Source: Psilocybe cubensis (taxonomy: Eukaryota). Taken from it: 64,000 nt of DNA. A program made the position numbers and the translations under genes. Positions within the stretch are counted from its first letter, which is position 1; the number at the start of each line of letters is the position of its first letter. Of this stretch, positions 1-64,000 are shown piece by piece. The stretch covers positions 930,001 to 994,000 of the forward strand of contig CM039004.1 in the NCBI GenBank assembly GCA_017499595.2, in the 5' to 3' direction. The notes under the pieces were generated by a model. The model ran no database searches. It saw nothing but the letters and a program-made list of their open reading frames with translations, and was not told the origin of the DNA.

Positions 1-1224
1 ACTGCATTCGGATCCGTAATGATCGTGAATATCGCGACTGCTATCACATATTTTCGGTCCGTCCCAACACAGTCAAGCAGAAGTCTATGCTGACACGCCT
101 TCACAACTAGACCTCCTCGCTATCACGACGGTGTAGGTTTACCGCTCATTTTGGCCCTGTCAAATCTTGTTGTAAGTATAGCAGCTTAAGTTTTCGTATG
201 CTTGAACATTAACATGTTCTCTTTCTGAAGGCATGTAGACTGTGAGTAATCGCACCTATATCCAGGTCATCTTGTCGCCTAATTTATTCTGATTGATAGT
301 ATTCTGCAACTTCGGGCGCAAGTCAATCCTTCGGATACAGAGATTTCTCGGAGACATTCTCAATTGGTCAGAAATGCTCTTGGTGTGTCGAAGTCAGATT
401 CATGGACAATACGACCGCAAAATATTACCACTGTATGAGTATAGACTCTACTAGTAGTACTATACAACCACCCTCGTTTCAACATTCATTGTACAATAGA
501 AAACTTCACATGCATACATCCTGCCGCATATACCACAACATCTCAAGCCTTCAAGTAAAACTATGTGGGCTTTACACACTACCGCTTTTTCTTGAGATAA
601 CGAATGGACACGCCTGCCCATTGCCTTCTTTGGCCGATTATGCCCGTCAATTTGCATACCCGGCTATTTCCGGTAGTTCCTCAACAGTCCTCAACAAACC
701 TCGAAGCTCACTTGACTGGTACCGTCAATGACCACAACATCATTGCTATTACGCTATCCCTCAAGCTACCCATGCTATCTTTACCTTCTCTTATAATAGC
801 CTGGGATTCTATGGGAGCACCCAGTCGCTACTACTGACCAGTGACATGCCGAGAGGCTGCGTACGCAATCAACGAACGAACTCATCGAGTTGTACAAGAT
901 GCCGGTAGGACTGTGATGACTGAAAGATTCGGCGCTACTGCATTTGTGCATCCATGGTAACTGAAGATTTTCAAAGACATGATCATCAAGTACAATGGAT
1001 TCCGGAAGAGAAAGCAGCACATCCGTTGGACACTTAGTCGGATTGTTTCGGCTCAAATATGCCGTGTTAGAACAGTCACTGGCTATACGCGTTGATCATC
1101 GGCATTGGGTACGCTGATTTATACCTGCATAGTCCCTGGCCTAGTATAAGAGGCCATAGCTTGAAAGGCGACAGCAACCACTTCTCTTGATATCCTATCG
1201 TAGTCGTACTCAAGCACTGTACCG

Positions 1225-3380
1225 ATGATGGCTTCAGACCCCGTTCTTATTGTATGCTTTGCTCTACATTGACACAAATGTTAACAAGGCTAATCTTATC
1301 TTAGATTGGCGCCGGTCCTTCTGGTCTTGTCTTGGCCTTGACCTTGGGTAAAAACGGAATCCCTGTTCGCATTATGGAGAAGGAGCCATCCCCCCGACGT
1401 GCGGAGCGCGGACCGGGATTACAGGTCGGAGAATATTAAGAATAACATTATTTTTCAATTCACGCTGACATTCCTTTACAGCCTCGCTCCCTCGAGCTGC
1501 ACAAAATCTTAGGCACCTTGCCCGACATTTTGAATGCCGGAACTGATTTGCCTATGATGACGGTGTACGACCCAGCCGATGGAACTAAGGTTATAAAGAC
1601 AACGATTTTAGTACCCCAAACAGAGGCTACTCCGCAGCTTCCATTGGTAAATTTCTGGCGCGCGCACAGCGAATTAGATATCCATAAGCTAATTACAATC
1701 TCACAGATCAACCCGGTCATGCTAGGCCAGCATTATCAAGAGCGCATTCTACGCGATCACTTGGCCAAAATTGGAGTGACTGTTGAATTCGGCTCGGAAT
1801 TGCGCACATTTACGCAGACTGAAGATCACGTCCTAGCGCAAATTGTCCGTGTTGTTGATGGAAAGGACGTAATTGAAGAAGTGAAGGCAGTGTGGATGGT
1901 CGGTACCGATGGGGCTCATAGCGTTGTTCGCAAGACGCTCGGCCTTGAGTTTCTCGGAGAGACTCGTTACTCAGAAGAAATAATCGTTGGTGACCTCAAA
2001 GTCAAAGGCGCAATACGAGAGGTTAGTGCAAGAAAAATTCTCTTTTTTCTATCTATTTAAGCATCGTTTCCACAGACATGGGATAATTGGGGTTCTCCTG
2101 CTTCCAGAATGTGGGCACTATTTGCTTTAAAGTAGATTTAATACTGAAGAAGATGTTACAGGGCAACTTTGCGTCCCTCTGGACAAAAAGACAACGTTGC
2201 TCAGTTTATAATCGCAGGTCGTGATGTCGACTGCTCCAAAGTTATGGCGAGCAGCGAGAACCTGTTTGAAGAATTTTACACCATAACCGGGAGGAGAGAC
2301 ATAGAATTCCAGGAATTGATCAGCGTCGCGAAGTATAGGTCGGTTAATGGTCCGTATAAACACTGGAAGAAATTTTCATTCATGATTCATATAGGCCAAA
2401 TATCAGGATGGCCAAACAACTTAGGTCTCACCGAGTGTTTATTGGCGGAGGTGTGTAGTGTCTACCCGATTCAATTAGGATTGGCATTGATCGTAATCGA
2501 TTTCCTGTTTGCTTACAGATGCTGCTCATTGCCATAGTCCTGCTGGCGGTCAGGTACGTTGCTCTATAAACCATTATTTATTTTGAAGCTTACTTTTTGG
2601 AAAGGGATTGAACTCGAGTATCCAAGACTCCGTATGTGTCATTTCTAATCGATATGAGCGATTGGAGGTAATAATGTACTTATGGCCAACTAGTTTAACC
2701 TAGGGTGGAAATTAGCGCTGGTGTACAAGGGATACGCTCCCGCATCGCTTCTCGATACATATGAAGAAGAGCGCATCCCCATCATCGCGGAAATGCTAGG
2801 AAAGACGACCGAGCTTCACAATCACACTATTTCACGGGGTCACGGTATATCTGACATGCCTCGCGACAGTCTTCTGAAGCAACTGGGTGTTAATTACCGC
2901 GGCAGCTCCATTGTGTATGAAGACGACGTTGAAATACCCACAGCAAAAACGACGGGATACAGCGCCGAAAGCGAGACGGCTGCTCGACCCGGTGACAGAG
3001 CACCTGGCGCTCCCGGCTTGGTCGATACTGCAGGAAACATCCAAACGTACGAAATATACGACCTATTCGCCGTCTCTCGACACACAATTTTGATATTTTC
3101 CGACCCTTCCTTCGATTACCTTTCCTTGTCCAAAACAATCCAAAAATTCCGAAATGGCACTGTTCTTGGTGTCCTGATTTTATCGAAGGGAACATCATTG
3201 TCTGATACCGACACAACGGCTTTATTCGACAAGACCGTCGCAGATAGAGACGGATTCGCTTTTTCCGGATACCACATCGAGGGACCCACCGTTGTTATTG
3301 TCCGCCCAGACGGCGTCATTGGTGCGCGTGTACGCGGAGTGTCTGGTATTGAGAGATATTTCAAAGGCATTTTTGCTTGA
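1225..3380 (+). CDS. FAD-dependent monooxygenase (PheA/TfdB / FAD_binding_3 type aromatic hydroxylase), multi-exon
   Basis: Spliced translation gives MMASDPVLI|IGAGPSGLVLALTLGKNGIPVRIMEKE (GxGxxG), GTDGAHSVVRKTLG (DG motif), GDAAHCHSPAGGQ|GLNSSIQD (GD motif) and C-terminal VVIVRPDGVIG; introns are GT-AG. Confidence 0.93.
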
Positions 3381-6300
3381 TGGATGCGTCACTGTATCAA
3401 CTCTTTTGTGCAGGATGTTCTGAACGACACCGATCTTGATTCTTGAGTGTGTAGTATCTTGATACATGGCTTGTATACCTCCACTTAGAATAATTTTTTG
3501 AATGCCACATACTCACAATCTAACCGAGTCATTTCAGTGAACAGAGAATGGAAGGATGTCTAGTATGTAACTATATCATCTCTTTCTCGATATCTCACGA
3601 ATGATTGAATCATGGATGCCTACCGAAGGCTAGCTGTGTATCTGAGAGGATTGGTCTGGACTCGACCATCACGAACCAGTCTCATTTCAAGTGTGCAGAT
3701 GGTTCACACGTATTGTCACTGGCGTTTTTTTTTTCTTTCAGAATTGGATACCTAGACAACGGCGGGTGCAAGAAGGCAGCAGATCATATCCCACAGTAGA
3801 TCACTTGCTGGCTCGATATGAGAAAATAGTCGGAGCAGTTTCACACTGTATCTTTGAACGTTCGTTGTTATCATTATCATAAGTGAACTCGAATTAGCAA
3901 CGACTTTGAGAATATCAAGAGAGAGTTCTAAGAACCTATACTACATGATTCGATATAATGTCACGGTCCACCAATCGTATAGAGAAAGAGTACTTCTTGT
4001 GTGTACCTTGACGTTTCTTGATTAATCAGGAAGATTCGTTGTATGTCACGTATTCCATATGCTGGCTTCTTGTCTAGACCACAGTGCCACAATGTATTCA
4101 CTTATTCATTGATTGATAAGGGGCTGTGAATCCCTCCGACCAATGTTATCTACTTGCGCTAGTCTATAATGGGGATGCTCAGTATACGAGCTTCATGTTG
4201 AAGCGTACCCACATAGGACACTCAGTGTGATCGGGCCAGGTTTCCACTTTTGCTTGTTGCGAAAGGTAGGTACTTAGGTCAACCGTCAAGGGATGCATAT
4301 CGGATAATCCCAGGATGTGTTTCGAGATGGATCAATGATGGATAAATCTACCAACATAATCTCATTTTCGTTCCGAACACTCAGGTGATAATTCAGTGAT
4401 ATTCCTTGACCGACGACGACGCAGGATGCGAAAAAGAGCGGACTGGCTCTAGAGGTCTACTGGCTGGAAGATTGACGGCTAAAATGATTTCAATTACTTG
4501 ACAATGAAAATTGTTATTTTTAGGACGGCGCTTATTCGATAATTCCGCCCTCGGAAAACCTGTCATGTTTTTTTTTTTTTTTTTTTTGCTTGGTAAAAGG
4601 TAAAAGACAGGAGACTCAATCAGATCGTCTAACAGTATATCCACTTGTGCGAGCCGTGATCCGCCAGGGCCAGGTCCAATCCCAGCACGAAGACTCAGAG
4701 CACCCAATCGACAGCTCGGGTGGTCATTTGACAGGAAGAATTCTGAATGAGAGCGGCGGCGGTCCAATGAGCCCAGAACATGTCGGCATGTCCTGTCCTG
4801 TCAAGCTATTCCACGAATCGTATTCTATAGGGTGGAGTATCACTATCATATCGTGGACAGGCTTGACGTTGAGGTGCCAGTGCCTACCCTTCGAAAATGG
4901 GCACTGCTACAAATCAATGGCTAGACGTGTTTGCAGTTTGCTTTTTTGTTCAATCAGGATTCAGGACCACACCCGTTTGTCTCGGTGCGAGGCTGTACCG
5001 CATCGGGTCGTACAATACCAATTATGCATAAACGGACGCTTATAGGCTGGCTGGGTTGATGCAAACCAGTTCGATGTGTCGACTCGCATAGACAGACATG
5101 GATGGGGTCTTCGCTGGCAGATTAATGGACGTCGAAGCCGCAAGTGTACACACGGCTCGTTTTAGGTTTATCATCAGCGGGTTCTCTAGGAGGCTATTTG
5201 TGTCATACCATCTGATCATATCAAAACTTCACATATTTCAGAACTTGATTTGTCCCCCCCGTCGTTGATAACGAGTCTTCGACATTAGTGCGCGGCTCGC
5301 GGCCACGGGGGTGGGGGGGCGTTTGTGCTGCAGTGCTGCGTGCACGCTCTACGCCACATACGCAGCAGGAAACTACCCAGAGTTCCAGAACGGACGAGTT
5401 AATACATCCATGGACGATATCCATGAGGCGTGCGTCGCTTTGCGCAATGCGCAACACCCAAGCCTGAAAAGCACGCGCGCGGCCGCCCTCAGCCCTGCGC
5501 GTAGCCGTAGCGAGGGGGCCTACAACGCCCATTCGCCAAAGCGCAAGAAAATGCACCTGTGACCAGCATCACCCTTCCCCCTCCCCCTCCCCCTCGGTTT
5601 TTATTGCCGCTATAAGATAAATATCACCACATTGCATTTCATCAAGCCCACAAAAAAGAACGCGTGTTGCGCGTTGAACGCTCTAAAGACTAAATGGGCT
5701 CTTTCGGAGTTTGATCCTCACTGATTACGCCTCGCGAGTCGCGACTCGACTCGCGAGGGGGTGCTCGGTCGGGTGCTCGGGTGTTCTGTGCTCTGGCCAG
5801 AACCTCCACTGATCAAATTGATAAATGACTATTAATTCCAGAAAGTCAGCGAGGTGAGGTGAGGACGTACATACGTATACCCCGCCATGTCGTTGGAACT
5901 GCTTGGAATGGCGCTTCACAAGAGCCCGTTCCCGCGCTGCCGATTCAGCGGATGGCCAGCGAGGCATCACCCCGTTCATTGGCTGGTGGGTTGGACCTCT
6001 GGGGCCTTGCCCAAGCCCACAACACTGAACAGCGATTGGAGGGAAAATGTCCTTACCGTCACCCGTCACCCGTCACCCGTTACGCGTAAAACTGTCCAAC
6101 AAAAAGCGGTCTAGGTCGACCAACCACAGGCCTGGAATCGCGCCACCCGACCGATGCCGAAGTTCAGGTACCGGAGGGCCCGGCGCGGGCGCGGCGCGTT
6201 TTTACTGGTCCAGCCGCCGGCAGAAGATGCCCTCTTTGTGGAGAGGTTCCGAGGTTCCGAGGTTTCCCATTGGCTGCCACTGGCAGTGGCACTGGTGACT

Positions 6301-8202
6301 CGCCTTCCGGGCCACGTGGCGGGGTTGGTCCAGCTTACTAACGGCCTCTAACTGCCTTTCTTAGACACAGCTCCGTTCCCGTTTTTCTCGACTCTCAATC
6401 TCGACTCTCAACTCTCAACTCTCGAATCTCGACTCTCGACTCTCGGGATCGGATCCGCAAGTAAATAATGACCTGACCTGACCTCACCATGTGCACATTT
6501 CTTTATCGATTACGATTAAATACATACATAGATATATACAAAAGCGATAATACAAATACAAATACCACAATCTCTACAATTGCAATGTGCAATGTGCAAT
6601 GTGCAATGTGCATTTCACAAATCACGACCTCAGACGCCTATACTATAGGTTATAGGCTATAGGCTCTAGCTAAATCCTTAAATCCTCCCGATCCATCATC
6701 AATCATCATTCCGAACCTGCGCCTGCTGCTCGACGCTCGTTCCAGGCTGACGGCCTCGAATCGTCCTCGTCCATTTCCTCCAAATGTACACATTCATTCA
6801 TTCGTTCATTCATTAATCAGTATCAGAAAAGAACAGAAAACAGAAAGAGGAAAACAAGAAAATAGAACCGAACCGACTCACCGATCGATAAAGCAGACTT
6901 ATAAGTTTCAAGTTTTATATTAGAGCGCTTTTCTTTTCGGAAAAAGATGGGAAAGATGACCGTACCGTCACGGTGTACCGTTCGGAAACTCGATGTGCAT
7001 CTACAATATATATAACCAAAATTCTAGAATCTAAATCAGTACATACGATGGACAACTCGTGCTATGGAGCTGTGGAGCATCATACCTCATGCACTCATTA
7101 ACTTAAGCGCTCAATATAAAATTATAACATTCAGCGCTTAAATAATTGCTTCATAAACAAGATTTGTTCAGAGTTTAAAAGCCAATTAGCCATTCATCTA
7201 AGAGAATGCGTTCCAAGATCCAATTTGCGTTCTTTCTAAAATACACAAATGACATTTCCCTAAACAAAAATTCTAAATCCTCCATCGAATCCGAATCTCG
7301 TAACGAGTCATCGAAGATTCGAAATGTTTCAAGAAATCCAAGAAATCCAAAATCCAAAATCCAAAATTCAAGAAAGAACAAAAGAAGCAAAAAAAAAAAG
7401 TCCCAAAGCAATCAATCAGTCATGCATGTAAATTCCTAGCTAGCTGTACAAATGGATATGATATGATATGATGTGATAGAATCAAAAATCAAAAAATCAA
7501 GAATCAAAAAATCAAGAATCAAGAATCGAGTCGGTTCAAGACAACACTGAATATTGTAGAAATAGACAGACAGCGAGAGAGGAGAACGCAAGCAACATGT
7601 CATAACCATAAACCCACAAAAAAGAGATGATTAATGTTTTAGATATCTCATGGATGGATGGATTGACAGACGGACAGACGAACGGACGGACGATAAACGT
7701 GTGCGTAAATGATATGATAATGGTGATAATGATGATAACGGTGATATTGACGATGATGACAATGGATGAAAATGATGATGATGATGATGATATGAATGTG
7801 GAATGTGTAACGTGGAATGTGGAATGTGTAACGTGGAATGTGTAACGTGGTCGTAAGTGATGAACATCGTGATATGGATATGGATATGGGATGTGAGGGG
7901 GCAGGCTACAAGGGTCAAGAACTCGATATACATGTGTATGTGGATGAGAGACGATCAGTGATGGATGAAGAGAAAAAAAAATGCAAAAAAAAGTAAAAAT
8001 GGATGGATGAGATAGAACGAAAGAGAGAGAGAGAGAAAGAGAAAAGAAAAAATAACATGAGATATAAATCCAAAGGAAATATCCAGCTTTTTTTGCAAGT
8101 CGGTGTTGACTGAGACTAGGGTGCTCAGATCCAGAGCAGATAGGCAAGGGCAAGGTCAAGGGGCGGAATGTGGAAGCAGGAAAGTGGAAGCAGGGGTAAA
8201 GC

Positions 8203-11200
8203 TCAATCCTCATCCATCCGATCCTCCTCATCCCACTCATCAAGCTCAAACTTATCACCCCCCTCCACCTGCGCACGCGCATACAACCTCTCCCTCTCCG
8301 CCCCATCCACCGTCAAATTCGCCAAACTCAACAGCGCCTCCGCAAGCAGCGTCTTGAGCTCTTCCACTTCGTCTTCAGCTGTATTCCCACTGCTCGGGTT
8401 GGGGTTTGAGGAGGCGGGTGGGGATAGAGCTGATGATGAAGACGCCGAGGCTGACTTTGACGTCGAAGAAGAGGAAGGGAGAGTAGAAGCAGTTTTCGAA
8501 GCGTCCTCCTCCGAGACAGTCTGCGTAGCAGCCGTAACCTTCCCCAAAGACCTGGATCCAGGCATACGAAGATGAGAGATGGGCGACGACACAGCCGCAC
8601 CGCGCGTCGTAGCAGGCGTAGGCGTCGCCGACGAGTCATCCGCCACAATCTCATCGCTATCTTCACTCTCATCCTCTTCATCCGCGTCTTCAATAACAAT
8701 CATCCCCTCTTCATCTTCCTCTTCCTCTTCCTCGTCTTGAGCCTGCTGCGCGGAAGCAGCACCCCCACGAGCAGCCTGCTCCTTCTCCTCCTGCATCCTC
8801 GCCTCAAACACCTCCTTCGCGCGCTCCAAATAGCCAATAGCCTCACTCAACACCTCCCTCGCCTCCCTCGCCTCCTCACTAGCCAACACCTGCTCCTCCG
8901 TCTCCCTCGGCACCCCACTCTCATCCTCCCTCTTCCTCTTCCCACCACCACCGCCCGTCATATCATCATCCACACCCCCACCAGCCTTTTCCAACCGCTC
9001 CTCAACACCCTCCGCCAGCGCCGACCCAATAACCACACAACACCTCCCCCGCGCAGCAGTAATATGGCCCCTCCACGCATCCGTGTCCGCCTCCATCTTC
9101 ATCTGGCTGAACACACTATCCGCCCACTGCGCCCACGTCTGCCTTTCCGACGCCGAGTCCAGCTTCTCCGCCAGCAACAGCACCTCATATGCGATCGTGT
9201 ACAGCTCTTTGGCGCGGGAAAACGTCTCGGTCGATGCAGCGGGCGAATGCGCCGGCGGCGAGATGGACACGGAGGACGATGATGTCGTCGTCGTCGGAGG
9301 TGAAGTCGAAGTCGAGGCAGTTTGCTGCGACGACACAGTCGAAATCGACGAGGCGCTCCGCGCGTTCTTCTTGTCATACGTCGTCGACGGGCCAAGAGCA
9401 GGCGTGAAAAGGAAAGAATCAGGCACAGTCGAGTTCGTATGGTCCACACGCGGTAGTCTAGTATGCACCAAATGCTGAGGATGTGGCATATGGAGTATCC
9501 CTCTTGAAAACTGGTCCTGCGCAAGCAACAACAGCTCGTGGGGGCTCACTCCGCTATCGAGCGTCAGCCGTGGAGGCAGCGCGGGGCGCCTCGAGATGAT
9601 CGTCGCAAACGGCGAATTCGGCGGCCACACAGGCGAGTCCAAATTGGAACCTGCCGCCGCCGCATCTTTCTGCGCCTCCGCCAGACGTTGCTGCGGTAAC
9701 GGAAACGCCGAAGGCGATGCAGGCATCGTCGGTGCCAACGGGACGACGTCCGCATAGTTCGACAGCTGCATGCCAGGCGCAAGCGCGAAGCCGAGCTGCG
9801 GGGAAGTGTGTGAAAGTGGAGGCAGACCCTGCTTTGAGCGTTCGTGTTGTCTCCTCACAACCTCTTCCGCGATGCACACCAATGTGCGTCCCCAGACGAC
9901 CGCCATACGCCAATCCTCCGGCGGTGGCGTCACACCAGCCGCACGGGCAGCGTACGCGCTCCTGCTGACGACCCCCGTACTGCCCCCGCTCGAAAAGTAG
10001 TCCCCTTTCACGTTGTTGACGCGGCCACTGGTGCGTGCTGGAAGATTCTCGCCGATCTCAAAGGCGTCCAGGGCGCAGAGCCAGTACACGACTGGATTTG
10101 CAGGCTCGCCGGGCATGCACAGCGAAGGCGAGGCATCGACGATGTTTCCGAAAAAGAAGAGTGTGGTGCCTAGGATGGTATAGAATGCTGTCGGTAGATC
10201 TTTGCATTTGCTTTTTTTCGTAAAGTAAAAAAGAAAAAAAAATCGTCAAAAAAATTGATAATTATAAATATGTAATCGTATCGTACCATTTTTTCTCCGC
10301 GGTGGTGGTAGTGGTGGTGGTAGAGGGAGCTACAGTGGAAGCATCCGTTGCCACAGATTGCGATTTCGCCTGGTGCTGGGCATGGAGTCGCTCGGCTAGA
10401 AGCCAGTCGTTGATGATTTTCTTGTCGACAGCAGGTGGAGTGCCGTTGTTCGAGGGCGGAGAGGTATAGATAACAGACGGATCGTGGTACATCTGGAGAA
10501 ACCGATGGCATTCATGGATAACGCCACGAAGAAGTGGGAGAGTCTCTGAAGGAGATTGAGCTAGTAGAAAAATGAGCCAAACCTGAACAGATAAAGAGAA
10601 AAAGGAAAAAAAGGCATACATTCGTACATCTCTGCGGCTTTTGCAAACAACTCTTTGAGATCCTCCCAATCCTCCAGATCGGTCGTGGCGCGCTGGGCAG
10701 CAGCAGCAGCCTCCATCGCGCCAGGTGTAGCGGGGGCCATAGACGACATCGTAATCGGAGATGTATCCATAAGCTTGCTCCTCGTCCAATCTTTCTCAAT
10801 ATCCAAATTCGGCGTGCACTTTCTCGAGTAATCCCAATATATCACCTCCTCCGTGTCCCTCTCGTCGAGCGAAGTCGGGGGCGAATCGGTGTCTCGGCGG
10901 CGGCGCTTGGAAAGGGTGGGGGGGTCGCGCAGGAACGTGTGGCCGTCGTGATAAAGGTCGAGATGCTGCTGATGGAGCGATAAGGAGGCACCGGAGGAAT
11001 CCGAGTCGTACTCGCACTCGGAAAAGGGGTCGGGGGAGAGCCAGCGGTCGCTGTGGGCGTCTGGGTGGGGGTCGGGGTGGGAGTAGCGCTTTCCGGGGAA
11101 GGATGTGGTGGGGGGAGTCGGAGGAGTGCTATAATCGGAGGCGTGACCCAACTTGGAGGCAAGTGTCCCACGGGCCTTCCACAGACCCCTGGGCCGGGCG

Positions 11201-11385
11201 ATCTTTGCAGACTGCGTCCTGGCGGGTGCTGGATGTGGTGGCGGGGGCGGGGGCTGCTGGGGAAAGTCGATACTCATGGCATTGAGGACGGTGGTGCGCG
11301 CGTAGGGGGAGGAGGAGGAGGAGGAGGAGGCGGCGGGGGTCGCAGAAGAGACGGAGCTGGCGGAATGACAACAGGACGCAGGCAT
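8203..11385 (-). CDS. Ett1/Nro1-like helical protein with low-complexity insertions (3 exons)
   Basis: Exons join through intron 10619-10561 and a second intron near 10.2-10.3 kb: DLEDWEDLKELFAKAAEMYE|SQSPSETLPLLRGVIHECHRFL...KC|KCKDLPTAFYTILGTTLF...YWLCALDAFEIG. This resembles the Ett1 N-terminal pattern (L-x-G-I-V-H-E-C-D-R-L-L ... F-H-G-I-Y ... A-I-E-R-V-E-L-G) as recalled from yeast. The last exon exceeds 637 aa. The gene is well supported; the family call is tentative. Confidence 0.6.
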
Positions 11386-11634
11386 TGAGTGAGAGGGAAA
11401 AGAATGGAGAGAGATAGCTGGCGGTATATTATATTCGCTGGGAGTTGTTTCAACACATATTATTTTTCATGATTTTTGTTGGGCGAGTAGGAGGTCGCTC
11501 TAGTACTTGGGGTCCAGATTCCTTCCTTTCCGAGCCAATGAGCTGGTTCGGATGCGCTGGTTGGGTGCATGGTAACGATTCGATCAACAAGCCTGGAACG
11601 CAGTCTAGACTTTGTCTTTATATACACACATACT

Positions 11635-14600
11635 CTACTCCCTTTTCCGCGCCCCCTTTCCCCATTTCTCCACAAGGAACCCCGTCAAATACTCGTACAC
11701 CTCTCTCTGTCCTCCCCTCCGGTTGATGCTATGGTCACTACAGCCAATCACATCAGCCCGTTTCTTCCCACACCACTCCATCCACTCACCTGTCAGTAAA
11801 CATCCTGAATCGGAACCCCCGTACCTGCTCCCGCGTAAACATGTCCAGCAAGTGCGCGCTATTCGCATAGTGCACATTGTCGTCCCCGCTCCCGTGCGCA
11901 AGCAAATAATCCACCTTTTTAAACCCCTCCACATTCGAGATCGACGCATTCACATACCCCCCCGCGTTCAGCTCGGGCACGTTCATGTACCGCTCCGTAT
12001 AGATAGAGTCATACAGCCTCCAGCTCGTCACAGGCTGCGTGTTATAAATAATCATCAGTCTCATCACTCACAGCTCTTTCCGAAATTCTAGAACACACCG
12101 CGACCGCCATAGCCAATGAGTGTATCTTTGCATCCGCCTCTACCACCTTGGAGCTCATGAATCCTCCGTACGACTGTCGTCATCCATCGATCCCCGCATC
12201 CCATCGCGTATCCGTAAATTAGTCGTTACATAGCCGAGCACAGGCGCACGAATAGGATAAATCCAAATCAAAACATAGGCGTAAATCGTCAGTAACCACC
12301 CACACAAAAAAAACTCGACTCCGAGGACCAGTACGGAGTACAGTGTCAATTTCGATTGGATGCCCTTACACGCGCAACCGACCGACCGACCTCCGTACGT
12401 AACGTACAATCCGACAAAGAAGGGTCCAAAAATAAATAAATAATAAAACACAAGCCCACTCACCCATCCCCAAATCCCTATCCTCTTCGGGTCAACATAC
12501 GGTTTTTTAGCCCATGCTCTACCAAAAAAAAATAAAAGGTTCCTTATCAGCACACACACGTTACACCCGGGGAAATTTGAGTCATCACTCCCATCGTAAG
12601 AAAGTGAAAATGAGAGAGAGAAGACAAAAAAGAAACACGCCGAAAAACGCCACACAAGTTCCAGGTCTAGCCAGAACATGTCTAAAAACGTATTACACAC
12701 GTCCAAAAAAAACACGAAGGGGGGAATAAATGGAAAGAAACGTAAAGAGATGAAATGAACACATGTAAAGATTTGAAAGGGAATGAAAGTTGCACTAGAG
12801 AGATTATAGAGTCTCTTCATAAGCGACTTTAATTCTTCCATCCATGCATTCAAACAATCCACCTGGTCTTCGGAGACAAACCACTCTAGCAGCACAGCAA
12901 GACCGGTCACATCATTCCAAAGCTGCCAAAATTGCCAGTAACAATGTTGCGCACGACATCCAGGCCCACCAAAACCGAAACCAAAAACCAAACTGACAAA
13001 AGTAAAAAGTAAAAAGTAAAAAAGAAAGACTAAAATCAAAATCACAGAGTCTCGACCCCTTCCAAAAAAACAAAAAAACAGTCGCCGAATGGCCCCAAGG
13101 GGGTGTAAAAACACCCAAAAAGCATAAATCCCAATGCACAACGATATCCATGGATCAAAACATGCTCCATGGTCCATGATGATCACCCTCCCCTCTCCCC
13201 GCACCCGTCCACAAAGCATCCTCCCCGAACCCAAACCCAAGGGAGAAAATGCGCTCAGCTGTGGACACGGAGACACGGGGACACTGGGACACTCCAGAAC
13301 CTCGAACACGACCTCGACCGTCGTCGGTCCATGTCAAATGACCACGACTACGACCACAACAACACAGCAACAAAGGTAAAGTCAAAGTCAAAGTCAAATT
13401 TGGACTTCGTTTTTCTTTGACATGACCATGACATATAGGGTACATGTCGGGTGTCGGGTGCGTGTGTCGGGTGCAAAAGCGCAATAAAAGAAGAGATTGA
13501 ACAGAAACAGGAGCGCAAAACAAAGTGAAGAAAAAAAAAAGAAAAAAAAAAAAAAAAAAAAAAAACAAGAAAACGCAGAAAAGAACGCTCGTTGAGACGA
13601 GTAACTTCTCTTTCCCTTTCCTTCAAAGCGCGCCAACGCCAACCACCAAACGCCAAAGACCAACCACCAAAGACCAAATAACCAACCGAGTAAAACTATA
13701 ACTGTAACTGTAACTATAACAGTAACAGTAACAGTAGCTGAACGAGCCCACAGCAACCCAAAAAAAGAAATCGGCACAAAAGAGCGAGCGAGAGAGCGAG
13801 AGAGAAAGAGAGAGAGAGTCTCGAGCAACGCTCCAGGCCGAACAGAACAGAACAAAAAAAGAAAGAAAGAAAACGAAAATGAACGAAAACGAACCACTTG
13901 CCCTGGCCCTCCTATTCGCCCATCACACCACCTCCAAACCCAAACCCAAACCACCCGCACCGCACCGCATAACCGAACCAAACAAGACAAACGACAACCG
14001 ACAACCGACAAAAAGATAAAAGTAGCCATTGCATTGGCATTGGCAAGGTATGGCAAGGTACACCAACACACCAACAAACACACACACACGGGCGGAGGGG
14101 GGGCAGTGATCATTGGACACTAGACCACGAGGCTCCGTTGTCTGTTGTCCGTTGTCCATTGACCAATTACAGTTACAGATACAGCGCATTCGGGATCCAG
14201 ACAGACCCAGAACGCACTGTAATGTAATGTGATGTGATGGTGTTTTTTGGAAATATAAAGCGGGGTAAAACATATAACATATAACATATTTTGAGGGGCA
14301 GACCGATACCGATACCGATATGGTGGCGGCCCTCAAAGCAGCAAATAGCGAATGAGAATGAAAAGGCAAGGCAAGGCACAATCGTAGGCAGGGGCAGGGC
14401 GGCGAATTGAAAATGAAGAGATAAAGATAAAGAAAGAGAGCAACGGATATGAAGAAAAAATGCAAAAAAGGAGTCGAAAAACCAAAACGCAAAAAACGCA
14501 AAAGCAAATCTCAAAAAAGAACAACCAACCAACCAACCAACCAAATCACAAATCCTCAAATATCCCAAGTACCAAAAATCGAAAAAAAAAAAATTAAACG

Positions 14601-17600
14601 AAAAAAACCGAAAAAAAACAAGATCAAGAACAAAAACGAGAAACAAAAAACACTCACTTCGCAGCTTCAATCTGATCCCTCGTCTCCCAAAATCCAAGGT
14701 TTCCTTTGACCGGATTACGCAATTTACGCCCTTTGAACCCCGTACCGCGTCCGTCGACCGTGACAGTGATATACTGCAGCCCGCACGCAAGATACTCGTG
14801 CCAGTCCCGACTGAACCTCTGATCCACGAGCTGGCTTACCGGGCCTCCGTACCTGCAAGGTGCGTCAAGTGCGTCAAATGCAAGGGTTCGCACAAAAAAA
14901 AAATATAGAAGGTTCGTTTCAATTCGCGAAACGCATCACAATTTTTTGGTATTTTTTTCGATTTGGGAATAGAATCATCAATGCGGGTGCGATGGTGATG
15001 CCACGTCCCACGTCGTACCGGATTCCGAGGGCCCATGGGTCGCATCCGATGACGATACAATCCGGTCGATTATAGATGACGCATTGAGAATTGAGGCCGG
15101 CGGGTGAAAATAGGGGGTTAGAGCGACGATGATGATGAAAGACGTTGGGGGTTGCGAGTCGAGACCCCCGATCATCAGACAAGGAAGACCCAGAGCAAAA
15201 TGACAGCGGGCGTGTGTGCATGACCAAAGATAGATAAAAGGGAAAGGGAAAAGGTTACACACCCATGAGTAGTAGTGCCCATTCAATTGCGCAAACGAGG
15301 CGGGGGAGAAGTGAGAAAAATATGCATGCGCCCGATTAAAGAAGAGCAAGGAAGAAGTCAGGTGTAAGAAGTAAAGAAGAATGGGGGAGACCAAGGAAAG
15401 AATACAGAAATTAGAGGATTGATTAGCAGCATTCGTATGTTTTGTGGCCCAAGCCGCGGCAAAGTGACAGAAACAATCGATCGCGTAGAGAAATTTCCAA
15501 GAACAAGATGGCGCGATGGATTATGACGATTATGAAGATGGGGGTAGATGGCGGCCCAGATGGAACGCCGAGGCGTACAAATGCGTTTGTGGTTGGGTTA
15601 GCGATATTAAAAGTCGCGCACAGAGGTCATTCATTGAGGCAGCATAAATTGAGTTGATCCAGACACGCCCAGACAAATAGCCAAACAAGCACATGTCGGT
15701 GATGTGAAGAGAGAACCAAAAGAAGAGAAGACGACCGCCCAACATGATACAAAGTGTATGTCATGACATTATAGGCATGTGTTGACCAAGTCATTCGCCG
15801 AGGTAGATAGGACAGGTCGGTGGTCACAACCAGGTGGATGATTGATGGCGAGCCGGGTCGAGTTGGTAGGAGGCACAAGGCGACCGTTGGTTTGTCATTC
15901 GGAAGATTGTGGTCAAATCAAGAATCCAGATAGTTGTCGATTCGTCCGACAAGATCGCCAGTATGATGAGTGTTCCATAAGATACATTGAAACACAGAAA
16001 CAGGACCACGAGACAGGCCAGTGTGCAGGACATTAGAGGACAAGAAGATGAAAAGAGGTTAACGTGACATGGTCAGCAAAAGCAACTACATCAAAAGATA
16101 CCGGTTTAAACAGCGACTTACACACGGAATAGTACAGGATACTTTGTCCGCCCTGAGTCATCCATTCGAGGTGGCCGAAGCTCCTTTACATTTAATTCTG
16201 TGAAAAAGGTAAGGCGGTATATATAATGGGGAAGAAACAAGGGTACCATTTCCGTCAATGATGATCGTGGAATGTACGATATTCGCTGCTTCATACTCCT
16301 GGGTCGCGTTGTTCAAATCGTTGTTGGATTCCAAAACAAATTCGAAGTCTGGAATGATACGGATATTAGTATTCGAGGTCCAAAAAAACGTACAAATGTA
16401 TAGAATAATGCAGGTGTACGCAGCCGTAAAATTAAGTAACCAGCATTCGGTTTAATCGGCGCGAAACCAGTGTGGCAGACCGGCTAGTCAATAGAAAATT
16501 AAAAAATACAAAACTTACCAGTCTTATTGGCGTCAACGACCTTGGTCCAAGGTGTTCCCGGTCCAAGATAGCCTAACACGTAAAAGCCCGCCTCTGGCGA
16601 GAACTTAGCGTTGTAGTAGCTCGGTTTCGTAACATCCGTCAGGGGTTGAGGTTCCACCGCCTTCTGAGAGCTTGAAGTAGGTATTGGCACGGAGAAGAGG
16701 TGTCTCTCTGTCGATGGTTTAGCAGCAACGAAGTATCTGTGGTTCAGGTGTTGTGTCAAATGGATTTTAGATGGAGCCAAACAATGCACTACTCACACCA
16801 AACCTTTCTTCGCATCCACGCCTCTAATATTGCCTGCAACTTCCCATTCTCCGCTCGTAAGGAATTGTGGAGTTTTGGAGTTGGCGGGATTGAATAATGC
16901 AATGTGGTTGTAGCCATCAGGTGTTGGCACAATGTCCAAGTAAGCATTAGTGCCTGCAAATGCCGACAACGCTACGGGAACTGGGTATATGCTTTGATCC
17001 TGTCCATAACAATCGAGGGGTGTTAGTAAGCATTGATTTATAGAGGGAAAGAAAACAAAAGACCAACATGGTCAATCCATCCGCTATCTCCTTGTTCGCC
17101 GTTTTTTCCAAGTTTTCTGACAACAGTGCCTCGTGCTCGAGCCAAAGAGTCGCCTTCCAGCTCAAATAACACAACGTTGCCATCATCTGCATTTCTATTT
17201 ACTTCTTTCAGCATCAATGAAGAATTTCCCACCCAAGTGACTTCCGAGATGATGCTGTTCGTAATGGGATGTCGTTGATCCCAATCAAGAGTGAGTATCT
17301 CGTATTTAGCATCAATGCCAGAGCCCGCGTCGATTTCCAGGTACTTTTCGAGGTCGAATATGTGCACAGAGACGAGTGGGTTAGGGTATCCTGGTTTAGG
17401 ATACTTCATGACGACTTCCTCTGTGTATGGAATTACAGCATTGGCATCTTCAGTCGGATTGTATATCGGGAACGTGAATTCCGGCACCGCTGTTTCATCA
17501 AGGGCAAGGAAAGCAACCTTCTTGGAGTCTGGCGACCACCACAAGGCATAATCAGCGGAAAAGATTTCTTCTTCATAAACCCAGTCTGGGACACCGTGGA

Positions 17601-18792
17601 ACAGGGAAGCGTTGCCGGTGGTTGTTACACGAATGGGGGTAGCTTTTGGACTAGATGAACAATAATGAGATGGACAATACACTGAACAAGGTCAAAGCCA
17701 CGTACTCCGCAGACGGGAGAATATAGAGATCGTTGTCCGTCACGAACGCAATAGCATTTCCGGTAGGTGCCCAGGTAGCGTATGCAGTCTTAGAAGGGTT
17801 GGAAGGGGGTATAATAGGATGTGTTGTCTTCTGTGCAATGTCGTGTACGTAGTAATTTCCAAAGCTAGACCAACGCCATTGCTACCAAAAGAATATCAGT
17901 AGTTAGCAACAAAAGCACAAAACCTCAATACCTTTCGATAATCTGCTTTCACAAGTAGATACTTCATGTCGTCAGACAATTTCCAGTTTGAAATCCATAA
18001 AGGGTTTCCATGTTCCTGTGAAACATCAAAGTGAGAGATTCCTTCAAGGAGTAAAAAGAGACGAAAGGTACATCTTGAACATCTGAATTTCTGACGAGAT
18101 TCGTTGTGGTATTGGATTTAAGATCCACAAGCTTTATGTATCCACCTTCTGACAGAGAAAAGACGCCATCTCCAGCTATTTCGGACAAACTATGAGCGTT
18201 CTTGATAACTGCTATATATGTGTAGCGCACCTTCTGCAACCCAATTCAAGTCCGGCTGACGGGCCCAGAAGGTTCCGTTGAATATGTGATCCATTGTGAT
18301 CCTTCGACGGCCGGGTGTGAAGTAGGATTTGCCGCTGTATGCAAATCCAGCAAGTACACCAATCAAGGCAGCCAAAGAGACCAAAGTGACGAGAATAATA
18401 GCAAGGAGTCGGACGGAAGAGCGGCTCTGAAACCAAAGAAAGTTATACTTTCCAGTCTCAAGTCACAGAGTACTTCACGAACAGACCTTCTCATAAGTCG
18501 CACTTCGACGTGGACTTACATCTCCCCTCTCTGCCCTTCCTGGAGAAGTTGGTACCGATTTATTGACGGGAAGCAATGACAGGCTCTCTGCGTCATCTTC
18601 TTGGGAGCCGCGTCTCACAATTATGTCGTCCTCGTCGTCAGAACTTGGGGGGTCAAAGGGTCCTTCTCCATAGTAAGTTTGTGGTCTAACGATGAGAGGG
18701 TCGACCAGTCCTGAGCCGGTCTGGCGCATTTCTGGTCCATTCGAGGGACCGGAGTGGTCGAGAGGCGTGCCTTCCTCGCCAGAAAGTCGCAT
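11635..18792 (-). CDS. Type II membrane dipeptidyl aminopeptidase (peptidase S9B, DPP IV; Ste13/Dap2-like)
   Basis: Cytosolic N-tail, TM segment [55 protein letters not shown], catalytic GW|SYGG (Ser), GDDNVH (Asp) and SDHSI (His). C-terminal exons are 14852-14658, 12518-12464, 12173-12099, 12034-11790 and 11737-11635. Confidence 0.95.
12519..14657 (-). other. 2139-nt microsatellite-rich intron of the dipeptidyl aminopeptidase gene
   Basis: Donor GTGAGT at 14657 and acceptor (T)nGGTAG at 12519 join [25 protein letters not shown] in frame. Confidence 0.85.
14853..16121 (-). other. 1269-nt spliceosomal intron with a 1231-nt AG-free zone and a 5'-proximal branch site
   Basis: Donor GTAAGT at 16121 and acceptor TTGCAG at 14853 join ...YPVLFRV|YGGPVSQ in frame. 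Branch-like GCTGAC lies at 16077-16072. There is no CT dinucleotide on the + strand between 14855 and 16085. Confidence 0.9.
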
Positions 18793-18885
18793 TTCCCGAG
18801 TTATGGGAGAAAGGAATAAAAAGATGGTCGTGGCCCGAGCAACAAGTTGGTAGGCAGTTAATTATGCGGCCAGTGCTAAATAACA

Positions 18886-18896
18886 CCTAACCCTAA
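18886..18896 (+). promoter_or_regulatory. Telobox-like CCTAACCCTAA motif in the 244-bp divergent promoter between the aminopeptidase and SYS1
   Basis: Almost two telomeric CCCTAA units sit in a short head-to-head intergenic region; function is inferred only. Confidence 0.3.
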
Positions 18897-19036
18897 AGTG
18901 GTCACAGCCACGCGGTTTGTTGATTGTGCCCCTTGTAACTCGTTTGGAAACTCCTTGTCGCGGTATTCTCACCTCCTACCATACCGTATGGAAATTCTGC
19001 AGGTGCTGGGTGCTGCAGTCGCAAGAATTAAACGTA

Positions 19037-19867
19037 ATGGCACCTGCTAAGACTACTTTGTCGAACTGGGACCCTGTATTACTTCTGTCTCAAGTGAGTC
19101 GTGTCCAGGACTTGATTTAACTATGAAATTGAATATTCCATTTGAATCACAGATTTTCTCCATGCAAGCACTACACTATTTGACATTATCAATAATTGTA
19201 CCTCCACTATTAGCCACCTTTGCCGATACAGCATCATTGAACTATGAAGGAGGGGCGGCCAGTGTGGGTGAGTTGGAATTGGACATGCTGTTATGGCCAT
19301 TGTTAAATCGTTTGAGTAGGAATGATTATGGACTGGCGGCAAATGGCAGGGAGACCCACTGTCATTGGTATGCCCATAGGAGAGAAGTGGTGGGCGTGGA
19401 GCGGAGGTCGTAAAATCGGATATGGATGGAGAGAAGATCAATGGGATGGAAAAATGGACCCTATGCGCGGGTGGATAATTGCTATCTGCTGGATAGTGGC
19501 TTGTTCCGCCGAGTACGTCGACTTTTAAGTTCTTTATTTCTTTCATGCTAATTTCCGCCGGACGCCAACCGGACGCAGCATTTATTACCTGTACAAGCTT
19601 GTTCGCCGGCCACGACTTATCCTTGACTTTGCATTAACTCTTGTATTCAACCATCTTGTCCTCACGACTTACTATTCGGCGGCGCTACCAACATCACTCT
19701 TTTTCTGGCTTGTGCTTCTTGGCGGGGCAGTTCTTACTATCATAGTAGCTGAACAACTTTGTGTGAAACGAGAGATGGCAGAAGGTTTGAACGTGGCACC
19801 GATTCGACCTGAAGATATTCAGGTGGAAGAAATGGAAATGGGCGGCCTATTACCCAGGATAGATTGA
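19037..19867 (+). CDS. SYS1: Sys1 family Golgi integral membrane protein
   Basis: MAPAKTTLSNWDPVLLLSQ|IFSMQALHY... later YKLVRRPRLILDFALTLVFNHLVLTTYYSAALPTSLFFW and AEQLCVKREM, matching the Sys1 pattern; 4 exons. Confidence 0.85.
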
Positions 19868-22800
19868 ATTCCAGGAAATTTTAATGATGATGATTATCTT
19901 AGGCAAGTTTCACTTCATTTGGAATCCCTTTTTTCTTTGACGAACATATAGTAAACAGATCGACTATCACACACCATGTATTGTTAGGTACGAACTAATC
20001 ACTTGTTGACGACTTCAAATAAATATATACGTATACCCGTCGCATCGCCCTTGCATGTTGGCCGCAAGCACAGTGCCTCGAGCACCCTTGGACAATCAAA
20101 CCTGACTACCGGAATGAAGCCTTGCTGATATTATGCAGTAGTGAGAATCACTTCATTACAATATCTATCAACCACTTGAAGGGGCTTTGAAATCGAAGGA
20201 ATCAATGCTGTCACATATCTAAACCTTACTTCCAAGGGATATTTCGAACGATTATATGCTGTATGTTGATGCAGTTGCTTTGCGAGTGATTCTCTGTGAT
20301 TCTCCTATAATACTGCAATGGCGTGACCGAAATTGCAATGAGGAGCGATTATGTAACCGATCCCTTTGTTTTCTTTTGACCACTACCATCGATTTCAATC
20401 AAGGAGGACAGCCTTCATATATGCGTTTTCGACCAACCAAACTGCGCGTTAAGATCAAGAACCAATCCTACCTTGTCATATTCTCTGGCCACTGGAATAC
20501 CTGCTAAATCATTCCACTGAGATCTACATTATCTTAATCGATCAAAGGCGAGTTACGTCCGGATGTCTGCATCGTAAAACAAAGGGTCTTTGGCTTCATG
20601 TGAAGGTATGTTGTAATAAAGTGTTCTGTTTACTAGGCTGTTCTTCACTGGTTTATACTATATAGTAGGGTGCTTTTTCACATATCTTTCAATAATCTTT
20701 GTCTTGTTGAGACTTTGGCTTTGATCCCCGTTTATCAAACCTTCAGTATACCGCCCTTGTGCAGAAGGGGAGATCGATCTCAAAATACAGGACCCCAGTC
20801 CTCTGTTGGCTTTAGCCGTTGCGTAGATTCAAGGAATGTCTCTGGTTTCTGAATGCCTATCTGGCAGGAACTTCCTCATTTTTATAATGATTCACGCACA
20901 CACCAATCTCGTGGACAATCATTCAGCGGGCTTGTATTTTTGACACTTCATTCAATAACGGTTGCGAACGTGCAACTAAATACGAAACTCGGTCGAAAGA
21001 GAAGGTTTAGTCTGTCATACTACTCTTCCGAAGTTGAAAGGCTCTAATGGAGAGTAACGCACAGACTTCGGGTTGTTCAAGTTATGACGTGATTCGTTTT
21101 CACGATCCTAACTTGCCAATTTCGAATCGTCATTTTAGCATTCTTTTTGACACGTCGCACGCCAATTCTGCTAGGTCATTCAACTAGACACCCTACGAAG
21201 ATCGCTTCAATGCACACTACTCTGTGCACTTGTGCCGAATAGTGCTAAAGGTGAATGAAAAATGTAGCAGTCTTTTTGCCTCTAGTTAAATCTAAGCTGT
21301 TCAGAGCAATTTTTTATCTCAAGAAATTGGACATGTGGTATGCACCACTTTCTGGGGTCGTTGGCAACATTTCTGCCACATTCATTAATCCAGTTGAGGC
21401 TCCTAAAACACATAGAACGTGAGTACGCATTTGATCAACATTGGGATTTGGATTCTTATTCGTCTCTTAGAAAGAAAAACAATTTTCCCAGATCATTCTA
21501 TCTGAATATGTTTTTCTCACACGCTACTTTGACCGCGTTATTTCCGCCATTTACACCCTACACTGTGAGTCAGTTGCTCATTGTTCTTTCACGAAAATCA
21601 ACTCCGATGGCGCTCATCAGATTTCTGTCGGCATCTGCTCACTAAAATACCCGTATTTTTCCATGCCCGTCTTCTCAGCTCCCGCCACATAGACTGAACT
21701 TTATTCGCTGGGAAGTAATAAATCATAATAACAGTTTCTCCAAGAAACACCATCTACAACTGTGCATACACGGTTTAGCCCTGGTAAATCACAAATTCAT
21801 AAAAGATTCCTTCAATTAATCTTTGTCGATTGTATCTTGAGAGATGGAAGGCTGGAAAATAAAATCTCGGTTAGCGCAGTTCAGTTGGTATGAAACCTGC
21901 ACTGGGGAAACATATTACTGACCATGCTGCCAATAACTTTTAGAGTATTTATTGCCGGCGCTAATGACTGCCCACGATGAGCAGCTATTTATCTGACATT
22001 TAGCGCCTATATGCCAGTGGGCGCGGTGGGCGCCAATCTGTTCCTTGACCTCTGCTTACTTCGACTTCCCTGGCGGCACGGACATGTGGTTACTTAATTC
22101 CGACAACCGGATATACTGTTTTCATTGTGACTCCGGTTCATACCATTGACTCGGGGAAAAACATGTTGTAGGGTCAGGCGACACTCTTCGGTCTAGTCTC
22201 CCCATTTCAAGGCTCTTTGTCGATCAAAAGAGGGATGGGGTGTCTCATGAATCACTGAATCTGTATCCCATTTTACGGATTACCGATTGCTGGCCGAGAT
22301 GGCTGCGGAAACCATTAGTTATCGATGACGAAGCCCATTACCGTTTTCTCAAAACGACCCAAATCCGTTATTTATGTACCGTGCACAGCTTCTTCGGGTC
22401 AGGTCTAGTCTACACATTACCTTTGGAGGATTGAGACCCGAACCGACGATGTGTACACAACTTGACTATTCTGGTATATCGCTTTATCGCCATAACGCCA
22501 GCACAGTCAAATCGCCCATCTCATTCTGTCCCCCTGATTGATTTGGCTGATGGATGGCTTATTCAATGAACCTTCAAAGCGAGGATGCCGGGATTGAAGC
22601 GGAATCTTGCTTTCCTGTACTTTCTCATCGGGGTCTGTTTCTTCATGGAGTGGATGTAGTGGATTTGTCAACATCCGAGCTTTCCAATATATATGCGCAG
22701 GTTAGTGCGTTTGTATGATTTTCTTGTCCAACTTCCATGGCTGATGATATTCTTCGTGTCAAATCTGATCAAATGGAAAGACTGCGAGATGGAATTTGAA

Positions 22801-24229
22801 TCTTTTGCTGTGACTTCTCATCATTTCCACAGCTATGGGTATGCCAATTTCACCAACCACATACCCCTATAATGGTGTCTTGTGGTGATGACGTTTTTCA
22901 TAGTAGTGCCAGCATCGGGCATTCTCGGGCCGTCGTGAGATAACTTGCGACGTTATTGCTATGCGAGGCGAACATTGAGGCGCCAAACTTGAGTCTTTCC
23001 CGGGGTCGTGGTCCTCGATGGGGATTGGAATCATGCTCTGGCCGACAATTACGTCCTTTGCTCGTTCCCCATCGGCCGACCCGCCCCATGAAAGCTTCGC
23101 CCATATTGCATATCGAGCATGAGTTGTCGCTAAGTTATATAGCAGAGTCAGCATTCAAGATATTCTCTGTCTTGTAACATGGGCCCATCTCGCCTCATTT
23201 CACCCTGCTAAAGATCCGCTAACACCCGTTTGGCGTAAATCCTATGATCTTCCGAACGTCCTCTTGTCAATGAGAACACTCCCGGACGTGCGGCATCTAT
23301 TGGCGTCTGCTTTCAGCTCTTCCATTTCAGTATGAACGATAACTAGTTATCCAGTCCTAGACAGGAGTGATTGTACGGATTCTTGATAAGGTGGATATAA
23401 GTGTATATTTGCTTCTCTAGGTGAATCATTGATATATGAACACACGCGAACATGTGGCCTCATTCTTTCCTTACAATAGGCTTATTTTACATATGGGGTA
23501 CCGCCCTTCCAATCACCGTATAATCGTGTTTTTGCAATTGTGACATAAGTATTCTTGATGTTAATTTCGTGACCACGATTTTCAACGCCGAAGTAATTGG
23601 TCAAGGTCAGACTACGACCGCGTATATCCTCCATTCTAGAAACGGGTAATGCACAGTCACAAATACTGCTCACGGTTGCGCTCAGCCTGGTACTCTGACT
23701 TATTTGTAGCCTGGTCGACTCTGTATGACTCCGTTTCCGCAAAAATGGCATTGGGTCCTTCGCATACTGCGACGTCTTGATGGTTTGAACCCCGTTTAGA
23801 AACCGATTCGCTCAGGGTCTCATTCTTGGGTAAGTTACGGCTGGGGCAAATAACGCCTCATTTCAACGCCACTCCAGTCCGCCTACGAAATTGGCTGGGA
23901 AACGTAAATCCGGCGGACATCTGGACGGGCTACAAGTAATGTAGTTATCCAGCGAGAAGTGGCTATGAAGGATATTATTATAAGGTGGCTGTTTGTGTGA
24001 CTCTTATACAGTAGGCGGGATGTGCTGATCTCAAGATTGACAGAGGAGAGGTCGCACGGTCAAATATATTTCGCATCGGGAAAGGGTCGAAAAGTAGGGG
24101 CCGCGGTCAAAACCCTTGAAGGCGTTACCCTTCCATGCAACGAGGCATATACACATCACGAATCCATATAAGGGCTGAGCCTATTATTCTTGTTCGCGTT
24201 CTCTTTTCCCTCTCTTGCTTTCTACAACT

Positions 24230-27200
24230 ATGGACGCTATTAAGAGCATGTTGTCCCCCTTGGGAATGAGTACTGGTGCTATCCAGGACACCCTTGTACG
24301 TATAGTCCTTACATTGTCTCCTGTTTCCCAAATGGACTGTGTATCTGGCAGAAACTCGTAGTGATTGGTGGCACCGTTGAGACTGCCCGCAGAGCGTCGG
24401 TGTCAGCTTGGAACGGTTTCGTAGACTGTGAGCATCCCTATTTCATTGTCGCCCTCATTGTTCAACTAATCACACTTTAGCATTCTTCCTCACTGCTCAT
24501 TTCAGTCAAGACGACTACCCTTACGACTGGTCAGTACTTTCGTTCAACGTCGTACATAGTCACTAATCCTTTACTCAGGTTAATGCATTGGCTTGCCAAG
24601 GTTTCAATTAACACTTCTGTTTGATATTAAACGTATTGACCCTACTTTCAGCAACCGTCATGGGGCCGAAGTCGCGAATTTGATATCACCACTCGCTCCG
24701 TCAACCGTAATGGCATGTCACAGTCGACATCGGGAGATTTGGAGGAAGAGGAAGAGGAGGAAGATGATACGACTCTTGTCCATGGCCGACGAAAACGGAA
24801 GGTTGCGTTCATGCCTAGCCTTGGTAAGTGAATTGACTCTAAATGACTCATAGTCAAAGCGGTGCGGCGCTAACGATTGATGCTTTCATAAGATACTACG
24901 CATACTATCTATTACCGTGGCCACTGGCTTAGGGTAAGTTGATTTGTTGACATTTAGTATTCTTGTACTAAGCAAAGCTAACTCCTTCGGTGTGCTAGAT
25001 AACCCGAACAAAGAATTTTCAAGATTACAGCCATGGTTATGCCTTGAAAATAAGGTATCTGTGCTTTCATTCGTGTGGTGAAATACATATTAATTCAGTT
25101 GATTCCAAAGCGTCGTCGCTCGAAATAACGATATCCTCAAGAAGTTGGTTTTGGAGGCTAAGCGCGAGTACGAGAAAGACGCCGAACACCGTGTTCATAT
25201 TTTCATGGCTGATACGTAAGTGGTCATAAATCTTAAGTGCTATTGTTAGCTCCAAATTAACACTGTTCGTTAATGAAGGACTTATGGATGCTGGCGCTGG
25301 AATGGGGCTAGGCAAAAAAGGCCAATGAGCTCAATTGTCCTCCAGCCAGGAGTCAAGGATATGCTTCTCGCGGACTGCAAGGATTTCCTGTGTTCAGAGG
25401 AATGGTAAGTTATCGCCGGCTCTGTCTAATAATGATATATCTCACTGTCGCCTGTTCATTGCCCCAGGTATGCGGAGAGAGGTATGCCTCTTCAAGTCTA
25501 ATTGATCATAACATTCTGATGGCTATGTCAAGGTATTCCTTTCAGGAGAGGTTATCTCTTGCACGGGGTACCGGGAAGGTAAGTTACTTTCCGGTCCATG
25601 GCGCCTGTGACCTCATATATTCCCATGTAGTGGCAAGACATCGCTCATCCACTCGCTGGCCGGTGAACTTGGCTTGGACATTTATGTCGTCTCATTATCG
25701 TCCAAGGGGTAAGATTATGGTCACTACTACTCATCTATAGGCTAACACCGTGCTCAATAGAATGAGCGACAATACTTTGACAACTCTGATGGGAAATGTA
25801 CCTTCCAGGTCCGTATGCAATTTATCGTTCCCAAGTAACAACGTGTATATTTATGCCAATCTGGACCATAGATGTATTCTCCTTTTGGAAGATTTGGACG
25901 CCGCTTTCACTCGCTCAGTCTCCCGTGACTCTAACTCTACCGGTGCACCCACTGCAGCCACATCGAAAGAGGCGAAAGAGGCTGCCGAAACCACGGATGG
26001 ATCTACGCTGAGCTTGAGTGGTCTTCTCAACAGTTTAGACGGTGTGGCAGCGGCTGAGGGACGGTGGGTCGCTCCACGCTTCCAAAATTAAATCCGCATA
26101 TCTGATGTTTCCCATTCTAGGCTGCTTTTTGCCACCACAAATCACATAGAGCGTTTGGACCCTGCGCTCAGCCGTCCCGGACGTATGGACGTTTGGGTTA
26201 ACTTCACTCATGCCACAAAGTGGCAAGCAGAGGGAATTTTCAAATGTTTCTTCCCTTATAAACCCTCTACGCCCGCTACCGCTACGTCACAGGATTCTAG
26301 CACTCCTAAGGATCCCTCTCAGCAGAATCTACCCCTGCCCAAGCGCAAGGCATTCAAGCATGCTATTCCTCTCCTAACCGAAGAAGAAATTTCTGAACTT
26401 GCTAAACGTTTTGCCGAAGCCATCCCTGAAGATGAACTCAGCGTATGGCTATTTTTGTTCCTATTTTAATATCCAAACAAATTAATAATAACTTGATGCT
26501 CAGGTCGCCGGTCTTCAAGGTTACCTGCTGAAAAACAAGACTCGCCCAAGGGAATGTGTAGATGAAGTTGGCGAATGGGTTATTCAAGAGAGGGAGACTC
26601 GCGAGAAGCTGAAGAAGGAGAAGGCCGAGGTTGGTGTGGGAATCTCTTTTTGTACTTACTGTTACTGACTCCACGCCATTCTAAATAGCGCGAGGCAAAG
26701 GAGAAGAAAGAAGCCGAGGAGGCAGCCAAAAAAGAGGTACTGTAAAGATTCTCCATAACCAACCGCATACGACTGATACCGTGGTCTTCTGCAGAAGGAA
26801 GAGAAAGAGGCTAAAGAGGTGACCACACAGTGATACCCCAAATTTTGGAATGCTTTGACTGACTTCTTTCTTTTCACGGACAATCAGAAAGAAGAGAAGG
26901 AGACCAAAGAGGTGCGCAATCCTACCAATTAAATACCGATATGCCCGACACTGACCTCCGCGCTTTTAGAAACTTGAAAGGAAAGAGCGGGCAAAGGCGA
27001 AAAAGGCCCGCGAAGCCACGAAGAGTGATTCTTCTCAAGCCACCTCGACTTCATCTACTGAACAAACCGCTCCAACAGCCACTACCACTGGGGAGGCCGC
27101 ATCTGAAGCTACGTCATCTTCCTCCAGTTCTGAATCGGAGACGACAACCGGCGTCGATGCCGATACTGAAGAAAGCGTCACATCGGAGGAGGACGAGGGC

Positions 27201-27314
27201 GAGAAGTCGACAACGGAGGAGGATTCAAAGAAAGAGAAATGGGTAGCTGTCAAACCCTCCTCTTCTACCTCGACCCCCGCGACGCCTGCACCTGCTACCG
27301 ATGCCGCCCCGTGA
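24230..27314 (+). CDS. BCS1-like AAA+ ATPase with charged C-terminal extension (many short exons)
   Basis: MDAIKSML...|[50 protein letters not shown] (Walker A), [11 protein letters not shown] (Walker B), [32 protein letters not shown]. Confidence 0.92.
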
Positions 27315-27867
27315 AAACTCACTTCCAGACTCGAGTTTTATATCGCGAGGTTGGGCTGGGATTGTCTTAGCTTTTTATTTCTTCCACACAAACGCGCCGC
27401 TCCCTCACTGGTTTATCGTGTGCTCTCTGTCTTCTCGTCTCTGCCTCTTGCTGGGTTCTAGCGTGTTCAGTGTTCGTGACTGTCTTCTCATATTTCTAGC
27501 ATTATGTTAAGAATACATGGAGGATTGGGTTGTTCTGGGGGTTTGAAGGTCTCGTCACCGAGTTGGGATATTGACTCATCCTACTCTTGACCTTTACCCG
27601 CAGAGCGTGCCCGTCCGTCCTTTCTTTACCATTACATACAAGCTCGTGTAGTAGTGTTTTCGAGAAAGATGATCGAATGATTCTTAGATGATTATTCATG
27701 ATGATTAAACCAGTATGAAAGGTAAAAGTGCGATGGTCGTGAAAAAGGTAACTATTAGACATATTAGAGTGAGAATAACAGGAAGAGGATGAAAGATAAC
27801 ATTGCATGTCCATACATAATTTTCTTTTTTGATTCTAATGCACACCACTAACAGCCTCTTTCAAAAT

Positions 27868-30800
27868 CTATGTCGACTTCAAGCCAACGTCTGAAAGCGT
27901 TTTGAATGCCTCCTTATAAGCATCCAATAAGGCCTTGACCCTCGTCCTCTCCGCCACCAACGCCTCGTCTTCGTTGAGCATCTCGGCGAACAATTCAGGC
28001 TTGTACAACGATGCAACGAGACGGTTCTGGACCTGCTGCGCCGTGTGATTGACAAGGAAGTGCATAATAGCTTTTGGAATGATATCCTGAATGCTTTGCC
28101 GCACGATGTTGAAGTATGAAGTGATAAGAGATCGAATCAGTTGAGTCTCCATCTCTTCTCGTACGGTCAACTGAGTTCCGTCGGCTGGGACCTGTAAACG
28201 TCGAGCGTCAGCGAATGTCATGGAAACAAACGGTTATGGAGGGGAGAATTCCCCAAAAATCAATACTTCAAATCCCCAGGTATACGGAGAAAAGAATTCA
28301 TGAGGCAAAAAACTCACAGCTTCAATATGTCTACCGAGGCTCTTCATGTCGTAGGCCGCACTATTCCCATCAATACCACGCTTTCCAGCCATGAGCCCAC
28401 TTGACATAGAAGGCTCCGTACCAGAGACATCCCGCCCAATAGGCACAAAAGGCGCAGGCTCTGTAATACCATGACCATGGTGTCCCTGACCCTGGCCATG
28501 CGACACACGATCCACACTTGATCCAGCAAGTGGCCCTGGCCCATTTTGTCCAAAGAAGTAGTTCAGGAATGTCTCCCTCGCTGACCCAGATGGCGGTGAC
28601 GAGCCTCCGTTCATACCGACGTTGTGTCCTCCAAACGCCGACGATGGTCTACTGCTGCTGCTGATTTGCTGATTCTGGTGCTGTTGGTGTCCGCCATGAG
28701 ACGAGCGCCCTGTCCGTGTTTTTGACGATGAGCGCTTGGCGATGCCCTGGCTTCCACCTACAATAGACGAGCCATTCGCTGATATAGTTGTCCGTGAGCG
28801 ATCGTGAAGGGTGGAAGATACAGAACGCCCATCTCTAGGAGGGAAGATACCATTTGGACCATTAATTGGGTCGTCGGAAACGTCCTCCTCGTCGTCTTCA
28901 GGAGATCCTGCGTGGCCGTTGATTGGCTCAGTGGACTGTGGCTAGAAAGAAAGTTCAATACACCGTTCTTGGTTGATACTGTGAACAATGACTGACCCTT
29001 TGCGTAATCTGGGGTCTTGAGGGCTGGTAGGATTGCTCAGCGGCTGTGGCAGAACCTGATATGAAGGCGGGATGATTGGTGTTAATATACGCCGCCTGGA
29101 TCTCAATTAAGCTCTGAGCATATTCCGAAGTTGGGCCTAGCCGTTCTCGAAGAAGTTCAGAGACAACCTCAATCAACTGAGAATGAAGCCTCGGGAAGCG
29201 TGCTAGCTCCTACAAGAACGTCGTGAGTAAGGAGAAGTTCCGTAGTAAAATAAACTTACGGTGCTGGTACAGTTATGGCAAATTTTGACCAATTCCTCGT
29301 AAACCAGCTCAACACATCTTAAACTAGGGGCTTCGAGCAGCTTTATCTGAGGCTTCACCAAGAGATCGAATGCCATCTCAGGTACAAAGAGGCTTGGCCG
29401 CGGTCCAGTAGAATTACGAATAGCCGTACGGATGTCCTGGTTATCCAAGTTATGGGTAGCATCGATCGAAGCCAAAGCACGGCCGAAGATGTCGTTGAAA
29501 ATATAGTAAATTCTAGCACCTCCGGACAGCTCCTTTGTTGATATATCGACTTTGGTCCCCTCAATAGATGACACAAAATCGCGGGCGAATTGTGTCATCA
29601 AGCGCAGGATAAGCGCCCCTTGCTGTTACGCGACCATCAGCGCATAGACTATATTGTAACATTCAAAAAATATACTTGGTTTTTGTCTCCAAAGATAGCT
29701 GAGTCACCGAATGAGTTGAGTTCCTGTTGGGCCTGCCCCATCAACGTGTTCAGTCGGGCTTTCATGTCAGGCAACTTTTCTCTGATGTGGTTTATCAAAA
29801 CCTAGATAGCAGATAGGTGGGTTTATTGGCATGAGCATTGTACCTAAATTCATTGACAATGAATGACCTACCTGGTTGAGGGTCTTGGCGAGATATTTTG
29901 TACCATTTTTGTGAGCGATATTTCGGTAGGCGGGATGATTCCGGAAGAACTCAGTTTCACTCTCCAAAGCATCGGCCATGCTCTTCTCGGAATTGATATC
30001 TTGCTGGCTACGGTTGACGATACCAATGAAACCTAACTTCAATGGATAGACGCGTCCGGTAAGAATGTCAAGCGCATTTGTGCCCGCGTCCATAAGGTCG
30101 AGCTTTGTTAGAACACCAATGGTACGACGTCCTTGGGAATCGACGGAACGGGCCAACTTCAATGACTCGGAGTTGGCGAGATCGACATTAGCAGGGGACA
30201 CGGCCAAGATGACGCTGAAAATAATGAGATCAAGTGACGCGAAAACAATTGCTTTCGTACCTATTGGGTTTTGAGATATAATCAAGCACGAGGTTGCGGA
30301 TTTGGCGCTCGATGTCACTCGGCTGGTCTCCTACAGGGATCTGAAGAGCAATGTAAAAATTATTTACTAAAAAGAGGGCAACAGCTACGCACTTTCGTAA
30401 GCCCAGGTAGATCCACAAGTGTCAAGTCCAGTACATCTGGGCTGTATATCCGTAATGAAATAGGCAGCTTGCTAACGCCCTTGTTCTGCCCCGCTACTCG
30501 GAACGTTTCCTGTTCGATTTCCTTCCGTATTTCCGCAAAGTCGGTGAACTTCTTGTCAATGTGCAGGAATTGGCCCCATTCTCTGTAGACGGAAGACGAA
30601 GTGTCGGTAGGTTCAGGAGTGTTGATGAGCTGCAAAACAAGTGGCCTTCGAGTAACAATGCCTTGTCCTCGAGGAAGAAAATCTCGTCCAACAATTCTGT
30701 CACAGCAAATTTAATCCGGTATCATGAGCAGAATGTAGCGGTGACAACTGACGTTTCTAGGACACTGGACTTTCCCGAGGATTGACTACCAACCTTTCAT

Positions 30801-31003
30801 AGCAAATCAGCCCACGCCATGTCAAGCAACGGATTCATGCACAAGAAAAACATACCACAACCAGCTGGGGCATGTCCAACTCTCCGCCTTTTACAAGCAA
30901 CCGGTCAATGAACAACCCAAGAAATTTAGAAAACAAATTGCGCACCGAGATTGCTGAACGTGTCCTGCAGCTTGTTCACGAGGCGAATTAAATCATGATC
31001 CAT
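27868..31003 (-). CDS. DNM1: Dynamin-related GTPase, Dnm1/Drp1 (organelle fission)
   Basis: [29 protein letters not shown] (G1), [44 protein letters not shown] (Dnm1-type rather than Vps1) and C-terminal [33 protein letters not shown]. Confidence 0.93.
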
Positions 31004-32018
31004 ATTGGACTATGGGGAGTGGGATATAAGGTAGTAGTAAAGAGCCAAAAAGCACCTGGCCAGAGTCCACAAGAAATAAGAGAAATACGCGTTGCCAAAG
31101 CAAGATCCAAGGGACAAGTCGACGTTACGGATTTCCTTCGGCAAACTTGTTTGTCTTTGTTGTCTTTAAAAGTTCGCGTCGTCACTGGAGTATTTATGTG
31201 GCTGTGCTGTTCTTTTCTTGTCCTCCATCGCTTAACCGACGCTGGTAAGCTTGACCATCCCAGTGCGGTGAAGAGTCTCATTGTTCATCACAGAATTCGA
31301 TTCTACCTTTCAATCCCACCACTTGATATTTAACTATTTTATCTCAGAAATTGGCAAAGTGAACATCTATCTACGAAGTGCCACAACTTTGATCCACCAT
31401 GCCGACGAATGGCGTACAGCAGATGCCCCATATCAGCTAATTATGGTCAGTTTCAATCAGGACTGTTTTTTTGAATGTTTTCCTTTCCTTTCAGATATAA
31501 CCTCAGCTGGCCTTCGGTCAAATTTCAATAATACATGTAAGACGATTTTGCTCTGTTTTCTTGTCATCAAGCTCACTACATTGGCAGTTACAAACTAGTG
31601 ATCGCTACATCTGTAGAGGTTTATCCCTACTTCTTATTTAATGGAATCAATCATGGAATCATCGGCCATTTTTCGAAAGCATCTTATCCAACGAACCAAG
31701 TTCGAGAATGTCCACCTCGAGGCATCGGTATCCCCGTTGCCCAATTCTCAACCCACGACGCCTATGCCAACTATCCAATAACGACATTGAAGTTGAACAC
31801 GTTTCACTGGTAATTATTTTCCCCGAGCTATGAAATAGCAGGGTGTCGCAAGACCTCAAACACATGAATCTTCCACAACATGTCCGAATGTACAGGTACC
31901 TCGGTCGCAATAATGGGATCGACGAATAATTTAATGCAATACAGCAAAGCTTTTGAGCGATTGGGAAGAAGCATAACAATTGTCTCTTCTAATACCTGGA
32001 AATTGAAAACACATAAAA

Positions 32019-35018
32019 TTATACAATAGCTCGCCGCCTAGGTGCAGGCTTGCTACGTTTTCTCTTTTTTCCTTGCGAAAATTGGTTCGCGCTCTTCAGG
32101 TCTCGTCCGAGGGAGTCTTCCTTTTTCACTTGATAAATACGAACCTGGAGAAAAGAAAGTCAGCAGGACAGTATATTTTCCAGAATGCATGCGGAAAGGA
32201 GATAGAAGCCAGAACGCAAAACTTACGATCCAATTTTCTGATGTGAACGCCTCATCTATGGTATTCAACACTCCTTTAGCTTTCCACGTTTACATATTCA
32301 AAATCTGATAGAGATGCGCACCAAGATAGTCTAACGTGGGTCCTACTTTAGGGATTTGTTGTTGACGGACACGGTCTGTGCCCTGGTTGCCTCCAAATAG
32401 TTCATTGAATCTAAAATCGCATAAAATCCCGTCAGTTTGAGAAAATCATGAAAGCCGATCCAACAAAGAACCCACCGATAGTACGACATCTTATACATCA
32501 AACTCTCTTTCATGGCCGTAGACGCCCTGTCGTCGATTCTGTACTCTCCTTGGGGCGTGAAGTAGTTGGGTTCTTGGATCTCATCCGGCCAGACACCTTG
32601 AGCGATACGAACCATCCATAAGAACTTGTTGATATCATCACCGGAGTATCCAATGAGACCGCCGAAGATGACGAGAACATAGTCAACATCATGTTTCCTG
32701 AGAATAGGATAAGCGACTTCTTCTGAACTTGACATGGCCTTTCCAACAGTAGCGATATGGGCTATCAAGGGGGAAAAAATTAAAATTCATGTCAGTTTCC
32801 ATGAGAAAGAAAGCAATGGAAGATAAGGTCCGGAATGACTTACTGTTGTTCCAGGTATTGTTATCTACCAAAGTGGGTCGATCTGCCATACCAGCAATTT
32901 GATAACCGTAATCCCACCAGCTCATGATAACAGAATCCTGAGGGGTATTCTGTCGCAGCCAATAATAAGCTTCTCGGAAATCGTCGATAATGTGCTGTGA
33001 CCCATCAGGATTTTGAGAGGCCAATACCACAGATGGCGATGAATAAGCATTAGATGTGACCCATGTAGAGTGGAAGACGAAGAAGAACAACATCATCATC
33101 GTGTTGAGGATGACAACAAGACGAGCATCGATTCCGAAAATCCCCTTGGGCTTAGCTACGTTTCCTTTGGCAGCAGGAGTAGAGGCAGATAAAATATCAC
33201 CCAAAGCGATGCCCTGAAGTGGTGCAGCATTTGCAGGTTTCTTGTTCTTTTTGGCTGCAACTGCTGGAGAACTTCCATTAGTGCCAACTGAGGCTGCGTC
33301 ATCTACTGCCTCTGTTACTGGAGGCTCGGTGGGGTCGATATACGTGTCAAGTAACGACGAAAGGGCGATGGCCGAAGCGACACACACCACAGGGGTGAGT
33401 GTCAACATCAGGCGAACCATGACACCAGCAAAATAGCTCGCCATGACGGCGTAAATGATCACAAATAGATGTTCATCTCGAAGTTCGCGGAAGCACAGAA
33501 TGACACCAGCTGGGAACAAGAAAATCAAAAATTGCAAGTCCATGAAGAAGGAAGGCCATGCAGTCGGTTGATGCTCCGAAACTGAAGCGATAATTGGGAT
33601 ATATCTACATGAAACAATCAGAACGACATCCTGTAAGCAACAAAGGAAATGTCACTTTTTGGCGTAACCGGTATCCCAAAGTGAGTAGAATCGACCGGTC
33701 CAGGGAGCGATCTTCCCCTTGTAGGTCAAGAAGATGAAGGCAAAGGCCCCGAGGATTCCAGTGGCAACGACAGAACCAAAGAGGAGCTTTTGGAATTGTT
33801 GGGAGGATACATGGGTTCTCACAAGTTGGGCAAAAGCCACAATCTGCAACAGTCCGAAAACGCCTTTTGGTGCAAACCCGTTAATCAAAGAATATGACAA
33901 AAAAGCAGTTTTTCTTACCAAGTGCTCCCATATGTTCGCTTGTGCTGACAGGCTGGAATCCGACAAATGGGACCTGCATACTCGAAAGTGTACCGATCGC
34001 GTACCACGATGAATATGCAACATATAGCCTATCGGAGTAACGACCCATCAAAACTAACACCAGGGCATGCAAGGGAATCATGTTCGTGATGAAGACATAT
34101 CCACCTGTATGTAATAGGTCATTAGGACGCATGTGGTTAGACAATTCCCAGAGTACGAACCCCAGGCAGCAACCATGTAGAAATAGAAAACCGCGGCAAT
34201 AGTTCCAAAAAGAGCGCTTCCTTGTTTCAATGCCTTGATCCAGCAGTAGAAAGTAAACATAAGGAGGAAGATGGCAATTGCTTCGTTATCGTAGGAACCT
34301 GCCACAGAACGGGAGATGTATCCAGGGACAATACCGATGAATGCGGCAGCGAGTAATCCAGCGCTTTCATCCTTCATCTCTTTGGTGAACCTTTCGTGTC
34401 GCCACGTTAATCTTCGTTCAGATACACGACTCAAGTGCCAATGCTCACATATATGTAGCCCAAGCCGTCAACGCACTAAAACCTGGGGCCAACAATACAC
34501 ATACGTTCCGGATATCGACTGGAAGGTTCAAGGCGTGCAGAATATTGTATATGACCCCACTGGTTACCATTAATCCTGGGTAAACGGTACCACCCACAAC
34601 ACGACCCAATGGGTACCATGCCGTAGGATCAAACCAATTCCAGAATTCCTGTCAAGGTGTAAGTAGTGATCCCACGCCCAGTGTAACATAAGGCCTACAT
34701 AGAACCCTTTGGCGGCCAGCACCCTGGTTGCGCGACTCCAAAAACAACTAAGTCGGTGCTAACTGCAGAAGCCAGGTTATACTCACTAGTTGAACCATGG
34801 ATCACTGTTCAGAAGGTCATGAGAACAGGTGCCTGGTGATAACCGCTGCATGTAACTTACAATTCGTGAATAATACTTTCAAAGTTGATAACAGCAAATA
34901 AACGAGAGGCGATTGCGGCTCCAGAAATCAATGCAAGAGCAACAATGCGGAGCAATGACGCTGTGTTTTTGACCGTCACCGGTGAGATGTCCGAAGGGAT
35001 TGGATAGGCCGTAGACAT
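32019..35018 (-). CDS. STT3: Oligosaccharyltransferase catalytic subunit STT3
   Basis: [63 protein letters not shown] and a basic C-terminus [17 protein letters not shown]. Confidence 0.97.
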
Positions 35019-35367
35019 GGCCAGTGAATAGTGCGGTCTCCTCAATTAAGTGGTATTCCGGAAAAAACGACGGTGTGGTATAGAGAGAAAGGGATTTGAG
35101 ATTTACACGACAGTATTCGTGAGTAACGTCGACGTGTCGATGTTTCGCTACGCGTGCCTGCTGACTCAGCAAACGCGTGCACCAAATATGGAAGTTTTCT
35201 CCTCAGTTGGAAGCACCGAATTCGAAATGCCAAGGTTATGCCAAGAGATAAGAAAATGAATATAAGATTGCACATAGATTGTTAGAAAAACATGTACGAG
35301 TCAATACGACGTTACACTACAAAGAAAAAAATGGGTAAATCATTTGATTTTATATCCGAATTCGAGG

Positions 35368-37384
35368 TCAGATTGAGGTATCGCTTCCGGCTGAAGCTAG
35401 CCTCTGCCTTTTAGCTTCCTCTCGATTTCTCTCTATTCCTTTCGCTACTTCAAGGTCCCAATCAGTACCAAGCCAGACGACGCTGTACTCTCCAAGTCCA
35501 ACTAAGAAGAGTGCGACTACCTGACCTGAAGACAAAATAATTAAGTCAGAGTTATGAAAAAATGGATTCAGAAAATTTTCGTACCGATCCATAATCCCTC
35601 TAAACCTAGATTGATTTTTGGGTGGAATGCCATAGTTATTCCCATTGGAAGGGCAAGAACGTAGTAAGCTACAATGTTAAAAAAAGCCCCCAAATGCTGG
35701 CGACCTTATCAGAACGTCAGATTTTGATATCAAAGTCTCTTGATGCATACAAAATCGCACCTTGACCTCGAAGGACGCCGCCACATGAACCTGCTAGACC
35801 ATCTGCCACTTGGAAAGAGGCCACAAGCGGCATTACCTTGCTCACAAGTTTCACAACGTCTATATCGTCGCTAAAAAGAAGCCCATATACCTAGCATGTA
35901 GTATTTCGTGAGATGATAAAGTGGTCTGGAATATATGAATGCTCGACGTACATCTTTGGAAGCCATCATGGCAATCATCACAAAAGTTCCTACGATGACA
36001 CTGAGAAGCGCCGCAGCATGCGCCGCAATTTTTGCCCCGGTAGGAGATCGAGCACCAATGAGGTTGCCAACTCTTGTAGAAGCAGCAACACCTATTCCAA
36101 ATGGAAGGGTATTAAGAACTACAATTCGTGAGTTTACAGCTAAGTTATTAAGCATATTTGACCTACTTTGGTCTGTAGTCATGATGATCGACTGCGCAGC
36201 AAGTGGAATTTCACCAAGTCTCCCAGCAGCTAGGGCGACTATCTCAAAGGCCGCCCTATATTATCAATGAAATGAGATTGATGTTGAAGTAAACAATGAG
36301 TTACATGCTTACCACTCTGTACCGACCATAAGGATTCCGGGAAGTGCTAACTTCAGAAACTCGATGCAACTTTTAAGCTCGAGAACAACCAGTAAATTGA
36401 CTCCACCCCAGGTCCCATTTTCTTTGTGGGCGGTGGAAAAGCTCGTCCACACACCAAGAACAATGAAACAAAGCCAATAAGTGATAGACACCGCCACAGG
36501 AGAACCCCAGAGTCCAAGTGATGTATAATGCACTAAAATGATGTTTAGAGCGACATTAACCGGAGAAACTAGCAGCAAAACAGTCGTAGAGGCCCCCATA
36601 ATACCTGTAACGAATTGTCAGCAACATGAATGATCGAGTATTTTGGGTCTTACCTTGACATTGGAGGTATTTTTTCAAACTCTCAAATCCTATGTACCCA
36701 GGTGCCCCGAGCATCAGAATGCGCAAAAATTGCTGGACATCTCGACAGAGATGATCCGGCTGTCCAAATGCGACTAATACAGGCTCGATAAACGCCCATA
36801 AGAAACAAACAGGAATAAGCAAGATCCAGAGGATGATAACACATCTTTGGAAATGTATCGATAGATCGGTTTTGTTGCTACCGCCTGTAAACGACTGGGA
36901 GCCAAGAGTATCGAGTGCCGTAGTCCCACCGAGTGCCACACACCAACCTGAAAATCAAAACGTGGGATCATCCTTATGGCAGACATGGTAATCTACTCGC
37001 CAGTGACAAAGGCGAGCATCAAGGAAAATGCCGCGACCGATAATTCATTTGGCCCCAGGCGACCCACGATCACAATAGATGCGGTTTGAATGGAATTTTG
37101 CAAGATGTAGGAAAGAATTACTGTCAAGAGATGAGGCTAGTTAAGCGATGTGCACTGGCGTTGGAGATACCTGGGATAGAGTCCCACAACAGGGACTTAA
37201 AAAGCTTAAAGTCCAACTTAATGGCGCCAGAGTCTTGGGTAACAGTTTCCACATCCGGAAAATTTGAGATAGCTGTTAAAGACGACGATGAGGACTGTCC
37301 AGTTGGTATAGAACTAGACGCAGTAGCATTATTGTCAACAAGCAAGGGTGTATTCTCAGTCGGGAGGAAGGGGGAATCGGACAT
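35368..37384 (-). CDS. MATE family efflux transporter
   Basis: [91 protein letters not shown]. Confidence 0.93.
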
Positions 37385-37910
37385 GGCGTGATGGCAATTA
37401 GAAGAGATTAAGCCGGCGCTGAAATTTTTCGTCCGTCTTCTTATGGTCCTTCATATTTGTCCTGCTTTTTATCCTCCGCACCGGCCAAGAATGGACTCGG
37501 TTTCCGGTCCTTTAACTCACAGTCCTCTATCCCTATCCATCCAAGTTAATGGATCGATCTGTATTTTTATTTTACTGGGGACCGGGGGTACCTCGTTACT
37601 TGGCTTCTTGCTGATTTTTGAAGTCCATCTCAGATGCTCGTTCAAATATGGCCCAACCTTGTGGAGTCCATCACCTCAAGGCAAAACACGCCTCCAAAAA
37701 ATCCTAATCTTTGCACTCTGTTCCCGCTGTCTTTCATGCCGTTACCCACAGAGGGTGATCAATGGTCATGAGGGCAAAACATGCGTCACAATTTACATGT
37801 TTCTAGAGATTTTTTTCCCGAGACACGTCCTCAGATTGTCATAAAAGGCGAGTAAAACTATTTAGAAAAACAGTCACCGGACGCCCTCATTTTATCGATC
37901 GCATTTACTC

Positions 37911-39738
37911 ATGAAATTCTCCGTACTCCTTGGTTTTTGTTTTTTCGTGACCACCCTCGCCCATGAGGGCCACAACCACGGCGAACAGACCCCCCTCGAC
38001 TATGTAAGGTTTCCCCAACCAATCTACCGAACAAGCAATGGAGAAGGTCGGTGTATAGCTATTATCCTACTCGCAGTTTCTGTATACTAACATGACACTG
38101 CCTCTCGATGAAGTCACTGCCGACGCTATATTCTCTGGCATTACTACATTCGCCAAACTCCCTTGGGTTCAATGTCTTACCAGAGAGCGCCATATTCCAT
38201 TCGACATTGCCTTCATCGGTGCCCCTTTTGTAAGCTCATCCGAGTTAAATTGGCAATTACTCTTCCTGAGTGACGACTTTCAGGACACCGGCACCAGTTA
38301 CCGCCCTGGAGCTCGGTTTGGACCAGGTGAATGCAACCTTGATTGCATTCGTCTGGAAGATTATTCTGACAACGTCGCACATTTCCAGCTGGCATAAGAG
38401 CTGGATCTCGACGCTTGACTCTTTATGGCGGATACAATGTCCCTCTCGACGTTAATCCATTTAATTCCGGGTTAAGGATCGTCGATTGCGGAGATATACC
38501 GGTAACGTAAGTACGTTTTGTCCCCCAACTCATGGCCGTATATATCCAACACACTTTGTAGGCCGTATGATAACAAGTATGCAATTCAACAAATTGAAGA
38601 TGGCCACAAGTCATTGCTTCAGCGTGAGGCATACTCGCCGTTGGGGAACGATTCGATTACAGGCCAGAAACTCACACCCATCTCAACCGACGGAAAGAAC
38701 CATCCACGAATCATTACTCTTGGAGGGGACCACACTATTGTGTTACCTCTACTAAGGTCAATCTACTCCGCATATGGTCCGATATCTGTCATCCATTTCG
38801 ATTCTCATCTCGGTGAGAGTTGGCCTTTATTAATGCGAAGGCTGAAATTTACCGTGACGTCCATCCTTGTAGATACTTGGAAGCCATCCGTGTTCGGGGG
38901 AGCGCCCTCTGAACAAGCGGCAATCAACCATGGCACTTATTTCTACTGGGCTAGTCAGGAAGGACTCATTAATAATGGAACATCAATTGCAAGTGTTTCG
39001 TTTCATTGTTATCCACTTGATCCTCTCCTTTCTCTCTCTCTCGATTTGCTTTGATCCTAGTTTATTGCCTTTCACAGCACGGTGCCATTAGGACGACTTT
39101 ATCGGGTCCTGAAGATTACACCAACGACGACGACGCCGGATTCAAACGTATCGAGGCCCGTGAGATCGACACCATTGGTATTTAATTATTTCCTTCACGG
39201 AATCTCTAAATTTTTAAAATGCCCGTTAGGAACTGATGGTATTATCAAAAAGATACGCGACACCGTAGGAAACGGTCCAGTTTATTTGTCAATCGATGTC
39301 AGTACTTTTCTTTCACGGGATGCTATCAACAAGTATACTAATAGTTGAGTGTTATATTTGGATAGATTGACTCTATAGACCCGGCATTTGCCCCTGCCAC
39401 TGGAACCCCAGAAACAGGCGGATGGTCTACCCGCGAACTTCGCACCATCTTAAGAGGCCTTGATGGGCTTCAAATAGTTTCGGCTGACATCGTAGAAGTC
39501 GCACCGGCCTACGACACAAATGCCGAATTAACAACTATGGTATGTGGCGTACACTTTTTAATGTCCGGGATCAATCCACCTGACAAAACAAACGCACATA
39601 AAAGGCCGCCGCAGATGTAAGTCCTCATAGTAAATTTGGCAGCAGTTCGCTCATTTGACGCATTTTTCACGTCAGGTCCTGTTCGAAGTACTGAGCGTTA
39701 TGGCAAAGACCCCTTTAGGTAAAGTTGCTGGGAAGTAA
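37911..39738 (+). CDS. Ureohydrolase (agmatinase / guanidinobutyrase-like) with N-terminal signal peptide
   Basis: [108 protein letters not shown]; the Mn-binding motifs are present. Confidence 0.93.
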
Positions 39739-40112
39739 TACATTCCTCCATTTTCCGGATTTCTTCGTACACGAGGCACAAAGTTCTGTCTGCCATTTGA
39801 GTACTGTAGTAGGGTTTATCCGGTTTGCCTTTTCCTCGTTAGAAATTTCTTCTCCTTTTATCTTTTACCAAGTGGCATGATTTTATTTCACCCTTGTAGC
39901 AACCAATAAAGATCTTTTGTCTTTATCGTGATGTAGGAATTTAACCCGCATAATTCTTTAGTGTATATAACTCGCTGCATTCCCTGAGTCTTGAAGTCTT
40001 CGATTCAAACCAAGAGCAGCAAAACTACAATTTTTCAAATATCTTGATTGGATTCATCTAAGAATACAGAAAGTCGCCCTACCAGAATAAAGCGCAGATG
40101 GTCAAAGGATAC

Positions 40113-42188
40113 TTATGATTGTTTGATGGACATAGTGGGGCTCTCGTCAATGTTCCGAACGGGCCCAGTAAACCATTTACGGGCAGAAATTACCCAAGAT
40201 AAGGACGCGAAGATGAACACACCCATAATGATCACCACCGAGTAGTCTAGAATCACATTTAAGACGAAATTAACTGTAGGCATGGAAGTTTTGCACTCAC
40301 TCATATCTTGCGCCGAGGTTACTTGATGAGGTGGGAAAAATAGCATCAACACAACAAAAGTTACCCATGAAACAGCGACTGCACCGATGGGCGTGGCCCA
40401 TTTACCCAAGCTGAAAGGACCGGGGATGAGTTTATTGCGTCCAGAAGTAATGCGTAGGAATATTGGCGCAGCATATGACGTGTACAACCCAATCACAGAG
40501 GAGCTGTACAATAAATAACCAAATCAATTTCAGCTTGCAAATGTCGACAAGAAATGTACGTACCCAGCGAGTGACGTTAATGCAGTCTCAGAGAATCCCA
40601 ATACCCCACAGAGTGCTGCTACACCGATGACGAACCACACAGCGTTCACTGGGGTTTGTGTATACTTGTTCATTCTCTTCCAAAGTCGGGAACCTGGAAG
40701 GGCATTGTCCCGTGCAAAGGCAAAAACCACACGAGAGGCGTCGACCGCCTGCGCCGCCCCAGTTACGTACTTGTGCATATGGTTAGTATAGGGAGAAAAT
40801 ATTCGAGGTGATCACCTACCTGGACAACGATAATCAAGGACCAGATAGTAAGCATGCCACGTTTCCCCAGAACATTCAGGAACACCTGCCCCATTGGAAG
40901 AGGAAGGTCTGTTGTCAGAATATCTGAGACCGATGGAACGGCAAATGAGGTAGCTATCAACAATAACCATCCAAGGCTCGCCGTTCCAATAACCGACACT
41001 ATGATAGCAAGAGGCGCCGCTTTCGCTGCGTTGGCAGTCTCTTCGGAGATGTGGGCAGCAGAATCGTCTGAGATGTGGCAAAGTCAGAATTGTTCAAGCG
41101 CCCATGAAACGGGGACATACATCCTGTCAAAGTCCACATAGGTGCAGTGAATGCTAGCATAAACGCCCATCCATCTAGATTTCTTAATTGGGGCATGCGA
41201 CTACCATGAAAGGAAAAAAAAATATACCACTGTTCCAACCCGAATTGTTTTCAAAAAGAGTAAAGGCATCCGATGTAGACGCCCTTTTTCCGTCTGAAAG
41301 GACAAGGAGAGCTACAATAGCAGCTATACTTGTTCCGACTGTAAAATGGGGTAAGCGAACGGTGATGTATCGAAATGAAACAAACAGTGACTTACCATTG
41401 ACTAGAACGTAAAATAGATTCAATCGAGCAAGCACGCTGGTTGCTGAAGAACAAACTATTCCATGGGAGAACAAAATGGCTAATAAAATGCCGAATGTCG
41501 CGCCAGAAGATAGAATTATAGCGCCGTCGCTATTTACAGCGATCGCAGTCGTAATCATCTGGGCGCAAGTGAAGTCTATGCCACAGACTAGCGTCACTTG
41601 CCCAGTAACATTTGCCCACCCGGTTATCCAGCTTGCAAGAGGGGCATATTTTGGAGGTGCTAACTTCGCGGAGAAGTAATACAGTCCAGCGCTCGTTCTG
41701 GGCCACATTGGTCAACAATGGGTTTTTGTACTATTTAGCCCCAACTTACGGCATGGAAGAGGCTAATTCTGCCATGGAGAGCGCAACGAACATAACAAAG
41801 CAGGAAGGTATGAGCCACCCAAAAACCATGCCTACATGACCACCTGGAGAATTCACTCAGTCACCCTGATCTCCCTGAAATGCAGAGCATCAGATTCTTG
41901 AATGCTGCCACATACCATTAAAAATGCCAAAAGAAAGAGTCGAAGAGACGCTCGCAATCACTCCCATAATTGAGAAGGCAAAACATACTGTTTCCAGACG
42001 CTATAGAGCAAACCTCAGCCAAAGGGTTGCATCGATAACTTCGGTCAACTCACAGAGAATTCTCGACGAAACTCGCTCCTGTACCCCAATTCGGCAAGCT
42101 TCAGGTCATCGGCACGTATGATGGAGTTAGTGTCCGTATGATCAACTGTGAGCACTTGAGCGTCGCCTTTTTCAGACTTGATGTCCAT
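40113..42188 (-). CDS. APC-superfamily amino acid/polyamine permease (Uga4/Tpo5/Hnm1-like)
   Basis: LAELGYRSEFRREFS, MAELASSMP|TSAGLYYF, SWITGWAN, WTLTG|YDSAAHISEETANA, ASRVVFAFARDNALPGS, PGPFSLGKW, ARKWFTGP. Confidence 0.93.
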
Positions 42189-43097
42189 GGTTCGAATGTC
42201 TGCCGTGAATGGCCAAGCGTCGTAGTACTTGTAAGTATAAAAGAAGCAACAATCAGCGTCTGCATGCTGGTACCGGCTGAGAATATATTTCCACACCGAT
42301 ATCACCTTGACATGTCAAGTTCCAGGCTTTCATCCTTGACATCTGTGCCCTATTGGAGTAGGAAATAGGATGCAGGGGTTCCGCGGGTCAGCAAGGCACT
42401 TCATTGGTTGATAGGGGTGGAAGAACATGCCTGAACCACAATTTTTGGCACAACAATTCCTCCACGTGATTAAATCGTGACTGAGGGTGGGAATGAATTC
42501 TATTTTTAGAATAGATGTGATTATTTTCCTCTTTCAATATCACCTCACCTTGTGGGTATGGGTGTCGATATACGTGATGTACGGCCTTTTTCTCTGGCAA
42601 TACATACAGTTATACACTTTCCGCAGCTAATGAAGCTCCTAAATTAACATGTATTGATTTAAATTTTGATGCAATGCACTGCAGGGCAATGTACTACTAC
42701 TATGTCTTCATCGTTCAACGGTATTCTAATTGTTTTAGTGCCTAATAATATCTGTCGATCCACAAAGATGGACTTCATTACAATTAAGACAGGGTGTAAG
42801 AGAGGAATAGACTACCAAATCAACCGACGCTCTGACATTCAACTTGGCTGAGTCTATTATACCGAACTTAACTTGGAGAACACGCAATGCCATCAAGAGA
42901 TAAGGACTTGCCGTTCTTTAAAAAGTCTCAGCTCCAGCTTCAGTTGTAAATTGAAAAGGCCGGATGTTACCGAAAGGGCTTAGTCGTGCGTGTGAAACGA
43001 ACGCCCTTCCCTTTGATTCTGTATCACCTTCAGCGCACTAGGGTATTCCCTGTCAGCTCAATCGACCTATCTCCACCCAGAGTGTTGAATTGAAGAA

Positions 43098-44824
43098 ATG
43101 CCGGCTAAACGAGTGCTAATCGGGTTCGGTGTCGATGTTGACGCTGTCGCCGGATGGTATGATCCAAAATTAGCGAATTTAATGACGCCCAGAGCTCATT
43201 AAAACTCTTTCTCGACTACTCAGGCTTGGATCTTATGGAGGAGAGGATTCTCCACTCGATATCTCGAGAGTATGCACCTATAGATGTACACTTTAAAGTA
43301 CACCACCAACCCCATGTATCTAGGGAATGTATGCAGGAGAGGTGGGAACTCCTCGTTTGCTCAAGTTGTTCAGCAAATATGGAATCAAGACGACCTGGTT
43401 CATCCCTGGTGAGTCAAAACCTCCCTTGAAAACTCGGCATATAAACTACTGAATAATAATCCTACCAGGCCACAGTCTTGAAACTTTCCCTGAGCAGATG
43501 AAAGCAGTGCGAGACGCGGGTCATGAACTGTAAGTACCTAATTGTCAAATCGCGCTCGAATCGTTAATTATAATACATCTGATAGGGGTCTCCACGGCTA
43601 CTCGCATGAAGTCGGTCCAAAGTGCCATGGAAAAACTTATTTTTTGACAAATATTTGCTTAAGAACCCAGTCGCTATGACTCTCCAGCAACAAAAAGACA
43701 TCTTGGACCATACCTACAATTTGCTGACGGAATTCAACAACGGCATTCCACCCAAGGTACGCTAACGGATTTGTTAATTAAACATTCACATTGGTAATGA
43801 CCTGTATAAAAGGGAAGTGTTGCACCCTGGTGGGAAACAAGTAAGGAGGGTACCGATATTCTTCTTGACAAGGGAATAGAATATGGTGCGGTTCTTCAAT
43901 TGTATCGATGGATATAATACTTCACATTCATTTCACAAACAGATCACTCGAGTATGGCTCACGAGTGCGCTTACCACTACCGTGCTTGTTTTGCAAATAT
44001 CGATTCAATTTTTTTTAGCTCACAGGCCTACTACATGAGGGACGCAGATTCCTGGACCAAGATAGATTATACCGCAAATGCCGCGACATGGATGCAGCCG
44101 CTTAAAAAAGGCAATGAAACGGGACTTGTCTGCATTCCAGCCAACTGGTGTGGATTTTTAGTACTTTCATTTGGATAAAATGATTCAGTTATTAACGATT
44201 ATAGGTATCTCGACGATTTACCTCCCATGATGTTGGTTATCCAGCATTTATATTTAATTGATACCGCAGCGTTCAAAGCTAACGATATAACTTCTGTAGG
44301 TTCATTAAATCAAGCCCGAACTCCCATGGATGGGTAAGCTATCCATTAATGTGACTACAGAGCACAATTTATTGTCCGAGAATAGGTCAATTCCAGGGAC
44401 GTTGAACAGCTATGGAAAGACACGTTCACTTATTGCTATAGGTATGCTACAGTGCTTAGTATTATTGGCAAAGGATTCATTAATAAACATTGGATCAAGG
44501 GAGGAAGAAGAATTCATTTTTCCTATTACGATTCATCCTGATGTCAGCGGGTAAGTGATGTTTGGCTCCTCTCTGTAATCCCCCTCAGTATATGACCATT
44601 ACTAGTCGTCCCCATGTCCTCCTTATGCTGGTGAGAAGATGTCTGGGTTAAAAGTATGCTTAGCGAATGACCAATGCATCTCGCAGGAGCGCTTCATCGA
44701 ATGGGTAAACACGCATGAAAACGTCCATTGGGTTCCAATGATAGAAATGGCACGAGATTTCAGGAAGAAGAACTCGCCTGCTCCTAACGCAAAGATGCCT
44801 GTTGGTCTGAAGCAGGAAATCTAA
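43098..44824 (+). CDS. CE4 polysaccharide deacetylase family, HpPgdA/PuuE-like; 15 exons, no signal peptide
   Basis: [107 protein letters not shown]. This closely matches the Helicobacter PgdA (HP0310)-type motif set as recalled. Confidence 0.92.
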
Positions 44825-45122
44825 CATGGTCTTTATTTTTCGATGAAAGAACGTTGGGAAGGAATTTGTACATCATTAGTCAGGAAATAGGAAATATCAC
44901 GTTCGAGACCCCTATCTGGCGCCATCTAACCTTCGCTGCATACTTCAGTCTCCAGCTGACTGAGTAAATTATTTATGGATGATGCATTCCGCTTATCCGA
45001 ATGCCGATGCAGATCAGAGTTCTCGCTTCTTTAACCTCCTCCCCATCTTGCTTTCTACCTCCATCTGAGAGACACTTTTCATCAGACTTGAACGAGGATA
45101 ACTGAACGAGGGTACATTCAAT

Positions 45123-47210
45123 ATGTCTGGAGCACCACATCTGCACGACGAGCTGGCGAATAATCCAGAGAGAGTTACTGTCGAGACAGCATTTGGGCCT
45201 GTAATAGGAGGCCGGGCACAGAATGGTTCCGCCATTTTTTTGGGTACGATGTTACTATCACTCAAGACAGAAAAATGGTTATTGACAGTTATGCCTCAGA
45301 AATCCCCTACGCGTTGCCTCCAGGGAGATTTGAAGACCCTGTCGCACTCCCTTCAAATTATCGTTACGACAAAGACAGAGAATATATAAGGGAGACTACA
45401 TGTTAGTACGCATTCTTGAGGATACGTGAAGCCCCTAAAACCTTTCGAATTTAGATGGTGTCCAACCACTAAACGACGGCCAAGCGGCAGGTAGTCCAGA
45501 TGCTCGTACAACATAGTGACTATCTAAACCCCCTTCTAGATATGCCTTTTAAAGACAAAGTTGGATATGGAGAGCCTTCAGAAAATCCGTAAGGTCCCCT
45601 CGCATCTCTCAAGCATTTATACTGACTGTCGGTCATAGACTCTTCTTGAACATCGCCATACCTCCTACTTTCCCAGAAGTCAGGAGATTTCCGGTGAGGG
45701 TATACATACATGGAGGGTAACTTTATCGTCAACCGTGTTTTCAGCCCTTTGTAATCGATAAACCTTAGTTTCCTGCAATTTGGATCACCTCACACACTCG
45801 GATCTCAAGCTCAATACATCGCAGCAGAGCGTTCGGAGATCTGGGTGAATGTGGGATACAGGCTTTCGGCGTTTGGCTTTATAGCCTGTGACAAGCCAAA
45901 GCTCACCGGAAATTATGGCTTTAAAGATCAATGGGTGGCGCTAGAATGGATCAAAGCAAACATCGAGGCTTTCGGAGGTGTGTTGTTTGTCCCTGGGTAT
46001 AGGTCCATAGGACATGATCTCTGACCGACTTCAGGTAATCCAAATGATATTCAAATAACCGGGCTATCTGCAGGTGGATCACACGGCTGGAAAGTTTATT
46101 GCAGATATTGACATATGCGCGTTTTAGGCGCACATTCTGTGCATCAGCTATTGCACCATGCGTCCTTGCTTCCGGAGGGAAAAAAAGCACCATTTAATTC
46201 GGCTGTTCTTCAGTCAAATGCAATGCTGTAAGTGTCCGTCGGCATATGAATTTTTGTGAAGCATATACGACGTTGGGTCCCGCCAGAACCGATCCAAAGA
46301 CACCCGAGGAGCTACGTCCGCAATTCATTGCCCTATGTGAAGCTCTTGGTTTAGATCCAGAAGCCCCCGACGTTCTAAACACCTTGAAGGACCCAAGCAA
46401 AATTTCATGGCAATCAATCACGAAGGTAATTGAAACCGATGCTATAGGACACTTTGGTACATTTCGAGGATGTCTGTCGGAGGATTGGATATCAGTCAAT
46501 CCAGGACCTATGGAATGGCAAAGGTGTGGGGGGCTCTCCCGGGGCCTCCGGACTCGGGGGGTGAGCAGCATCGTCGTCGGAGATCTCATCGAAGAATGGT
46601 ATCTCTACTCCATCGCTCATCCAATCAAGCATCCTGAAGATATATTGCCCAACTTGGAACGGTATATGCCAACCGATCTTGCACAGAAATTGCTTGAAGT
46701 ATTCCCCAAGCTTCCACCGGATGCCGGAGCAAAGGATAGCGCGAAATTATATGGAGATATATTGAGTTGTACTCAGGTGCACCTTCCTGCGCGTTTGCTT
46801 GCTAAAGATTTGGAAGCACAAGGGTATCCGATTATGAGGTATGAGATTCGTTGGACACCGGAGAAGTATCGACCATTAGGTTTGTGCACGTCTTTTACCC
46901 ATATACCAATTTTCACCGATTATTAGGGTACGTGACACATGGATGCGATCGGCTTCTGTGGGCCTTGCGAATCCCAAGTTTAGAGCCAGTAGAAGTCGAT
47001 GTCGCCAAGGAATGGATAGAAAATGTTTCAAAGGAAGTGGAGGGGATGAACGCAGGAGAATCTTGCCACAATAGCCGCCTCATGCTGACACTGAAGGAAG
47101 ACAAAAGTATAGGTTGGACGACTGACGAGAAATGGGAGGATTTAATGAAATTGGAGCCAATCTTGGAGTCGAGAAAGGGGAAATTTGGGGTTGCGCCCTA
47201 TAATCTGTAG
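45123..47210 (+). CDS. Type-B carboxylesterase / alpha-beta hydrolase
   Basis: EIPYALPPGRF, SENP|LFLNI, YIHGG|FLQFG, GYRLSAFGF, GNYGFKDQWVALEWIKANIEAFG|GNP, GLSA|GAHS (nucleophile elbow), GYVTHGCD. Confidence 0.9.
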
Positions 47211-47279
47211 CGCTGAGTTCTATGAATAGTTGGTCAGCATTGTCCTAGGTTTGCTTGTAGTTAAAAGTGTTGAAAAAGA

Positions 47280-48235
47280 TTGCTTGGCTCGAGAAGTAGT
47301 TCTGTACGCCATTTCTGTGCAAAAAGAGGGTGTTAATTCTTTTTAAAGGAAAAAAGGTTCCTTTAAGCTTTAAACAAGATTGTAGAACTCTTGTAGAACC
47401 TCGTCGTAGTTGGTTCTAAACTATGATTGAGGACGAAGTATCAGGTAGAGGACAGTCGGACAGTGTGACATTGAAAGTAAGTAGATCGATTTCGAGTGTC
47501 ACAGGCACGACATGGGGTATTGTGGTAATGCTGATGCTCCTTAAGAGAATACCAATTTGAAGATCAAACAGCAGCCTGAGTACGCGTCGGATGAACTGGA
47601 TGAACGAGAAACAGAAGCAGTAATGGCAGACGCGACGGATGTGAAAAAGAGAATTTTATATCCGCGAAGGGGAGCAAGCTCACAAAGGCGGGGCCCGAGG
47701 TAAGCTAAGAGACAAAGAAAAATAGTTCTTTGGCAGGTCCTTGTATGAGATCGAAACCCTCGACAGAAGGGTTTCACCATCCCATCCTCCTAGTACAAGT
47801 CTAGCAGAAACTTCCTAATGGCAGCATTTAGAACTGGTCTACCTGCGAAAAGCAGTTGAATGTCAGAGTTCAAAGTGAAGAAAATGGGAAGTCCGAAGAA
47901 CAATGTTTTGCTTTTCGATGCGGCGGCTTGAACTTCTTTGGCTTCGAACAGCGGGTTATGCCCTCCCCTCCTCTATTCTCAGAGGACAGTCCGAAGTATG
48001 GTCGTCGTACTCTTGAGTGTAAGACGTCTCTGGAGAGAGACGTAATGGCGAGGGCGAACAGGAAATTAATGATTGAGTAACGAAGCTTTGAATGGGGGAG
48101 ACTCCCGGTTGGGGCTGAATCGGGAGATGAAAAAAGGACACTCCGAGGCAGAAAAGGTTTTCGCAAAATGAGTCCAAGAGACAGGCACATCCACAGAAAA
48201 AAACCCAGCTACCAGAAATTTTTTGGGATGGGCAT
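47280..48235. ncRNA. Candidate structured non-coding RNA (hairpin-dense; possible RNase P-like P4 pairing on the minus strand)
   Basis: At least 8 local stems of 7-11 bp in about 0.9 kb and no credible long ORF; identity unproven (see findings). Confidence 0.35.
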
Positions 48236-48294
48236 TAAACGCACGTTGACTAGGTTATTGACATTGAGACATTTCAGATGCAAGTTGCAACACT

Positions 48295-48306
48295 CATCAC
48301 GTGATG
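48295..48306. promoter_or_regulatory. 12-bp palindrome CATCACGTGATG containing a CACGTG E-box (bHLH site)
   Basis: Perfect palindrome about 180 nt upstream of the ABP1-like ATG and just beyond the structured region. Confidence 0.4.
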
Positions 48307-48487
48307 TCGGAATTCCACGCATTCTCGCCATTGAAACGGCATGATCCTTGAACGTAACAACATCTTTTACTGCGCGTTTCTACATTTTTTACTTATCGCT
48401 CATAAGGATCGTGTTTAGCACAAGTACGTCTTGTAACTTGCTTTGCCTTATTGTCTTCCTTATCACGCACCATAGAGAACCTGGGAG

Positions 48488-51362
48488 ATGTCTCTCCAAA
48501 TCAATCTCTCTAGCACAGAGATTGCGAAGGCGTACCAAGACGTTATCGATGGCAATGGAATAGATTGGGCGATATTTACCTACCAAGGCGGAACAAATGA
48601 TCTAAAGGTGCAAGCAACTGGAAATGGAGGATTAGATGAGCTGGAAGAGGAGTTCTCGGATGGAAGGTACGTTTAAGGTTTATCTGATATCACACTTGCT
48701 ACAAACTGAGTTTTGTGAAGGATCCAATATGCTTTTGTTAAAGTGGTAGATCCTAATGTAATTGCGAATTCTCTTATAGTGCCTTATCGATCTAACGCAC
48801 CTTGTAGAGTCAACTACCAAAATTCGTTCAGGTCAATTGGTGCGGTGATGGTGTACCAGAAGCTAAAAAGGGGCTTTTCCACACTCATTCCAGCGCTGTT
48901 TCTCGATTTCTACGGGGCACACATGTAGTTATTACTGCTCGAAACGAGGTGCGCCTTCAATCATGGTTCAAGATTAATTCCCTAAATCATGCTCTTGTAG
49001 AATGATGTCACCCCTTCCCTCATCATGTCGCGGGTTGAGGCGGCGTCAGGGGCCAAGTACTCAAATCAGAAGGAAACACCGCGAAAATTCGAGCCCATCG
49101 CTCCCGTTGGATCCAGTTATACTCCCGTCGGAAAGGTAGATATTGCGGCGTTGAAAAAAGCACCACCGCCTGCTTCCAAACCCGCAGCACCTTCGTCGTC
49201 TAGGCCGGCATTTAGCGCACCTAAGACATCGACGCCATCCGCAGGATCTCTGTACGGAAAGACCATTCCCGGTGGTTCCGCTCCCGCAGACTCATGGCCC
49301 GAAGAAGAGGTTGCACCAGTGTCGACACCTCCCCCGCCTCCTCCAGCATCATCCCGCCCACCGACCATCCCAACCAGTAATCGACCTGCTTTCAGCGCGT
49401 CACCTGCTTTCAGCGCGTCACCTGCTTTCAGCGCGTCACCTGCCTTCAGCGCGTCACCAGCTTTCAGCGCATCAGTCAGTACCTTTAATCACTTATAAAT
49501 ACTTTATTTATGTATCATCAAGGTTCCCAAACAGCAGCCTACCCCCGCCTTTTCAGCAGTGCGCCCCTCTCCAGCTTCTGCGGCTGCACCTGTAGCTTCC
49601 GCCAATGTTCCGACAAAGCCGTCTGAAGAGGACCGGATTGAGCCTGCCAAAAGCGCCTATACACCTGTCAGTTTGCCGACACCGAAGAAACTCAAGAATC
49701 CGTTTGCTGCGATGGAGCAACAAAGCGCGGCTCAAGGTTCTAACTCCCCAGCTGGCGGTACCAAAAAGTTGTCGTGGGCAGAGAGGCAAGCACTCGCGAA
49801 AAAGCAAGCAGAGGAGGAAGAAGCCAGAAGCCGCAGTGCTGCATTTATAGCTCCAGCTGCCTCCCCTGTTGCTAAGCCTGTCTTTAAATCGAGTGCTCCA
49901 GCTTTCGGCAAAGCTTCAGTCCCCCAGAGTACACCGAGAAACTTTGGCAGTGTTGGTGCGGCCGCTGGTGCTGGTGTCGGGGTTGGTGCCGCTGCCGGAA
50001 TTGCATACGCAGCTCAATCTAGTCAACCGCCACCCCCTCCTCCTTCTGCTCCTACCAGCTATGTCTCTGCCCGTGAAGCTGTTCAAGAAGCAGCTTGGGG
50101 TGCCGAAGATGCTGCAGAAGAACCGGAACCAGAGCCTGAGCCGGAATATGAGGCTGTAAGTACCTCTCTAAGTTATCTAAAGTTTATATCCTCAGCAAAA
50201 CAACTTTTAATTAGCCACCACCACCACCTCCGCCTCCACCTCCGCCGCCACCGCCTCCCCCAGCACGCGCTGCTGAGGCTGAGGTGGCAGAGCCAGAGTA
50301 TGAGGCCCCACCACCACCGCCTCCTCCTCCTCCTCCTCCTCCGCCACCACCACCACCACCACCGCCTGCTCCCGCTCCAGTCGCGCAAGTGGAACCGGAG
50401 TACGAGGCCCCACCACCGCCACCACCACCCCCGCCTCCGCCTCCTCCGCCGCCTCCGCCCGCGCCTCCAGTTGCCCAGGTAAGCTTGATTAAACATACAC
50501 TTACCATCTTTGACCATTTACGGTAATACAGATGGCCGCTCTATCTGTGGCTCCGGAACCGGAACCAGAACCAGAACCAGAACCGGTCCATGTACCACAG
50601 TCTGGTCAAGGCATAGTTGCAGTCGTCCTTTATGAATATGAGGTAACATTCATTACGTTGGCAATTAATACCACTTACTGAGCTACGATGACATTTAGGC
50701 AACAGAAGATAATGAAATGAATCTAGTGGAGGGAGAATACATTGAACAAATTGAAGAGATTGATGAAGGTTGGTGGTCAGGTGTTGGTCCAGGAGGAAAG
50801 TCGGGCTTGTTCCCAGGTACACCCATATTCAATGCAATTTATGTCGCCACATTGCTCATTTGATTTCATTAGCCAATTACGTCGAAATCGTGGAACATGC
50901 TCCAGAGGAAGAAGCAGCGCCGCCAGCGCCGCCTCCTCCTCCACCACCACCTCCTCCACCCGTACGTTATCAAACTGTGCAACAGTGCATGCGCAATGCT
51001 GAGATCTCTTTAGGCTGCTCCCGCTGCTCCTCCCGCACCCCCTCGTGCGCCAACACCCCCTCCTGCTGATGTTGGAATCACTGCTATAGCACTCTACGAG
51101 TTTGTATATTCGTCGTTTGATAGAATGCATACACTGACTCCTTCTTTAGTTATGATGCTGCTGAAGACAACGAGATAACGTTCCGTGAAGGAGAAACGAT
51201 CACTGAGATTGCACCTGCCTCAGAAGATTGGTGGCAAGGCAAAAATCCTCGTGGCGAAATCGGCCTCTTCCCTGGTGTGTTATCTCTCCTGGTCTGGATA
51301 GGCTTTTTTCTCACTCGATTTGATTAATAGCGAACTACGTGGAGGTTCAAGGAGAGGATTGA
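48488..51362 (+). CDS. ABP1: Abp1/drebrin-like actin-binding protein (ADF-H domain, proline-rich linker, two SH3 domains)
   Basis: N-terminal ADF-H (WAIFTYQGGTNDLKV...GGLDELEEEFSDG|RIQYAF...LPKFVQVNWCGDGVP), KKLSWAERQ motif, polyproline tracts, SH3-1 VVLYEYE|ATEDNEMNLVEGEYI...EGWWSG...GLFP|ANYV and SH3-2 ALYD|YDAAEDNEITF...EDWWQG...GLFP|ANYV. Confidence 0.9.
49385..49474 (+). repeat. Coding 18-nt tandem repeat x5 (CCTGCTTTCAGCGCGTCA, encoding PAFSAS)
   Basis: Three identical and two slightly diverged units end exactly at the GTCAGT donor at 49475. Confidence 0.95.
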
Positions 51363-51779
51363 TTAAACATAATTCAAATAGATTTCTTTCTATATCGTTT
51401 TCTTGCTTTCAAATTCCCTTTCTTTTTTTCCAACGGTGTATGGACCTTGCATCTCACTTTTTAGGTCGTCTTTGCTTGGTTTTAGGTCCTTTGTTCAATA
51501 CATCAAAGCAGGCATTTCCCCATTCGGAATTTAGAAGTTGTTGGTCCCAAATAGTCACCGTTGTCAGTTGGTCCAAGATGCCCCATCCATAATTCGAACG
51601 TAAACTGTTACGAACAAGATTTGCCCTTCAGAAACCAACTGAACCTTCTTGTGCTCCTTCACTCTGTCAGAAGCTTGGAATATATTTACCTTTATGTTAT
51701 TCTCAGGCTTGGGTGAACCTTGGAGCATCTTTCAGACTTCGCTGCCATCCAGCTGACATTCTTATCATGAATCATTAAG

Positions 51780-53178
51780 CGTGCTTCAGTCCACTGGTCC
51801 CTCGTTCAATTCGACAGCTGTGGGGTGAGTCTATGGTTTTTCCTTGCGTCCTTATATCTCTAACGCTATTCTCCTCCAAAAGTCAACAATGGAGGGGCGC
51901 TAACGCATACAGAGGCAGATTTTCGAAAGGCGCAGTTCTTCTTCTGTTACGGGATGGATGATCCATGGCTCAATGAGTTGAGCAGCTCTCCTCTCCATCA
52001 AGTCATCCTACGTGTGTGTGTGTGCTGATAATTTATTTCTAATCTCCTGCGGGACGCTAGACTCCTCTCCCGGTCCTTAATAGTATGTCAATCAATTCAC
52101 ACAACCTATCACGATGCCAGCAACGCCGCCCCTAATCGTTAGCCACTTTTTTTTTGCTCTTTCGTTGGCAGGTGCGCCACGCCTGTTGGGTCACCCTTTG
52201 CGTTATCGAGGATTTCATTATGCCTATCGCGGAATACACGCTTGACGGTGTGTGTATATGCGCGAGAACATTTGGGCGCATATATCAATGGTTTATATGT
52301 CTTACAGCAGGATTCGACGAAGCTAGAATACGCATATTGGAACCTCCTATTAGTATTAGTATCGTCCCAGAGGCCCACAAATCCGTCCGCGCACAGCGTG
52401 AGACAGCACGAAAAGGCTCGCCACTCAAGTCACCGCTGCTGCCGCTGGCCCGTGACTGCGACTCTGCTGTGGCACCAGCAGCACCTGCTAATCAACGAAA
52501 GAGACGTCTCGGAAACGAGGATAGTCTCCTAGCTCAACATGCACATGACGTACACGTACTTGAAGTTGAACGCCCAACGAAAAAGGTCAAAATCAAAAGG
52601 GACGCGCATGATGATGAACCCGTCCGTATATCCGATGTCGATGAACCAATTTTAGTCGCGTCGCCGTCTGCACCGCAGAAGCACTCCAAGTCAGATATCC
52701 TTGCGGAGGAATCAGGCGGTGTGCCTGTACTTGAATCTGGAGCAAAACACGTCTATTTCCATCACCCAAAGCTTGCTCGCCGGCAGGCTGAGGCTGTAGC
52801 CAAATCTAAACACGCGTTTAAAAAGTGTATCGTTCGCACAGAGAACACCAGCACCACGCAGCCCAAAAAAGCAGGCGCAAGATCCACACAGTAAGATCTG
52901 CCTACTACAGTCCATTGAGTTTGATAGGGTTTGCTTACTGACCAAAAATCCGCAAATGGTCTAGTCCGCTGAATCCGCATACACTGTTCTGGAATGACAT
53001 ATTCGCAAAGTCGTTTCCCAGAACCGGAACAGCGCTATTAAAAGTGTCAGTGCGGGACCTGGTCCACGCACCGCGAACGAAAGGAGTCATATTTGATGTC
53101 AATAAGTCCTACCTGGGAAAGCCTTTCATTAACCTCGAAATTGAAAACGACGAAAAACATAACAACGCAACGCATTGA
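51780..53178 (+). CDS. Hypothetical protein with N-terminal BRCT-like / TERB2-N-like domain; start not resolved
   Basis: Spliced exons: CFSPLVPRSIRQLW|VNNGGALTHTEADFRKAQFFFCYGMDDPWLNE|LLSRSLI|VRHACWVTLCVIEDFIMPIAEYTLD|AGFDEAR..., a basic linker (QRKRRLG, PTKKVKIKR) and a last exon ending ...NLEIENDEKHNNATH*. Confidence 0.6.
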
Positions 53179-53515
53179 CGGATGACGAATACGTTCTAGG
53201 CATTTTTTCCGCGTCGACTATTTATTAATTACAAATGAATCGAAGCAAAAATAAACCATGTCCACCAAGTTAGATAATTTTGTCTGTGACCGGCGGTGGT
53301 GGTTGTTGTCGTCATTAAAAAAAATGCCATCGCTATTCCATGCTTGTATATACGACTGATTTGTTGGATGGACATCAGTATCTGGTAGGCATAGAAAAAA
53401 TGCGTTGGCGTGTAGGGGTCTCACGAATGACTCGCGAGTGGGTGGGGTCACTGGGGTGGCTGGGCTGCAGACTCTGCGGCGCCAGATGGATAGTATAAAG
53501 CAACTGACTATCCTA

Positions 53516-55135
53516 CTAGGTAAAGGTTCTGATGGACGGTATGCAGCGCATGAAAACCTGTTCAAGAAGTGACTCATAATGAGGCCTGTACGGCAGGAAA
53601 TCCGCCAAGACAGACATGTGTTCAAGGTTCCAATGTGAGTATTGCCTGGTACTCATTTCGGATAAGAATAAATCCTGAAAAGGGTTGATATTAGTCTTTA
53701 CTTTTTCAATATACGACGCAAAGAGCAAATCATAGTACATACGATCTGTTCCGCCTGCTGGCCGGCACCCGTAACGACTGAAGTGAACTCTGGGCAATCC
53801 CATGCGTGAGGCAGAATGTATTTGACGACTAGTTCCAGTCGGTGAAGTTGAGAAAGCTTGGTTGAAATTATATCGATGAGCTGAGGCGACAGTGAAACGA
53901 GACCGATGCGTAGACGGCTCAAACCCTGCTTCCGGCCTGAGAGCATGCTAACGACCTCCTCCACATCATCAAAAGTCCGATAGCAGCCTGTCAGAGACAA
54001 AGAGGTGATAGTCGACGCAAATTGGGAAAGGCATGATAACGAAGTGTATACGGGGAAGAGATTTGAGCTGATATCGAGGACACGCAGTTTGGGTAGATTG
54101 ACACCATTAATTGCAGACCTGATCCAGGTATCGAATGACACAAGATCCGGGGTCAGCCCACGCCCTCCGATTTGGGTGGCGCGCAGACATAGTGTTCGAA
54201 GAGAAAGTCGGTGGACAGATAAGAATTGTGCGAGGCCCCTGGGGTCTCCTAGGTGAGTCGATTCGACAGGGACGGCGATGACTAGCTGCTCCAAGGCTGG
54301 TAGTCGCTTAACGGCGCAAAGCAAGGGAGATAGGTCTGCTGGTTCCCATGATTGAATCATAAGTATTCTCAAAGTTGAGCGAAGGCGGCTTATTGCTGGA
54401 GCGAGGTGTGCGGTCAATATCTCGTTTCGTTCCCAGACGGAATCAATATTTTCGGAATGGATGGTCAGCTGCAGCTCTTGCAGGTTGTCGACTTTGAAGG
54501 ACGGGGTCAAGAGGTTCCGCATATTCTCCAGGGATAGGTCCAGAGAGAGTTTCCGAAGATTTCCCTGGAAGACGGTGGATAGGAAGGGGACAGCGGTCGC
54601 GCTGATGGAAGGCATCCCGCACCATGTCACGTAATAGTCGGTTACGTTTGGCAGCCCGCTGAGGACTTCGAGCATAAGTTGGACGACATCCTCCGCCCGC
54701 TTTAGTGTCCGCAGAAGCCGTATGCGGGGGTGCTTTGTTGGCCGCTTTGGTTCGAGAACCAGATTGGCGATGTCGACGAGTTTGTCCCGCAACGAACGCC
54801 GGAGAATTGGCTCGGGGTCGTGTCTTTCTTTGTCAAGAGCCTCCTTCAGAAAGCCAGGATAGACGTGGAGTATGCGGACGCGCTTCGCCACGAGCGGATC
54901 CCTGGACAGGCAGATTAGAGGGTGTCAAGGAGGAGATGAGAGTGAAAGGGGAGTACTTGAGACGCGCCAATCTCCTGAGCATCCTGTTGTCGAGGTAGGC
55001 AAAGCTCATCTGACGATAGCGACAGTCCATGGCGAGCTGGAAGAAGGCGCTGTTGACGGTGAGGAGATCCTGGAGGACGAGGGCGGGGAGAAAGTGGGCG
55101 ATGTGGAGCCATATTTCATGGGGAATGGCTCGCAT
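53516..55135 (-). CDS. F-box-like / RNI-like leucine-rich repeat protein (3 exons)
   Basis: MRAIPHEIWLHIAHFLP (F-box-like) followed by LxxLxL repeats (LRKLSLDL, LQELQLTI, LEQLVIAV, LRTLCLRA, LRVLDIS, ITSLSLTG); 397-aa central exon. Confidence 0.8.
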
Positions 55136-58100
55136 GGAGGGGGAAAGGGGGGGCGGAGGGAAAGAGTGATGGTATTGGATAAAAGGCAGCCATTTGAGAT
55201 CTCGCTGCTCGCCATAAAGAAGAGAGACTGTTCAAAAGCCTGTCACTTGCCGTGATTGTTCGACAGCCAAAGTCGGCCTTGTTCCATTTTTGACTTTAAT
55301 GACATTATGTAATCCCCTTCTTTTTGGCCTTGAGGCTGTCCTCAACAAACGACCTCCACTTCAAATCGGGTTAAACTCGACACATGCTCTTGACAAAACA
55401 ACGGCATATGTTCTAATCTCACCAACAACCGCTCACCCAGGCGAATAACCTCAAAGAGGCTCCTCCTCCGGACTAGGCCTATCTGTTCTGCGGGATTCGC
55501 AAAAGCGAGGTGTGCATTATGACTCTCCGTCGCCGTGAAAAAAAAGTCGCACAACTCCGTCTACCCCTCGGCACTCCGGCAAATTCCATCCATTCTAGAA
55601 CGCTGCAACGACGCTGGTTTAACTTCCAATAGCCTTTACCTAGCCATACTCGTCCCGCTCTGGGGCATTTCCTCGCCCCGCGGTCTATCGCCCTCCTTTT
55701 GGCCTTGTACACCGGCTTCTGCTTCGTTTGGGTTATCATATCTAGGCGACCGTTATCTAGAGTGAAAGCTGCTCCGCATTGCGACATACTTACTTTGGTT
55801 CAAACTCGACATGGAAGTGCAGCTGGGACTAGACTCTGCGCGAAATGCATCCCACTCGTCAAGCTAGGTAGGTATGTAACCCAATCTCCGACGCCTTGTC
55901 ACAATGGCACGCCTGCGATACAGATACGCCTCCTAAGGACGTCTTTACTTGCCTTGTCACCCGCACGTCCGCGACATGTCCAAGCCTTTGTGCAGACTCG
56001 CTGTGGTGCCATCCATTTGCTGGTGAATTCCACGTCAAGTGCAGGCATATTTAGACTCTGGTCCAGGCAACAGTCTCAATTGGCATGCTATCTGCGCGCG
56101 CGTAGATCATTTTGGCCGGAACCAATAGCTGGCAGATGTACGCCAGTGTACAAAAGGCAGCTCTGCATGCGCAATGGCCTTGGATAGCCGCATTGATGAG
56201 GATAAAGTGCGGGCTGCATAGGCGTCATACGTGCACGAAATTTTTTTTTGCTCCCACCCATATCTTATATTTGTGACACATATCCAAGGGCAATGAATGA
56301 CTACAACTTTCCGAGTACGTGGGGCATATGGAGTGTTTCGAATGCACACCTTGGCCAGACACAATCGCATTGTGAGCTATGAAACCTTGTTACAAGGCTG
56401 CGCTGCATTATCAGTTGCCACTTGTATATGTATGTGTCCTACTTAGTCTTTCCCAGCAGTGCTACTTGCAAGCTGAATATAATCTGACGTAGCGCATATA
56501 ATGACGTTAGGCGATGTTGCGGCTATGAATCGCGCAAAAAGCAATTGGCGCGGCGTATATATGGCGCGCGGCTATAACGGCGTATAGAGGGGCTTCAAGG
56601 TGCCTTTACTTTAGCTTGCTCAGACAGATCATGGGTACCTTATCTTCCGTAACCTATTCTCAGCGCACTGGTGACTGGCGTCGTCACAGGGGACCTGAAT
56701 TAAAGTTCACTTTCACGCGTCTTATAAGCGTGCGACGTGCGAAGGGGAGGTGTCCCTGGGCATTGTCGAACATGTCGTCACTTGGTGAAGAGCTTCTTTG
56801 ATCCAGCCTGCAGCATCCCAAATACCACTACTTGACGGCTTAATTCATCCGTGTAGTATGAATTATTGCGACATATGTACTATTATGCATTATCGTCGCA
56901 ATGGAGTGTCATCCTGTGTATTGATGACTGCAGGCTTGTTCATGGAGTGGAGTGCGTCTAGCGTACTTTAATTAGTGGACGTATGTATCTCTCCTAAACG
57001 CTGATCCATCTCCTCCTAGTTCTGAGCCAGCACCTCACTCATTTGACACTCTGGGTCCTGGAACATCCCGGAGGAATGGACTAAAATTACACTCAAAGTC
57101 CATGATGAATCTATCATCGTTATTTTTCTTTCTGATCCGTATTAACGAATCGAACATGGGGTCGGTGATTTATATTGGCGAAGATGAGATGCCTACGTAT
57201 ACGGAGCTGTCATCTTTCTTACAGCGCAGCGAGAAGGCCGTCATGAAGCACAGTGCGTTGCGTTGCGTTGTTCCATGTACGAATACAAGGGATTCATTCT
57301 GAATTGGAATCGAACGTGTAGCAGGGTCATGCCATTAACAGAATGTTCACATATTTTATACACTCTCTGAAACAAGATTCAGCGTGCCGAGTCAGCTTTA
57401 CGGAGAAAAAACAAGGTACGTAGGTACTTACATTGTAGCGTAACATTCCACCCAGCAATATAGACAGTATGTGAAATTGGATGCGGGTGACATGCTCAGG
57501 TGTAATTCAATGCATTGGTCTTCTGCCGAGGCCCCGACTCGGAATTTTCGAACTCAGTACTCAGTGTTCACTCAAGTATAGCTTGAAAGTTGAAGCTTGA
57601 CGTGTCCAGGAGTATTTTAAGGAATCATAATATGAACCATCATCATCATTGTCATGGCACAACGATTTCCTGTGTTCACACCACATTCATCACCAGCTTC
57701 ATCGCCATCAAGTTTCTGCGGTATGGAGAAGCCTGAAGGTAAGCAGCATGGATGCACTCACAGCCTACAGGGACCCCACTTGCTTTCGGACTCAGGAGGT
57801 TAATATCGTGCATGGGGTCAAGGTTGGCACATCATCGGGACACGACGTTCACGGTCATCAAATACGCACACGTCGGCGGGATAGCAGAAGGTATCGATAA
57901 TCTTTTAACAAAGAAGCCAGCAACTTGAACCTATGGTATGAACGGGCTTCTGCATATAATGTTGAAGCCAAGAACTCCGTTACCTACGTCTGCGTGTTGC
58001 AGCTTGCTAGAGGCCGCGGACTTTGACTTTTGTCCTTTTGTCGGGTTCGCGTTCACGTTCACGTTCATATTTGCCTGGAGGTTCTTTTCGGTTTGACCTG

Positions 58101-58959
58101 ACGGATTTATCAAAAGCCTGTTCAGGATACTTGCTCTCCTTTCAACTTGTTTGTTCAATGCACGGGCTGGCAATTTGCAAATCGTCAAAACCTAATGGGA
58201 ACTATCAGGCAGCCTTCCGAAAATACCAGTATTACCTACTCCCCAACAAAAATCTTGGGAAAAGTAAAAAGTAAAAAAAGACAGGCTTTTTTGTACTCTG
58301 GGAGAGCAGCGAGCTACATAGTCATCCAAGCTGCAGTGCACAATTTCACTGGCCATACAAAATAATACACGACTTGACTTACCCGCAAGGCTTCGTATAT
58401 TCGCCTTAGGCTGGACTACTACTACTCTTTCACTTCTCTTCCATTTAACTCCCCACCCATAACCCATCCCTTCTCTTACCTCTGCGTCTTGAAAAGACAT
58501 TGGTTATATTTTTTCTGTGTTCATCCTTCTCCCCACCTCGCACTCGGTGTACCAAATTCGTCTAATCAGAGTCACTTTCATTGTTCAATCGTACCGGCTT
58601 TGGAGATGGCAAAACGAGGATTGTATAGGTGCGTTTCAAGAGGCCTTCCTTTGCTTATTACTGGTTTAATTCCCCCACACTTTGGATATTCGGGGTATGG
58701 GCGCAGTGACCCTAAGGACCTACAATCATAGCAACAATCAAATTTTCAAATGTGGGTTACGGCCTCCACTCCACCCCACCTTTGGATCATCATTCCCCAT
58801 CAGAGTCTACCTCGAACAAATCCATAACCCACAACTCAGAGTCACACCCACAATTACAAAAAACTTTGTTAAACTTGATTCTTATATATGCCAGAAAGCA
58901 AAAAGCAAAAAGAAACATCAAATGTCGTCTAATAATGAATCCGGAGATGCAGTGCAATA

Positions 58960-60970
58960 AGGTATGTTTATGTTATGTTATGCAACATAGAATAAACCTT
59001 CGTAACATCCCATCGCCCATACCCATCGCCCATACCCATTCGCCATCATCAAAACAAAAACAAAAACAAGGAGAGCGAAAGAAACATGCAAACTCGGCCT
59101 CGCTAGTGCCAAAAACTAACAAAAACGCCAAATGAAGAGGTCGAATAGAACTGGCGATTTGTGAGATATGATATAATACGGTATGGATAGCGCCCAAAAG
59201 CCATCTGAGTGACATGTGATCGTACAGCACTAGCCGCCCGTTGCGCATCGCCATCCATCCCCTAGCTCCCAACCTCCCAGCCAATCAATCATCACATGCA
59301 TCTTCCTACCCACCTCCTCTGTCTTGGCACGCACAAGCCCGGAATCGCTGCGCTGCGCTTGATGTCATCGTCCATGCTAGTTGCGAGGCGCAGCAGCGGA
59401 TACCGTAAAGATATCGACCAAGGGGAACGTAAACACCATCGCAATTCGGATAAATTGTGTAAAATCGTGCGCGCGTCGCAAGTAGTGTACGCGACGCAAG
59501 TACGTTGTACGTTGTACTGCGGGCTGCGGCTGCGGCTTGGACTTGAGAGACCTTGAAAGTTTGAAGTTGTGTGTGTGAATTGGCAGGCCGTCCGCGACCC
59601 TGCTCTGCGTGCGTGTACGCCCCACGGACCATATCATCATCGTTACCACCATCACCATGAGCTTCCCATTCCTATTTCCCAACAATCAGAAACAAAAGGT
59701 CCAGTCGAGTTGTATCCCCAATAATCCATGGTATAGAAAATCATCATCATCATCATCATCAATCACCGTCACCATCACGCATCAACACCCAACCCCATAA
59801 CTAAACCAAATCCAAGTCCAAGGAAATATGAAAAGTAAGAAAAAACGAAACGAAACCGACTATTAAGATGCCATGAAAACGAAAAAGAGGAATGCGAAAG
59901 TAAAGATAGCGTATGATCGAAACGAAGCTCAAAACAAACAAACAAGCAATACGACAAACCAAAAAAAGAAAAAAAAAGGGAAAGCCAGCAAACCAAAGAT
60001 TTTAAAATTTTAAAAGCATCCGCTCACCGCAAATAGCGAACGCCGTGTGTATCGCAACACGAACGCAAACCGGTGAAAAGGGAGCATGCAGAGAGTGTCC
60101 AAACAAGAAGTATGATATGTAATGATAAAAAAAGAGAGATAAAAAGCTAATAATGACGATGACAATTGATGATGATGGATGGATGGAATCAATGCAGACT
60201 ACATACAAAACAAGAGGGAGGAATAAATAATAGAAACCGTGGAATCAACAAAACGAAGAAGAGACATTTGCACTTTTTTTAGGTTCACTCTATTCTGGAA
60301 TAGAAAAGGGAATAAAAAAAAGCGTCCGGGGGAAAAGTAAATAAGCGCGAGGGAGGTTGGAGTTGGGATAAGGGGAGGGGTAAAACAAACATAATAAAAA
60401 TTTTGGCAAGCTGGGTAATGGATTTGGGAGGGGGTAAACTGGCAGAAGAACAGAAGAAATAATGATACCACGCAAGCAACCTTGGTGAAAATGATGATGA
60501 TCGATGATGGGGGAATCACTGAGATGATGTGATGGGAATAAAAAGGCGCACACAGGACCGAGAGTAAGACACGATGTTGGGATAGGATAGGATAAAATAA
60601 TGATATCGATGGGGGCCAGCAGAAGGGAAGAGAAAGAGGCCAAGGCGTGCATATGTCAGGTAGGTCCAATTTTGAGCGCCGCGCTGTATCATGAGGCATA
60701 GATTCAGGCGAAATGGACTGTTTCCCAATGACCACCAGGTGTTGCGACAAGGAAGGATTGCACCATAAGGACCGCACAGTCTGGATCCATTGAATACGAC
60801 AGATCGGGGAAAAGAAGACGGCGAAGTGACCAGAAGTGACGTGATCGAATGGGTAACATAACACAACGTGATCGGCTTGTGTGATCGTGTGACAGTCACG
60901 AAATGGCGGACCAGGCTGTAAATTTAAAACCCAGGGGCCAGGAGAAGATGGAGAAGGGTGAGGACACAAA
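58960..60970. repeat. Second low-complexity, purine-skewed non-coding tract
   Basis: (TTATG)n, duplicated CCCATCGCCCATA, (CAT)n near 59741-59760, A-tracts and GATG/GATA stutters; no credible ORF. Confidence 0.6.
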
Positions 60971-61315
60971 CGAAACGCTTGAAACAGAGCTTCAAGAACT
61001 GAAGATGGCCAAAGAGTAAATCATCAAGAGGAAGAAAAGAATCATCTAGGTTCTAAGCCGCACTCGCGGAGAATAGATAGCCTGGTTCGGAATTCTTTTG
61101 TGTTTGGCATGGCTGTGTTCACGGAGGGAGGCGATGAGGAAAGATACGGGGTGAAGAGCAAGGGTGGAATTGGGTGTTCTTGAATTTAAAAATTTGTTAT
61201 CATGAGTGGTTCATGCGTTCGAAGGTCGTCGAAAAGTTCGTTGTCGGAATAGGAGTAATGTAATGTCAAAAAAGTCGTTTATTTCTTGTCTTGATAGGGA
61301 CAAAGCATGAGGGCT

Positions 61316-62018
61316 CTAAACCATACTCGGTGTTCTCCGCTGATACTGAGGCACATTGGTGGCGCGCACAGGTGGTGGACGAGATGCTGGTCGGCGGAAT
61401 GTATGTCGAGACATGATCATCTTGGCCATGGACGCGGGTACTTGGGTATCATAGAGAGCTGGTACTGTATGAAACAAGAGATAAGATCAGTGCACACGAC
61501 ACGAGGAAAGCGCAGGACGAACGAGGATGGTCGAATGCAGGCCCTGGCCGTCTTGTCTGCTGCATCTGCGGCGTCGACGGTGCTTGCCAACCTCCACGCT
61601 CTGATCGCGGGGGAGCAGCTGGGAGGCTGTCCCATTTCACGAGGCCCCAAAGCCATGAGCTTGTCTTCTTGCTGTCTGTCTGTGCTGGTTCTGAGGCCTT
61701 GGAAGAGGGCTTTTCGCGCCCTGGCTGAGACCGAGATTCCGATGCCGGTGAGGACGCTCCCACTGATGTGGAGCCGGACTCCTGTTTTGCGATAGCGACA
61801 AAAGACACCCTCTTGCGGCCTTCTGTCCATGTTGGGGGGCGTACATAGAGGAGGGCGGCTCGTATACTAGAAAGGACGACAAGGGTAGCGAGAACAACAA
61901 TCCAGGTGGTGGGCTTGAGGAGGGTGTGGGCGACGCCGAGGTTGAAGGAGGGCAGGGACGGGAAGGCGGGGACGGAGACAGAGACAGCGTCCATTGCTGG
62001 GAGTTGGACGAGCATCAT
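61316..62018 (-). CDS. Conserved agaricomycete-type hypothetical single-TM protein (2 exons)
   Basis: TM segment WIVVLATLVVLSSIRAALLY, WLWGLVKWDSLP, and intron 61522-61465 joining AFDHP|LPALYDTQVPASMAKMIMSRHTFRRP...MV*. Confidence 0.75.
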
Positions 62019-63106
62019 CTTTGCCGACGTCGACTGAGTGCAATTAAGAGCAGTCGAGAGTTGGGAGCAAAGAGAGAATAGGAGCGAACGTGGTCACCAA
62101 GGGGAAGTCACTCCGCTAACCAGTGTAAATAAGACAAACTGGCCTCGGCATTTCCCGTCACCCACCAGGCATGACCTGCTTCCCTTGCGAACTTGAACCG
62201 CATTCCTCCCGACTGTTATCCTGCCATGCATGCCTCTCTTGTTATTATTTCTCCACAGTCTCTACTATCTCCAATGTACATGCACGCTCCCTCTGTGCGC
62301 TGCCTCTCCTTGAGAGTCTCATATCATTATCACTCCATCACCTGCACCTTTCTAGCAAGCTTATTATTATTCATTCCCCAACTTTCTCTCTATGCCCTTC
62401 TCTGATCGTCACGGTGATCCTCGCTAACCAGTACTTTTCGTCTTCCTCACATGAGTAATTTTCTTGTCTCTTCCCGGGATCATATGCCGCGTACTACAGA
62501 GTCATCATCATCTGTCCATCTGCATGTGTCGTCGTCACCATCGTTTCCTCTATTAAATCCCAAGCCCGGCTTCTAAAGACAGAAAAAAATCCCTTTGGAA
62601 TGCACCATATCAAGACACTCTAGCTACGTGTTATCTCTCGGCTTGTCTGGAATTTCTGACTCTCACCGATGGGTATATTCCCAAGCATTAACTGATGGAT
62701 CCCTTCATTTCTTACGGAATCTAATCTTTTGCCACTGATCCTCTTATCTTCTGTATATCAAGCTGTGCCGCGTAGGTGTTCGGTGCTGGTTTCTTATCAC
62801 TTACGAATGAGATCCTTAAAAGTTATGCTTGTATGGGTCTCAAGCATGATTGACTGTGGAGTCTGGACTGGACCGAGTTTTTGGGTATTTCACCACTTGA
62901 CAACAATGTCTTACCTTGTTTCCCAACACCTTATCTACGAATGCACGGACGGACAAGGGAGTCGGAGTCCATTACCTCTCCCTCTCCCATTCCATGTATC
63001 CTACCGCTCTTAGCAGCAGCACCAAGATGGGTGAATTTTCTCATCCACGACAACTCAAAATACCGTTGCATATTAATAACAAAACTCAATACCTACTTTG
63101 CAAGGT

Positions 63107-63465
63107 CTATTTCTTATTGACGTAGTCCAGTCGAGCCGGGTTATCCTCGAGGATATGCCACCCGGAGAACCCGGACCCTGTACACACTTGGCCCATGATA
63201 GCACTCAATGCGAAAGCAAGCTTCCGGGACGGCAAAAATACCCTTAAGCTCTCCATCCGCACCCACTCATGATCATCGATGAGAGCTGCTTCCCGGGCGA
63301 AGGTGTCCCCTATGCCAGCCACAATGTCGTGCAATGGCGCTTCGGAGGGCATTATTGCGGCAATTCTTCGACCACAATTCACTTTTACCGGGACGGCTAC
63401 TAGTGCTCGGGCCTGTTGAGTGCATAGTGCGTACGTGTCACAGTAATGGCCAATGGGGACTCCAC
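63107..63465 (-). CDS. Possible terminal exon of a hypothetical gene that may extend beyond the window
   Basis: Open frame of about 119 codons after a CTATAG acceptor (GGVPIGHYCDTYALC...WHILEDNPARLDYVNKK*); upstream exons could not be assembled. Confidence 0.3.
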
Positions 63466-64000
63466 CTATAGTAGGGAGCAGGACACAATTCAATACGTCC
63501 AAAGGCTATCAAGTTCCATCCGCTTGACACATATCCGACATTGCGACAGTATTAACTCTGATCGTGTATACGGACATAGCGTATGATCTCCTTCGAGATG
63601 TATTACTCGTACTCACTCACATACTAAACTAGTCATTTCAAGGTCGCTCTGGGGTTTTACCCCTTCTCCCAGGCGGCGGTGTGCATCATCTGTGAGCGCG
63701 ATGCCTGTCTTTTGATCAAGGTGAGGATGTGGCACTGACAGTGGTATCGAGTTAATTTCCCGGAGCGCATCCATTGCACATGCTTATCAGGAGATGGGGG
63801 CCCGGAGGCGCCTGTCTGTCGCTGAGACGGGCCCGATCAGGCCCAGAGCGGATGTAAATCATCAGCTGCATCTTCATTCGGGCTGCAGCGGGCCCACAGC
63901 GGCGCCGGCGCCTGTAATGGTAAACATGGAGCGATGTGGGTGTAGATGTAGATGTTGCTGTGAAAGTGGATGTGGACGTTGAATATGGATAAATCTCAAG

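Follow-up and report, generated by a model that had tools for sequence, protein, structure and literature searches.

A 1,269-nt intron in a dipeptidyl aminopeptidase gene of Psilocybe cubensis contains no AG dinucleotide on its pre-mRNA strand over 1,231 nt, a stretch that runs up to the acceptor that is used. The absence is far beyond chance and strand-specific, and neither composition, repeats, nor structure explains it. We favor, at a probability of roughly 55%, the reading that this is a genuine AG-exclusion zone kept by purifying selection, in which splicing would rely on a branch site far upstream and take the next AG after it as acceptor. Positions are those of the window, the whole 64,000-nt stretch of DNA that was analyzed. 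The intron and its borders are as follows.

16122..16197, minus strand: upstream exon, 76 nt (transcript joints and protein alignment)
14853..16121, minus strand: 1,269-nt intron, interrupting a Val codon (FRV / YGGP; transcript joint in X10 and X11, protein continuity)
16116..16121, minus strand: donor GTAAGT, containing one of the three intron AGs (sequence)
14853..14855, minus strand: acceptor CAG, the first AG 3′ of intron position 36 (sequence and joint)
14658..14852, minus strand: downstream exon, 195 nt, with giant introns on both sides (joints and protein alignment)

The host gene encodes an S9B (DPP4-like) dipeptidyl aminopeptidase. Its spliced open reading frame of 906 aa includes GIWGWSYGGF, and the protein combines the features of the S9B group: a DPP IV N-terminal beta-propeller, a C-terminal S9 hydrolase domain, and the serine motif GWSYGG. 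It has 463 homologues at E ≤ 0.001, and most of the best 120 carry PF00930 and PF00326. The top homologue, from Psilocybe cyanescens, is 89% identical across one 194-aa exon; that protein model crosses the junction of the 1,269-nt intron, ends at the donor of intron 2, and is silent on intron length.

Four sequencing runs were compared with the window as assembled contigs, two of DNA (X6, X9) and two of transcripts (X10, X11); the latter were taken as transcript-derived because their contigs carry 13 and 14 GT..AG joints, and the DNA runs have none. One contig each in X10 and X11, which come from one study, skips 1,269 nt with CT..AC borders (cut +3), which corresponds to 14853-16121 and gives a GT-AG intron on the minus strand. 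The same joint is absent from X6 and X9 (0 contigs), both of which cover the intron. In all 25 Agaricomycete homologues that were aligned, the protein reads on unbroken where the exons meet (KYPVLFRV / YGGP). No skipping occurs among the 15 listed of 18 joints in the transcript runs, in which the intron is constitutive, and none of these 15 is of the lariat type that goes back along the sequence. The first-pass annotation of this DNA had proposed the intron from the letters; both of its splice junctions are exact, as the joint in the X10 and X11 transcript contigs demonstrates. The GTAAGT donor, set against the U12 consensus, rules out a U12-type intron. Contigs also cover parts of the intron interior (X10, 14823-15570; X11, 15061-15701; neither covers 15797-16037), and such cover, consisting of contigs from one study, does not allow a reading as intron retention, an internal start, or a tailed lariat. 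The X10 intronic record enters the exon by only 30 letters, one below the bridging criterion.

We counted dinucleotides by strand across the intron. Its pre-mRNA (minus) strand has the composition T418 C370 A252 G229 and holds 3 AGs versus 45.5 expected, together with 49 GA and 119 CT. The three AGs lie in the donor, at intron position 35-36, and in the acceptor, which leaves the following features.

16086..16087, minus strand: sole internal AG, intron position 35-36, with the CTGAC branch A 13 nt 3′ of it (dinucleotide count)
14855..16085, minus strand: AG-free zone, 1,231 nt, complex and non-repetitive, 62% pyrimidine (counts, repeat search)

The probability of 0 AG in 1,231 nt is 7e-20 at the intron's own composition, 3e-17 at the AG rate of the gene's 13 other introns (98/3,168 nt), and 7e-31 at the AG frequency of the whole window. 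On both strands of the window no other AG-free run exceeds 259 nt, a length reached in a minisatellite, so that the run in this intron (1,231 to 1,233 nt) is 4.8 times as long as the runner-up; the longest plus-strand run elsewhere without any one of the 16 dinucleotides is 456 nt (CC, low-complexity). It had been claimed beforehand that the loss is strand-specific and beyond chance and that a strand-wise count would find no AG from 16085 to 14855. Both claims hold, with GA and CT plentiful on the same strand, and the positions given for the donor, the internal AG, the CTGAC with its A at 16073, and the acceptor are all correct. Every NAG context is gone from the zone, GAG included, which is expected if the spliceosome sees every AG in it. 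The excess that makes up for the missing AG is shared among AA, AT, TG, and GG, with no single dinucleotide taking it up; this spread speaks for selection and against a single mutational route. The intron thus has the long stretch, AG-free up to the used acceptor and beyond chance, that characterizes AG-exclusion-zone introns.

Searches for another origin of the zone gave little. No internal or tandem repeats that would explain the AG absence were found in the 1,269-nt intron, and a blastn comparison of the intron with all other parts of the window gave only 18- and 22-nt matches (E ≥ 0.24). Rfam had no match inside the intron when 12400-16300 was searched; the sole match in that interval, to mir-268 (E 0.48, under the gathering score), belongs to intron 2. 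Five open reading frames within the intron gave nothing in Pfam at E 0.001 or better, with one match at E = 0.081 under the curated cut-off. The predicted fold of the intron has a minimum free energy of −279.7 kcal/mol, compared with a mean of −289.7 for 25 mononucleotide shuffles (z = +1.0), and in the folded tail 12 graph steps separate the branch from the acceptor, compared with 8 to 58 in the shuffles. With a fold no stabler than shuffles and a distance within the shuffled range, we rejected the idea of a dedicated structure that brings branch and acceptor together.

Other introns of the same gene, mostly 49 to 68 nt long, include three larger ones that serve for comparison.

12519..14657, minus strand: intron 2, 2,139 nt, microsatellite-packed, internal control (joints, counts)
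12174..12463, minus strand: 290-nt intron, terminal 140 nt AG-free (P about 7e-4)
16349..16518, minus strand: 170-nt intron, terminal 135 nt AG-free (P about 6e-3)

Intron 2 has a near-normal AG content (58 to 59 versus 74 expected), 24 of these being GAG and 22 being YAG, 3 of the latter with a YTRAY motif 8 to 60 nt upstream. It carries CTGAT 28 nt from its acceptor and has no YAG in its first 440 nt. The 290-nt intron has TACTGAC 115 nt and CTAAT 45 nt from its acceptor, and the 170-nt intron has TTGAC at +28 and CTAAT 17 nt from its acceptor. The AG-free ends of these last two, 140 and 135 nt, suggest that such ends may be a general habit in this species.

We compared the orthologous introns of other fungi through a metagenome scan, taking 80 of 592 confirmed loci and examining the 19 that looked fungal or exceeded about 33% identity; the 61 excluded loci (29 to 33% identity, unbroken matches of about 2.1 kb) look bacterial. 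An intron interrupts the same codon in 12 of the 19, six are uninterrupted there, and one (L010) ends just past the donor. Eleven of the 12 introns were analyzed (L006 was left out; L022 and L024 are the same in this intron), all from distant relatives. In the four long ones (266 to 398 nt), CTGAY lies 13 to 43 nt from the acceptor and AG is at normal frequency (observed/expected, 8/11.1, 11/11.6, 21/21.2, and 19/18.9). Two mid-sized introns have stretched AG-free zones, of 108 nt out of 137 (with CTGAT at +42) and of 79 nt out of 128. The prediction that orthologous long introns would retain the AG absence therefore failed for the four long introns, all from distant species. Because AG is normal in these four orthologues and near-normal in intron 2, the exclusion is, judged by comparison of sequences, particular to the 1,269-nt intron and its lineage, relative to intron 2 and to distant fungi.

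Candidate branch sites occur in three parts of the intron.

16072..16076, minus strand: candidate distant branch, consensus CTGAC with its A at 16073 (intron position 46-50; motif match only)
16025..16058, minus strand: pyrimidine-rich tract directly 3′ of CTGAC (composition)
15322..15426, minus strand: block at +696-800 with CTAAT, CTAAT, and CTGAC in 72 to 80% pyrimidine, second candidate branch region
14864..14877, minus strand: 9-nt tandem duplication holding two TTGAC, the conventional branch candidates (A at −21 and −12 relative to the acceptor)

The zone ends 3′ at the RNA-verified acceptor and begins 5′ with the last AG, 13 nt upstream of the consensus CTGAC, so that a branch motif marks its edge as in AG-exclusion-zone introns, here as a motif match. 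Intron positions 51-100, just beyond it, are 72% pyrimidine. The block at +696-800 sits 505 to 570 nt from the acceptor. In total, the intron holds 8 CTRAY and 9 TTRAY motifs, spread along its length, and its pyrimidine tracts reach 19 nt. Near the acceptor, a T10 run just 5′ of the two TTGACs completes a normal fungal 3′ region, and in the gene's other introns a recognizable acceptor-near YTRAY usually lies 10 to 28 nt from the acceptor. The clear cases of Gooding et al. lack a good conventional branch near the acceptor, a feature that this intron does not share, given TTGAC at −21 and −12. The first-pass annotation had likened the placement of CTGAC to that of a short intron, and the orthologues bear this out: in short orthologous introns (74 and 79 nt) the branch motif lies +44 to +55 from the donor, compared with +46 here. 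By this likeness, CTGAC at +46-50 probably retains the branch position of an ancestral short intron.

In the mechanism that we propose, some or all splicing events at this intron would go through a distant branch. CTGAC at +46-50 would be the likeliest candidate, and the CTAAT/CTGAC block with its pyrimidines at +696-800 may also serve. Once the first catalytic step is done, the spliceosome would take the first reachable AG 3′ of the branch, and a new AG within the 1.2 kb would yield a mis-spliced, frame-broken mRNA and be purged by selection. Growth of the intron would have taken place 3′ of the branch, in the interval up to the acceptor, rather than in the donor-branch interval, and would have required the AG-free state throughout. 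We infer the identity of the branch, the 1,219-nt acceptor search, and this growth history. The specific arrangement of a 49-nt minimal lariat loop formed on a donor-and-branch unit the size of a short intron, with ligation at the first AG 1,219 nt away, is a tentative proposal that we hold somewhat less probable than its opposite. What makes the acceptor search feasible could be the general closeness of a folded RNA's two ends, in place of a dedicated stem or of linear scanning, and the long tail could slow the second step just 5′ of the catalytic exons. Scanning itself, and functions as a delay, as a discard switch, or through a tailed lariat, are conjectural. How the acceptor is chosen after branching is debated in terms of linear scanning, three-dimensional search, and distance limits, and the poor in vitro splicing of long substrates makes the vertebrate cases difficult to test.

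In vertebrates, AG-free zones mark distant branch points, and AGs inserted into them become acceptors (Gooding et al. 2006, PMC1431707). That paper describes a branch at −175 for alpha-tropomyosin exon 3, a zone of 381 nt with a mutation-supported branch at −351 for PTB exon 11, a predicted zone of 590 nt for the Fugu PTB exon 11, and, for human PTPRS, a predicted zone of 1,126 nt in a 1,132-nt intron with candidate branches at −1079, −829, and −288 (PMC1431707). The ceiling of a few hundred nucleotides assumed at the outset for such zones is thus too low. The vertebrate introns resemble ours in the AG-free stretch up to the used acceptor, in the branch motif and pyrimidine tract at its 5′ edge, and in the logic, proposed here, that the first AG past the branch is taken; PTPRS further shares a zone spanning nearly the entire intron. 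Unlike the vertebrate cases, ours is in a fungus, in a gene of short introns, is constitutive in two transcript runs, and has good conventional branch candidates, its distant branch being putative.

Among fungi, budding yeast no longer splices an intron once its branch-acceptor distance is raised to about 120 nt, and natural distances in Saccharomycotina (COF1, UBC13, and others) extend to 166 nt in Saccharomyces, 471 nt in C. glabrata, and 185 nt in K. lactis; the long distances rely on stem-loops that shorten them and mask silent AGs, and processive scanning is disputed (Gahura et al. 2011, PMC3239191). The P. cubensis intron resembles these in being fungal and in an unusually long, here putative, branch-acceptor spacing, 2.6 times the longest listed there (471 nt, C. 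glabrata). It differs from them in having 0 AGs to mask and a fold no stabler than shuffles (z = +1.0). Fission-yeast TER1, whose 3′ end is made by first-step-only spliceosomal cleavage (as cited in Taggart et al. 2017, PMC5378181), likewise has a long branch-acceptor distance, putative here, to which a slowing of the second step is attributed. TER1-type first-step-only cleavage is ruled out for our intron by the ligated exon-exon joint in both X10 and X11: its second step, unlike that of TER1, is completed. A search of titles and abstracts found no fungal AG-exclusion-zone intron; supplements of fungal lariat studies may list branch distances.

If the branch at +46-50 is real, its distance from the acceptor would be the longest proposed for any fungus and would match the longest predicted in any eukaryote. 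The RNA-verified, constitutive fungal intron carries 1.2 kb apparently under selection against one dinucleotide, in a compact system in which a longer intron of the same gene with normal AG is a built-in control. It is relevant to the existence of long introns in genomes where those of 50 to 70 nt prevail, and it suggests that AG content can tell intron growth upstream of the branch site from growth downstream of it. Were a conventional branch used instead, selection would still see AGs hundreds of bases from branch-like motifs.

The intron is represented by two haplotypes that differ at 22 listed SNPs; both are AG-free at those SNPs and both give the same joint. None of the 22 leaves a new AG versus 2.75 expected, which makes a weak test (P = 0.053, for the listed SNPs without indels). 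A tally of new occurrences over the same SNPs showed that four other dinucleotides likewise gained nothing. All 22 lie at intron positions 600-1260, and the 5′ half of the intron has at most 6 unlisted letter differences in the X6 contig. The last 120 nt, which include the −12 TTGAC, are the most polymorphic part; the proximal TTGAC reads TTGAT in the X6/X10 haplotype.

What counts against a distant branch is that the TTGACs stand 12 and 21 nt from the acceptor, usual distances for this gene, that splicing in yeast fails at long distances unless stem-loops shorten them and the fold here is no stabler than shuffles, and that the four long orthologous introns, from distant species, do not share the AG exclusion. 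The TTGAC positions and the yeast limits fit a rival that we consider rather unlikely, in which one or both TTGACs are the productive branch and AGs are banned because CTGAC and other CTRAY motifs would otherwise yield waste transcripts. The TTGACs with T10 upstream reproduce the usual intron geometry of the gene, 8 CTRAY and 9 TTRAY dispersed in the intron provide decoys, the first 440 nt of intron 2 are likewise without YAG, and yeast tolerates long branch-acceptor distances poorly (PMC3239191). Such decoy avoidance would still require AGs to be sensed across hundreds of nucleotides, and at positions 320-511, more than 110 nt past the nearest upstream YTRAY, there are 0 AGs versus about 7 expected (0.036/nt). 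A single mutation of CTGAC would also be cheaper than holding 1.2 kb AG-free, YAGs with an upstream YTRAY are tolerated deep in intron 2, and the supposedly productive −12 TTGAC, TTGAT in X6/X10, falls in the most polymorphic part of the intron.

A cause outside acceptor choice, either a factor-bound pyrimidine-rich RNA or DNA element or a strand-specific mutational process of unknown type, appears more improbable still. The 62% pyrimidine content with tracts to 19 nt would suit it, the confinement of the listed SNPs to 600-1260 might reflect additional constraint in the 5′ half, and Gooding et al. mention AG-free zones arising as by-products of repeats (PMC1431707). Against it, GA stands at expectation (49 versus 45.5) with a normal CT count on the same strand, the AG loss is offset by several dinucleotides, the intron has neither a repeat nor an Rfam match, and the edges of the zone coincide exactly with the acceptor and the branch consensus. 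Chance, or an artefact of assembly or annotation, is effectively refuted: P is about 1e-17 or lower, the DNA runs X6 and X9 span the intron with no joint where X10 and X11 have the exact one, and the stretch is found in 12 listed runs, which belong to 5 studies and of which four are possibly the source of the window DNA.

The 1,269-nt intron interrupts a DPP4-like serine peptidase gene (~18,800 to 11,700, minus strand) whose reading frame, assembled from RNA-supported joints, encodes a 906-aa type-II-membrane protein of family S9B with the motif GWSYGG. Transcript evidence for the gene consists of GT..AG joints in contigs of X10 and X11, both transcript runs of one study. Introns other than the giant pair are mostly 49-68 nt.

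Features of the host gene, all on the minus strand
14 introns used, from X10/X11 joints (nt): 52, 64, 290, 2,139, 1,269, 49, 170, 60, 68, 55, 50, 56, 55, 60
12174-12463: 290-nt intron, interrupting the catalytic motif as GW/SYGG
12519-14657: intron 2, 2,139 nt
14658-14852: 195-nt exon, 65 codons, in frame, between the 1,269- and 2,139-nt introns
14853-16121: 1,269-nt intron, positions counted from its donor
+46-50 of the 1,269-nt intron: CTGAC, best branch candidate by motif match, pyrimidine tract just downstream
+696-800 of the 1,269-nt intron: CTAAT, CTAAT, CTGAC in 72-80% pyrimidine, second candidate block by motif match
16349-16518: 170-nt intron

The borders proposed for this intron in the first-pass annotation are exact: one contig each in X10 and X11 carries the joint (skips 1269, CT..AC, cut +3), the DNA runs X6 and X9, both compared over the window, lack it, and the flanking peptide ..KYPVLFRV / YGGP.. 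is continuous in 25 of 25 aligned homologues. The AG-free stretch claimed there also survives a count by strand, which places AG on the pre-mRNA strand at intron positions 4, 35, and 1268 only (AG = 3, expected from composition = 45.5; GA = 49; CT = 119). The probability of zero AG in 1,231 nt is 7e-20 under the intron's own composition and 3e-17 if AG were as frequent as in the 13 remaining introns of the gene (98 AG in 3,168 nt). On either strand of the full window, the second-longest AG-free run is 259 nt, within a minisatellite, and on the plus strand of the window the longest run without any other dinucleotide is at most 456 nt. The next-longest runs without several dinucleotides come from a minisatellite-like block at 7615-8090, with units GGAT, GACG, and GATGAT plus GTGGAATGTGTAAC repeats.

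The sequence of the intron is complex; its repeats amount to one 12-nt direct pair, two inverted pairs that are both short, and tandem repeats in four weak rows. We found no similarity to the remainder of the window and no Rfam family within the intron, and of five open reading frames in it none matched Pfam at E ≤ 0.001. Its predicted fold shows no excess stability over 25 shuffles (-279.7 versus -289.7 ± 9.6 kcal/mol, z = +1.0). Pyrimidine richness (62%) does not account for the AG absence, because GA matches expectation. The AG deficit is balanced by small excesses of AA, AT, TG, and GG rather than by a single dinucleotide, and this spread argues for selection against AG itself and against a single mutational route.

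Intron 2, downstream in the same gene, carries 58 AG (74 expected; contexts GAG 24, AAG 13, CAG 11, TAG 11), and AG-freeness is therefore not required of long introns in this organism. Three of its YAG have the branch-like motif YTRAY 8-60 nt upstream, its first YAG is at position 440, and its CTGAT is placed 28 nt before the acceptor. The terminal AG-free stretches of two other comparatively long introns exceed expectation: 140 nt in the 290-nt intron (P ~7e-4), whose best branch consensus, TACTGAC, precedes the acceptor by 115 nt and which also has a CTAAT at 45 nt, and 135 nt in the 170-nt intron (P ~6e-3). Together with the late first YAG of intron 2, these ends hint that the spliceosome "sees" AGs at some distance. 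Short tandem repeats make up nearly all of intron 2, for which Tandem Repeats Finder gives 40 rows, and many indels distinguish strains there; its joint in X10 is a 2,142-nt variant that connects 12518 and 14661 across three other letters, and an X10 contig lies inside it at 13895-14346. No joint skipping the exon between the two giant introns appears among the 15 joints listed of 18.

The most economical reading is the one proposed for vertebrate introns, and we assign it a probability of roughly 0.55 with the branch placed by motif: a branch far upstream would be used and the first downstream AG would serve as acceptor, so that the whole branch-acceptor interval would come under selection against AG. 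In a fold of the isolated 1,221-nt tail, 12 graph steps separate branch from acceptor, within the range of 20 shuffles (8-58); ordinary folding, with no special stem, would thus already bring them near. The ends of long RNAs are generally close together. In vertebrate AG-exclusion-zone introns, inserted AGs turn into acceptors, the branch of PTB exon 11 at -351 is supported by mutation, and predicted zones reach 590 nt in Fugu and, in human PTPRS, 1,126 nt of a 1,132-nt intron, as described in PMC1431707. Distance limits in budding yeast urge caution on a distant branch, since branch-acceptor distances beyond ~55-120 nt fail there without bridging stems, and the longest fungal distance listed in PMC3239191 is 471 nt. 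The main alternative, which we consider unlikely, is that productive splicing proceeds through the TTGACs at -12/-21 and AG is banned solely against decoy splicing from upstream motifs. That arrangement would likewise require AG sensing over hundreds of nucleotides, as positions 320-511 are AG-free though distant from any upstream YTRAY, and it is less economical in that one mutation could remove a decoy motif.

Variation within the species bears on selection. The X10 haplotype differs within the intron by 22 listed SNPs, 18 of them common to X6, and combined they create no new AG; one alone would do so, and the adjacent base is also altered in the haplotype. AG-creating changes make up 12.5% of all possible single changes, and for the listed SNPs only, 0 observed against 2.75 expected (P = 0.053) is weak backing for selection against AG. 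We infer that, for every 0.65% of change at this divergence, a neutral zone should acquire roughly one AG, and the AG-free state would therefore not be long-lived without selection. All 22 SNPs fall at positions 600-1260 (the 3' 670 nt), 15 in the last 121 nt, and the 5' 600 nt show at most six unlisted letter differences in the X6 contig; this SNP-poor half may reflect extra constraint or merely haplotype history. One SNP changes the acceptor-proximal TTGAC to TTGAT, and the identical 1,269-nt joint is formed from both haplotypes.

One metagenome scan (80 of 592 loci listed, 19 examined) yielded 12 fungal contigs with an intron at the FRV/YGGP codon.

Lengths of orthologous introns, 11 parsed of 12 (nt)
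51, 59, 74, 79, 79, 128, 137, 266, 270, 356, 398

The first-pass annotation had proposed looking in orthologues for length variation with retained AG absence; length does vary, and AG is at normal frequency in the four long introns (observed/expected, 8/11.1, 11/11.6, 21/21.2, 19/18.9), all intron-bearing contigs compared being distant relatives. This shows that AG exclusion is not inherent to this intron position. Those four have CTGAY 13-43 nt from the acceptor and therefore grew upstream of the branch. Counted from the donor, the branch motif of the 74- and 79-nt introns falls between +44 and +55, and the CTGAC of the window at +46, which fits growth in the window lineage downstream of an ancestral branch site. 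In two introns of intermediate length the AG-free zone is extended: it takes up 108 nt of the 137-nt intron, which has CTGAT at +42, and 79 nt of the 128-nt one. The intron is enlarged (128-398 nt) in the unrelated Agaricomycete contigs L003, L013, L014, L017, L018, and L019, where neighboring introns are short; L014 and L017 have recognizable intron sequence in common.

By kind this is an AG-exclusion-zone intron, its distal branch a candidate by motif match, and it contains conventional branch candidates, whose lack is among the marks of Gooding's clear cases. Unlike yeast distant-branch introns, it has neither AGs to mask nor excess structure, and unlike TER1-type first-step-only cleavage it yields ligated mRNA. 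Our search of the published literature, supplementary data aside, found no fungal AG-exclusion zone. The intron offers an unusually clean internal control in intron 2 and clear experiments; the delay, discard switch, and tailed lariat suggested earlier as functions are speculation.

Among the matches listed, Psilocybe cyanescens has the closest homologue, with a 194-aa exon aligned at 89% identity, and other Agaricales show 60-82%; the source is accordingly a Psilocybe-like agaric. The P. cyanescens gene model (748 aa) reads through the FRV/YGGP junction and ends exactly at ..EAAK, the intron 2 donor, and so lacks the catalytic domain; this end is probably a misprediction brought about by a giant intron in that species too.
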